A DNA stretch of 63,886 bases, counting the filler, from Parasitella parasitica NRRL 2501 (taxonomy: Eukaryota > Fungi > Mucoromycota): the NCBI GenBank assembly GCA_025201805.1. It is 6 parts of 6 records of this genome, joined end to end, with 100 filler letters (N's around TTAATTAATTAA, not from the genome) between each part and the next. Parts side by side here need not be neighbours in the genome. Positions count along the whole stretch, not along the records: positions 59,225 to 61,418 come from MU619311.1; 5 more parts are not named here. One strand, 5' to 3'. Below the pieces are notes generated by a model. The model was not told the DNA's origin. It made no database searches and worked only from the letters and a program-made list of their open reading frames with translations. The translations under genes and the position numbers were made by a program. Of this stretch, positions 1 to 63,886 are shown in pieces. How positions within the stretch are numbered: the first letter of the stretch is position 1; each line of letters begins with the position of its first letter.

Positions 1-802
1 AAGCCTTTGCGGAAGGAGGCGAAATTCAGCATTGTCTGGATATGAGGGGCGGTCATCTTGGCTATAGAGGCTAAGCGTTGTGCGTTCCAGACAAGGCACG
101 GAAGAAGGGGGTGAAAGAGGCAATCAGTACGGGTCAACGCCTGATGGAACCGGCGGGCGACAAACGTGAGATGGCTAGGTAGGCGGCGGTTGCCTGGGAT
201 GGGCGAGAGGAAAAAGCCAAATACCTGCAACTCAAAGATGTCCCCAACTGTGGCCGACTTGGGCTTTTTGGCCAGCTTGTAACGAAGAGTGGTGGACTTG
301 ATGATGGCCGGAATGGGCAGCAGCAGGCACTCAATGGGGTTGCGATCAGCGGGCAGGAATCTGCGCGGGATGGCATTCATGGTGCGGAGGATCATTGTTA
401 CAGTGTTGATGGGAGCACCGACTAAAGCCAAAGAGCGGGCAGCAGGAAGCAACATCATATAGGAAAAAGAGAGTGCCATCGGCATAGCTGAGGAGTTTGA
501 TGGACGGTGTGGTAGGCGACTGCTCAGGATAGCGACGATGGAAGGTAAATCCTTGGACATGGGCATCAGCCAAAATGCTGCGTAGCAGAAGCGCCAAGCC
601 AAAATTGTATAGAATGCAGGAGATGGGATCGCCTTGTTTTAAGCCTCGCAGCTTGGGAACTGTGTCTGGCGACAAGTGTCCATTGACATTAAGAACAATG
701 TGGTTGTGTTTGAACAGAAAGTATATTGCTTGTACCAGCATTATCAGAAACCCGTAGTGGAGTAACACTGTCTTCAGGTAGTCCAGGTTGACTCGATCAT
801 AA
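1..802 (-). mobile_element. Degenerate non-LTR (L1/Tx1-like) retrotransposon fragment, reverse transcriptase region
   Basis: ORF 346..963 contains RT motifs YDRVNLDYL, LNVNG, RGLKQGDPISCILYN and LLSYADG (YADD decayed). GC-rich sequence continues to the window start; homology breaks after the YAD motif. Confidence 0.85.
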
Positions 803-1532
803 TTCGTAACAATTGAGTATCTGCTACCATATTTTTGCAGTGCCTGGCGGAGATTAACCCGCCCCCACCCCTTTGGCAGCATCTTTTCTGCAAAATCTCT
901 CTTGAAACCATCTTTTGACGATATCTCGAAATGAATATTAATAAAATATACCAGGAAAATCAACTAATATTTGCAGTATTATCTAGTGGCTATCCAATTT
1001 TGTAATAAAAAAAAAAAAAAAAAATAGACTCGTCGTCAGCCAAAGGTCAATGAAATTACTAGCAAATACCAAGAGTTGACATGCTCGTATCAAATACCAT
1101 CTAAACATGCTGAAGAAGGAGAAATTCAATTTTCCGAGTGAAATCTTTGATCTTGTCCAAATCACTGTTTTTCATGAAGGGTACCTCATGCAATATCAAG
1201 AAAAATATCATGGATTTGTAAAACCTTGCGAAAAAAATGCTGTAGCACTTGGATGAGGAAAATCGGTTGACATAATTTCAGCTGTGCGTAATAGTCCGGC
1301 ACCATCCAAGTCTGGATTTACATACCATTTGGTGTAACAAATACTGAATAATGCGATTTTCTAGGAACAAAGGACCATGGAGAAGCATTCATGCAGAGTT
1401 GGTTGTCACTAAATTGAGGTTAGAGATATAAATGAGAATAAAATTTGTGTGCCCTTCATTGTAAGATTTTTTTTTTTTTTTTACGTGGCTTTCAATATTG
1501 CACTTTTATTGAAATAGCACTGATATACTAGG

Positions 1533-2414
1533 CTATATAAGCCTTTCCAATCGACCAGCCTCGCCAAAGTACTTGTAACCAACTCGAGTATACAGATTGT
1601 CCTCAGGATCACGTTCGACGTCTACAAATAATGTGATATACGAATAATCTCTCAAGATAGCCTCACTTGTCATGGCGACGCATGCAGCACCGTACCCTTT
1701 ATTTCGATGTTCGCGGGGCGTGTACACATATGCCAGCGATGTGCCGTACTTCAACGGCCTGACTTTCCAAGCCATACTAACAGGAGATCCATGAATGCAC
1801 AAAAGATACAGCTGTTTGGAGGTAATCATATCCCGAGATATGGAAGCTACAGGCTCGTTGATGATTTTGGGGTCATCAAATGCGTCTTGAATAAAGCCAA
1901 AAGTCCATTTTTGCAGTAAATCAAAATCAGAGGCGGAGGCAAGTCGTAAACTCGTCGATCTGGCTGCTGATATCTCTTTGGAACGGGAAGACCATTTTAC
2001 TTGCCTCAGTTTATAACTCATAGTAGCGAATTTCCTTACAAATGTCATTGCTGATTGCGTCTCAATTGCATTCAAAAGTGCATCCAAAACAGGCTGATAG
2101 CCATGCAAACCCTGAACATTGAGCGATGTTTCCAACAGGTCTTTTGTAAGCAATCCAATTGCTTCAGGTCGTGCCTCGTCATATAGAGTTGAGGCATACA
2201 GATATCCGTTTTCTTGCGCGAGGATAGCAAACATCATTTCATGTTTCTCGTTCCATATGGCGCCACAGTAGTACGACACATTTTCTTTTTTTTGTATCTG
2301 ATGTGCTGTTGTCAATACAAATGTGTTTTTGATTTCGTGCTGCTGCAAGTATGTCTCTGTTGCTTTCAAAAATTCATTGATGTGTTGATATCGGATAACC
2401 GTTAAATCTGCCAT
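1533..2414 (-). CDS. GNAT-family N-acetyltransferase, intronless
   Basis: Acetyl-CoA motif A VYTPREHRNKGYG and C-terminal NLYTRVGY. Likely start MADLTV at 2414, after an AT-rich UTR. Confidence 0.85.
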   Translation of the reverse strand: MADLTVIRYQHINEFLKATETYLQQHEIKNTFVLTTAHQIQKKENVSYYCGAIWNEKHEMMFAILAQENGYLYASTLYDEARPEAIGLLTKDLLETSLNVQGLHGYQPVLDALLNAIETQSAMTFVRKFATMSYKLRQVKWSSRSKEISAARSTSLRLASASDFDLLQKWTFGFIQDAFDDPKIINEPVASISRDMITSKQLYLLCIHGSPVSMAWKVRPLKYGTSLAYVYTPREHRNKGYGAACVAMTSEAILRDYSYITLFVDVERDPEDNLYTRVGYKYFGEAGRLERLI

Positions 2415-2980
2415 TACTAAAAAATAAATAAAAATAAAGGCTAATACATTTACCCATTTGACAAACTGCAAGACATTCAGCATGTCTATGTGATTGGGCA
2501 TAACTAGCCCAAGTGACTGGAATCATTAAATTTCTGTAGGGGTGTTGAAAGCCTGAAAGGTATAAAAGCACCAACCCAAGGCGAATATATATATTTTTTT
2601 TTTCTTTAATTCACACCTGCTACCGCCGTTCTTATTGTTATGAAATAACTTATAAGCGGTTCTTCTTCGAAGAACAGGTAAAACAAAATCGAGCCAGATT
2701 AATCACCAAGGATAATTATCAGTTTATCTAAGGCTTCATGCTCTGGCTAAAGATTTGATACGTTAACATTTATAATGTAAATGAAAATTTTTTCAGCTTG
2801 TCTGATATTGCACGGCCCAACTTTTATAGAATAAATCTGCCATTATTGCGGATAGATCCTATAGATGTATTTCCTTTTTTTTTTTTTTTTGAAAACAAGT
2901 TACATTACTGTAAGGGTGTATGGATGTCACGTTCTACAAAGCTCTGTAGATGGCTCTGAACAATCAATCTCGAGATATTT

Positions 2981-3790
2981 CATGCTACTTCCTTCCGCCC
3001 AATTCATATTCTTGCAACAGGCGCAGTTGGCTGCCACATTGCTGCAGCTCTGAAAGCAAACAAAAACAAAGTGACCTTTTTACTTTGCTTCCAAAATCAC
3101 ATCAAGATCTGTATTGATCGTAATAACAACAGCATCACCTACCCACAGGACACTGAACAAGACTGATGTTGAGCCACGGATACTAGCGGCAAATCGCCCA
3201 TCAACTCGCTTATTGTCGCAACGTAAAATGCTCTAAACTCTGGGAAATAAAATCCAACATCTTTACTAATGTAAAATGGCATACGGTAGGCGTTATTTTG
3301 CTGGTGTCTATCAACATGCAGTTAAATGTATGGCACCATACGACTACATTGTAATTTTTTACTCTTGACACTTTGCGCATTGACTGATTTCCCACGGATT
3401 CGACAAATGCAGTCAAGTGTGCCTGAACTTTTTGAAAGATCACAGATACCCCCCCCCAAGACTTCAGGCTGCCTTACTGCATTGTCCTGAGAGGATATTA
3501 GACTGATCGTCGATGCACCACCCAACGGTGTAGCCTCTTAATTTAATGACTTTAAAACACCCGTGTCCACAGGGAAGGAATTGCTATGACGAGAGCTATT
3601 TGTGAAAAAGGGCACCTCAGCGATAAAGCGCCAGGGGAAACCGTCAAATCTATGATTTTGGTGGTGTTGCGGGCTAACCAAAAAAGCTGAGCTCTTTACT
3701 GCAAGTTATCAGAGCAAAGAGATCGACAGAGATTGATACCATATGGCTACATTGTTAAAATGGGCCAAGAGAAGGGCATCGATGTTAGAT
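2981..3790 (+). pseudogene. Ketopantoate (2-dehydropantoate) reductase PanE/PAN5-like pseudogene
   Basis: Hand translation across frames gives IHILATGAVGCHIAAALK..VTFLL (Rossmann motif), PINSLIVAT*, LIVDAPPNGVAS, and SSLLQVIRAKRSTEID..GYIVKMGQEKGIDV (ApbA C-terminal motif), with several stops and frameshifts. Confidence 0.75.
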
Positions 3791-4182
3791 TGTCAACCTC
3801 ATTCCTGCTGGAGAAGCCTTGTATGAATGAACGCTTATGCAAAGTATGCACAGCGAGACAAGTATACGGCTCATGTCTAATCATTATTTGGGGCTTAGTT
3901 TTTGTTGATGTCTACTAATGCACCAACCCGTTACACATCTTTTTAGTAGATGATATTTAAAAAATTGATGAAAAATTACGCCAAAACCAATCTGTTGTAC
4001 GAGGCATCATCCTCTCCCTTTGTACAATAGTATATCGATCAATTTGCTATAAATCCTTTTTTATTATTTTTTATTATTATTTTTCTTTCTTTTTCTATTT
4101 TGTTTTATAAAAGTATAATATATCCATTTATATATTTATATATACATCAGGCTAGGAAAAAAATAAATAAAAATAAAATAGA

Positions 4183-6187
4183 ATGCCTCGCTTACAAACA
4201 CATACAGTTGAAGGTACGATTTCGTGATATAGGACACATGGCATCGTTCTTTTGTAGCTTAGTCGTTTGTTCCCACTAGGATATTCGTATCTGAAAAAGC
4301 CTACGCTGCTGGGATCAATGGCATTGTACCTCAAGAGTCAATTAGTATGGCCAGACGTCCTTCGATGGAGAGGATCCGTAAGTATCATATTCATGGGCTA
4401 GTGCCAATTAAGGCGAGAAAGCTCACACGGAATAAAAAAGGTTCTGTTGCCTACGTTACCCGGCGTGATTGGGATGACAGGATTTTCATGTCTAGTATGC
4501 CTCTTTCATCTCACCTTTGAAATACCCATTAGCGTGCCTGTATCTGTCTGTAAGTTAGATCAGATTTTGATTGATTATACAACGCCAACTGACGTAAACA
4601 AAGTGGGAACTGTCTCTGTGGCATTAGGCTTGCTGTTAGCATTTCGTGTAAACACAGCATATGATAGATACTGGGAAGGCAGAAAGCTGATTCAAACGGT
4701 AACTGCTACTATCAGAAACGTAGCTCGCCAAGTCTGGATCAATATCCCAGAGGAAACTGAGCAGGATCATCTGGAGAAAATGCGCTGCGTGAAGCTATTG
4801 CTGGCTTTTTTTGTGGCTACAAAGCATCACCTCCGTCATGAATACGGCACAAACTATTACGACTGTAAGATTTATAAAAAGATATAGCAAATGCAGTGAT
4901 ACAGACTTACACGCCTACTTGTTACGATAGTGGAAGTGTTATTGCCGCCAAAGTGGGAGCCTGCGAGTTCTGCAAAAAGAAACCAGGCGCAAACACTGCA
5001 GGGACAGAACACGAGAAAAACGACAACAATGAACATCAAACTAAATGACACTGCAGAGCTAGCAACAGGAAGCAGTACATCGGTCGACGGACATACCTCG
5101 CCCAAGAAAAGAAGAGAGTTTCACATACTCGATAAAGCGCCTGCCATTGTGGTATCCCTGACTGATTCCATCAAGCCCAAGCAGCATGGTTGTTACATGG
5201 AATCGGATGATCCTACAAGCATCTCCAATGTTCGCCGCTCCTTGATCCAGCAAGAGTTTCCAAACTCTGACTTTGTCCAGGCATCTACTGCACAGATCAA
5301 GAGCTCTATGACAGGCGCCGACCTTGAGCAGACCATTTCAGACGAAGAGGAGCAACAAGTGAGCAGACTGCTGGACGAGGCTGTCAACCTACCTCCCACT
5401 TCTGCCGTTCCCGACTCTCCAAGGCCAGATGGAAATAGAGCCGATAGCAGGTTTAAGAATGCCACTCTCGCCAAAATGGGGTCCCACACACAGGCAGATT
5501 TGCATTCCATCAAGCACCGTATTCGTAACCAACACCAAAAGTTTAGAAAGAGACGTCTGGACCACTCTGAGTTTACTAGCGAAGAAGATTTACCGTATCA
5601 AGGCGACTCTGACCTATCTCTTCCCCTGGAAATCCTGTTCCGCGTGGCCTTGTACATCAATCAAGCAAAGGCAGCCAACAAGATTGAATCGACGCTCGTG
5701 TCGGTCACCACCAGCTCCATTGATATCCTTGTCAACTCGCTCACTGCATTTGAGAGAATTGTGCATACGCCAATCCCCAAAGCATACAACATTCATTTGT
5801 AAGGCTCGGACGCAGTTTGCACGCAGGAGCACTAACATTAATTGAAAACGCATTTTAGGAAACAAGCTGTTGTACTGTACATCTTTTTTCTGCCATTTGC
5901 ATTGGTGGACTCGTTGGCTTGGATTGTGGCACCCGTTGTTGCTCTCGTCTCATTCACATTGTTTGGCATTGAAGCCATTGGTGCGGAAATCGAGAATCCT
6001 TGTAAGTTGTGCTCTTTGCTGCGTGTAATTTACATACTCACCCCCTTTCCTTGAATGCATCATAGTTGGCTACGATGATAATGACTTGCCCTTGAATAGA
6101 TACTGCGATGAACTGAAAAAAGAAGTTGAATACATCATTTATCACATCCCCACTCAATCAACAAGTATTCTGCTGGATGGTCAATAA
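4183..6187 (+). CDS. Bestrophin-like (UPF0187/YneE-type) anion channel, multi-exon
   Basis: Motifs RWRGSV, LLAFRVNTAYDRYWEGRK, FERIVHTPIPKAY, GIEAIGAEIENPFGYDDNDLPL, joined by GT-AG introns. Confidence 0.9.
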
Positions 6188-6253
6188 AATATCTGAAAAT
6201 CTGCACTTTTTTTTTTTTTTTATAATTATAACGACTATATTAATTGTAAAGGA

Positions 6254-7957
6254 TTATCGATTGCGACTATATCCTCCATGGTATTTAGGTCCCCTGTTTG
6301 TATACTTGCCTCCTCTCGAATTACTACTACTGCCCGACAAATCAATAACCCCACTCGAGCTAGGTTTTGGAAGATTACTGCTGCTGTTTCGCGGAAAGTC
6401 GCCATACTCTCGACGCTGCTGCACACTGTTGTTGTAAGAATTGACACTGACAGTGCCTGAACGAGTAGGCTGGGGCAACGAGTTGTTATTCATCGCCTTC
6501 CAATTGCTGTTGCCAGATCTGTCATTTTGCCTATTCTTTGACAACAATGACGATAACGACGATGGTGATGAAGATGATGATGACTGCGGTAATTGATGGG
6601 AAAAGAAGCCATTCAAGTTGCTGCTTTTGTTGTTTTTTGAGGGTCCTGATCTGCTGTGCCTCGAAGGATACTCATCATCGCTATCAAAGTACTTGTGTCT
6701 AGTTCGCTTATTATCATTGTAGCCGCTGTCATGATAATCGTAACGGGGGCTACTGTCTATATTGCCTTCTGGCCGTCTTTGACGTTTGGATGAATATCCC
6801 TGTTGATAAGAGAATTCCTTTGTCTTTTTAGAGTCGAAGCGACTCCCTATACCTAGGCTCAGTTTTGAAAATGCCGATGGCATCGTTATCTTGTACTGCG
6901 GTAAATCTAGGCATTCATCGCCGTAATGTCCTCTCTCAGTGCAATTGTAGCACCAGGCAGTCGGAACTGACTTCGAAGCTCTCTCGCCTACATACGTGTG
7001 CAGCAGGCCAGGACACATGTTGGTGTGATGGTATGTCGCGTTGCAATGACTGCAATTGTCCAGCGTCTTTGAATTCTCGCAATCAATTGCATTATGGCCA
7101 CGATACTTACATCGAGTGCAATATCGGGCGCCTACGCAGCGTCCTTCTTTGTGTCTGGGCCCGCCACAATCGCTACACAACCTGCAGTCAATACGTTCAT
7201 GGCCTGGCTGATTGCAGCTAAAACACACTCGCACTGGCTTTTCCAAGAAGCGCTTCTTGCATTGGCGCCTGTAAATCTGGTACTCTTTTTTTTTAAAAAA
7301 ACTATCATCTTGGGAGATTTAGAATCCCTTCTTACCTGGTCATCAATCAGCTTTTGCAGTTTCTGCCCGAGCTCTGCCTCCTCTTCAGACGTGTCTTGGT
7401 CGTCCAAATAGCGCTTATCCTCTTGATCCATGTCGATATACCGGGTTACTCTAGGCTGTTCGGCCTCCTTTTTGATGGGGACATCAGCGGCCAGCTCAGG
7501 AACGCCTGCATCTTGTTCTTTATCGCTTTCGTCATCGCTATACACGGTCGTAGGGTTGGTGTCATCGTCAGAATCAGTATTATCAATGCAGAACTCATTC
7601 GCAGACGAAAAGGCAGGTCGCTCTTCGTCTGATTTATCGCTGTCCATCGGTGCATAGACTACCTTTGCTTGCGCATTATTCAGGTCGGCCTCATTGGCAT
7701 GCTCATCGTTTTTCGTTGATGGAGGCGCCTTCTTTTTGGCGATGCCAGTGCCGTATTGCACCATGCTCATAATCTTATCCTCAAGATCACTGTCCATCTC
7801 ATCACTATGCTAAAATGCTTGGTACTTGCTTTTTAAACATCTTGTCTGCTCTCCCCCCCCCCCATACCTACCTCGATAAATGATCGTCATCTTCAGCCAA
7901 ATCTTTGTTCTCATACTGCCTGAGCAGCTCTAATTCTTCTTCGTCTTCGTTAAACAT
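6254..7957 (-). CDS. AIR1/AIR2/ZCCHC7-like CCHC zinc-knuckle protein (TRAMP complex), multi-exon
   Basis: Tandem CX2CX4HX4C-type knuckles (CFSCNQPGHERIDC ... WCYNCTERGHYGDEC) followed by an SAFS motif. Acidic N-terminus starts MFNEDEEELELL at 7957. Confidence 0.75.
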
Positions 7958-8188
7958 GGTTGTCGCTTTGGAAGAGGAAGCCAGTGAAAAATGTTGCCAA
8001 CAGCTTGTTGGGGATTGAGAAATGAGGAATACCTGTCACGGCTGCGAAAGCTGGCAAATCAACCAAACATGCACACCGCGTTGGCTGATTTGCTATTTTG
8101 CTGTTTTGCTGTTGTGCTTTTTTTCCTTCTCTTTTTGATTGCTTTTCACCTTCAAACCACCAAGATTGGGAAATAAAGACAAAAAACA

Positions 8189-11093
8189 ATGGAGGACATC
8201 AACGACTACTGGCTAGACTGTCTTGCCAAGCATTCTATCTTTGAGCTGGATGCTGCTGAACAGCAGATTTCTCAAGCCATCAAATCAAAACAGACACGCC
8301 AAGACAACAGCATTGTAAACTTTCTTCTGCAGCACCACACCCGTGTTATCACAATCAGAGACAACGATCTCTTTGTAGCTATAGGCTCGCAAATCAGAGT
8401 GCTCAACTTGGCAAACTTCAAGGATAACTGGCTAAAGGCCCACAAAGAAGCAAATGCAGGCAGCACTGATTTACAAGACAGCTGGATTTTATCCACTCCA
8501 TACAAGGTAAACCAGAGAGCCTTCAGGAGGCACACACACACACACAGAGAACTGACACTTGCAAACAGATCCTAGACACGCCTGAAATCAACTACAATAT
8601 CGTATCACTGACCCCCAACAACAATGGCCGTCTCTTAGCAGTCTGTGGTGAGCATCGCCTGGAGATCGTATGCTTACCTAGACAAGCTTTTTCTGACTAC
8701 GCTTCTTCCGGCATAATCCCCAGGAGGGAGGTGGATTGTCGCACTCTATCCGTTATACACTCCAAATCCAGAGCCGATATCCTCAAGATTGAGTGGCATC
8801 CTCTCAGTGAAACGCACACGCACATCGTTATCCTCGGAAACGACAATATGCTGAGGTAAGAAGCATCTCTATTGACATGAGTGCAATGCATTAAACCGTT
8901 GTAAATGTGCGACTAGAATCTTTGATGTCAGCAATGATATCGAGAACCCAGAGCAATCCTTTGATTTATCACCGCTGGAACAGAAGCCATCGACCACCCC
9001 ACCTATCCAACGCATTGGATTCTCAATTGATGACGATTCCGACAATTCAGATGAAGATGTTGTAACCTTTACACTGGGTGGACCCAGCAAAGACAAAAGC
9101 GGTTGGGAGCCATTCACAGTATTTTACGCTCTTCGTGGTGGCCATATTTACTCGCTTTGTCCTGTCATTCCATTCAGAAGCATCGTCCGCCGCAGCCATT
9201 TGGATAATCTCGCTTGCATTGTCGACGTCAAATACCAACAGGCCAAGTCTTCAGAAAAGCATGATTTCAAAACGCTCTCTCATCTGTTCAACCTTCAAAG
9301 TGCTTGGATTGACGATTTGTTCCAGACTGCAAAGATTGCTCGCAGATCGAATGATAGCGATAGCTTGGTCGTCGTGAGCGATGAGCAGCATAGCCGGTAT
9401 CCTACTCTGAGACAGGGCCCTTTTCTTATCAGTCATACTCAACCCCTTGATAATGGCATCGAGGCTTCGGATCTCCTGTTCATCAATCCTGAGCCTGTAC
9501 GTGTCCTTGCTTTGGGATTAACTGATGGATCTGTTCACAACTACTTGCTCAGTGGCGAAGTTGACGCTCAATGGCAAATGCCCGTATCAAGTGCTACTCA
9601 CTCCTGGCAAAAAGAGGTAATTGCGTATTTTTTTTTATATATATATTTATACATATATATAAATTTATGCTAAAACTATCCAGTTGGGTATCCTGTTATC
9701 CGAATCGGCTTGCCTTCCCAAGGCTTCTTTGTACGAGGTTATCAATCTAAAGAGTCAAGAACTGCCCAGATACCAGACTGTCACCTTTGTCTCTGATCCC
9801 TTGTACAAAGACACTTTTTTTATTTATCATGCTGCTGGTGTCCATGCTGTGGCTATGGGCACATGGATCCAACCTCTCCGTGATGCCATTCTCAAATACG
9901 AATCAGGAAACAATTCCGAATCGAAACGTGTTCTTGATGGTTTGTTGAAAGAAAAGAGCAAGTCTGAGGTGAGGTCCCTTGTCAATGCTTCTCCATTCAA
10001 AGATGCGTTTGTCCCTATCATCGGCTTGGTGTTGACCTCAGACATTTACCTGTCTTACTCGCTCTTGGCTTTAACTAGTGAATACAGACTGGTAACGAGA
10101 GACTTGAATATGCGTCGTGAAGTGGATATTCCCGAAGAAGCCGAAAAGGCTGTTAAAGCTCAATTACACGACATTGGTACTGAAGAAGACGAGAGGGAGA
10201 AGGGATACGAGCCCATTTTATCTCTGCCCCTCTTTAAACCTCCTCCACAGCTCGATACTTTGCCAAAGCAACCAAAAATTGTGGTTCCCTCTGCCATGAG
10301 CGGCCCTCAAGAAATCGTAATCAACGAAGAAACCCTTCGCTTCATTTCCAAATCCACAGAGCAGATTCGTCGCGAAACTCGTGATTTAAAAAAGGCAGCT
10401 TCGCACATTGACAGCAGGTAAATAATAGTCGATCAGCGTAGCTCAGATGGGAAGCCGATCTCGGCAACTAACTATATCGTTAACCTAGATTGTGCACTCA
10501 ACAAAAGGAATTCGAGCGACAGGTGAACGCAGTGCGAGATCTGTATTTCAAGCTGCAAGAAACCAATTCTAAAGAGGCCAAACAAGCGCAGGAACAGAAA
10601 TTAAGGGACATTTCTCAAAGACACGCCAAATTGCGTTTACGAATTGATGAACAGTTACGCAGTTTGATGAAGACGTATCAGCCGGAACTGTCAAATGAGG
10701 AAAAGGACTGGATTGAAAAACTGGAGAAGCTTGCAAAGCAAGTTTCAGGAGAGTCTGGTTATGTCGCTAGAATCGAATTGGTGAGTGTTTTATCAGGTAG
10801 TCTGTATACCAGATAGCTAAGACAATTTCATCCTAGTTGAAGGAGCAAGTTGAACGGCAAACCAGAGTAACCAAGCCAAAGGCACACAAATTTGCTGACA
10901 TGAATCCCTCTCAGCTCAAGAGTATCCTCAGCACATTGAAGCAGCAGTAAGTTTTGATATCATCAATCCAGACAAAAAAAAAAAAAAAAATTTTTTTTTC
11001 AACATATTGACATTCATCTGTAGATCTTCTGATATTGCGCATGTAACTGAAAGAATGGAGAGGCTTGAAGTCAAGTTGCCTACTTCTGCCTAA
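8189..11093 (+). CDS. NUP82: Nucleoporin Nup82/Nup88, multi-exon
   Basis: Propeller region with KIEWHPLSETHTHIVIL, GWEPFTVFYALRGGHIYSLCPVIP and LRQGPFL; C-terminal coiled coil with LSNEEKDWIEKL. Confidence 0.85.
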
Positions 11094-12001
11094 TTCATCG
11101 CCTGTAATTTCTTCCCTTCGTCTTTCTTTAAAGAAACAACATATTTCTGTCAATAACAATAGGTGAATATAAATAAATATACTCTGCATCTCACTTTTTT
11201 CATGTTGAATCTTGATGTACGTAACCATATTACTCGTCTTTACAGAGATCTTTAAAGTGAGATGGTGCATTACTGAAGTGAACTTACCAAAGCGCTATTG
11301 CAGATTGACTGGGTCATGTAGCTTTTTTTTTTTTTTTTTTTTTTCATGTTTCTTTTTGATTTGACGGTATTGGTTTCCTTCCCAAATGTGGCAGGAGATA
11401 GCCATTTAGGCTGATATTCTCACAGACGTTTTTTCCCAGAGCAAAAGGTGCATCATTGTGGAGCATGGCAATGCAATGGTAACTGTTTCAAATAAAACTA
11501 GTTTGGAATTTAATTAATGAATGCGTGCATGCACCGTAGGCGTGAATTCATCCGATCTCCTGGAACTTCAAGTCAATCAGGCAACCTGCATTGGCATACC
11601 TGTATGACAGGAGACAGGACTATTAAATCCCAGTGATTGATACGGTACACACGGAAGGTGACGTACTAGCACAACAAATAACAAGTTGAAAGAGTGGCAT
11701 CTGGTCTTGTTTCCTTTTCTTCTTTGTACAACTACACCTGTATAAAAAAAAAAAAAAAAAAAAAAAAGAAAAGATTAAGAGATCATCACTGGATTTCTTG
11801 TTTTTGCTGTAAATAGCGTTGCATGTTTTGTTGATGTTTTGTATTCTAGCATTGTTGTTATAAATAGCTGTATTTACAGTGAGTTGCAAGATGCTGAATG
11901 TTGGGATTTCGTTAACCTAACCGCTTACAAATCATGTAGACTAATTTTCCCAAAATATTATATATTTCACCGAGAAGAATTCACAACAGAAAAATAATCA
12001 A

Positions 12002-13299
12002 ATGGTAAATTGAAAGACAAAGGACAGTGACAATGGCAATGGCACAAACGAGATTCCCTTCTTAGAGCGTATATACCCAAGACGTCAAAATCATATGTCA
12101 AAACCATGTATTAAAGTCAACCGCAAAAGCTTCAGAGGGCCATCCTTGGAGAAATTGGAAGATCAGGGTTGTAGCTGTAGATAATAATCGAGAAAAAAAG
12201 GGCAAGCTGAACCATCTTTTGGATCACGTAGAATATTGGTTGCATCCAACATTTGTGAACCCTGTTAGAGGTAGGTTAGGCCAGCAATGCCAAACACAAC
12301 AACGTCTAATCTTTGCAGGGTAGACTTCAAAAAGGAGCCTTATTTACTGCAAGAAAAAGGCTGGGGAGAGTTTGATATGCGTGTCATCTTGTACTTTAAG
12401 GACTCTCTGCTTGAGCCTGATCCGGAGGAGATCCTTTTTGATTTGCATTTTCGCGAGCCCATCTATACCATCAAGCACACAATCATCTTTAATAATCCTT
12501 CGCCCGAACTGATACGCATTCTGCAAATGGAACTTCCCACGAGCGATCTGCAAACCACGATTCATATCGATAATAGAAAACGGCGCACAAGCCCGACTAT
12601 GTCGACATCCAAAAAGATCAAGACGCCACCGTCCATGTCCTCACCGGCAGACGGTGGCCCACTGCCGCCAGCTGCTGCTTCCAACAACAATAGCATCCGA
12701 TACCCTACGTCGCCATCGTCGAGCATGATGCTTTATCTACATGACCATGACTCGAGTGCGGAATCCGATGACTTGTATCGAACAGTGCATGGTTACAGAC
12801 GACAAAAGAGGACGGTTAACCAGGACGGGGTCACCATAGACGATATTTACAACGAAACAGACATTGAAAATGCCAGCAGCATTCATACAAAACAATTGGA
12901 CGACCATCTTCGAAAGGCCTGGGGAATACCAATGGTAAGTATAACGCTTGTTGGTTTCGCTTTGCTCTAAAAAGTACAGCAGGGAGTGGACATGTTGGAA
13001 TTAGCGAAACAGTTGACGCTTTTGACACCCGAGCAAATAGAGGAAGTCGAGGCTTTGATCCTCAAGGGCAAAAATGATAACACGGTGGTAGAAGACAATG
13101 AAGGTAAACACAGACATATATTGCGCGCAAATGCTTGTGAATGCTAACACAAAAGACAGACGAGTTTATGTTTGATTTGTATTCATTAGGGCCTGAATTA
13201 CTGAGCCAACTGTGGGATTATACAGTCGAAAAGCAATCGCAGCAAAAAGCAACCGCATTGTCACCATTTTCATTAGTTCAGGCCAACGCCAATATGTAG
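12002..13299 (+). CDS. YEATS-domain protein, Taf14/AF9-like, with C-terminal ET-like domain
   Basis: Spliced: VEYWLHPTFVNPVR..FKKEPYLLQEKGWGEFDMRV (YEATS); C-terminal EFMFDLYSLGPELLSQLWDY. Confidence 0.85.
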
Positions 13300-13360
13300 C
13301 TTTTATTTTTNNNNNNNNNNNNNNNNNNNNNNNNNNNNNNNNNNNTTTTTTTATACTTTT

Positions 13361-15565
13361 TTATAAACCAACGCGAAACAAAACCTGCTTTCCTTTTCTG
13401 CCCTTTTTCTTCCTATTCACTGCATCGTTGTCTGATAAGAATTCAGACTCGCTTGTAGCTGCTATAGGAGAAGACTCTCCTCCTCCCCATGCAGTTTTAT
13501 TTGATTTCCCAAGCAGCTGATCCAACTCAGCGCGTCTCGAGGGCCCAGCAGCCGGTAGAGCAGGGAATAGCTGTTGTAAATCACTGTCCGACTTGGTTCG
13601 TGGTGTCGACGTGCCACTCCACGCTGTTTTTGATTGCATTGGTGGAAACGGGGTGCTATGAGTAAATGCACCAGCATCGCTAGCTGCATGCGCCACTTTA
13701 TCCCAAACACCCTGCTTTTTCTTGCTTGATAATGCCTGTCTTTGTTGTTGTTGCCTAGGAGCAGGATTCACGACCAACACACGAGGCGAACCAACATCAT
13801 CTGAAGCCGCAACAGAAGGCTTTTTGTTATATTGGAAAAAAAAAAAAAAAAAAAAAAAAAGTCAACAGCTTGCGCTTTTTGCATACACATACCTCCAGAC
13901 AACTTACCGAGGGATTCTTCCTCCTGTTCCAAGCATGAACCATGTGGGTTCTTAATGAAGGATTGTCAATCAAATCCTTTGCACCTGTCAAGACTTGGGC
14001 TGTCAGTTTGGCATCTCTTCCGCACAGATCAAAGACGGTGTTCACAAAGGTTTCGGCATCAGTGGTCAGACTCGTAAACTTTGTTGTAGCCTGACGAAAT
14101 TTGATCACTTTTTCCACGTTCTTGAAATTATCTGCAATGCGATCTAGCGCAGCAGCATGTCGAGATACAGTGCCCGATTCTGTCTCACTTGCAGAAGCAG
14201 GCGAACCTCTCCCACTGCCTGTTGCAGTCTCCTCGCCCAACATTGGCCAATGCTCTTGTTCAGACAAGTTGGCAGATGCCATCTGTGACGGTAATGATGC
14301 AACCGCAGATCCATTAATGCTAGGAAAATCCTCGGCAGAAAAGGTGTTGTTGGTTCTCTGCTTGTTGGCATTGTGCTGCTGCTGCTGCTGCTGCTGGTGC
14401 TGATTGCTGCTGCTACTACTGGAATAATTCAAATTGACATCCACACGACGAGCCTCAGCCTGTCTTGCTCTTTGATGGCGAGAAAGCGAATTTCCATGCT
14501 CTTTCACCTCATGCGCCTTTAGATCGATGTCTGAATCAAACACAACAAATTTACTGTCCAGACACTCCTTGTACTGGCACAGGAAATGCTCCTTTTTAAA
14601 ATGCTTCTCCAAGGTGTCGTAGTTGGCATAATACTGATGCTGGATGCCTTTCCTCTCACAAAGATGGCACTTTTCATGCTTATCCCTGCAATGCTCAAAT
14701 AGCTCGTCAGCGCCGTAAAACCTTGTTCTACAAAACACACACTCGGGATGTCCCGTGAACCCTGTCTCGTCGTCTTTGTTGAATGATGCATCTCCTTCGC
14801 GATGGTGCTTCTGGAGCTGTGATTGGGTATACAGAGTATGCTCATGCGAAAAGATCTTTTTGTTGCGAAGACATAAATCACAGCACAGTCTATCGTGTGC
14901 TTGTTTTACATGGCGCTTCAGCTCACTCCAACCTTCGAATGCTTCTTCGCAATCTTGTTCAGGGCAATTGTGCTGAAGTAAAACCATCGTTTCATTATAC
15001 ATGTCCTTTGTCTCGAAGCGTATGCCGTACTTTTTGTCGTAGAAAGGTGTGTCTTCTCGCTTGAAGTCTTGGTAAGGCTTCTCGCTATCGTTGGTAAACA
15101 CTACTCTGGCGGCTTCAACCTACTTTCGCTGTTCACTACCACTGCCAAAGCGTACATTTGTCCGAAGCTTACCTTGCAGTAGGCACAATTCTTGGTCTTG
15201 TAAAGAACTCGAAGCCTCAGTGTGCACAAATGACAAGTACGATGATCGCAAGAAGCTACAGCGTAATAATCGATGGGGCGGGTGCAAATGAAGCAAACAT
15301 TGTCCTCAGAATCGCCTTCTTGTTCTTGTTCTTGGTCCTCTTTTGGATTCTTTTTGAAGCCCTTTAACGGTTTCTTTTCTTGCTTCTTACCACTTGCTTT
15401 GTTGTTGCTAGAGTCGGCGGTATCTGAACACGCCTTTTTACCGTCCTCTACTGGTGTCTTTTTGTTGGCGTTGTTTCGACGACGATAATTGTTTCGTTTC
15501 TTGTTGTTTGTCTCTGTGGAAGAGGAGGAATTGGTGTTATTATTGACTGCGGCAGAGGATTCCAT
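13361..15565 (-). CDS. HEL2: RING E3 ubiquitin ligase Hel2/ZNF598 (ribosome quality control)
   Basis: RING CFICTRPIDYYAVASCDHRTCHLCTLRLRVLYKTKNCAYCK; C2H2 array with GFTGHPECVFC and YYANYDTLEKHF; C-terminal KKKGRKGKQVLFRVGL. Confidence 0.92.
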
Positions 15566-16261
15566 TTCTAATTTATTTTAAAAATACAGGAAAAGGCAAC
15601 AAAAAAAAAAAAGAAATAAAGAGCCCTTTGCAAAAAATCACCATCCAAGATGTTTTACTTTGCCTTGCCGCAGTAGTCTGTAAACCAATGGGACATGTGT
15701 AGTAGTAGTTGATTTCATGCGGGTATTTAAAGAGCTTGTTGTTCGTAGCAATTCATTTAGACGTGCAGGAGCTTGAAGTCGAGATATAGAAGAAGCTATC
15801 TTTGAAGGATTTTCAAAACTCAAACAAATGCAACAAACATAGCACCTGGCTTTTATCAGATGCTGTGCTGTTTGTACCTTTATATTTTTTTTCGGCACCA
15901 CTTTTTTTTTTTTTTTTTTTTTTTTTTCGAGACATTTTATATCTATTCGTGTTGCCAATCATAGCTGGAGCCACACACCGCCGCGATATAGCGTAGAATT
16001 CATTAGAATTAACGCATTACCAGATGGAATATCATTCACATCAGCGGGCAAGTTTAATGTAACTTGTTTGCTACATCAGATGATCTGAATCAATTGTTTT
16101 ATACAAACAGTTACATCTGTAATGGCAGAGAGTGTTTCAGTTCGTGGTGAATGTCCCCATGCGCATATGAACTTGTTTATAGTATCATTTGTGCTGTTAT
16201 GTATAAATAAGCATTCCTGTTTTCTCCTATTTCCCTCTTCCTTGCTCACACTCGAGATAAA

Positions 16262-17327
16262 ATGATTGCTAATGAAACCGACATGCCTGATGTTCAGCAA
16301 GACGAATATCAATCCTTGACCTCCTCATCCTCTGGTAAGATGGCTGCTTGATATTGCTCCTCTGATTACAGTGATAACATTTGTATATACAGCTGACGAT
16401 GATAATTACAGCACTGGTGGTGACTCTGGATTCAGCATAGGTCATGACGACGATGAACATGATAACAAAAAGCACGAAACTGACATAACGGTTGTGGATA
16501 CCAACTTTTTTTCAAGATTTGCTTCCATCCCCATCATTCAAGATAGCTTCGTGGGTGCTCAGAATATGGTGCGACAACATGCAGTTGGCCAAAAGGCGCT
16601 TGATTATGCTGAAACAAAATTACAAACGATGCTATCCACTGCTCAGCCTTACTGCGACAACAAAGTCATTGTTTGTGCTAATCATATTGGAAACAAATCC
16701 TTTGACTTGCTTGCTAGCAAGTTTCCATCCATCGTCAATACACCTACAGACAAATTGCTGGTCGAACCTATCAAGGAACACATTGCACAAGCTGCAAATG
16801 TAGTCAATCCTCGCATCGACTATATTGCTGGTCAGTTTGAAACTCTTATGGAGCAATATCTCCCTGCTGATAACGAACAGGAGCAAACCACTCAAGAGAA
16901 ACATGGCATGGAGCGTCTACTGCATGTTGTCAACATTTTATCCTCCAGAGCATCTAAAAAGATATCCATGAAAGCGTCTGCTACTATTGAAGAAGAAAAG
17001 CAAATCAAGCAAATGATCCGCAGTTGGGTATTAGAGCAGGTAACCATCATGACACAGCACCAACAGCAACAGTGGCCACAGCTGCAAGAGCAGATGGAAT
17101 CATTCAAGGCAAAGTTCAGCCCAACTATCCAAACAATGTATGATTTCACTCACCATGAATTTGACAAGTTTCGTCAAGAACTTCTCAAGCCAAATATTAG
17201 TCATTTAGACCGTATTCGTAACATTTTGGTTCTATCCCAAACAGATATATTGATGCCACTATACCAGAAATCGTATTCCATTTGGAAAAGCAACAACAGC
17301 GTAGCGGCAGCTGTTACGAATGAATAA
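16262..17327 (+). CDS. Perilipin-like (PAT-family) lipid-droplet protein, 2 exons
   Basis: FFSRFASIPIIQDS ... ANHIGNKSFDLLASKFPSIVNTPT resembles the PAT domain; short first exon MIANETDMPD followed by a GT-AG intron. Confidence 0.6.
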
Positions 17328-17590
17328 ATCTAATTGCTTTCGAGATATAATTCTCGTGCTGTACCTTATCTTCAAGCACTTTTGACTACATGGTTATAAA
17401 TTCTTTTTTTTTTTTTTTTTTTCAACTTTCACATGTCTATGGATATCTTAATTACAATATCCATGCATTACAGATTTTTACGGATTTTCTCGTCGATTTT
17501 TGTGTTTCAGATAACTTGGTAATAACAGGCGCCAAATGCTAAATTTCCTATTTTTAAGCTTCATCAATTTTTTCAATTTGTTATAACATA

Positions 17591-18070
17591 CAGTAGCCGC
17601 TCGATTTAAGGCTGTTCGATATAAGGCTATTCACGATATAAGGCTAAAATTTTTGTGAATTTTTTTTTTAAGCAGGGAGTTAGCCTTATTAGCCTTATTC
17701 GATATAAGGCTGAAAATTTTCGAAATTTTAGCCTTATTTTACAGTAAATTGACGGTATTTAAATTTGTGTTGTGTTGGAAACTGAGCATTATGCTACAGA
17801 TTTCGTACTTTTGCTCGATAGTGAGACGCTCTCTTGATTGTTGATTAATGCTCATAGTATAATTGTTTGTCAAAATATGCTTTTTTAAGAATAAAGAAGT
17901 AAATGAATTTGATTGGACATGTGTCAAATTAATCTAATAGCTGTAGTACCGTATCAACTATGCATGTGACTGTTTTAAGAGTAATAGTCACATGCACGAT
18001 ATAAGGCTATGTTCGATATAAGGCTAAAAAAAGCTTGCAAAAAAAGTAGCCTTAAATCGAGCGGCTACTG
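17591..18070. mobile_element. Non-autonomous pogo/Tigger-type (Tc1/mariner) element, 480 bp
   Basis: 23-bp TIRs CAGTAGCCGCTCGATTTAAGGCT / AGCCTTAAATCGAGCGGCTACTG flanked by TA on both sides; subterminal CGATATAAGGCT repeats; residual minus-strand peptide RERLTIEQKYEIC (CENP-B/psq-type HTH start). Confidence 0.9.
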
Positions 18071-18607
18071 TATTGCGTGCTTGCTTTTCTTTCAGCGGAA
18101 TGTAACTCCCAACTGAATACTGTTTAACATTATGTTTTTCGCACACTTCAGAAGTGTATGATATATATTGCAAATCGAATTTTCAACAAAATGCTAAAAT
18201 CCTCTATTATTTTATGGATGGCAAATCAAGGATAAAGTATCCTCCTGCACCCTCTTACCATCCCTCAACATCCTTATTTACCTATTTTCAATGGTAAATG
18301 ACGTTGGCTTGTCGTCCTATGCTATATCCTAATGATCGAAACCATACCAAATGCTTCATTTGTGTGTTTGTGCCACTCCCCCAAACCATCTCCTGCCTAG
18401 ACCCCTTTAGATCAATTAAAAAGTGTCGAGCCATCGTTAGCAAACAGTCGCTCAGCATTTATATTTTCAGAGGAAAAGAAAAAAGCATTGAATTGCAGAA
18501 ATGTATGGAATTGCATGCCAATACAAAGACGCAGAAAATGATTAGCAGCTAATCATGTCGTATGTTTACAACAGTTTCTTGGGATTTTTTATTATTTAAA
18601 ATTTCGC

Positions 18608-20028
18608 TTAAACATCGATGACTCGGCTCAACTTCTGGACTCTATTCAATAAAAGATCGCCCTGCTTTATAACAGCTTGGTATTGGGCATTCTTTGCATC
18701 GGGTCTGTTTGTTTCAATAATACCGTTCACCTTGTCAATGACGCAATTAAGACGACCAGCAGCAATGAATTTATAAAGGTCCCTAAGCATTGAACGATAA
18801 TCAGCAAAAGCCTTCACATGTCAACTAGATACACTTACTTGTCAATGTATTCTTCACTCACTCCGAATGCTTGTGCCATGCTGGTAACTGTTAAAGATCT
18901 GTAACTTTCCAGCAATTGAGCATAAGCCTGAATACGCATTTCACGAATATAGTAGCACTTATGAGATAAAAGGTAACGAGATGTAAGCAGGTGAGCTTGT
19001 TCAATAGCTGCTAATGAACGGAAGAATTGAGCATATTTGCAATTGTACAAACTTGCCATGAAATCTTCAAGATGGGGAATATCAGAAATTACTTCCAAAA
19101 TTTCAGGAGCGTCCAATACTTTCTTTTTGATATCTACACGTTTCATGCTGATTAAACTAGTCAATACGGCATATTTAACAAAATCTTGGTAAGACATGAT
19201 TTCAGTGCTGGTAAAAGTGCTCAATGTATCCAAAAATAAAGAAGCGGCGCCCTTGAAATCACGGATAGACATCAGATAGACACCTTCATACACCTTCAAT
19301 CTATTACGACGATCCCAATCACCACCTTGTTCAATCAACTCTCGAAGCTTTTCAATGTTGGGACGAACTAAGCTGTTGTCACTAAAGAAGAAACCAATAC
19401 GTACAAAGGTGAATACGATATCGATACGAGTTCCCAATGTGATTGATCTCTTCAATAAATTTTCGTAAGCTGCCAAAGCATTTTCCTAGCCAAACTTTGT
19501 TATTCGATTGCTATACAAATCTCAATGCTGTTTCTGCTTACTTTGTCTCCAATTTTTGCATAGTAATCCGCCTTGGATAAAAATGCTTCATTGATCTCTG
19601 TCTCTCCTTGATTTTGCTCTGCGTCTACTGCTTTGTCGTCAAATTTCTTCAACTCTTCTTCATTCTTTGTAACCATAGAATCGTACAAAGCTTGATCGAA
19701 AGGTACTTGAAGTTCTTCAACCATGACCTTGTAGAAAGGTGCCATATCTGATGATAAACATTATTATCAATATTTTCTGGAGGAGGAAGCGGGGGGTGGG
19801 ATTTCGTAAAAAAAAAAAACAAGTACATACTGTTTGCTTTGATAGCTTCAAAGAGCTTATTCTTGGCTTCATCTCTTAATTCCACAGGGCCTTGGTTAAT
19901 AATGAAGCGTTGATGCTATTGAATGTTTTGAGTGCTCCTTGTCATAAGGAATAGTGTCTCTAATTACTTACGGCAAGAGCGAGGTCAGGGATCTTGGGAA
20001 CCTGATTATCATCGATAGGTGCAGACAT
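18608..20028 (-). CDS. RPN7: 26S proteasome lid subunit Rpn7 (PSMD6)
   Basis: [68 protein letters not shown]. Confidence 0.97.
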
Positions 20029-20301
20029 TTGTTGGTGAAATCTTGTTGTGAAATGAAAGTGAAAAAGAACTGAAAGGGACACGCGTACGCATTGGACCTC
20101 CTTCTGGCCATCAATTCCAAGCTGCGCTTACTGTGAGTGTATGATGGGAGAGCAAGGCAATCGTCATAGTCCATTGCATCTTCGTGACGGTGAACGCGTA
20201 ATCGCTGCCTAGGTGGCCTCTTGAGGACAAGATGAATAAGGTTGAATAGAAGCGTTAACATCTGTATTAGATACCTTTTCTCTTATACACATATACATCA
20301 A
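20029..20301. promoter_or_regulatory. Putative bidirectional promoter shared by RPN7 and RPN6
   Basis: 273 bp between divergent ATGs; ACGCGT at 20081 and 20194; GGTGGC (PACE core only) at 20212. Confidence 0.55.
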
Positions 20302-21769
20302 ATGGTTAATGCTACAGCCAAACCTGCTCCCACAAATAGGTTGCAACATGCGGATGATTTGAAGGAAGCTAAAAGATTTGAAGAGGCAGTTGTTTCTTAC
20401 AAAGCCATCATGGCAGAGGATTCCACTAATGAAGAAATCTCCAAAGAGCAGGAATATGCTCTCTCTCAACTAGCTCAGCTTTACAGAGATCTTCAGTAAA
20501 TACGCACTTTTCTAGAATGATTTGCTATCATATTAACATCTTATTCGATGTAGACTTCCTCAAGATCTTGCAGAATTAATTCGCTCATCTCGCCCCTTCA
20601 TGCTAACTATTGCTAAAGCTAAAACTGCCAAACTGAGTAACTATCAGCATCACCTAAATATATGGCCTAGTTTTACTGATCCCTCTCTATAGCTCGTTCG
20701 CTGATTGATTATTTCAGTGATATCCCCAACTGCCTTCCTCTTCAGATTGAAGTTTGTAAAGAAAATATTGAATGGTGTGTTCAAGAGAAGCGCCTCTTTT
20801 TGAAGCAAGCACTCGAGACTCGCTTGGTTGCTCTTTACTTGGACAACAAGATGTATCATGAATCTTTGAGTTTAATTTCGGTACTCTTGAAGGAATTAAA
20901 GCGTTTGGATGACAAAATGGTACTTGTCGAGGTACAGCTGCTTGAAAGCCGTGTTTGCCATGCTTTAAGGAATCTCCCTAAATCAAGAGCTGCATTGACG
21001 TCTGCTCGCACATCTGCCAACTCCATTTACTGCCCACCTTTATTACAAGCTGCTTTAGATATGCAATCTGGTGTACTTCATGCGGAAGAAAAGGACTACA
21101 AGACGGCCTATTCTTACTTTTTTGAGACATTTGAAGGTTTCTCCAGCCAAGAAGATCCTAAAGCCATTTTGGCTCTCAAGTATATGTTGCTGTGTAAAAT
21201 TATGTTGAATTTGGTAAGTTTAGTTTTGCGATTTTTTTTTTTTTTTTTTTGTTTGAATGGGAAATAGAAAATAGTAACAATTATCATAGACTGAGGATGT
21301 GCATTCAATTATCAGTGGAAAGGTTGCGTTGAGATACGCCGGTGCAGAAATTGACGCCATGAAGGCTGTCGCTCATGCCCACAAAAATAGAAATCTCCAA
21401 GAGTTTGAGACAGCCTTGGCCACATATACTAATGAATTGAACAACGATCCCATCATTCGTACCCAACTGGCAGCATTGTATGATACTCTTTTGGAACAAA
21501 ATTTAGTTCGCATCATTGAACCATTTTCCCGTGTCGAAATTAGCCATATTGCTGATATGGTCAAATTACCTACACAACAAGTCGAAGCTAAATTATCACA
21601 AATGATCTTGGATAAAAAGTTTCATGGTATTCTTGATCAAGGTGCTGGCTGCTTGATTGTTTTCGATGAACCTGAGGAAGACAAGACTTATGAAACAGCT
21701 GTCGAGACCCTGAAGCAGATCGATAAGGTTGTTTCTAGCCTATACCAAAAGGCTGCTGAACTTTCTTAA
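20302..21769 (+). CDS. RPN6: 26S proteasome lid subunit Rpn6 (PSMD11)
   Basis: [69 protein letters not shown]. Confidence 0.97.
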
Positions 21770-23660
21770 TTATAATTGAGCTAATAAAAAAAAAGTGTTT
21801 ATATAAAGTGGAAGGTAGTTGTTCTCTTATGTAAAGGAAAACAACATAATTATGATGGTTGTATGATGAATTTGAAGTGTATGTATGTCTAACAAAGAAC
21901 GGAAACATGCAAAATTTATGTCACTCACAATAGTAAAAATTTACGCTGTATCTCAAACATCCAATTAACACATCCACAATAGCGGTTTATTTTGAGGGCG
22001 TATACTTATTTAGCGACACAATTGCCGGAAAGAAACCTTCTATTCATTTTTCAGGCTCTATCAGTAGCAGTTCAGCATTCACATCGCGTAGTTGGGGCAG
22101 CTGCTTTTTCATGAGCAGATGCTTTATCGAATCATAGAATCGATCATCTATTGGATAGTCTTCAACCTTCAAATTGGAGTATGTTACCATGATTCCCTAT
22201 CTATAATTATGGCAGATCAAATATAATCAAACACAAAAGCCGATCTTTTTATATGAGAAATGAGATGAGATTCAACTTCCATTTGAAATGACGAAATTTT
22301 AGAAGAATTATTGTTTTTTTTGCCAAAAAAGCGGTGGTCAACGCCATCATCAAGCGTGGCGTAATATTAAAACTGAACGGCTTGAGCATCAGTATCATCA
22401 AGTAAATAACTGCAGAAAAAGTGTTTAAAATTGAGCTGCTTTCGGGGAGCAGCAATGGCTTGCGCAGACCAGCCTGTTGAGTATATACACAGTATTCGAA
22501 ACCATTTTGTTGCTCAATTCGTAACCAGCTTTTTCAAAAGTAGGGAATGAGCATATCATTAATCATACAATATGTAACTTTCGTCTATCATCTTAATTTT
22601 AATTAGCCATTTTACACTTTTTATTCCTAATTGTCTTTCATTTGCCACGCTTGATAGTTTTCATTTTCGACATCTATAAGAGCTATTCCTAACCGTCTGA
22701 TGCATCCTGGCCCGGTAGAATTGTTTCCTTTGCTTTTTGTTGGTCTGGTTATTGAAGTCTTTTGGCTTGATAACCAACATTAATCTAATACAATTACCAT
22801 CTTTCTTAATTATATTTTTTGTATAGTAGAAAGTAAAACTGTTACCATAACAGTATGCCACAATCAAAAATCGTTTTCCTGAAAATAAGCACCGCAATGC
22901 AACTCTCGAGGCAGTAGCAGCAGCAGAGAAACATTAATACTGGTTTGAATGCAATGGATGATGATTTAGGAGATCGAACCGCTTATATTAAAGATGAAAG
23001 CATTGCGGCCAAGCTTGTATGGAAAATCACAACACCACTGGTCTATGTGTACAATGTCTTGCCTTTTAAATTACCATCAGATTTTCTCCTAGTTTCTACT
23101 CTATAGCTACCTTTTTTTAGTTTTTACTATTATCTTTTCCTTATTTTTGGCCTAGTTTCTTTTCTTGTTTATCGTGTTCTTGCGGAAGCGTAGAACATAT
23201 TTATCAAATGAACTTGGCTGAACTGCACAAATTACAGCCTCTTCTTGTTCAACTGGATCAAATTTACCGAGAGTAACAATCTCTCCTTGTTCAATTAACA
23301 AGCCTCAAAGAAGATATTCCCGTACTTGATTCAATTTGATAAGGAAATGTTTATCTGTAGTGCCAAACAGAAATGTGTAGGCTATCACAGTACTAACAAA
23401 TTTTGGCGCACGCAAATGTTACAAAATGATCCGTTTATTAGATAAATTGAGAGTAGATATAAATATAAAAAAAAAACGGACAGGATGGGGTGGTTGAGAG
23501 AGATATTTTTTATATGTCAAGGAAGGTACAAGGGAAATTATTTATGTGCAAAGAATATGGTTTATAAAAGGGAAATGCCGAGATGGCTTATATGTATATC
23601 AATTGAATTATCCATGATAATCAGCCTCTGTTTTTTTTGTTTTGTTTTTGTTTCTAGATT

Positions 23661-24575
23661 TTAAAAGAATTCTGTTTTGCTTGGCGGCTCAGGGAAATCC
23701 TCCAAATTGCGAAGCTTCTCGTGCATGTTTGTTCTGCGCAATCTTGTAGCATATGCACTAATAGCTGTGGCGAAGTAGAACTAAAGTAAAATCAAATTAG
23801 GAAGTCAGGTGTGGCTGATTTATGCAATGCAAACCTACCTGAATAAAGTTTACCAATATCGAAACAATTGAAAAGACAATCATGAAATTTCTGTAGCCTA
23901 CAGAACAAGTATCTACTGTTTCCTCTGGATAAAGTGCTACACAGCTATTAACGATATCTGTTCTCTTTACTGCAAGAATGATAATAGCAGCTATGGTTAC
24001 AATAAATTGTAAAATTGTTACAAACCAGTACGAGATTTTGAAAATTGCAATCATTTTTCTATGTTGCTATATGAATTGCAGGCTGTTAGTTTTTCTTGCT
24101 TTTGTTTTTATTTGACTTTTTTCACGTTTCAACTTACTGTGACACTTCCAAGAACGCCAAAAAGAGAAGCAAGAGCAAAAATGATTGATACTGCAATAGA
24201 TGTGTAATAAATAGCGTTTACGACCTTCATGTCAATTTCAACATCTTCATAGGTCACTCCTATAGTTTTTTTTTTTTTTTTTTTTTTAGCTTTAAAAAGA
24301 CTCAATAAAGGTATGAATTTACCAGTAGAAGGTTTGGACATGAATAAAGCAACGGTAGAGAAAATATAGAGAGCCTAGATTAACTTGTTACTGAATTGTG
24401 CACTAAAATTAGGGTTTTTTTTAACTTACAGCAGAGATTAACGCAATGATTAAAACACCAGCCCTATGTTCAGAGATGTTTCGAATTTTAATACAAGTTT
24501 GTTTGCTTTAGGTCCTTCGCTTCAAAATGCAATTTACCTGACGGGGATGCAGCAGCAGCACTTGTATTGACCCAT
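23661..24575 (-). CDS. Small four-TM (tetraspan-like) membrane protein, multi-exon
   Basis: Spliced: MGQYKCCCCIPV-RAGVLIIALIS..., four hydrophobic segments, paired loop cysteines (NSC...DTC), ending PEPPSKTEFF*. Confidence 0.7.
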
Positions 24576-26103
24576 TTTAATGATTTTTGTACCGAAAAAG
24601 TTGTAGTTATTGTAATTGAGTTTTTATAAACTACAAATTTGTTGAAGAGCAAAAAGGAAGTAGCTTAGATCACTCTTTATATATATTATAGTTTTTTTAG
24701 CGAAGCCTCATGATTACAGCTAGAACGAATTAAGCAGTGAAATGTGCAAAAAGGAACAAGCCCAGTTGAGTTACACAGAGTCTTTTTATAGAGTATGGTC
24801 GCTTACAATTTAATGTGAGAGACTTGTATCATCCTATTTTTGGGACTTTCTGTAGTATCCCACTTCCATTCTAATTCATGAATTGGCTGATTAAGATCGT
24901 CTCTTTCGCTATAATTGCCCATGAATCTGATGGGGCTTATAATAAGTGATCTGTAGTATAGTTGTCTCATTTTTGTAAATATTCGGCTGTTCTGTATAAC
25001 ATTAATAATACCAGTTAATTTTAGCGTACAACAGATTAGTAGCCAAGTCCTTGCATATCGTCTATTACATTTAACAAAGGGCGAAAAAAGTGCCTAAATA
25101 TGCCTATGAAACAACAATTATATTTATTATGCTTTTAACACAATAGAATTATTCAATAAGTTGCTGTTTTTCATATTTTAATTGCTCGTGAGTTAAGGTT
25201 TTTTTCATCAAAGACCAGGAAAGTTTTCTGTATAATGCCTTTAAAAGAAATGGAAGTACAAGTCTATATAGTTTTGGAAATTGTGTAACCAACAGTCGCA
25301 AACATCTTATTGTGCGTTATTTATGGTCAAGTGGATTGTTAATAATGTATCTGTCATTTTTATAAATAGCAGCAAATCAATGACAATTGTAATAGAAGTG
25401 TGAAAATGTGAGCCATAACCAGAGGACTTTCGCAATAAAATAACTCATTGTTATTGTATATGTTGGATTGCAAATTTTTATAGACACCAGCAATTTATGA
25501 GTATTAATCTGGTGTACAATTTTCAGATGTCATTATCGTTAACCTCTTGCCCTGATTTTCAGCGACTGTGCCCATGTCAAATGTACCTTTGTACAGCTAG
25601 ACTAAAACTGCATGGTTGATAAATCATACACAATGTCAGGGAACAAAGAAATTAATTGGGAGTGATTATGGTCCCTACTGGACCAATACAATAAAACTAG
25701 TAACCATGTCCCTGAATATATGTAAAGGCAGTAAAAGTGATCGACGGACAATAGATTTGATATATAAATATGAATTGCCATATATGCAAGATAATTTTCT
25801 TATATTGACGGCATCTCTTTCTTTATTGATGCGTTATGGTTATAACCAAGAGGAAACTATAAATCGGATAGAATAGAATTGCCATATATTTTGAATCGCC
25901 TCTTGTGAACTCTCTTAGAAGGAAGATCAAATCTAACTAGATTTTTCATGTTTGTGCAGCCATTCAATTTCTTTTTTTATACATTTAGAAACGTGATAAT
26001 TTTAAAATATGTATTTAAGTAAAACGAATTCTTGTTCAAGCCATTGTTCCCTTCTTCTTTTTCTTTTCCATAGCTTTTACAAAGAAAAGAAAAATCTGAT
26101 ACT

Positions 26104-27029
26104 ATGGTATTCTTTACAGACTATTATAAATCACCCTCCGTGCTTAAATTACTGAGTATTACTGCTATATCAAGCAGTGTTTGGGCCGCCGTTCGAGCTC
26201 AAAATGACGGTAAGTAGTGTTTAATAAACAGTATAAAAGTTGGCAAGTATATTAATTGCTGTTGATTAGAATATGATGATGGAAGTGGCGATGATGGAAG
26301 TGAAGAAGGTGCAGATGTAGAGGATGGAAGCCAAGAGGATGAAAGCCAAGAGAGTGAAGGCCAGGACGGTGCAGGTCAAGAAGATGAAAGCCAAGATGAT
26401 ACAGCAACAAGCAGTTATAATGATGGTCAGTGGACTCCAGGTATTGCAATATACAGTTGTCATTTCCCGGTTATTTATAACTAAGCTGATGTTTATTTAC
26501 AGATGCAACACCCGCAACCACAAATAATATTCCAACAGCCACAACTAATCCTTATGTAGAAACAACCTTGACAGCAGACACTTCACTCAGGACTGATCCA
26601 ACCATTCCTGAAACAACAACTGAGGCTGTCATCCCTTCAACTATAACTCAAGACATCCAATCCACAGATATCAGCCCAAACATGGCTACCTCAACAACCG
26701 CTAGCGCTATTCAATCTGTCACCAATTCACCTGAACCTCAAATTGATTCGCCATCTCCCAATAAAGGTGCCATTGCTGGCGGTGTAGTTGGCGGCGTAGT
26801 CGGTGTAGCACTTATTGGAGCGCTGGTATTTCTATTACTTCGTAAAAAGAGAGCCAAGTCAGCAGCCGATCGTGAAGTATTCACTCCCCAAGTAGACGAT
26901 GATGAATATCAAGATGAAAATTTATGGAGAAAATCAGACTCAAATAGTTATCCCCCTCCCATGTCTGTTGCATCACCTACAGAACCAGCACCTTTACCTC
27001 CACAGCATACTCATAACCAGAATTACTAA
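26104..27029 (+). CDS. Type I single-pass surface protein (signal peptide, acidic and S/T-rich ectodomain, GxxxG TM; Mid2/SKG6-like architecture)
   Basis: Exon 1 MVFFTDYYKSPSVLKLLSITAISSSVWAAVRA; D/E/G/S/Q-repeat exon; TM GAIAGGVVGGVVGVALIGALVFLLL followed by RKKR. Confidence 0.75.
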
Positions 27030-27785
27030 ATCGCAAATTACAAGTGTACAACAGTAACCCTCTATCTACCATGTTTACTTAATAATAAATGAAATTTGAA
27101 CCCTATTTTCTGCAAGAATTAAGGAAAAATGTGAATTCATGGGACCTTTACCCTAAAAAGGAGGTGAAGATACTCAGTCTTCTAAAATCTACCCTTCTTT
27201 AACATCGGCTCGTACAATTTGCATTTCATTGCTGCTATCCAGCATATGAAAGCTTAAATGCCTTTTTCAAGCACATCTTGTCTCTAAAGGCAATATAATA
27301 TGTTGTAAGTGAAAGATGTCGCCAGAAGCATTAATCTAAATAAAGCATTTATTCATATCATGGGACACCAAGCAAATATGACCTGTCACTAGCTTGTTTC
27401 AGCAGAATTTAGCCATGTTGTGGTGTATTAATTACAAGACTACATTAATGACCGTTTGCCAAAATACCGTTTGACACCATCTTTTGTTCATAATGAAGCG
27501 AATTCGAATAGAAAAGAAGACGGTTTTCAACTGGGGCCCATAGAGGAAGATCACTAGCTGCAAGTTCAAAGGAGTAAACATCCTTTAATTATTAGAAATG
27601 TGAAAACACTCTCTTTATAGCTAAATTGTGCAATACGGAATAAATGTATGTAGATGCACCACGCTCCTGATTAAGCCAGAGTGTATTCCTCTATTATTCA
27701 TGTTAAAAGAACTTTATCTCTTTCGATTTTGCACTAGCTGACTGACTGATTCGGGTAAGGATTTTATTTATTAAATGATACGACC

Positions 27786-28980
27786 TTAAAAAATAAGGTC
27801 TTCATCCTCACTACCTAACATGTCAAGTTGACCTGTTTCATGAGCTGCTTGGAGTGTTGGTACTGCAATATGTAAATCAGCATACGTTTACTTTAGTAAT
27901 AAATATCTGAACATTACCTTCATGGCCAAACTGTTCAGCGAGAGCAGCATTCTTGGCTCTGATAGCATCTTCAACGGCAGCACGCTCCTTCTTTTTGCTT
28001 TGAACCTTCTTTAATCTGTTTCCAACAGAAGCATTAAAATAAAAAGAATGCTGCTTGTTTTATGGACATTACCTGAAGAATTCTTCTCTGTCTTGCTCAT
28101 CCAATTCAGAAATGATATATTTAATGGTATTTTCGTAGCGAGGAATAATAACATGTTCAATAGCATTGACACGGCGGTTGGTTGCCTTGATAACTTCGTC
28201 CAAAATAACAAAGGCAGTCTAAGAAATGATAAGTGTCAAAATGTCAAAATGTCTGTGTAAATGACAGAGTTTCTGCGCAGATTACCTGCAAACTGGCAAG
28301 TTCTACCAAAGTTTCAACAGCTTTGGTATAAACCTCCTTGGCTCTTTGAATTTGTTGGCCACCACGACCAAGACCAGTGAATTCAAAGGCTGTTTCATCG
28401 CTTTTAATATTAGCAGCAACTAACTTTATGTCCTACTCACCATTGCCACCCTCGTTATACATTTCAAAAACAGGAAGCATCACACCAGACACATTTTCTT
28501 GCTTGGCACGAACACGCAGTTGAGCTGATTTTGAAGATTCTTGAATTTGATAACTAGAGACTTATTTAAGTTGAACCATCTTTTTCGACTCTGCATTATG
28601 GCCATACCTAATGTCGCCAGTGATATATTGAACTTCAGCGAGAGAGAAGGAAGCAAGTTGCATAACTTGACCCATCTTGCGTTTGAGCTATGGCCATACG
28701 ATGTTTAGCTCAAGAGAACACACCGAGAAAATCGTAACTTACCTCGTCAATCTTGACTGTGATACCTCTGAAACGTTTAGTCAAAGCTTCTGATTTTCTC
28801 TTCAAGAGAGAGTGGCCGGTTTGAGCTCCCTTCAACTTGAGCTTCATGTTGGTGAGTGCCCTATTTCAACTATTTTAGGTTGTCTTGCCTTGACTTGAAA
28901 CATCAAAGGATGACGATAAACAATATGCATACATACATTCGCGTAGGGAAAATGTTGATACGAGCGTTGTTGCCAGACAT
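27786..28980 (-). CDS. VMA8: V-type ATPase V1 subunit D, multi-exon
   Basis: Hand-spliced [81 protein letters not shown]; ends DEDLIF*. Confidence 0.95.
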
Positions 28981-30680
28981 ATGTTATACAGATTTACAAA
29001 AATACTAATGAAAAATGGCGAGCAAGATAAAAAAAGAAAACCTTGTTATGAAACGAACAGAATCCAAGAGAAAAGGGGATGATACACTTCATGTTTGGTA
29101 AAACCAGAGTACATCTCCGCCTATACCGTACAACAATCGGCCATCACGTCACATCGTTCGCTAGCAGATCAAGAGAGCACGAAATGCAACGTAAACTGCT
29201 TGGAGAATAGTAACAGTGCCTGAGAAACGACATTGCTTTTTTAAATTACAACGAGAAATACAGCACATCAATCGATCGTACAGATCATAGCACTTTTCGT
29301 GGAATATTAATCTTTAAAATGTGCTGTTCCTTGCATCACAGTTCACAGGGCAAATGATCGAGTTTATTTATCCACATGCTTATTTGACAAGCATCCAGCC
29401 CGGTTGCTACTGACTATGGGTAACTAGGCATGTGAACAATGTTTCTTTTTGCAATATATCACTATATATTAAAAAGCATCTTCGTACGACAGCTTGTTCG
29501 ATAAGCAATAGTCAATCATTGCTAAATGTTTACCTTAGATACCCACAATATCATATTGCTTTGCAAGAGAAACCATATCTTTCATAATCAAGGTATTGTT
29601 AAATACATTACTCGGTAAATATCACATTTGGAGATCACCAATTAGCTTTTTTTTTTCACAATTTTAGTAGCATTTAAATTGTTTTTAACCAGCTCAAGTC
29701 GTTACAACCACTCCATGTAATTTCTTACAGCTAATACTTGCTATTTGATGCATTTTCACTAAAGAAATTGGCGATAAAAAAAAACGTCCTCAACAAACTC
29801 ATACACACATAGTAGAACGAATAAACAATGAAACTATTGAAATGCACTGCTGCTGTTGTTGCTGTTGTTGTGATTGTGGCGGTTGCTTGTTGTTTACTTG
29901 TTGGTTCGAGAGGAATGAAAGTTTCCACGTCCTCCTTTTCTTGGATGAAAACCTCCTCCTCCTGGTCGTCTGAAGGGCCCTTTCGAGTTTTTGCCATAAT
30001 TTCATGAGAAAGATGCCGCTGCTGCAACGATCTTTGGTTCAAACTGTGCTTTTTGTAGTCCAAAGGCACTGACTATTCTTCTGTCATATTCAGCGTCTTT
30101 TCTCTCCAGATTGTATAGAGAAGAATTTACATGTAATATTATGACATTAAAACAGTTCCTTTTTAACTAATTAAACACACACACGTACGCATGGATATAT
30201 AAAGTTTCTGAAAATGGCAGGTGCTAATTTTCTCTGGATTAATTATTGATAGCGTGTATTATTTTGAACGATAACATAGTAATCACGCACCAAACAGACG
30301 GCCTGTACAGGCCACCCGTGATACACAAGTGAGAAATGGGTATTAACCGTTGTCCCAATGAAAAACAAAGCATCACAGACAGATGAATGAAATAAATCTG
30401 TCGCAGAGAATTGTAGATGGTGGCCTCAGTGATCGCCACGTATTCTATCTTGGCCTACAATATGCGACGTTGGTAGGGTCTGTCAATCGTTTTGTAAATA
30501 TCTTATACCTGTGATTATATAAATCATAGTGAGAGACAAAGTATAGAGAGACCCTCTATATCCTCACTTGATTGCACCAAATTCTGTGTCAAATTGCGTT
30601 TGTGTTGAATGTGCACAATGTTATAGCAAGTTATGCTGAGGATTGGTATATTTGAAACTCGCTGCGCATATTTACAAACC

Positions 30681-31110
30681 TCAAAGCGGTACATACGCAC
30701 ATTGTCTTTTCCCGTCGAGATTCTGCATAGCAGGTAGGCCTGGCATTACATTACCTAGCAGAGATGAGCACAGGCTCAATAGAGTGATGTATGCGTTTGT
30801 AGTTGAGTCAAATGTGGTTTTAAAAAAATTAAAAAAGAACAAGTCCACAGAAGAAAGATGAGAGCATGTTTCTCCCAAGCTTTTGCTATCATCTTTGAGC
30901 GTTACTCTTCGCTTTTGTATTTCTCGACATGTTGTGTTCCATGTTTCTTTGATTTGTAAACGACCTTCGATTAATAAGCAGGCTACAGTATCGTCTGGTG
31001 TAATGTTTCTCCTTGGACCGTTGCAAACGATTATTTTAGTTCTCAGAATGTAAATTTGGCCATGAGGAAACCCAAGTACTTTTGCCTCTTCTGCGTAATT
31101 GACACAGTTT
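30681..31110 (-). mobile_element. Possible highly decayed Tc1-like transposase N-terminal remnant
   Basis: Weak resemblance only: NYAEEAKVLGFP (HTH-like) and GPRRNITP (GRPRK-like). Confidence 0.25.
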
Positions 31111-31304
31111 TAGATGCATTTTATATTCTTTTCCCTCTTCCCTCGCGCTATTATCTTACATTTATTTTATCTTTACCGTTTCAGTATAATTACCCTTATC
31201 CATATTTTCACATTGTTGAGCGCCGCTTCTGATGGTCTGTAAGTCCATCTTTACGTGCGACAAATAAAACTCATTTAAAAAAAAAAAAAAAAAAAGTACT
31301 TTTG

Positions 31305-31568
31305 CCTCACTGACTTTTTCTCTCTGACTTTCCTCTGACTTTCCTCTGACTTTTCCTCTGACTTTTTTCCTCTCTGACTTTTCCTCTGACTTTCCTCTGA
31401 CTTTCCGCTGACTTTTTTCCTCTCTTTGACTCTGTGACTTTTTCCTCTGACTTTCCTCTGACTTTCCTCTGACTTTCCTCTGACTTTTCCTCTGACTTTT
31501 CCTCTGACTTTTTTCCTCTTTTTGACTCTGTGACTTTTTCCTCTGACTTTCCTCTGACTTTCCTCTGA
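31305..31568. repeat. Minisatellite of ~11-bp unit TTTCCTCTGAC with variable T tract, truncated by an assembly gap
   Basis: About 20 consecutive copies are visible, with a higher-order variant (TTTGACTCTGTGAC) occurring twice. Confidence 0.95.
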
Positions 31569-31668
31569 NNNNNNNNNNNNNNNNNNNNNNNNNNNNNNNN
31601 NNNNNNNNNNNNTTAATTAATTAANNNNNNNNNNNNNNNNNNNNNNNNNNNNNNNNNNNNNNNNNNNN
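31569..31668. other. Artificial contig-join linker (N44-TTAATTAATTAA-N44); also at 56597-56696, 59125-59224, 61419-61518 and 62578-62677
   Basis: Identical 100-nt spacer with stop codons in all six frames, present five times. Confidence 0.97.
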
Positions 31669-32821
31669 GTTACATCTGCGAATGCCTCATTGATTCTAAG
31701 CTTAACGCATTGCTCTTTGCTAGACATACTTCTTACATGAATATCTCAGGACTAGGTTTTTGATCATACATCATGCAAGAGATAACAAGAGTTAAAGGAG
31801 ATGTAAAATAGTTTCGGCAGTGTTCAAGCCTCCTAAAATGAGGTGAGTTGAAAATAAAATAATGACATATAATATCAATTTAACACACTTCCAAACACGA
31901 TATGTAAGTAACCATTTTATTCTTATAATAATGCAATAGAAATTTATTCATTAAACACATTTCCTTGTGCTAACGCGCAGATGTATGTGTTTGTTCGAAC
32001 AAGAAAAATTGTATGAAGGCAAAGAGATAACTTCCATTTCGTAGTTTGCTATTTAGATTGATTTTGCATTCTACCAAACGTAATCTTCGTAAGACTTTAC
32101 TAAAACCATTAGCAACTGCCATTAATACCGCATGTATTTGCCCTGGATGCTCTGACGCTTGGCAATAGGTGTTGTACTTTGATCAAGGCAGGCAGTAGTA
32201 GTATGTTCTAAAACCTCTGGACTTTTGTTCTTGGGCGGTTACTTATTAGTGTAAATTCTGAACTACTATGTGCAATGTGATGTAGGTAAAAGCAAGTATA
32301 GTACAATTATTTGCTCATCCGTTTTCTTTTGCATGATTGTGTAGCGAAGACAGCTGGAAAAATAAAGCTTTGCATATATCTGATACCCACTGTAACGTTG
32401 AAATTTTCTAATGTTTGCACAGGCAATATCTCTGGATACATAAAGAATTGTAACCAAGAACAACAAGTTGGCATGCCACTATACTCTATCCCGGTTACTC
32501 AAGTAAGTGGTTAGTGAGACAGTATTATTATTGCACTAATATATAATATCATAGCACAACCTCAGCTACTTTATAAGAATAAAACTTTTTATTACGTATG
32601 CTATCATCCCAATCACTTGTTGATTATACTCGGCATTTACTGCCAACTTTACTTTTAATGTAATCTAAAAAGACATTCTACAATTGCAGCACATATTAGT
32701 TTAGTCTGTATTTGAGATGTACCGTATTTTAGTTACAGTAGTATACATCTATAACATGTTTTTGTACGGTAATCGTAATAAAGTAAACGTTTGGGAGTTG
32801 CAATCTTACTATTTTTATTGA

Positions 32822-33160
32822 AATGTGGCCAAAAAGAAGAAAAGGGATGTAGCTGAGACTAGCGACGACAAAGAAACTTTGAAGGATGATACCACTGCAG
32901 TTGATGCAAAACTAGCTCCAAAAGAGCTTGTCAATGAGCTCCTTGATATTATGGATAAGGGGAATCTTTAAAGGAAAGATATTTAATGATGGATAATACT
33001 GGTATCCATAAGTCGAAACCGATGATTCGAGAAATCGAAGCTAGAGATTAGTAATATATATCTCTCCCCCCCCCCCTTACTCCCCTGAGCTAAATCCTAT
33101 TGAACAATTTTGGGCCTTTGTAAAAGGAAAAATGAAGCGCCACCGCTTAATGAAAGATAA
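32822..33160 (+). mobile_element. Decayed IS630/Tc1-family DDE transposase fragment
   Basis: LMMDNTGIHKSK ... PPYSPELNPIEQFWAFVKGKMKR, with stops and frameshifts. Confidence 0.85.
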
Positions 33161-33622
33161 GACATTTATGGCCTTTGCCTTCATTCCAAACATCAAATTA
33201 TAAATTGCTTTAAACGAATTTCATTGAATAAACATCTACTAATTTCAACTACAAATCAACTGAAATGTTCCGAGAACCAAAACATTAAATGGTTAAGCGC
33301 TATGAATTAAACCTAGCAGCATATTTTCCTCTTACTATGTTCTATTCATATATGACCGACAAATGTACTTTTTTTGCAGCCAACAATATCCACCATCCGG
33401 ACTACGATATATGACTGATCATTACAGTGATATCACACCTTTGTGGTACATTGAAATACGTGGCATTTTCGCAGCAAATCAATGTCCAACATTTATCACA
33501 TGCATTAACGAGTTCCTAGCGCACCTGGGAGTGTAAATGAATCTCAAGTGTTGCAGGATTTAGAGTTTTTTGGGGCACAAAAACTTGTTTTCACCTTTTC
33601 CTTTTGCTTTGCATCGTTAAAC

Positions 33623-34436
33623 ATGTCTGCTCTCATTGACTTTTCAAAAACTTCGTTGCATCTTACGATAGCCCATATTCTTTTCAACCCAATCTTTTGG
33701 AATACAGCTGCAAGAGCAGGTAAGCATATAGGACGAAAACGTCTTGGACAAAATTATTTATGGGACCCTCATATAGAGTACCGAAAGAAGGTATTGACAA
33801 AATTGGCTGGTGGTGATCCTTATAGAGGGACATATGCATTAGCAGTAATGATCTTTACTTTGGGGATTACTAGAGATTATTTGTAAGTAATGATTTGACT
33901 ATAATTGCTGAAAATACTGGGGATGCTGATTATCCGATGACTAGGTATCATCAAGCATTAGCTGATCAACCTACACATCCTTTCTTTGGCCAACCCGCAA
34001 TTCAAATTTCTGCTGTTCTTTTATTCTTGATTGGCAATGTTCTCGTCTTATCATCCATGTGGGCTCTTGGTGTTACCGGAACTTATCTTGGTAAGCTATC
34101 AACACCGTCTTACGTTTGCGTTATATTCACGCAATCAACTTATAGGCGACTATTTCGGTATTTTGATGAAGGAGCGTGTTACAGGATTTCCCTTCAATGT
34201 TTGTGATAACCCCATGTACATCGGATCTACTTGCACCTTCATGGCAACTGCGTTATGGTAAATATTGTGATGTATTAATATTGACGTAATTCGCTAATAT
34301 GCTGGGGGGGATTAGGTATCAAAGCCCTGCTGGCGTATTCTTGACAGCCATTGTATATGTTGTGTATAAGGTTGCGTTGACATTTGAGGAGCCTTTTACT
34401 GGTATGATTTATGCCAACAAGGACAAGAAGAACTAA
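33623..34436 (+). CDS. OPI3: Phospholipid N-methyltransferase (PEMT/Opi3)
   Basis: FNPIFWNTAAR, LSSMWALGVTGTYLGDYFGILM, VTGFPFNVCDNPMYIGST, FEEPFTGMIY. Confidence 0.95.
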
Positions 34437-34529
34437 ATATTACATTGGCTGAGGTTCGATAAAACAAAAAGTATGCCTGATTTGTATTCACTAGTAAATA
34501 ATTGATTTGTATCTATTAAAATGACATTT

Positions 34530-36127
34530 CTACAAGGATATGATTTGTAAAGAAAGGGAAAATAACATCGGGCTAGTCATGTAGTATGCAATGGCATAAG
34601 TTATAGACCCAAATAGAATGGATATTGGTAAAGCAGGTAACGCTCTTCTATTCAGTGTCAAAATTAGAATTGTTATAGAAAGACCCTACAAAATATTACT
34701 ACCGATTTCATCAATTCAAAACCTGCAGTAGTCTACTCACTGTCAATATTGCGAGAATACACAAGCATAACGTAACAGCATCTGTTTTTGCTGCTTTTCC
34801 TATTAACACACTATAAAATATAAAATCACCCAGCCCCAGTTTGATCGCATTCATCTCCTCTTCTTCTTCATCTTCAATGTTACTGATTTGCTCATCGTCT
34901 CTTCTATTATTATGAGATGACGAGGGATGCCTCGAAATGTTGTCTAGAACGATACTGGATGCACCGTTAGGGTCCTCATCTGGCTGATCGTTGTTTATAG
35001 GATGATATACTTTGTTTTTACTGGAAAATGGCAACCATTTGCTGTGATATCTAGGACTAGATTCTTGTGTTCGGTATCCTCCAATAAAGTCGTTTTCTGT
35101 ATCAAAAGAAGCCATGCCAGCCGAGTATACAAGTGCGGGTATGTTCTCTTGACGCTCTTCCGCCATTGTGATCAATAATTTCAATGGGCCACCAGGACAG
35201 AGCACTGCAAATAAATCTGGAGCACCTTTGATAAGTTTCTAATCACAATCCCATTTGATTTAACCTTACCATAAATTGCTACTGCAATCAGTATTGTCCA
35301 TGTGGTCCAAGGTGGCATCCTCAACATGCTTATCGACTATAGCATGATCGAGTTAACAAACAATGCCCGAGCATGGTATGTGTGATACTTACTGTGGCAG
35401 CACTGACTAGTATTAAGTAGGCCTGCTGCACCCAAAGTGGGCTTTTCCAGAATATGGCCACTACACCTACAACCGCTACGTTCCATGTGCAAAATAGCAT
35501 GGTAAGATAATCCATTGGTACATTATATACATTCATCATTTCACTATATTTGAATTTGTAAATGTACACATCACTAGCATATTTTACAGATCTTACATCC
35601 ACAGAGTGGAAGCTGTTACACCCAAAATTGACAAAACGGATAAACCCAACCAAAAGAATAAAAACTATGCATTTCATATGAAATCAATGCAGAATTGTCT
35701 TAACCCTGTTTACTTACTTTGTATAAACGATACTTGAAACATAGTACAAACATGAACGTCATTAATGTAATTCCACAAACTACGATAATTGCGTTCAAAA
35801 CACTGCCACCTAATCGAGTTGCTATACTATCTGATTGTAATTCGTCATACACCATCAAAGGATTACTATGTATGTAACACTCAGCACACAAATGAACGGT
35901 TTCTTTCGCATCGTTCAAGCTTGCCTTATTTGAGAATCATCGATATTCAACGTCACTTCAATCCAACAAGTCAATGCAAATGTTAGAACAAGTGGATAAA
36001 AAAGCAGTGTTAGCTGCTCAATATAAAACTGTATGGTTTCTCTTCTTTTTTGCTCCTGTTTGAACTGCTCTGAAGACTGTGTATGTTATTTAAAAGCCTT
36101 TTTGTCGCTCCTCAAGAGAAATACCAT
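34530..36127 (-). CDS. Presenilin (A22A intramembrane aspartyl protease, gamma-secretase catalytic subunit)
   Basis: Spliced WTTWTILIAVAIYDLFAVLCPGGPLKLL (catalytic YD), IPALVYS, KLGLGDFIFYSVLIGKA (GxGD), ALPALPISI (PAL), WNVAVVGVVAIFWKSP. Confidence 0.93.
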
Positions 36128-36242
36128 GTTAATATCATTGTCGGATTGCGCCAATAAAGACTGAAATGGGTCGTCATCGTCTTCATCTTCGGGATTATTA
36201 TTTGAGGACATTTTGTTATTTATTTGAAAGAAAACGAATTTA

Positions 36243-39200
36243 TCAAGGAGTGTTGCTTGAAGGAGTGTTTATGCGTTCGTTGTCCGAAACGCATTTGATT
36301 CCAAAGCCATTGAAGTTTTCAAAGCCATCGCGCACTTTCAATTCACTATCTGAGGCCAAAGCACTTTCAATGGCATCAGCAGCTGAGCGACCCTTGAATG
36401 AAGTTGATCTCAAACTACTAGATGATATAGGGGTCTTTGAAGGAGACTGCAGCTGATTATTTCTGTGAACCGGGACTTCAGGTGGTTCTTGCCCAACAGA
36501 GGCGGAAGCATCGCTTCTCTCCTCTAGTGTGACGGATGGAGTGGCACTTTTAGGAGCGACTGGAGTGGTGAGGGGAGAGTAGTCAAAGGCATCACCTCCG
36601 CTCTCATAAAGCTCTTTAAAACGAGAGTCAGAAACGACTGAACGGGGTCTGTCACCAGTAAGAGGGTCATAACGCCCAGTTGCTGCAGCACTAAGTCGGT
36701 TAGAAAGGTCCTAAAGATACAAGATTGTTTAGTGAAAAATTACTGTTTCATTACGGTATTAGCTTACGGAGCTCTCAATACTAGGAGATGTAGGTGCTGC
36801 TTTGTCTGATTTAACATCAGTTTCAGATGGAGTGTTGCTTAAACGTCTCTTGACGATACTATCGAGTATGGCAGACAAATCATCAGGGCTTTCATTCCTT
36901 GATCTAGATTTACGGATAGTGTAATCAATTGATGTCTTGCTTTCGTGAGATTGGTCAACTTTTCTCGTGTCATTGTTATCACCGATAAAGCTATTGATTG
37001 CTTCACTAATTTTTTCCAAAGGTTTACTATAGAGAGATTTTGATTTTCTATCTGCGTTCTTTTCATCAGTAGAGATATTACCAGACGATTGACCGCCAAC
37101 CAAAGCGTCAATATTTACGTTGCCCTCTAATCCAACAGAGCAGGAGCCTTCAGAAGTAGGCTTGTCGCTGGCGCCTATATTGAAGCGAGAACCCATGATA
37201 TCAGCATTTGTCCCGGTATCAACGCAAGGGCATTCAATGGATTCGGCTGCACTAACTGACATCTTGTTAAGAGACAGACTTGGAGAACGGGGAGGAGCAA
37301 CTGGGCCTTCAATTTTGGCGTTCACTCTGGGTAGATTAGCATGAATCTCGGAAATAGATAATTTTTTAAGGGTACCAGCTCCATGAAGATGAGCAATAGG
37401 CAATCCAGACATACTACGTTCAACAGAAACATCAGCATCAGGCAGGTTGCCACTAAAACCCCTTCTCAAGCTATCATCAACATCAGGAAGTGTATCTTCA
37501 ATTTTTGATGTGTCTATTGAGGCATTAAACTTGCAGCTACCATAAGAATATTTGAGCTTGGGATCACCGAATTCTCCGTCCGCAAAAGGGAGTTTGCCGT
37601 TCATCTTGGGAGTTGTGATAGAGCTTCTGAAAGTGGAATCATTATCATATGAATCAAGCTTGGGACCCTCCAAATCAGCATTCATACCAAGAGTATTATT
37701 GAGTTTGCCAGCAGCGTTTTCTTTCAAATCCACCAATCCTGCAGACGATTTACCAACGGTGCCTAGTACTCCAGAGATGTCAGTATTCGCATTGATGTCA
37801 ATATTCGCATTGATGTCAATATCAGCATTGGGAGACATTAAATCATTATCGATTGAAGGAAGCTCATCGCTGGGGCTTATGATATTAGTATCGATAGTAG
37901 GAATTTTGCCATCAATGGATGCAGCATGAGGAGTGCTAACAGGCTTGTCAAGTTTTTCATGGATTTCAGGGAGGTCAACAATAGGGCTCTTCAACTCAGC
38001 GCTTATTGACGGGAGCCCGCCATCGAAAACAGAAGTATTAACAGGACTCTGGTACGCGCCTCTCATGTTCAGAGGACTCTTTTCCGAGGAGAAGTTACCA
38101 TTAATGTTAAGCGTGTTGATTGTACCGTCAAACTCTCCATCGAGAGTCTGAGATCCAACGTTGGGACCATTGAACTTTGCATCTACAGAGGGAATCGTTG
38201 CATCGATATCAGGTATATCAGTAGAGCTGCTGAATTTACTTGGAATCTCATCTTTCAAGCCCTTAAAGCTATAAGACAGTTTGTCACCAAGAGAGCTCGA
38301 TGGAATTGAATGGTTGTTATTAGCTTTTACGCCTTGAAATTTCACATCGCCATCAATTGATAAGAGTTCACCATCTAACCTTCCGTCAATACCAGGAAGA
38401 TTGACCTTGTGGCCAGTCAAATTAACATCCAAAGAGGCCTTATCAGAAACACCAGCATTAACACTTTCAAGACCAGAAACGTTCAACTCGGGACCATTCA
38501 ACTTTTTAGAAGATAATTCGCCATCGATAACAGGAGCTTTAATGGAGCCAGAAAGTTTGCTGTTGGCATCAGGACCCTCCAAGGTAAGAATTGTAGAAGA
38601 CTTTCCATCGACATTAGGTATATCAACAGAAGCATCGGTAGTTACTGAGGTATTATTTTGAAGACTATTGGAATTAGCAGATACTTTGTCAAGAGATACG
38701 GACAAGCCAACACCGTCAGTATTTACGTTTGACTTGAGAGACTTATTGGCGTCGATTGAAAGAATGCCTACGTCGGTGGATGGTAATCTACTGTCAATAA
38801 TACCAGTGCCACTAGAAAGATTACTATAGGGGCTACTTGAATCAGTATTGAAAGAAGGAAAATTTGCACCAACTGTGATTGCATTGGTATTGGCATTAGA
38901 GCTCTGAACATCGGAATCAATGCAGGGCATCAGGCCTTCGAGATCAGGAGTATCTACGGAGCTATCTAATTTTCCACTGCTACTAGTCTTATCACGCTTG
39001 CTACTCTTCAAGTTGGCATTGAAGGAAGGAAGGGCTGTACTAGTATCTGGCGTGTCGATTGATGCATCAATATTTCTCATTAAGCTCTTGGCACCAGCAG
39101 TCATTTTACTTGAAGAACTTGATAATCCTGATCCATCGAAATTAACATCGGCATTGATTTCTTCCTTTGTTGACATGCCATTTAATTCTGGTGTGTCGAT

Positions 39201-42005
39201 TGACTTGTCAATCTTTCCATCAGCGTTTGAAAAGACGGTATTAGTCTTGTTTAAATCAGAGTCAATGGAAGGAGGTTTGTTGTTAGTAAAGGGCAAAGAG
39301 GTGGTGTCATCGATACCAGAAGTTTCGGCATTGGAACCCTTGAAATCAATTTGAATTGAACGAAAGTCCGGATCAGCTTTAGAGATAGAACCATCAATGT
39401 TATTTTTTGAACCCTTTGGATCGGTAGATAGCTTGTCGATACTGTTTAAAATCCCAGATTTGTCAACATTGGCATTGATATTAATTCCTGATTTTTGAGA
39501 AAACACTCTAACGTCTGGTGTATCAATGGATTTATCAAGCCTTCCGTCAAAAGCAGGGACCTTCTTCAAGTCCATTTCACTGGGAGCAGCAAGAGAACTA
39601 TCAGCACTAGAAGATTTTGTACCAATTTTTGGGGAACTAATGCCTTCGCTAATTTGAGTGATATCGAGATCTGGAGAACTGACAACAGCAGGGGCTTTTT
39701 TGCTTTCAGTAAAAGAGGAATTTGCATGGGCAGTATCATCAGAAGTAGTAGGAATAGACCTAGGGGCAAGCTTGGAAGATTTTGGTCTTCCAGATAGTTT
39801 CCCATAGAAGCCAGTCTTAGCCTCGTTACTATCAGCATTATTATTGGGTTCCTGAATGCTCAAAGATTGAGAGGAAGGGTCGCTAAAATTGCTTTGACTA
39901 AAATTATTACGAACAGCAATATCACTGCTCTCAGGACTTGATGAAAAGCCATAAGCCGTGAGTTCATTCTCGTTGCTAAAAGAGCCTGTAGATGCTGCGT
40001 TCGCACTGCCAGCTGAACATGCATTGTTTAATGTTTCGATATCAACCTGATTACCTATTTTGGAAGGAAGTGAAGTGTCTTTATCAACCAAAACTTCGAC
40101 ACCTTCTTGAGATGGCAGTGTCAAAGGATTAGAGGCAGACGAATTATTTTCTTTGGTAGCAGCCTCAACACCATTGGGCACCTTATCGAGGGCATTAGTT
40201 GGGATAACACAGTCTCCATTGATAGAATTAGGATCCTCCTTGAAACCGCCATGTTCAATATCAGCATCAGTTTTGATAGCACTATCAGAACGAGATTGAC
40301 TTGAAATATCATTAAAACAGCTGGTGTTCTCTAGGCTATTAACGGGGGACAAAGAAGGATGGTAGACGCTGCGAGACCCCATTGCACAATTTGAAGCGGT
40401 AGCGTTTGAATCAGGTCTCTTGTCCTTGTCATACTCAGAAAAACTTGAAGCAGTAGCACCTGCAATACTAGCAGCTCCAACGCCAATTTGGGAAAGAGTA
40501 GAGCCAATAAATGTATTATCAGTAGCATGTTTTCCGATAAACGCAGGCTGGTCTTCAGCTTTCAAAAGTGCGTCATTTTCGCTTTTGATGTAAGGCTCAG
40601 TCCCATTGCTACCTAGACCTCCTTGGAGGAACTCGGGAACACAAGGCTTATTTTCTGATTCCCAAGATTCATTAGCTAGAGATTTGTTTTCATCAAGATG
40701 AGAGGCATCGCTCTCAGAATTAGACATACCGACGCTTGTATGAACGGCAGAAGTGGGAATGATGGCAAGCGCAATTTCATGATCAACGCGGAGGCCAGAG
40801 CTAGAGTTTGAATTGGTTGAGCCTGTGCTAAATTTTGCATCGTTATTAGCTTGGTGAGGCTTTACACCAGCACTACTCTTGGTTTTGGCGTTATTGGATT
40901 TGCCATTACTGATCCCTGCAGTAAAAGCAGTAGGAGTAGGGTGATCATCGGCTTCATCGTCGGCCAAGACTTCTCTCTCTTTATTGACAGTGTCATCCAA
41001 TTCATTAGAGTCAGTAGCAGGATTTCTCAACAGATTCAACACATTAGAATGATAAGAACCATTCAAATGATGGGATAACTTGTTGGGTCCAACATCATCT
41101 CCGTTTGAATTTACTTTCATGATAGGCTTCAATCCAGAGACACGAGTAGCACTATTCATCTGAGCTTGTGGCGATGACGATAAAGGAGAATCCAAAGCAG
41201 GCTCCTTTTCATCTCGAACAGTATCGGGTCTGCCTGGAGTGTCTCTAAAGGAAGGGTTTTTCAAGAAAACTGGTGTGGTGACACAAGAAGTTGCCATGGA
41301 TCTCCCATGAGATGATACGCGCGCATCATTGACAGTATGATCGTCAAAGTCAAAAGAGCAGGGCATTTTGTCCAGTGAATCTTTATTCAAGCTGCGGTCA
41401 GAATCTATTGAAAATTTATTAGTATGAGGTCTAAACGTAAGCTTATCTTTTCTTCATCCTACCTTTTAGCTCCTCATCAAGAGATTCAAGATAATGCTTC
41501 ATGAAATTCTCGAGCTCCTTGAAAACATGTTGCAGCTTGTCTTTACTATTACTCTGGATCTTTAACCTTTTGTCCTTCTCAACTGATTCTACAGTCTCCT
41601 TACAGCAAAGTAAAAGAGAGCTAAGTTTAGTCGGAATGTATCCAACATCTGGATAGTGAATAGTTAATAAGTAACTGAAATACACATGGAAATGTATAGA
41701 AATTACCATCATTTTTCTTCATGTGAGCAAGGTTTAATGCAGCAGCAAACTGCTCAGGTGTCAAGCGACTTTGATTAAAATGAGAAGCAAGCTCAATCAA
41801 GTCATGTTCAGGCAACCGTTGCGATTTAAAATAGGCTTTTACTTGAGCAACTATGATAGATAGTATAAATAGTTAACAAGGTAGTTCCTATATTAATCGA
41901 ATGTATTTTACCATCCAGGTATCCCAACTTGTCTCTATCCAAGTCTTTAAACTGATTGAAATAGCTTTGGGTGCTATTCAATGCATTTAATGTGGGTTGA
42001 TTCAT
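36243..42005 (-). CDS. Very large (~1,800+ aa) protein: N-terminal EH/EF-hand-like domain and long S/D/N/G-rich degenerate repeat region
   Basis: Exons 1-2 read YFNQFKDLDRDKLGYLD-VAQVKAYFKSQRLPEHDL..RLTPEQFAAALNL; 1543-aa open exon 36759..41390; last exon ends NTPSSNTP* at 36243. Confidence 0.7.
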
Positions 42006-43812
42006 GATTGTTTTTATGTCAACTTTTTTTTTTTTGTTTTATATGATTTTTTATGATAGATGTTATTTATGTAGGTTTTTATGAAAAGAAAACTAAAAAG
42101 GTAGCTATATCGAGTGAATCCATATGTTGTGCCTTATTTATAAAAAAAATGTTGGTCTAATCATGTATAGCATGAACATTGAAGCACTCTGTTTCATATT
42201 TCTGAGTTGATTTAAATATCTTTTGATAAAAAGTAAGAGACCAAACAGACAATTTTTAGGTAGAATAAAGTTGTTGAAAAGGATTATAAAGTGCGGATGC
42301 CGTATGTCTTCAGCAACGATGAAAGTTGGTTTGTTGTTTTTGCTTCAATCAAGATTTATACCATTGTACTTTGCTCTAGTTAAATTTGTGCATCTTTTCT
42401 TGGGTATTAGAAACGTCAAGTGACATGTAATACATGGAACGTTGTTTGGCTGTTGAGAACTTAAAAGCTCAGTAGAAGTAGTAAGTCCAATCAGCTAAAA
42501 ACAAAACAGATCTTTCTAAGGCGTTTCTGTGTGCTTAGAATAAATTGCGCTAAATATCAACGCTCTGAATCGCTTCCGGAAGCAGAGTTGAGGATTGTCA
42601 ATAAAAAAAGGCATTGGATTATGATTGGGTTTATCAAGTTTTTGTCCTTCTACAAAGTGTAAAAGAAGGGTTAGCGCATTGAGCTATAAAATGAGAGCAG
42701 CTGAGGCGTCAAACAAGATAAGGCCATCTCTATTCATTTTTTCTCTCTACTCTCTCATGTAAAATTACTAAAAATCGGCCAACTTTTCATGATTTTTTTT
42801 AACAAGTACATAAGATATCAACAGCAAACTCTGGAATGATGTTAAGTGCAAGTTTGAGCTCTTGATTTGGCCATAAAGGCTATGAATTATACCATCAGTG
42901 TTGTGAAATTAGTAGCTCGCATATTTAACTTTAAAAATTTTACTTCATATTATGCAAAGACTAGTTTTTACAATTCTTCAGTCATGTTCTGGCAAAACAA
43001 GCGTCCTTTTGCTTTTTTAGTGGCTGATCAACAATATCTACTAAATATTCTGCATTGGAAGCCTCTAGAAAACCTGAAAATTACATGTAATCAACGGAAT
43101 GAACACATTCCTGTCCCACTGAAAGTGAATAGACGTTTTGCACAACCAACCGTATTTCGATTGAGGCTTGCTTGATGCTTACCCAATATTTTGAACCAAA
43201 ATCCCTCTCCTCCCTCCCCCCGTCAGACTTGACGGCATTCATTAATTGAGCGCTATATTCATTATTCAGTTACATATTAGAACGTATATGATTCATTTTG
43301 CTACGGAATCGGTATATATATATATAGCAGCACATCATGTGTAACATTTCAGAAAGAGCACTTTATACATAAAAACACTCATGCGAATGCACCATTGAAT
43401 ATTTTATGCGACGATCAGTGGATTTGCTAGTTAAATCGGGTGAGCATTCTTTGGATTTTAGGCATTAATTTATATAACAGACTTAGATAAGCTAATAAAC
43501 CATAACTTAGAGGCTATTCTAATGGTAATAGGCAGTACATTTATATCACTCACCATCATTCTTCATTCTGATGACGGTGACACATAGCTGAATGCACATA
43601 ATTGCAAAGGCCTTTTATGATAGTATTTTGGCCAATGGTTGCTTGCCATCAATTCAAAAGCAAACAAGATTTCGTTATTGGTTAGAAATTGTAAAGCAAA
43701 ATGTATCCTTGCCACGTAAAATTTAAACACAGGATACTTCAAATAGTATAAAAGCACAATGAGCAAGTGTCCCTTTTTATTCTTCTTTTTAACTTTCATA
43801 CACAAAAAAAAA

Positions 43813-45188
43813 ATGAAAATCCCTACTATTGCTACTATTTTAGGCCTGGCTACCATCGTCTCTGCTGAAGTGTTCCTTCAAGAAACCTTCTCTGATGGCG
43901 AAGGTTGGAAGGATCGTTGGACTACCTCTGGACATCGCGAAGATCTTGGTAAGGTTGAGGTTTCTCCTGGTAAGTGGTTTGCTGATGAAGCATATAACGC
44001 TGGTCTCAGAACCACTGAGGACTATCGTTTCTATGCCATCTCTACAAAGATCCCCAAGCCATTCAATAACAAGGATAAGGATCTCGTCATTCAATTCGAT
44101 GTAAAGAATGAGCAAGACATTGATTGTGGTGGTAGTTATTTGAAGGTAACTATTTATGCAAATTGACGCGTATTGCTTCATATTTCTGAATTGATATATT
44201 ATAGATCTTCGGTGATTTAGATCCCAAGACCTTCAATGGTGATAGCCAATACAACATCATGTTTGGCCCTGATATCTGTGGTCCCAAGGCTATGGTCCAT
44301 GCTATTTTCAATTACAACGGTGTCAACCATGACTTAAAAAAGTCTGTCAGTGCACCCAAGGACACCTTGACTCATACATACACTCTTGTTGTCAAGCCTG
44401 ATCAAACTTACGAAATCTCAATTGATGGTAAGAACAAGGCCGAAGGCAGCCTTTTGGAAGATTGGGATTTCTTGCCTCCCAAGACCATTAAGGATCCTAA
44501 TGCCTCCAAGCCTGATGACTGGGTTGAGGAAGCCACAATTGTAGACGAGACCGATGTCAAGCCTGACAACTACGACGATATTCCTGAATTTATTCCTGAT
44601 CCTAATGCCTCTAAGCCTGAAGATTGGGATGATGATATGGATGGCGATTGGGAACCTCCTTCTATTGCTAACCCTGAGTACCAAGGCGAATGGTCTCCCA
44701 AGATGATTCCTAACCCTCTTTATAAGGGCGAATGGGTTCATCCTGAAATCGATAACCCTGAATACAAGGTTGACAATGAAATCTATGCCTATGACTTTGC
44801 CAACGTTGGTATTGATGTCTGGCAAGTTAAGTCTGGCTCTATCTTTGATAACATCATGATCACTGATGATATTAAGGAAGCCAAGAAGGCTTTTGAAGAG
44901 AGCAAGGCGCTCCGTTCCTCTGAAGAAGGTGCTCAAGCTGCTTATAATGAAAAGAAGCAGGAAGAAGCCAAAGCTAAGGCTGAGGCTGATGGTGCTGCTT
45001 CTCCTGAAGAGGGCGAAGAAAAGATTGACCTTGAAGAGTTTGAACCCGTTGTCAACTTTGATGATATTCCCGCTGCTGCTTCCGAGGCCGTTGAAAAGGC
45101 AAAGCAAGAGGAAATTTTGGATGCTATCAACGAAGAAAAGAAGGCTGAGGAAGAGGAATCCAAGAAACCTGTCAAGGATGAATTGTAA
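43813..45188 (+). CDS. CALR: Calreticulin, 2 exons
   Basis: Signal peptide, IDCGGSYLK, MFGPDICG, P-domain repeats (DPNASKPDDW, KPEDWDDDMDGDWEPP), GIDVWQVKSGSIFDN, acidic tail, C-terminal KDEL, no TM segment. Confidence 0.95.
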
Positions 45189-45491
45189 TTATTCCCTTTT
45201 TTCATGGCTAACATCTCATTACACCTGCAATTTGCCGCCTCTACGCCCTCCCTTTTCCTCTCAATCCACACAAAATGTATTTCTCTACCAAGAGAGAGAA
45301 AAAAAAATTAGAAAAAAAAAAAAGAGTGCAAGAACTCTTTTTATTTTTTTTACATAAATATCATCACTCGTCAATAGTATTGTAATTAAGCACTTAATAA
45401 ATATCGAATACATCAAAAATGTTGTTGAACAAGTTTAATTTATGCATGTTAGAATACAAAGTTGATATATACAATTATACAAGTCGCTCGC

Positions 45492-47330
45492 TTAGCCAAA
45501 GAAGCTAACATAATTCGGATCTCTGCCTGAATGAAGTGAAAAACTGTGTGCATCCTTGCATTTGATATAAATGACCCCAGACTCTGGCTTGCTTCTTGTT
45601 GCTCTTCTGATTTTCGGCTTTTCCTTCTCTCTACGACATACAAATCGACTTCCCCTTTTCAGTAGGCTGTACCAATGAACTTCTCCAAGCAGGTCCTCGA
45701 CACAGATACATATATATCCCTTTAAATACAAACATAAATACTGAAGGTCTTGGGTAGCAAAGTTGATATGATAGTCCAGAGGTCCGATAAGAGGCTGCTT
45801 GAAGTTGCAGGACAAGGTTAAGATCTTTAAATCAGGACATGATCTACCTAAATAATCCGAGAGATCAGTATTGGGTTGTCTAGGTGATGGGTTATCAATG
45901 ACGCTGCTGACAATCTCCAAACTCTCAATGACTGATTTATGCTCTTCTGCCTTGAAATTGTCACTAAGCGTCAATTTACACGTGCTTAGTTTGAGGTTTA
46001 GCAGCTTTTGATGATGATCTAGAAAGGTATTCAAAGTGATATTGAGAGGGAAATCTTGATCTTCAACATGACCTAATAACGGTGACGGTAAAAATACCAA
46101 GCTTCGCAAATTGGTGAATTTGTTAATAATGTACAACAGATCAGGTTCAGAATTTGAGGGAACCAGCACATCGAGACGTTCAATGTAGTCTTTTTGCTTT
46201 GAATTTGCAATGCTTCTCAAATGTGAAATGTGGGATGCCATTGACGAAAAGGCTTTGAGTTTGAGAGTGCCCGCTTGGTCAAATGCAGATAGGATGGCGG
46301 GCGTAAAGGGATGGATATCGACAACGTAGTATTGGATTTTCGTACAATGAGTAGCTAACTGGATGATAGCGTCTTCAAATTCAGGCTGTATATTCGGTGA
46401 CAGTTCCAGCAGTGGCTCTCCAAGGTTATCCTCCCATCTTTTCATCTTTAGCGACTCTACATTTGGGTATTTTAAGGTGATGTACCTAACCATGTGATTA
46501 CGGCCTCGGTGAGTTGTGTCGACTTCATACAATATGACGGATGTGATATTCAACGCTGGCGAGATGTCCGTAATGTCATCGTCGCTTGAATCCCATAGCA
46601 CAATAGGCGAGAAAAAGTGTAAATTCTTCAAAAGAGGAGTGTTGTCGTGTAGTTTTTCAAGAAAGTCAGTTCGAATCACTGCCTTGTGGGCGCTGAATGA
46701 CGCTAATGCTGGTGCCAGGTATAAACGGCATGCCAATTCTGGAAACGCAGTTACTCGTAAGTGCTCAAAATCGACAGTAAGTCGGCTCAAGTGCTGATAC
46801 TTTCCACCGTGAAGGATGTTTGGTGTGAGGAAGACTCTGTTGCATTCGTATAGGGCTTCCAGGTTATTCCAAATGGCAAAGTTATCTTCTGCCTGTCTGA
46901 GCATTATGGGCGCATTCTGGTTATATTCCTTTTCATCGTCATCTTCTTCTTCAGAACTTGGTATTTCGATTGGAAGCATAAAATCAAAAAATGAAATATT
47001 GAATTGTTGGTTGTGCGATCCAAAATCAAGCTTGAAATCAATCACATTTGGAAAGATGCATGGCCACTGGCGTATTTCTTTGAACGGAATCGTTTTACCG
47101 CTTGTTGCTGACAGAATCCTTACGTTTTGAGCGTACTGTTTGTACTTTTGGAAGAAGGCGATAGCGTCAAAGTAATGCTTACTGGAATAATCCAACTCCA
47201 CAGTCTTGTACAGTAGCGTGCTTCGGATGACCTGATTCCATTTCCTGCAGATACAACTTGCTGTAAACAGCTCTTGATCATTCAGATAAGATGCTATTGA
47301 AATAATTGTTTCAACTGGTAATTTGTTCAT
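45492..47330 (-). CDS. F-box protein with LRR-like/RNI-like repeats, intronless
   Basis: N-terminal F-box MNKLPVETIISIASYL...SCICRKWNQVIRSTLLY; 612-aa ORF with PNVESL/PDLKIL-type repeats. Confidence 0.85.
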   Translation of the reverse strand: MNKLPVETIISIASYLNDQELFTASCICRKWNQVIRSTLLYKTVELDYSSKHYFDAIAFFQKYKQYAQNVRILSATSGKTIPFKEIRQWPCIFPNVIDFKLDFGSHNQQFNISFFDFMLPIEIPSSEEEDDDEKEYNQNAPIMLRQAEDNFAIWNNLEALYECNRVFLTPNILHGGKYQHLSRLTVDFEHLRVTAFPELACRLYLAPALASFSAHKAVIRTDFLEKLHDNTPLLKNLHFFSPIVLWDSSDDDITDISPALNITSVILYEVDTTHRGRNHMVRYITLKYPNVESLKMKRWEDNLGEPLLELSPNIQPEFEDAIIQLATHCTKIQYYVVDIHPFTPAILSAFDQAGTLKLKAFSSMASHISHLRSIANSKQKDYIERLDVLVPSNSEPDLLYIINKFTNLRSLVFLPSPLLGHVEDQDFPLNITLNTFLDHHQKLLNLKLSTCKLTLSDNFKAEEHKSVIESLEIVSSVIDNPSPRQPNTDLSDYLGRSCPDLKILTLSCNFKQPLIGPLDYHINFATQDLQYLCLYLKGYICICVEDLLGEVHWYSLLKRGSRFVCRREKEKPKIRRATRSKPESGVIYIKCKDAHSFSLHSGRDPNYVSFFG

Positions 47331-48426
47331 GGCGAGAGGGGAAAAAAAAGAGTACTGTTTATAAACTCTTTTCGGAAGTTATCAGCCGACGTTAAATGAT
47401 TAAGCAGTGTGTTGGTAAACATTGATTTCTTGTCACATGGCATTGTCTTGTCGTTGTAACTAATGAACCTGCAATCTGTTGTATGAATCCGGCCTGCATG
47501 AGTGAATAAGCAAGAAGACAATTTTTTTCAAGGAGCAAGGCTGCAGATCCTTTGATGCGTTTGTATACAGCATTTTACTCTTAATTAGAACGGTTGATTT
47601 TTTCAACTTTTTATTGATCCCAGTCAAAAAGTTAATCAGATCATAAATATCCCTCACGTTCAGAATATGTTCAGGCATTTGTAAGATGCTCAGGTACTGC
47701 AATACGTTAATACTTGCCCAAATTATGTTATACATGTGTAATATAAATTATGGACTACTACGTGTATAGTGGATTTGAGTTTGCACTCGAGCCTTGTTCT
47801 GGCCATGTCTTATTTATGCTGCAGTTGCTTGCGGTCGCGCCTGGTTCAAGTGCTGTTCTTTTCTCTTTTTTTATCCTTACATACTTCATAATACCTTCAG
47901 GCCACAAGTTTTCATCATTTGGATCAAACGAAATCTTTATGTGGCTGTACTCGTCAACAACCTATGCCTTATGCCTTATGCCTCTGGCGGATCCAGTATC
48001 AGCCAGATCTCTCTCTTCCTCCTCGAGACTTAAGTTTAATTTGGAAACGCAATGTGGTTGCTGTAATAACTATGTTGTTCTCTACATCCGGGTGCCTAAA
48101 GGGGTATGGGTGTAGTAAACCAATAACGCCGTTGTGATGATATACTCTAGGATGAGAAGCTAGAATCTCATTAGCGCGTAGCGCCCTTTGCGGTTTAACG
48201 GACTCTGTGTCCTAGTTTTTGCATCAACCAACTATGTATTTACTCTTTTGTCTTTCCCTCACCAGGACATCTATGTATAGGACTGCAGAGTTACTTCACT
48301 AAAAAAAAAAAGGGCCATAAATAGTCATGTTTTAATTTACCAGCACCTGCGTAATAATTGACAATGAACTCTGCATGGATGCCAAATACACCTTTGTTTC
48401 TTTACCTCTCATCACAATATCCAAAA

Positions 48427-48663
48427 ATGGCTTTTTTCCAATCTGATCTTGATCCTATATATCTTCGTGAAAAGCATCGACAACTACGATCGTCGCAACA
48501 GAAAGATCAACAGCAGCAGCAGCAGCAACAGCAGCAATCTACAGTATTCCTCACTTCATCAAAAAGATTATTCCAACACCTGTTTAATACCTCTTCAGAC
48601 GACAAGAAACCGAAAACTGCTACAACCGATCCAATAAATCGGCTAGTATCCTTCCACCTTTGA
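48427..48663 (+). CDS. Small hypothetical poly-Q protein (78 aa)
   Basis: AAAAATGG start context and CAG/CAA repeat; no recognised family. Confidence 0.4.
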   Translation: MAFFQSDLDPIYLREKHRQLRSSQQKDQQQQQQQQQQSTVFLTSSKRLFQHLFNTSSDDKKPKTATTDPINRLVSFHL

Positions 48664-49991
48664 AATAACTCACAGATACCCTTACTTTACTCGCTTTCTT
48701 GCTCTTTGTCTCTCTTGCTCTTTCTTTTTGTTAGTCCTCCTTAAAATGTGCTTTGACAACAATCAACGGTCAAAACTACTATTTTTACTCTATAATCTGC
48801 TTTTTGCTATCACATTTTTGTATACAATAAACGCTTGGTTTATCTTGACACCATTATAATATCAATCCAAGACAGTATATCAACATAAAAGCTTGTGAAA
48901 CTTGCATGTAAATGAGTCAATCCCTCTATGGAATAACTATATATAGAAATCCGCTCGTAATTGAGCCACGATGATTATATATATTCTACTCCTAATTTTT
49001 AATAAAAAATTGATTTTTTTATATTAATGATACCATGTACGTCTTTTTAATGTGTCATAATCTTGGCAACGCTCATGGCATATAAAGCATTATAGAGTCG
49101 TCAGTTGCCTCATCATGAATGTGTGCGCGCGTGTATGTGTTCATGTGTGCCTATTTTAACCTTTTAATGTGTAACAAATGCTGTATGCCTTATGAACCAA
49201 ACAAAAGGGGCACATTTCTTTGTATGCACCGATGTTTGTATTTGTGTTTTATCATCTCATATACGGTATTCTGACTGTTTTGCGCACGAATTTTTCGTAT
49301 ATAAATTTTGTGTGTTTTGTCCTTTCAACAAATATTAGATAATTTTATGCGTGCTAATGATGAATCATTATACATGATATTTTTGATTTTTGATGCGGGG
49401 CACCTTATTCTCTTGTAGTCTTTTGACTAAACATTTCGCAAATCTTCCAAGGTATAAAACCGTGAATAAGCATGTACGTGTTTATCAAGGTGCTTGGTTG
49501 TTTTATTTTTTGTTTTAATACATTCTGTTGTTGTTCAAACACGTTTTAGATGAAAAGCCAATAAATACCATATACATTTCACCCTAAATATAGGTTGAAG
49601 CATGGGTCTTGACCGCATGTGGAGCAGTTGAAACTGTATAGCTGGGTAAACATGCATGTTTATCTATGCATTCTGTTGGTGAGTTATCAGCTTTCATACT
49701 TGTTGCAAAACTGTGAGTATTTTCTGTGTGATAAACCGAATCATGACAGTAATATGCACTATGAACTCGTCACATTCTTCTCGATCAGCATGCATATTTA
49801 CTAATGAGAGATATACCGTTGTTTTTGCATAACAGGCTAAATCAAGTAATTATGTAACTTGACATACGCTTATGATTGAAAACTGTAAATAGCAAGCTGA
49901 TTTGATATGTTACAATGTTATTACAATGAATTAAAGGAGGGAGGGAGGAGCAATAGATATATAGTGGGAATGCAATGCAATAATATGATAT

Positions 49992-51912
49992 TTAAAATTC
50001 AAAGGTTTCATGATGCATATCAAAATCATGCTCAACAGCCTCATTAATGACAGTGCGAGTGAACGATGTAGATCCGCATACATGCACCCAGACTCGATGA
50101 TATGGATTATGTGCTGCTTTGATCTTGCTCATTTCTGCAGATACGTCAGGACGTTTGCCAAAGAATAACGAGAAAGGCTCCAACTGGCTTAAATCATGCC
50201 GGCCTTGCTTCATTCTGGTAACATAAACAGAGACAGATAATCGAACTGGTAAAATAGCCGAATGAATAAGACTTGTCCAATGTCTGAACATGCTTATGAA
50301 AGGATCAATTTCGTCTATTTTAGATTTGTAAATATAAATGGTATATATATATACTTGTATTGTAATTTACCTGTAACACGAATAGCCCAGGTGATATATA
50401 TGTGATTTGTTGTCACGGTACGGACACCATTTGATCGTTTCTCTATAATATTTTGAACAATAGCCATTGCAGGAGTGGCGCCAATACCAGTAGCGAACAG
50501 TCCAAGAATTGGATAGTCTTGAAATGGCAATTGAGGTCCGTAGAGCCCATCAATGTATATTTTTAGCTTTTTGCTCTCAACCGAAGATGAATCAAGTAAA
50601 GTTTGAGTTTTTGTGCCCAAGGCTTTAATGTGAAATGAGGCCATGGTCACATCATCTTGCGTACTTGTTAATTTACGACGACGATGTAGGCTGCCTGGTA
50701 AGGAATCGATACTGGAAACACTGCTGTAGGATCCTTGCTTTTTTTGCAATAATTTGCTAGTTTCATCGTTGATATCTCTACCAATAATGCGTTCTTCAAT
50801 GAAATGGTGATTATATGCGCTATCACTGTGAAATACTTCAGAGATCGTAAAAGGATGCCAGTTGGCATATTCCCAGAGCTTGTTTCCGTTCAAAACCATG
50901 GCTGCGAAGACATATTGGCCGGCCTTGAAGTTTTTCAGTATCTTATTTGCGAAAATAATTCGAACTATTCCTTCTTGTTTGGCTGTTTGAGGTGCGACTT
51001 GATCGACTTGAACAAAAGTCGCTCTATTAAACCAAGATTTGTATGCTCGGACGGCTCGGTCAGTAACCCACAATAATGCTGGAGGAACAAAGAACGCAAA
51101 GCAGGTATTGTAGTGCCAGCATGTAAAGACGATGGCAATAGAGACAAAAATGACATGACACCAGTAGAAAATTTCGAAATAATGTCGTCGAATGTGCTCT
51201 AAAGATGTGAGAAACATGATGATAAAAGAAATTGTAGCAATTGTGCCTGTAACGTATTCCCAATCCTTGAAAAATGCATCAAAAATATGATGTTGCTCCA
51301 TGTATCCATCATAACTAGCATATTACGCATGAGAAAAAGACATTAATTAAAGTTATACAGCAAATACTACCATCTGTAGATGACATGGGGCATTAGATTC
51401 AAGAATCCAACCCGGGAAATGATGCGATGATAAGGTATCAACTCTTCAAGCGTCCAACCACAAAGTTTTGGTAAGATAGAATTTCTTTGAGCGAAAAAGA
51501 AGACGAATCCCCAATCCACCATGCTGAGAAAAGCAGCCCGACGGTCAATAACTGCGGGGTGATACGGATCTGGTTCGTAGGGTATAAGCCAAAAGATGGA
51601 ATACAGATTGATCAGACTAAAAATAGTAGTTGCCAGTATAATTTTAATTGATATCATCTCGGTGACATAAGGAATACGGATAACACGATCCAGCTTGCGC
51701 CAGAATTTAGCCCCTGGCAATTCGGTTACCACGTCCTGTGTATCTGATAATCGTCTCTTTCTAATGTTGTATACTCGGATTCTATTCAGCTGGTAGCATA
51801 TACAGTAAACGATAAATAACGACCACCAAAAAAACGCATAAGCCATTCCCAGCTGCCAAAAGTTGGTCCACGTTCTTATGTATGGAAATATACTTGAATG
51901 ATGTTTTTTCAT
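49992..51912 (-). CDS. Ferric/cupric reductase (FRE/NOX-like), 3 exons
   Basis: Heme-ligand histidines (PYHR, MPH, YWCH, CWH), FAD motif WHPFTIS, DGLYG, ATGIGATP, VHVCGS, C-terminal HHETFEF. Confidence 0.92.
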
Positions 51913-53004
51913 GTGATAAATAGAAAAAAGAAAAGAAGATACAAGTAAAGAGATTATCAGATTCTAGATTTTTATATCACTGTTAAAAAATGTTTAGTTT
52001 AACCAATAATAGGCGATGATTAGATGCCCCTGTTCCTCAAGATTCGTCTCCCGAAGGAATATCAGATCATCAGATTATTCTTGTAATCAATGACATCAAG
52101 AGATATTGCATTTTTATATTGGACAGCATTCCAATCAAGCTTTGATAGAAAGCATTATTCGACGAAACAGTGTTGGCCTAACAGAGAAAACAGAGCATAC
52201 AAGCTCTTTGTATCTAGCAAAAAAAAAGTTTATGTATGCAGATTTTAACTACCTATACATGTTATATTTGATGTATCGAGCTGTTTCCAAAAGTATAGGT
52301 TGTCAGGACGTGAGAGTGATATTGGGATGATTCTTAAGGGTGTTTATATATAGAAATTGTAGTAAATATATGGTGGGGTCTATTACTTTCTTGATGCTTC
52401 GCGATTAGTTGTTGACAGTATATATAGTTAGCTATGCTCGATGAGCGTCATCATATGTCATGTGCATTTGTCAAGAAATTAGACAATAGTTGCTAGACAA
52501 GGAACAAAAGAGAAAAATTAGCAGTGCATGCCATCGGACACAAGAGGATGGAAAGACGGGGGCACTGGGTACGGCAAGATAGCTTGCAGCGACCTGAGGC
52601 AGGGACACTTATCAGATGATCTGATTAGAAGTGCGTACATGTATTTAAGCTTCCATGTGCATACAGTACTTTTTGCATCCGGACTCCATACTTTTGGAAT
52701 AGGAATGTTTTTTAAATAAATGACGATAGCAGCAGACAACGGTGGTCGATGTTGCATTGGTATAAGAATGGCTCAAGTATTGTGATAATACATTAAAAGA
52801 AAGAAAAAAGGGCTTTACTGCAACACACGCTGCACTACGCTGGAGAGCACCAACAACCAGCATTAAACGAGCCGTTTGCAGAGATACATCAAAAGTACAA
52901 TTTAGTTTGCAGTGTATACAAGATGCTGTTTATTTTACATTCCCTATACACCTAGAATCACTACATTCACCACTTTTTTAGTGCAAAATTAGCAAAAGGA
53001 AATA

Positions 53005-53076
53005 TGCCCCAACGCTGGATTGAACAACGGACCTCTTGATTACAAGTCAAGCGCACTACCACTGTGCTATTGGGGC
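53005..53076 (-). tRNA. tRNA-Thr(TGT)
   Basis: Reverse complement GCCCCAATAGCACAGTGGTAGTGCGCTTGACTTGTAATCAAGAGGTCCGTTGTTCAATCCAGCGTTGGGGCA folds as a cloverleaf with anticodon arm CTTGA-CTTGTAA-TCAAG; T-run downstream. Confidence 0.93.
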
Positions 53077-54325
53077 ATTTTATGCTGATGTTACGGGTAT
53101 AAGTGAATTTTGTGATGCTGCCATATTTTCGGGATTTGAATCGAAAATTACCATAATAAGAAGATGTTCCTGAACGGACTTTACAAAAAAAGAATCAAGG
53201 TTTTAAATGATAAATATTGTTCTAGCGGTTACATGTCAAAACGACACATGGCTTAAATAAAAAAGGGGCTTTCTTTCGTCTAAATAATTCATAGCATACT
53301 TTATCCATTTGGTCTATATCGCTGAGATTCTTCGCAAATCTATAATTTATCAAGAACATTATTGCAACAACAAACATATTAGGTCATTCCTCGTACACCT
53401 TGTATATTTGTTAGAAAGTACCCAAAATCTATCTAAATATTTCACGAACAAGCACCGCAGCGTATCACTGATACATGCGTATTTTTTCTGCTGTCAACTT
53501 ACGATATACTATTTCTCAAAAAGGCAACTCATTTTCACGTGATGTTTATGAAGAGTCAAGTAATACGTATTTTTTAAATGGTGTTTGAATGCATGTTTAT
53601 TCTGGAGTCTCAAGTGTTCTGAGGTGAAGGTCAATCTAAATTTAGCCTCTTATTTTGGATTATGTAATTGTTGCCGATGGCTAAATGTTGAAGTTCATGG
53701 TTACATTTTGATCTGGGGCATTTATTTTTACTTTGAAATGGAGATTTGACAGTTCGATTTGACAGTTTATGATGGTTTGAAATTTTAGAAAGTAGACATA
53801 TAGATGTAGATAGACATTATGAAATCGTATAAAAATGATCATTTTATTTTTAATAAACGATATCGAATTTTTCTTTCTTTTACACTTTAGTTACTATTGT
53901 TATTTTTCTACATTTAACACCAACTACCCTAGATCTTAATTCATTTTCTCGATATACAATTTAAATAGCTCTTACAGTCTCCCTATTTACAAACAAATTT
54001 ATATCACTTTGACTTACCTACTCACTTACGAAGGTAATCATAAAAGAGAACTTGACATTTATCAATGCTTGTGACAACTATTAATTAATTTTGGAATAAT
54101 AATTAATTATTTGCACGTGATCGAAGTTTAAGCCAATAGAAACTAAGTTCCTGAATCTGATGTTGAAAACTAAGAGCGTCTCATCTTGGATATATATAGT
54201 GATCTATGCTGTATGTTTGAAATAAATCGAACTTTCTTATACGTTCTGTCTGTTGTGCCAGGTCTTGAAAATGAGTACAGCAGGTGATTGTATGTGATAT
54301 AAAAATATTAGAATGTAGTAATAAA

Positions 54326-54782
54326 TGTTGTGCCAGTGTCAAAGGGCGCAGCGTAATGTTATGTAAATAAGATTTGTATAAAGTAATAAAGACTTTCTGA
54401 ATAAAACCAGATACAAAACTGAAGACTTTTATTGACATAAGATATGATCTCTATTTATACTAAAATATATCCCAATCAATGTTTATCCACATAACATCTG
54501 ATGTTTGACAAGAAGTGTCAAACCTTATTAAATCACAGCATTTCCAGGACAGACCTATCTTTCTATTTTACATTAAAGAGAAGATTGGGTAGGATGTCTT
54601 CCCGACATCCCGCGATCTGATCTAGATGTATTCTTTGAATAAGCCTGGAACCTTGCAAGAGGTCCAATTACAACTTGTAGCTTATTCCTTATTTGTAAAA
54701 GAATTACCAACAATTAATATCATGATCCGTGCATTACGACTAAGTTAGATATGACATATGTAGCCTTTATATGGATACAACA
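54326..54782. mobile_element. Solo LTR, 457 bp
   Basis: TGTTG...CAACA termini with 5-bp target-site duplication ATAAA on both sides. Confidence 0.85.
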
Positions 54783-54996
54783 ATAAAGACTTTTAGCTTA
54801 CGAGATACAAAACTATTGATTTATTGATTGACAAGAAAAATGTCAAACATGACCTGATTGTATTTTTTATAGATTGATTTAGATAGATTATTCTAATATA
54901 AATAGACAGCTTCTTGTCAATCAATAAATCAATAGTTTTGTATCTCGTAAGCTAAAAGTCTTTATTACTACATTCTAATATTTTTATATCACATAC

Positions 54997-56055
54997 TGTT
55001 TAGGATGTAAAGGCTAAGCGAGGTGGGTTGTTGAGTTGATGTTGTGCCTGAGATCCAACTTGGGTATTCTCACAATTATGCAAAAGTATTATACCATGGT
55101 TACACTCATTAGAAATCCTTTATACCACAAGGCGATTATACTCTTTCTCAAGACCACTATCCTTCCTGTCTCCTTCTGGTAATAACTAGTTTACGATTAC
55201 TTGTACTAGCAGCACATGGCTAGTAATTGGTTCTATCTGGTGCAAGTTTATTAAGCCTCGATTCCACAAGCATGCAACCGATGTCAGTGCAATAAAATTG
55301 GGATCAATTTTATGTGAAAATAAAAAAAATAAAAAAAATAAAGCCAGAGAAATACAATTATAGTCTTTCCACCTTTATTTTCGATTAAAAGAAAACTGAA
55401 GAAAAGATACATGATCTTTAAGAGAGCTTGTATTTATACTACTTGTAAAATTGCCTCGCTACAGTGAGAATGCTTATTTTACAGCTTATTTGAAGAATGA
55501 CTTTTGTTGACATTCTCTCACTTGTATTGTAGTTGAGATTTCGATATGTTGGTATTGAAATTGATACTATGGTTTTGGGCAGGATTGTAATATTTGAGGA
55601 TCCTGATTATTTCTAATGCGACTGAGCTTTCCTTATTGTGTAATAAACAAGCCATTTCTGGCATCTAGAATTATTGCAATTGTTTTAACAATTGCATTGT
55701 TTATACATGTTTAGAATTTCTTTATTTGTAATTATGAGTAGCGTTGTTCAACATTAGCATGTGCCAGGGTTGTAGGAGATTGTACTTTGATCAGGAGTGC
55801 AAGCCTCTACCAACACTTGTTAATGTTTACTTGTGCTTTTCATGTATTTCTTTCTTGGATGGGTCAGCCATGATCCATCTGGATTTTATTTTAATGTAAT
55901 TGTGGTGCTATATAATAGGTGCCATTTCATTACAGTCAGCACTCGAAAAGTATAAATAGTCTAGGCAAATGTTGTGTAGAGAGGAATCATCTTATTTTTT
56001 TATACGAATAAATATATCCAGTTTTAATTGTATATCTATTTCGTATATTAAAACA
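54997..56055. mobile_element. Solo LTR, 1059 bp
   Basis: TGTTT...AAACA termini with 5-bp target-site duplication CATAC on both sides; TATAAATAG near 55951. Confidence 0.8.
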
Positions 56056-56273
56056 CATACAATCACCTGCTGTACTCATTTTCAAGACCTGGCACAACAG
56101 ACAGAACGTATAAGAAAGTTCGATTTATTTCAAACATACAGCATAGATCACTATATATATCCAAGATGAGACGCTCTTAGTTTTCAACATCAGATTCAGG
56201 AACTTAGTTTCTGCAATGGAATGGTATAACTAAAAGCAAGTAACTAAAAAAAATAAGACTCAAATGTCACGCA

Positions 56274-56596
56274 TGTTGTGCCAGGTCTTGAAATTGAGCA
56301 CAGCAGGTGATTGTATATGATATAAAAATATAAGAATGTAATAAAGACTTCGTTTACCAGATACAAAACTATTGATTTATTGCTTGACAAGAAGCTGTCT
56401 ATTTATATTGGAATAAATCTATCTAAATCAATCTATAAAATACAATCAGGTCATGTTTGACATTTAATTGTCAAACAAGATTATAACACAGTAGTAGTCA
56501 GAGCAAGACCTATTTCTATATTTAATCAGCTAATCGTTATGAATGTGAATCATTCATCGATAAGTTGAGCTTCGCAATTTAGAATAAGTAGAACCC
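56274..56596. mobile_element. LTR copy of the family that forms the palindrome, truncated by the gap
   Basis: Begins TGTTGTGCCAGGTCTTGAAA, as at 54251, and is colinear with the palindrome arm and loop sequence. Confidence 0.75.
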
Positions 56597-56696
56597 NNNN
56601 NNNNNNNNNNNNNNNNNNNNNNNNNNNNNNNNNNNNNNNNTTAATTAATTAANNNNNNNNNNNNNNNNNNNNNNNNNNNNNNNNNNNNNNNNNNNN

Positions 56697-58135
56697 TTCT
56701 TGTACTCTCTTACGAGTCGTTGGTGAAATCGAGTTGATAGCAAATATTGAGCAGCTCGTGGTCAGTCCAATCATACAGCATATATGTCTGCTTGACGTTC
56801 TTGACAAAGGGATAGGCGCTAGCAAAGCAGAATATGTAATCGATGGTTGAACGTGAGCCGATGGTGCTAGAAAAAGTAGGCTATTGGGCGTCCTTGAAAC
56901 AATCGACAAAGTGCGATCAAAGAAAGAGCAGCCAGCTAGGATACAGTCTCTGGATGGCATCATTTGTAATATCGTAATTGAAGTCGCCTAGTATAAATAC
57001 AGAGATGTCTAAGGTTGTAACTTGTTCAGTCGTGGTGGTATTAGCTTCTTGAAAGACGAAGACATTGTTTCTGCTATTATGGAGAGAACGAGTGAAATGA
57101 GGAATGATATGGGGTTGATTTTGTTTGGCCAGACTGCGACAATTCAGCGTGGCAATGTTGATAGTATGGTGTCTATCAACCATTAACAAAATATGGGTGG
57201 CGTCAATAGCTGCTGGTCTGTCTCCTCCTAAACTACTAGCATCCAGTTCCACTTCCTTTCTCATACGGTGGACAATCATAATGTCATCAACTTCCTGGGC
57301 ATCCCCTTCAGCTCAGCACTATCAGCACGGCAATGTCCCTCCTCCTGAGAGTACTTAAAATAGACGGGCATGGTGTTCCAGTACAGCAGAACCTGCCAAT
57401 TGTCCTTGCCAGATTGTGTGGTGTCCCAATTAAGCTGATGTTGCAAAGGTTGGGCGTCCTCAACATTGCAACCCAAGACTACGTATCCTTTGCCCATAAA
57501 GATGCCGCGATCAAAGTTGAGGCTCATCCAGACCTGAAGTGATCAATTGTTTGTATGTTAATGTATCCTCATCACAGCAGGTTTCAATAAACGTTCTTGC
57601 AAAGTATGTCTTGGGCTGAGGTAGAACACCATAGAAGACATATGTGTTGTCTCGGTTGAACGAGGCAAGAAAAACGTCTTTAGTATGGCAAAATTTGAGA
57701 TGTTGGTGATCGCAATAAAAGTGCTTCGTGGAGCTGATCCTATCATATAAGGACAAAGTATTTGGGAGAAAATCCGGTCCGTGCGCTTAGCATATTTGGA
57801 AGCGACAGCGCCCTGTGGCATAGGGCGCTCACAATCTTCCTCCTCGTCACAATTAGCATCGTTGACCGTAACAGGATCAATACGGCCTATTGTTGTGATT
57901 TATTATTACTACAGCTGATGCAGAAGTTTCTGTTTTTAGCTGTGATGGTAAAATCGTACCTTTGGAAGGTGCACTTGTCACGTTCATGGAATTGGAGACT
58001 TCAACCTACGTGACAATCATTAAATGTTAGTCTGGGCCATACACATGATATTCGTAGATAGAGACTGCTCTATCCAGCAACTCCTACGGTAGATTTGAGT
58101 TTTATACGTGCACCTTCGAAGGTATTGGGAAATAC
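56697..58135 (-). mobile_element. Degenerate LINE (L1/Tx1-like): ORF1 with decayed zinc knuckle and APE endonuclease
   Basis: INIATLNCRSL, VFQE and FILGDFNY (APE endonuclease); upstream FKYSQEEGHCRADS (decayed CCHC); frameshifted. Confidence 0.8.
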
Positions 58136-58463
58136 TAGCAAAAGTAACTCATCCATTATTGAAAGAGTGTACCAGTAGAAAAATATAGAAATGAACAGCA
58201 ATTCCCATTGTATTTGTTCCTATTTTCAATGTATTTTACTCATTCTCATTGAGGTCTTCCTATTTTTTGCTGAAATAAAGCACCTTCTAATGCTGCTTCT
58301 TGAGAAAATCCCTTACGAATAAACTTGTTCTATGTGTGCACTACTGCAGCAAAGGCTATTCCAACCAGCAAAAAAATTTGAGATTTTCGTAACTTAAAGG
58401 TTTTTCATGTGCATCAAAGTTTCTTGGATATCAAATATATCCCGCACTTTTAATTGTCATTTT

Positions 58464-58577
58464 TGCATGAATTAAAGCAGTAACAAACAGAGATTTGAAC
58501 CTTTCGCCAGTTGCAAAAGTAGAAGCTTCGTTAAAACGATTAATCCAGTCGCCATCATCTTGTACGAAGCCCAGTGC
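58464..58577 (-). mobile_element. Helitron Rep/helicase fragment
   Basis: Hand translation ALGFVQDDGDWINRFNEASTFATGERFKSLFVTALIHA matches the conserved Helitron GLLxDDxEW..EA....LRxLF segment. Confidence 0.65.
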
Positions 58578-59241
58578 AAGCTAAAATTTTCATTCATGCT
58601 AAAGCGGTCAAGATTTTCTTACTAGGATGTCAGGAAGCTCTACCTCAATTTTCCATAGAGTTACGGTGTCTTCAAAATTAAGCCATCTTGAAGATGTTCT
58701 TACCCAGAACATCCAAGTGCTCAAATGCGATCTTTTTTAGTTTGCATTTTTCGAGTATGCGTTTTTCTTTTGTGCAAATATAGTTTAAACCGGACCAAAG
58801 TGTGCAATTTACACGGTAGCTATAGTGCCCATTTTAATTTGCTTACCTGTGTTAACACAGCCTAATTTTTATACAGTGAACTATCATTCTCATTTACACT
58901 CTTGTTGTACCTGTTAGCCTAGCTGGGTTTCAGGCATTACATCAAGCATCACTATATACAAAACATCATGTTTGCGTAAGATTGATCTCTGTTTTCTTTT
59001 TTCTCTACGCTAAATTTTTTTTTACACATATGTAATGCTACTACCTATATAAAGTTCGACTAGTTTCTTATTTTGAGGTGTCTTGATAGCACTTGCAATT
59101 TATATCAAAAGAGATTTGGAATTGNNNNNNNNNNNNNNNNNNNNNNNNNNNNNNNNNNNNNNNNNNNNTTAATTAATTAANNNNNNNNNNNNNNNNNNNN
59201 NNNNNNNNNNNNNNNNNNNNNNNNAAAAAAAAAAAAAAAGG

Positions 59242-61418
59242 CAGTGCGTACCAGGTACGCAAGCCAAAAAAAAAAAGAGTCAGTATGCGTACCAGGTTTC
59301 AAATTCCGATGTTTGTTTCTGTGGAGATGCAGAAGAGCACCTTCATTTTTCTTTTCTTTTCGTTACGACACAAGTTGACATGGCAACATCAAGAACTTGC
59401 GAAAAATGCAATCGATCTTTTAAAAGTTCACTACCAAGTCATGAAAAAAACTATCACACACCTTCTATTACAGCAAAATACACAGATAGTCAAGGTGTGT
59501 ACTATTTTTCTTATCGTTTTCTTTAATGTTATTCATTTCTTTTTTCACCTTGGTTTAGGCCAATCAGTCGTGCTTGTTTTGGTGCGAGATGAGGATTCTG
59601 GCAAATTTAAATGTCCAATGTGCAAAAAATCTTGGCATACTTGTTCTGGCGCCCATAGTCATTTTGCTCGTATTGATGGGAAATGTAGTGATGATGGTAA
59701 GAAGAAACGAATATAATTTACCAGCTCTTTCAAATTAAACTTTTTGATGTTTTAAATAAAGATGATTCATCAAGCGGAAGCGAAATTGAAGATAGTACCA
59801 CTGCAATCATCGAAATGCACACCACAAAATTAGTTACTATCTCTGATGAATCCAATGATTGCCCTCGACGAAGCTTTGATGAGTCTATTTTGCGTGCTTT
59901 TCGACAGTCAGCGGCTTCTGATTATGAAAAAAACAAAACTCTGTGGATTGCTGAGAGTTTGAAACTGCAACCGTTTGCGTTGACGGATAACAATCAAGTT
60001 GAGGAAATCGCTCTCATGCATTGCGACAATGTTGCATCCTTAGTAAACAAAAGTCAAGACCAGCCCTATCGCGTAAAGAATATCACATTCGGCAAGAAGC
60101 GCAGGTGGGATAGCAGTATTAAGTTGAATGATGAAGCATCAGCCACGAATATTGAAGCAGCCCTATTGTCCATCATACACTATGGACCTTACTCCCACCA
60201 ACTCTCGAAAAGAGGTTTTACGCAATTGAATGATGATGGTTGCCAACTCTTGAACGACGATTGGACATCCTTGCCACAATTGCGATTTGCCTGCGCCCAG
60301 CTACTTGCTGGTGCTATTATCATCAATAAGAACAACGAAGCCGTGCTTGTCAATACGGTGGAAATCTACAATCGACAACGAGCACTTGACGTCCATCGAG
60401 AAACGTTTGTTAATAAGAAGGGAATGGCAGCATTGTCATCTTTGCCACCCATAGACACCAAATATTACAACACATGGGTAACAATCATGGGAGATACCGA
60501 CGGCAGTAAGCTAGTTGTGGGGACCAAGACTTTAAATGCCCTCATCACTTCAAGCCTCCGAATTGATTCTGTTCATCAAGCGAGTATTGGGGGAGTCATT
60601 TCACATTTCGACTTGGATGATAGCACCGCTTTGACGACTTCGGTATTCTTGGATAATGAATCGATTGAAAAAGCGAACATATTGGCAAGTGATCCTAATG
60701 CAAGCAAGATAAATCGCTTTGATCTACGATACCAACTTCGACAATTGCGATCGAAATTTCAATACCCTTCAACCTACCTCCTCTGTCGTGCATCAAGCGT
60801 TTTTGCAAATGATCTGCGATCACAGCCATATACCATTTTCACATTATATGAAGCACCTGATACAGGCCGCGATTCGGCAACAAAAATGGCCTCCAAACTT
60901 TTTTATAATGTCGCTAATCTGGTCCATTCCAGCACTAATCCGACTCTTCCAAAGCAATATGTAAACACTCTATTTGTGAAATGCCAAGATGGTCAAATTA
61001 AATCTATCTTACAACAAATCCTTGACTTATACGATGAAGATAAATATACCATCAACATATTGGACAATCATTCTCTCAATGCGCTACTATCACTTTTGGC
61101 TTCCTTGATGTCAGCAAGTCTCGTTTCAGCAAACAAATCTGTGGCAGAAAATGTCAAGTCGCGCGTCCTAAACGGTCATTAATAAATCCTTGTATCCCCT
61201 GTTACTTTTTTTTATTTCAAAGCTGGCACAATCACTGTTCGCTGCCCTGTTTTCATTTTAAGGCTACCTCTCTTTTTTATTTGTTTGACAGTTCGTCACC
61301 AATAAATTTCAAGCATTGTTAAAAAGAAAAAAACAATCGAATGCAACATACTACTATTATTTTTTTTTAAACAAACATGGCCATTTTTTTTTGGCTTGCG
61401 TACCTGGTACGCACACTG
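59242..61418. mobile_element. TIR-bounded 2.2-kb unit occupying a whole contig
   Basis: 31-bp inverted repeat GTGCGTACCAGGTACGCAAGCCA9 at 59244-59274 and 61384-61414; right end terminates ...CACTG; third partial copy CAGTATGCGTACCAGG at 59281. Confidence 0.75.
59380..61182 (+). CDS. Zinc-finger + unknown-domain protein (3 exons) inside the TIR unit
   Basis: Exon 1 MATSRTCEKCNRSFKSSLPSHEKNYH; exon 2 KFKCPMCKKSWHTCSGAHSH; both joined by GT-AG introns to the intact exon containing ORF 59815..61182 (455 aa). Confidence 0.8.
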
Positions 61419-61986
61419 NNNNNNNNNNNNNNNNNNNNNNNNNNNNNNNNNNNNNNNNNNNNTTAATTAATTAANNNNNNNNNNNNNNNNNNNNNNNNNN
61501 NNNNNNNNNNNNNNNNNNCAAAGTTCCCAGCCGTTGGTGTTCCCTCAAGATCAAAATCAACCTACCAGTATTCAAGCCGCTCATTTCCTACTATTCCCTT
61601 TACTTTTTTTCCCTTTAATATTATGCTAGTGTTCTGATAAGGGTTTTTGTCACTATTTCTTTGTTATCTTCTGGAATTCCAGGCTTATGCTCATATCGAG
61701 TGCCCATTTGAATTCATGTATATAATAATAAAAACCTCTTTAAACTGAGCTAACCAGGCATTTCTTTCGTTTTTTCAACACTTTTTGCCATCATATCCTG
61801 GTAGAAACACTTTCACTTCAACAAAAAACGTATTTTCTCGACAGTCAGCAACGCAATCAACTCGAAATTATACCAATATACTTGCCTTATATTAAAGGAT
61901 CTTGGGTTATAGTTTCAGCCTTGTCGAACAACTGCTTTATATTTTTTTTTAAATTTTAAATTTATAAAAAATATATTTTACCAACC

Positions 61987-62180
61987 ATGACTGATAATCC
62001 ACAAACTATGGACATGAATCAACTACATTTGCTACTGAAACAACTTCAAAAAAACTTACTTCAGTTACTGAACAAGTTAACCAACATGATGGGATACTGT
62101 CGCGTCTAGATATGTTGGAAAAAGAGAATATTGAACTGAAAAAACTTTTACAACAAAAGGATTTGGAAATTACAGACGGT
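61987..62180 (+). mobile_element. Possible truncated retroelement ORF1 coiled-coil N-terminus
   Basis: Frameshifted MTDNPQTMDMNQLHLLLKQLQK / LTSVTEQVNQHDGILSRLDMLEKENIELKKLLQQKDLEI; ends abruptly. Confidence 0.35.
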
Positions 62181-62677
62181 ACGCTTATAGTGGGGCCAAA
62201 TGTATCCAATAAAAATGCTAGAAATAGTGTAATGATCCAATAAGAGTGCTTGAAATAGTGTAACTGATTATATATTAAAGTAAACACAGCAGAATCTGAA
62301 CATTCTGCCGGCTGTGAAGTAAACAATTCTGTTACCCCGTTAATTGATTGTAGCTTTTTCGCTTTGACATTTCTACATATAAGTAAACTTTTCACTTGAA
62401 AGGCTTATTTTCTTTTCTCTTCTTTTCACAAACATATTATTATAAATTCAAGTATGCCTTAAAAATTTAAGAAAAAATTTTTAAACAATCTTAGATGTTC
62501 GACGAAGCAGTTACTGTTTTAATATACGAAATAGATATACAATTAAAACTGGATATATTTATTCGTATATAAAAAATNNNNNNNNNNNNNNNNNNNNNNN
62601 NNNNNNNNNNNNNNNNNNNNNTTAATTAATTAANNNNNNNNNNNNNNNNNNNNNNNNNNNNNNNNNNNNNNNNNNNN

Positions 62678-63886
62678 CAAGAAAATTGTCCATATCTTGT
62701 GTTTATAGCACTTTTGAGAGAGTCAGAAGGTGTTAGCCTTTGCTGCCAAAAACTATTAGTAAGATCGATTGAGCTCATATACGAAACACCATGCAGTTGT
62801 TCTAGACATTCGTCAATGCGCGGAAGTGGTACACGTTGAGCTATGGTTTTGGCATTGAGCGCTCTATAATCACACACCATACGAAGAGATCCATTGGGCT
62901 TTTTCACAAATAACACTGGGCTACCCCACTCAGATACACATGGCTCCAGGAAACCTTTTGCAACCAACTCGTCTAACTGTCGCCTCAATTCCTTCAATTC
63001 CAGAGGAGACATTCTGTAGGGCGCACGAGAAATAGGTTTAGATCCAGGTTCCAACTCAATCATCTCACCATCTGTTTTACGAATAGGAGGTAATGTATCC
63101 AGAGTGCCTTTAAAAACTCCAGGATAAGCAGCCGCAAATTCCTCACACCAATCTTCATTTTCTTTTTCTTGAGGAGTTAATATGTCCATCTGATCTACAT
63201 TATGCAAGTCGAGAAGATTGTCCAATTCTTTAGCAGTAACCAGAAAACACTCGTCAATTTGTTGCTTTCTCAGTAGTTTTTAGAATTGTCTTGCTGTAAT
63301 CACAAAATTGCAATCTTCCATATCCTCTTGATAACCTTCAGAACCTACCATATCACTCTGTATGCAATCCTTCATAGCATTCACAATTTGCACCGAGTGT
63401 AACTCCTTCTGAATTGGTTTAACTACGGTGGAACCACCTTGAGCAAGCTTGATAGACCAAGAACTGTGAAACCAATCTGGAATAGGTTGTATTTGACGAA
63501 GCCATGCATTGCCCAAAATCAATTCAAACTTGGTGTCAAACACATAAGCTTCCATTTCCTCTTGGTAATCACCCATTTGAAGAGTAAAAGTAGCAATAGA
63601 TGAGATAGCAGATTGCTGACCATTAGCAGTTTCAACCGCTTGACCTTTGACCGAGCGCAATCTGGAGACCTTGGAGAGAAACGTGGGACTAATATAATTA
63701 GCCGACGCACCCGAATCAATTAAAACTGAACAAGCAGAGCCATTTACCAAAGCGTCATATAGTGGCAATTTCGTGTCGATTTGACCAGCATGCAATACAA
63801 AATCGAGATCTTTTTGGATTGAATTACAATCAATCCTCAGAGGTTCAACATATGACTTGGAGGAAGGCAGAACACAATACAAGTAG
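62678..63886 (-). mobile_element. Ty3/gypsy LTR retrotransposon pol (aspartic protease + RT N-terminus)
   Basis: LIDSGASANYIS protease; PYRMSPLELKELRRQLDEL, SEWGSPVLFVKKPNGSLRMVCDYRALN, PLPRIDECL; one in-frame TAA at 63280-63282. Confidence 0.95.

Follow-up and report, generated by a model that had tools for sequence, protein, structure and literature searches.

A gene for a zinc-finger protein with a glycosylase-like domain, set between inverted repeats, may be a horizontally moving selfish unit in Mucorales

In the mucoralean fungus Parasitella parasitica NRRL 2501, a single gene enclosed by inverted repeats has the look of a mobile, selfish gene of a kind not described before. The explanation that we prefer, and to which we give about an even chance, is that of a low-copy gene unit which moves horizontally between species and encodes a finger protein that binds the terminal repeats of the unit. 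Under this explanation, the unit would be one gene between sets of the half-site TGCGTWCC that are inverted relative to each other and lie within A/T runs. In the predicted protein, a pair of C2H2 fingers at the N terminus would be followed by a small α/β region, a domain folded like alkyladenine DNA glycosylase (AAG), and a helical bundle. The fingers may bind the half-sites at the ends and in the promoter of their own unit, and the AAG-like domain may flip or excise a base in DNA.

Results

Architecture and edges of the window unit

The window is the whole stretch of DNA that was analyzed, 63,886 nucleotides including filler, assembled from six parts of GCA_025201805.1. Within it we examined the piece at 59225-61418 (MU619311.1), which is one contig and contains the features listed in Table 1. 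The two arms of its inverted repeat are 100% complementary over 31 nt. This is far above chance level, the longest inverted repeat in 200 dinucleotide-preserving shuffles having a mean of 10.9 nt and a maximum of 13. Each arm holds a core that is itself a 17-nt palindrome (TGCGTACC-A/T-GGTACGCA), with AGCC and an A-run on its inner side. The partial core copy just inside the left end differs from the right end at one of 17 positions. Between the arms lies an intact three-exon gene with two GT..AG introns, modeled from the genomic sequence and a homologue alignment. The full-length homologue P0005 aligns collinearly with all three exons, and each exon was translated and searched separately. Rfam families and tRNAs were not found in the piece. 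The earlier note, made from the sequence alone, had reported the inverted repeat at both ends, its palindromic core, the third partial copy, and the intact gene, and the analysis bore out each of these.

Table 1. Features of the examined piece, in window coordinates
Feature	Position	Strand	Remarks
A15 run	59225-59239	.	Left contig edge; resembles the A-run spacers that separate core copies
Left arm of 31-nt inverted repeat	59244-59274	+	Palindromic core at 59245-59261, then AGCC and an A-run
Third, partial core copy	59281-59297	+	One TGCGTACC half-site at 59286-59293
Exon 1	59380-59494	+	Start codon and first C2H2-like finger
Exon 2	59559-59696	+	Second C2H2-like finger
Exon 3	59762-61182	+	472 codons and stop; conserved family domain
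AAG-like domain (alkyladenine DNA glycosylase fold, predicted)	60214-60855	+	Residues 151-364 of the exon-3 product
Motif NTVExYGRxxxxDxHRE	60352-60402	+	Most conserved stretch; candidate active site
C-terminal helical bundle (predicted)	60856-61173	+	Residues 365-470; no specific structural match
Right arm of 31-nt inverted repeat	61384-61414	-	T-run, GGCT, then palindromic core at 61397-61413

The contig stops 4 nt past the right repeat. In a related Logan contig, L001, the corresponding A-run (A13) is followed on its outer side by a complete core copy, and the contig reaches 281 nt further left, into unique sequence. A further core copy therefore probably lies beyond the left edge of the window contig, and the piece is probably cut inside its terminal repeat region. 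The inverted repeat of the Circinella copy (58 nt), which reaches ∼30 nt beyond the point where the window contig stops, argues for the same cut. What we examined would be one copy of the unit, cut at both contig edges. The view that the contig is a collapsed multicopy repeat, put forward earlier because the unit fills a whole contig, found no support. A protein with 97% identity is encoded in eleven Logan assemblies, in each case on a separate contig of 2.1-2.5 kb, and these contigs end within the palindrome or the T/A runs. Because a 31-nt inverted repeat and homopolymers are expected to break short-read assemblies, a short contig is no evidence of high copy number, and the repeat itself, rather than copy number, would explain the contig break.

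The encoded protein

A search of a word-indexed collection returned 44 relatives of the exon-3 product, and an exhaustive search 746 clusters at 50% identity; in both, all named hits belong to the Mucorales or Mortierellales. No family scored above the cutoff when each exon was searched separately against Pfam, and the large exon-3 domain had no match in Pfam, NCBIfam, or the PDB-sequence profile search. A description of the protein family or of the element was not found in the literature. We aligned 59 members (alignment A1). Two N-terminal C2H2 fingers are present in this alignment, and their profile matches the fingers of TFIIIA and CTCF with an E value of 2.6e-8. The zf-C2H2_4 family is matched by 16 of the 59 members, and the two fingers of the window gene, searched as single sequences, stay under the Pfam cutoff. 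The two exons described earlier as zinc-finger-like are hence weak singly and clear in the family profile, at which level the predicted fingers conform to the C2H2 pattern.

Two residues of the exon-3 product, E200 and D209, are invariant in the 59-member alignment, and seven more (Y202, R204, H211, E213, Y234, R266, and D268) are conserved in at least 90% of members. An AlphaFold2 model built with the family alignment has a mean pLDDT of 89.8. When the whole model was submitted to Foldseek, AAG entries came out on top (probability up to 0.90), and with the domain alone the nine top rows were all AAG (probability 0.69-0.95). A second tier, in the domain-alone VIA search, consisted of the C-terminal domains of ArnA, methionyl-tRNA formyltransferase, and FDH; formyltransferase C-terminal domains and AAG form one fold class. 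As modeled, the exon-3 domain thus has an AAG-like glycosylase fold, with AAG as the sole stand-out match. The relationship is distant and structure-based, because the TM-scores to AAG are only about 0.3, at 6-12% identity, and there is no sequence-level link. Indeed, Pfam, NCBIfam, and PDB-sequence profile searches with E values up to 10 returned no link to AAG/MPG (PF02245), and an ESM Atlas feature search gave sub-threshold matches only. The description of the domain as an orphan consequently stands at the level of sequence profiles and gives way, in the model, to an AAG-like fold. Residues 38-140, which precede this domain, had no specific structural match.

In AAG, Glu125 is the catalytic base, and Tyr127 and Tyr159 position the flipped base (review PMC12347255). 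The spacing of E200, Y202, and Y234 (+2 and +32) equals that of these three residues, the likeness being one of spacing and not of superposed structures. R266 is a candidate, and uncertain, equivalent of Arg182. This Glu-x-Tyr...Tyr arrangement is suggestive of an AAG-like active site and names candidate residues for it.

Fold searches returned AAG and generic helical bundles only, and no RNase-H-like, HUH, or recombinase fold. None of the known transposase classes (DDE/RNase H-like, HUH, tyrosine/serine recombinase, and Cas1) appeared in Pfam and fold searches, in line with the missing DDE, HUH, and tyrosine-recombinase signatures noticed at first reading, and the Pfam, NCBIfam, PDB-sequence, and fold searches together gave no known transposase. 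DDE_1/DDE_3 matches in two relatives (P0039 and P0007) were rejected as partial pieces of neighboring transposons fused into the gene models; being partial and from two different families, they are annotation chimeras.

As a separate observation, Foldseek matched the model to an uncharacterized giant-virus protein (Hyperionvirus, A0A3G5A9Y1) with a probability of 0.97. IMG/VR contained no occurrence of the terminal motif and no close relative of the protein, and a viral vector was rejected on this absence.

Close copies in other Mucorales families

Copies of the unit occur in long contigs of other families. In Circinella umbellata (Lichtheimiaceae), a 983-kb contig holds a unit with ∼93% DNA identity to the window, bounded by the inverted repeat mentioned above, which is 97% identical between its arms. 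This copy is decayed by a stop codon and by insertions of 402 and 339 nt. In Chlamydoabsidia padenii (Cunninghamellaceae), a 2.5-Mb contig has a full copy (copy A; 90% identical), a partial one, and an inverted one truncated at the 5' end (copy B), interspersed with 236-nt satellite arrays. There, the core motif is present in two or three variants, upstream only. The satellite arrays are inverted around one copy and direct around the intact copy A, and the direct orientation at copy A suggests a host satellite rather than the ends of an element.

Among the window, Circinella, and Chlamydoabsidia copies, introns are 88-97% identical and exons alike, with dS of 0.08-0.14 and dN/dS of 0.19-0.39. 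Circinella and Chlamydoabsidia show no similarity outside the repeats, and in the three contigs L007, L008, and L001 the flanks are unrelated and the unit is 90-96% identical. Between genomes, then, copies sit at unrelated sites and similarity stops at the repeats. For the host genes beside the units, the closest protein found in other genomes is at 31% (Circinella) and 50% (Phycomyces) identity. In a maximum-likelihood tree, at least four cross-family pairs are near-identical, at 0.10-0.17 substitutions per site; in the same tree, genera within the Mortierellaceae are 0.65-1.25 substitutions per site apart. Intact copies under purifying selection exist alongside decayed or truncated ones. Since copies across Mucorales families are 90-95% identical with introns included, we infer that the unit has recently been transferred horizontally between these families. 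The same comparisons support a view of repeats and gene as one evolutionary unit, conserved together.

Several hallmarks of transposition were looked for at these loci. Terminal inverted repeats are present in the window unit, in the Circinella copy, and, as inverted arrays with an extra 34-nt repeat, in Phycomyces. A target-site duplication is not visible in the Circinella or Phycomyces copies (L008 7582/10563 and L011 5574/9250); as both are old and decayed, it may have been lost. The additional copies seen inside one genome, on the contigs examined, were local duplications or palindromes only, and MITE-like or short derivatives were not found. The empty-site check in Phycomyces blakesleeanus found no orthologue of the Phycomyces nitens neighbor gene, and the Spinellus locus was non-syntenic. 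The proposal of a mobile unit bounded by terminal inverted repeats is therefore supported by the joint repeat-gene unit, the unrelated loci, and the cross-family identity, but target-site duplications and MITE-like derivatives were not found.

Half-site arrays in two subclades

A second subclade arranges the same half-site differently. The Phycomyces nitens gene has 73% DNA identity to the window gene and carries a 4-nt frameshift. Upstream of it are seven units of 41-54 nt, each composed of a T-run and GGCT followed by TGCGTTCC-CAC-TGCGTTCC, in an array that stops ∼20 nt short of the start codon. Three units in inverted orientation lie ∼0.9 kb downstream, and outside both arrays is the 34-nt inverted repeat. 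Mucor velutinosus has an array of the same type, with CTGCGTTCC at 11-nt spacing, and its gene, which is 5'-truncated, is centered in a 3.6-kb palindrome with 99.9% identity. The genes of these two species are 92% identical over 1,450 nt (dS 0.19, dN/dS 0.26), and the ends of both are arrays of 41-42-nt units. A metagenome scan for this type of array yielded 26 loci, 0 with a family gene, the arrays being unrelated satellites.

In the close clade only, a flank has up to 14 copies of the half-site TGCGTWCC, on the plus strand upstream and on the minus strand downstream. Chance expectation is below 1.1 per locus, and the motif is essentially absent at the loci of distant members. In the subclade of the window it forms a palindrome; in the other it forms direct repeats spaced by 11 nt, i.e. 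one helical turn. Relative to the gene, the T-run-GGCT-half-site unit also points in opposite directions in the two subclades, which weighs against a mobile unit. That the layout differs between subclades suggests co-evolution with the protein. Moreover, one half-site in two layouts suggests that each half-site is bound by a single module and that dimerization is not obligatory. The earlier idea that the encoded finger protein binds the palindromic cores is strengthened by the conserved half-site, but the layouts argue against the proposed dimer as a necessity. Beyond the half-site arrays, inverted repeats extend outward by 28 nt in Circinella and 34 nt in Phycomyces, into unique sequence, and these outer parts are unrelated to each other.

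Distant members of the family

We also examined the loci of distant members (33-43% identity) in Hesseltinella, Syncephalastrum, Linnemannia, Mortierella, and Cunninghamella. These genes lie between ordinary host genes, without a downstream inverted copy of the repeat: a GCN2-like kinase and a RabGAP in Hesseltinella, Rad52 and Epg5 in Syncephalastrum, and a Na/H exchanger in Linnemannia. The Hesseltinella gene is preceded, up to its start codon, by ∼5.5 copies of a 74-nt unit with the palindrome AAATGTCGAGA-(A/T run)-TCTCGACATTT. The upstream arrays of Linnemannia and Mortierella are made of 21-nt units. At most of these distant loci arrays are present on the upstream side only, and in several of them the repeated short motifs are other than TGCGTWCC. 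Judging from these loci, an upstream array of lineage-specific sites seems to be a promoter-like trait of much of the family, and the inverted downstream copy is restricted to the clade of the window. The check proposed in the earlier note, whether homologues lie between terminal inverted repeats, was positive for Circinella, Phycomyces nitens, and Mucor velutinosus, but not for distant members. In Rhizopus, seven contigs with P0039 represent one locus in several strains. Pogo-like and Tc1-like transposon remnants adjoin some members.

Discussion

How a horizontally moving selfish unit would move is a separate matter. That the encoded protein itself moves the unit is possible but on balance doubtful. 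More doubtful still is the fuller proposal of a new class of mobile element, in which the sole protein, a finger-targeted AAG-like glycosylase, drives mobility. In that case, the fingers would bring the enzyme onto the TGCGTWCC repeats at the ends of the unit, base excision there would lead to abasic sites and breaks, and host repair of the breaks would cause the unit to be copied, excised, or transferred. Such damage would also have left behind, as by-products, the palindromes and inverted duplications observed at several loci.

The strongest competing explanation, which we consider unlikely, is an ordinary, lineage-specific host gene family without any transposon. The protein would bind DNA sequence-specifically and have an AAG-like repair or base-modification domain, the arrays would be its promoter or autoregulatory sites, and the downstream inverted copy would be a duplicated part of the array. 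This agrees with the position of distant members among conserved host genes, without flanking inverted repeats, and with the upstream arrays that abut the start codon in Phycomyces and Hesseltinella; low copy number, purifying selection on the coding sequence, and the lack of a visible target-site duplication fit as well. It is at odds, however, with 90-95% DNA identity, introns included, between families at non-homologous loci and ending at the repeats, and with the at least four near-identical cross-family pairs in the tree. In addition, several copies are truncated or pseudogenes, and some sit in satellite or transposon debris.

Less probable again is a non-autonomous element in which the gene is cargo, a conventional transposase acts in trans on the outer repeats, and the half-sites are regulatory only. 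The inverted repeats that pass beyond the half-site arrays in Circinella and Phycomyces could be the substrate of such an enzyme, none of the known transposase folds is present in the protein, and pogo-like and Tc1-like remnants lie beside some members. Yet the gene is intact, has been conserved between genera, and evolves under purifying selection, unlike the usual captured fragments, and the arrays change along with the gene lineage. The outward extension of the repeat in Circinella is unrelated to that in Phycomyces, the DDE fragments in two gene models are the chimeras described above, and no partner element was identified. Finally, an assembly artifact, in which the assembler made the inverted ends of a chimeric or hairpin contig, has a negligible probability. 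A unit that fills a short contig ending in palindrome and homopolymer runs might raise this suspicion, but identical ends recur in 11 independent Logan assemblies and the chromosomal copies within the 983-kb Circinella and 2.5-Mb Chlamydoabsidia contigs refute it.

Should the unit move by means of its own protein, eukaryotic transposition would gain a further catalytic class. If the unit belongs to a host family, the protein would be a candidate site-specific factor that excises or reads bases. Early-diverging fungi, Mucorales included, have unusually abundant adenine methylation (6mA), as reported in PMC11258239, and such a factor would therefore be a testable player in epigenetic control. 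On either reading, the near-identity across families would mean horizontal movement of a eukaryotic gene unit among the Mucorales, an order that includes agents of mucormycosis. The family was previously unannotated, and its conserved core would join the fold of a base-excision enzyme to sequence-specific fingers. The finger protein and its repeats make a compact, defined protein-DNA pair for experiments.

Among known systems, the hAT (Ac/Ds) and CACTA (En/Spm) elements are class II DNA transposons with terminal inverted repeats and subterminal transposase-binding repeats. Like them, the unit has inverted ends, short repeated subterminal motifs that point in opposite directions at either end, a single internal gene whose product has a zinc-finger DNA-binding region at its N terminus, a patchy and horizontally incongruent distribution, and decaying copies. 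Unlike them, it is without a DDE/RNase-H-like or other known transposase fold and without a visible target-site duplication, its copy number is very low, and no non-autonomous derivatives were found. Foldback-type elements have long inverted ends made of short tandem repeats. The end arrays of Phycomyces nitens and Mucor velutinosus and the inverted satellite arrays around one Chlamydoabsidia copy resemble these, and palindromic rearrangements are common at the family loci, whereas the ends of the window unit hold just one to three core copies. According to Iyer and Aravind, the KDZ transposons of basidiomycetes reportedly carry TET/JBP DNA-base-modifying genes. There, as here, an enzyme family acting on DNA bases (predicted in our case) would have expanded and spread in fungi with mobile DNA; KDZ, however, has its own recognizable transposase beside the cargo, and the window unit has no separate transposase. 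The comparison with human AAG/MPG (PDB 1EWN and 3QI5; PF02245) sets a large, fast-evolving, multi-lineage family against a single-copy repair gene. The family domain shares its polypeptide with C2H2 fingers, a further N-terminal region, and a helical bundle, and it has no detectable sequence similarity to AAG/MPG, with a TM-score of ∼0.3. An invariant Glu and two near-invariant Tyr of the family are spaced like Glu125, Tyr127, and Tyr159 of AAG.

Upstream arrays in distant family members

Members of the glycosylase-like family, in which two C2H2 fingers accompany an AAG-like domain and a helical bundle, differ in the motifs repeated beside their genes. The upstream array units of the Linnemannia and Mortierella members are 21 nt long, that of the Hesseltinella member is 74 nt, palindrome included, and the Cunninghamella member has a 12-nt T-run+GATTG as its unit. 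These upstream-only arrays of differing motifs in distant members suggest that lineage-specific arrays of predicted binding sites are present across much of the family. None of the metagenome loci recovered by the array-motif scan (L015-L040, including L016, L034, and L035) contains a family gene. The GGAACGCAGTTGGAACGCA-like repeats in L016, L034, L035, and others of this set are unrelated satellites.

Features of the family loci and of the window protein
Feature	Source	Coordinates	Remarks
Tandem arrays of other short motifs	Distant family members	L012:5600-6010; L014:4727-4940; L010:7292-7973; L045:5796-5872	Upstream only
236-nt satellite arrays	Chlamydoabsidia padenii	L007:1282-2330, 4625-4905, 5398-6186, 8079-9127	Around and between family gene copies
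Two ORFs with near-same N-terminal peptide	Chlamydoabsidia padenii	L007:9853-10125 (-), 12842-13225 (+)	Opposite orientation; ~3 kb apart, ORFs in between
3.6-kb palindrome	Mucor velutinosus	L009:4525-8127 and 9089-12691	Arms 99.9% identical; 5'-truncated family gene in centre
Two insertions (402 and 339 nt)	Circinella copy	L008:9163-9562 and 10080-10414	Interrupt the copy; one inside exon 3
~320-nt segment	Phycomyces nitens	L011:8881-9200	Own inverted repeat GGGGATTAAACCCAGATA / TATCTGGGTTTAATCCCC; between downstream array and outer repeat
Basic KKRR stretch	Window protein	window:60100-60114	Low-confidence loop, residues 112-123 of exon-3 product

Rearrangements and insertions at family loci

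Inverted duplications breaking in the 5' part of the family gene were found in two independent cases, M. velutinosus and Chlamydoabsidia. In C. padenii, the satellite arrays on either side of copy A, which is intact, run in direct orientation, and those flanking copy B, which is truncated, are inverted relative to each other. The entire region of arrays and gene copies forms a large imperfect palindrome. The nearby ORF pair is possibly another inverted-repeat element adjoining the family locus. The P. nitens segment looks like a MITE insertion. In Rhizopus delemar (contigs L041-L043), the annotated models of P0039 and P0007 each combine a family member with incomplete pieces of DDE_1 or DDE_3, and the locus is flanked by pogo-like and Tc1-like transposon remnants; these fusions are probably annotation chimeras.

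Features and structural relatives of the protein

The loop bearing the KKRR stretch links the AAG-like domain to the N-terminal region that precedes it, and the stretch could be a nuclear localisation signal. When the whole AlphaFold2 model was compared with viral structures in BFVD, the top matches were two uncharacterised giant-virus proteins, A0A3G5A9Y1 of Hyperionvirus (probability 0.97, E 1.6e-3) and A0A1V0SB56 of Catovirus (probability 0.63).
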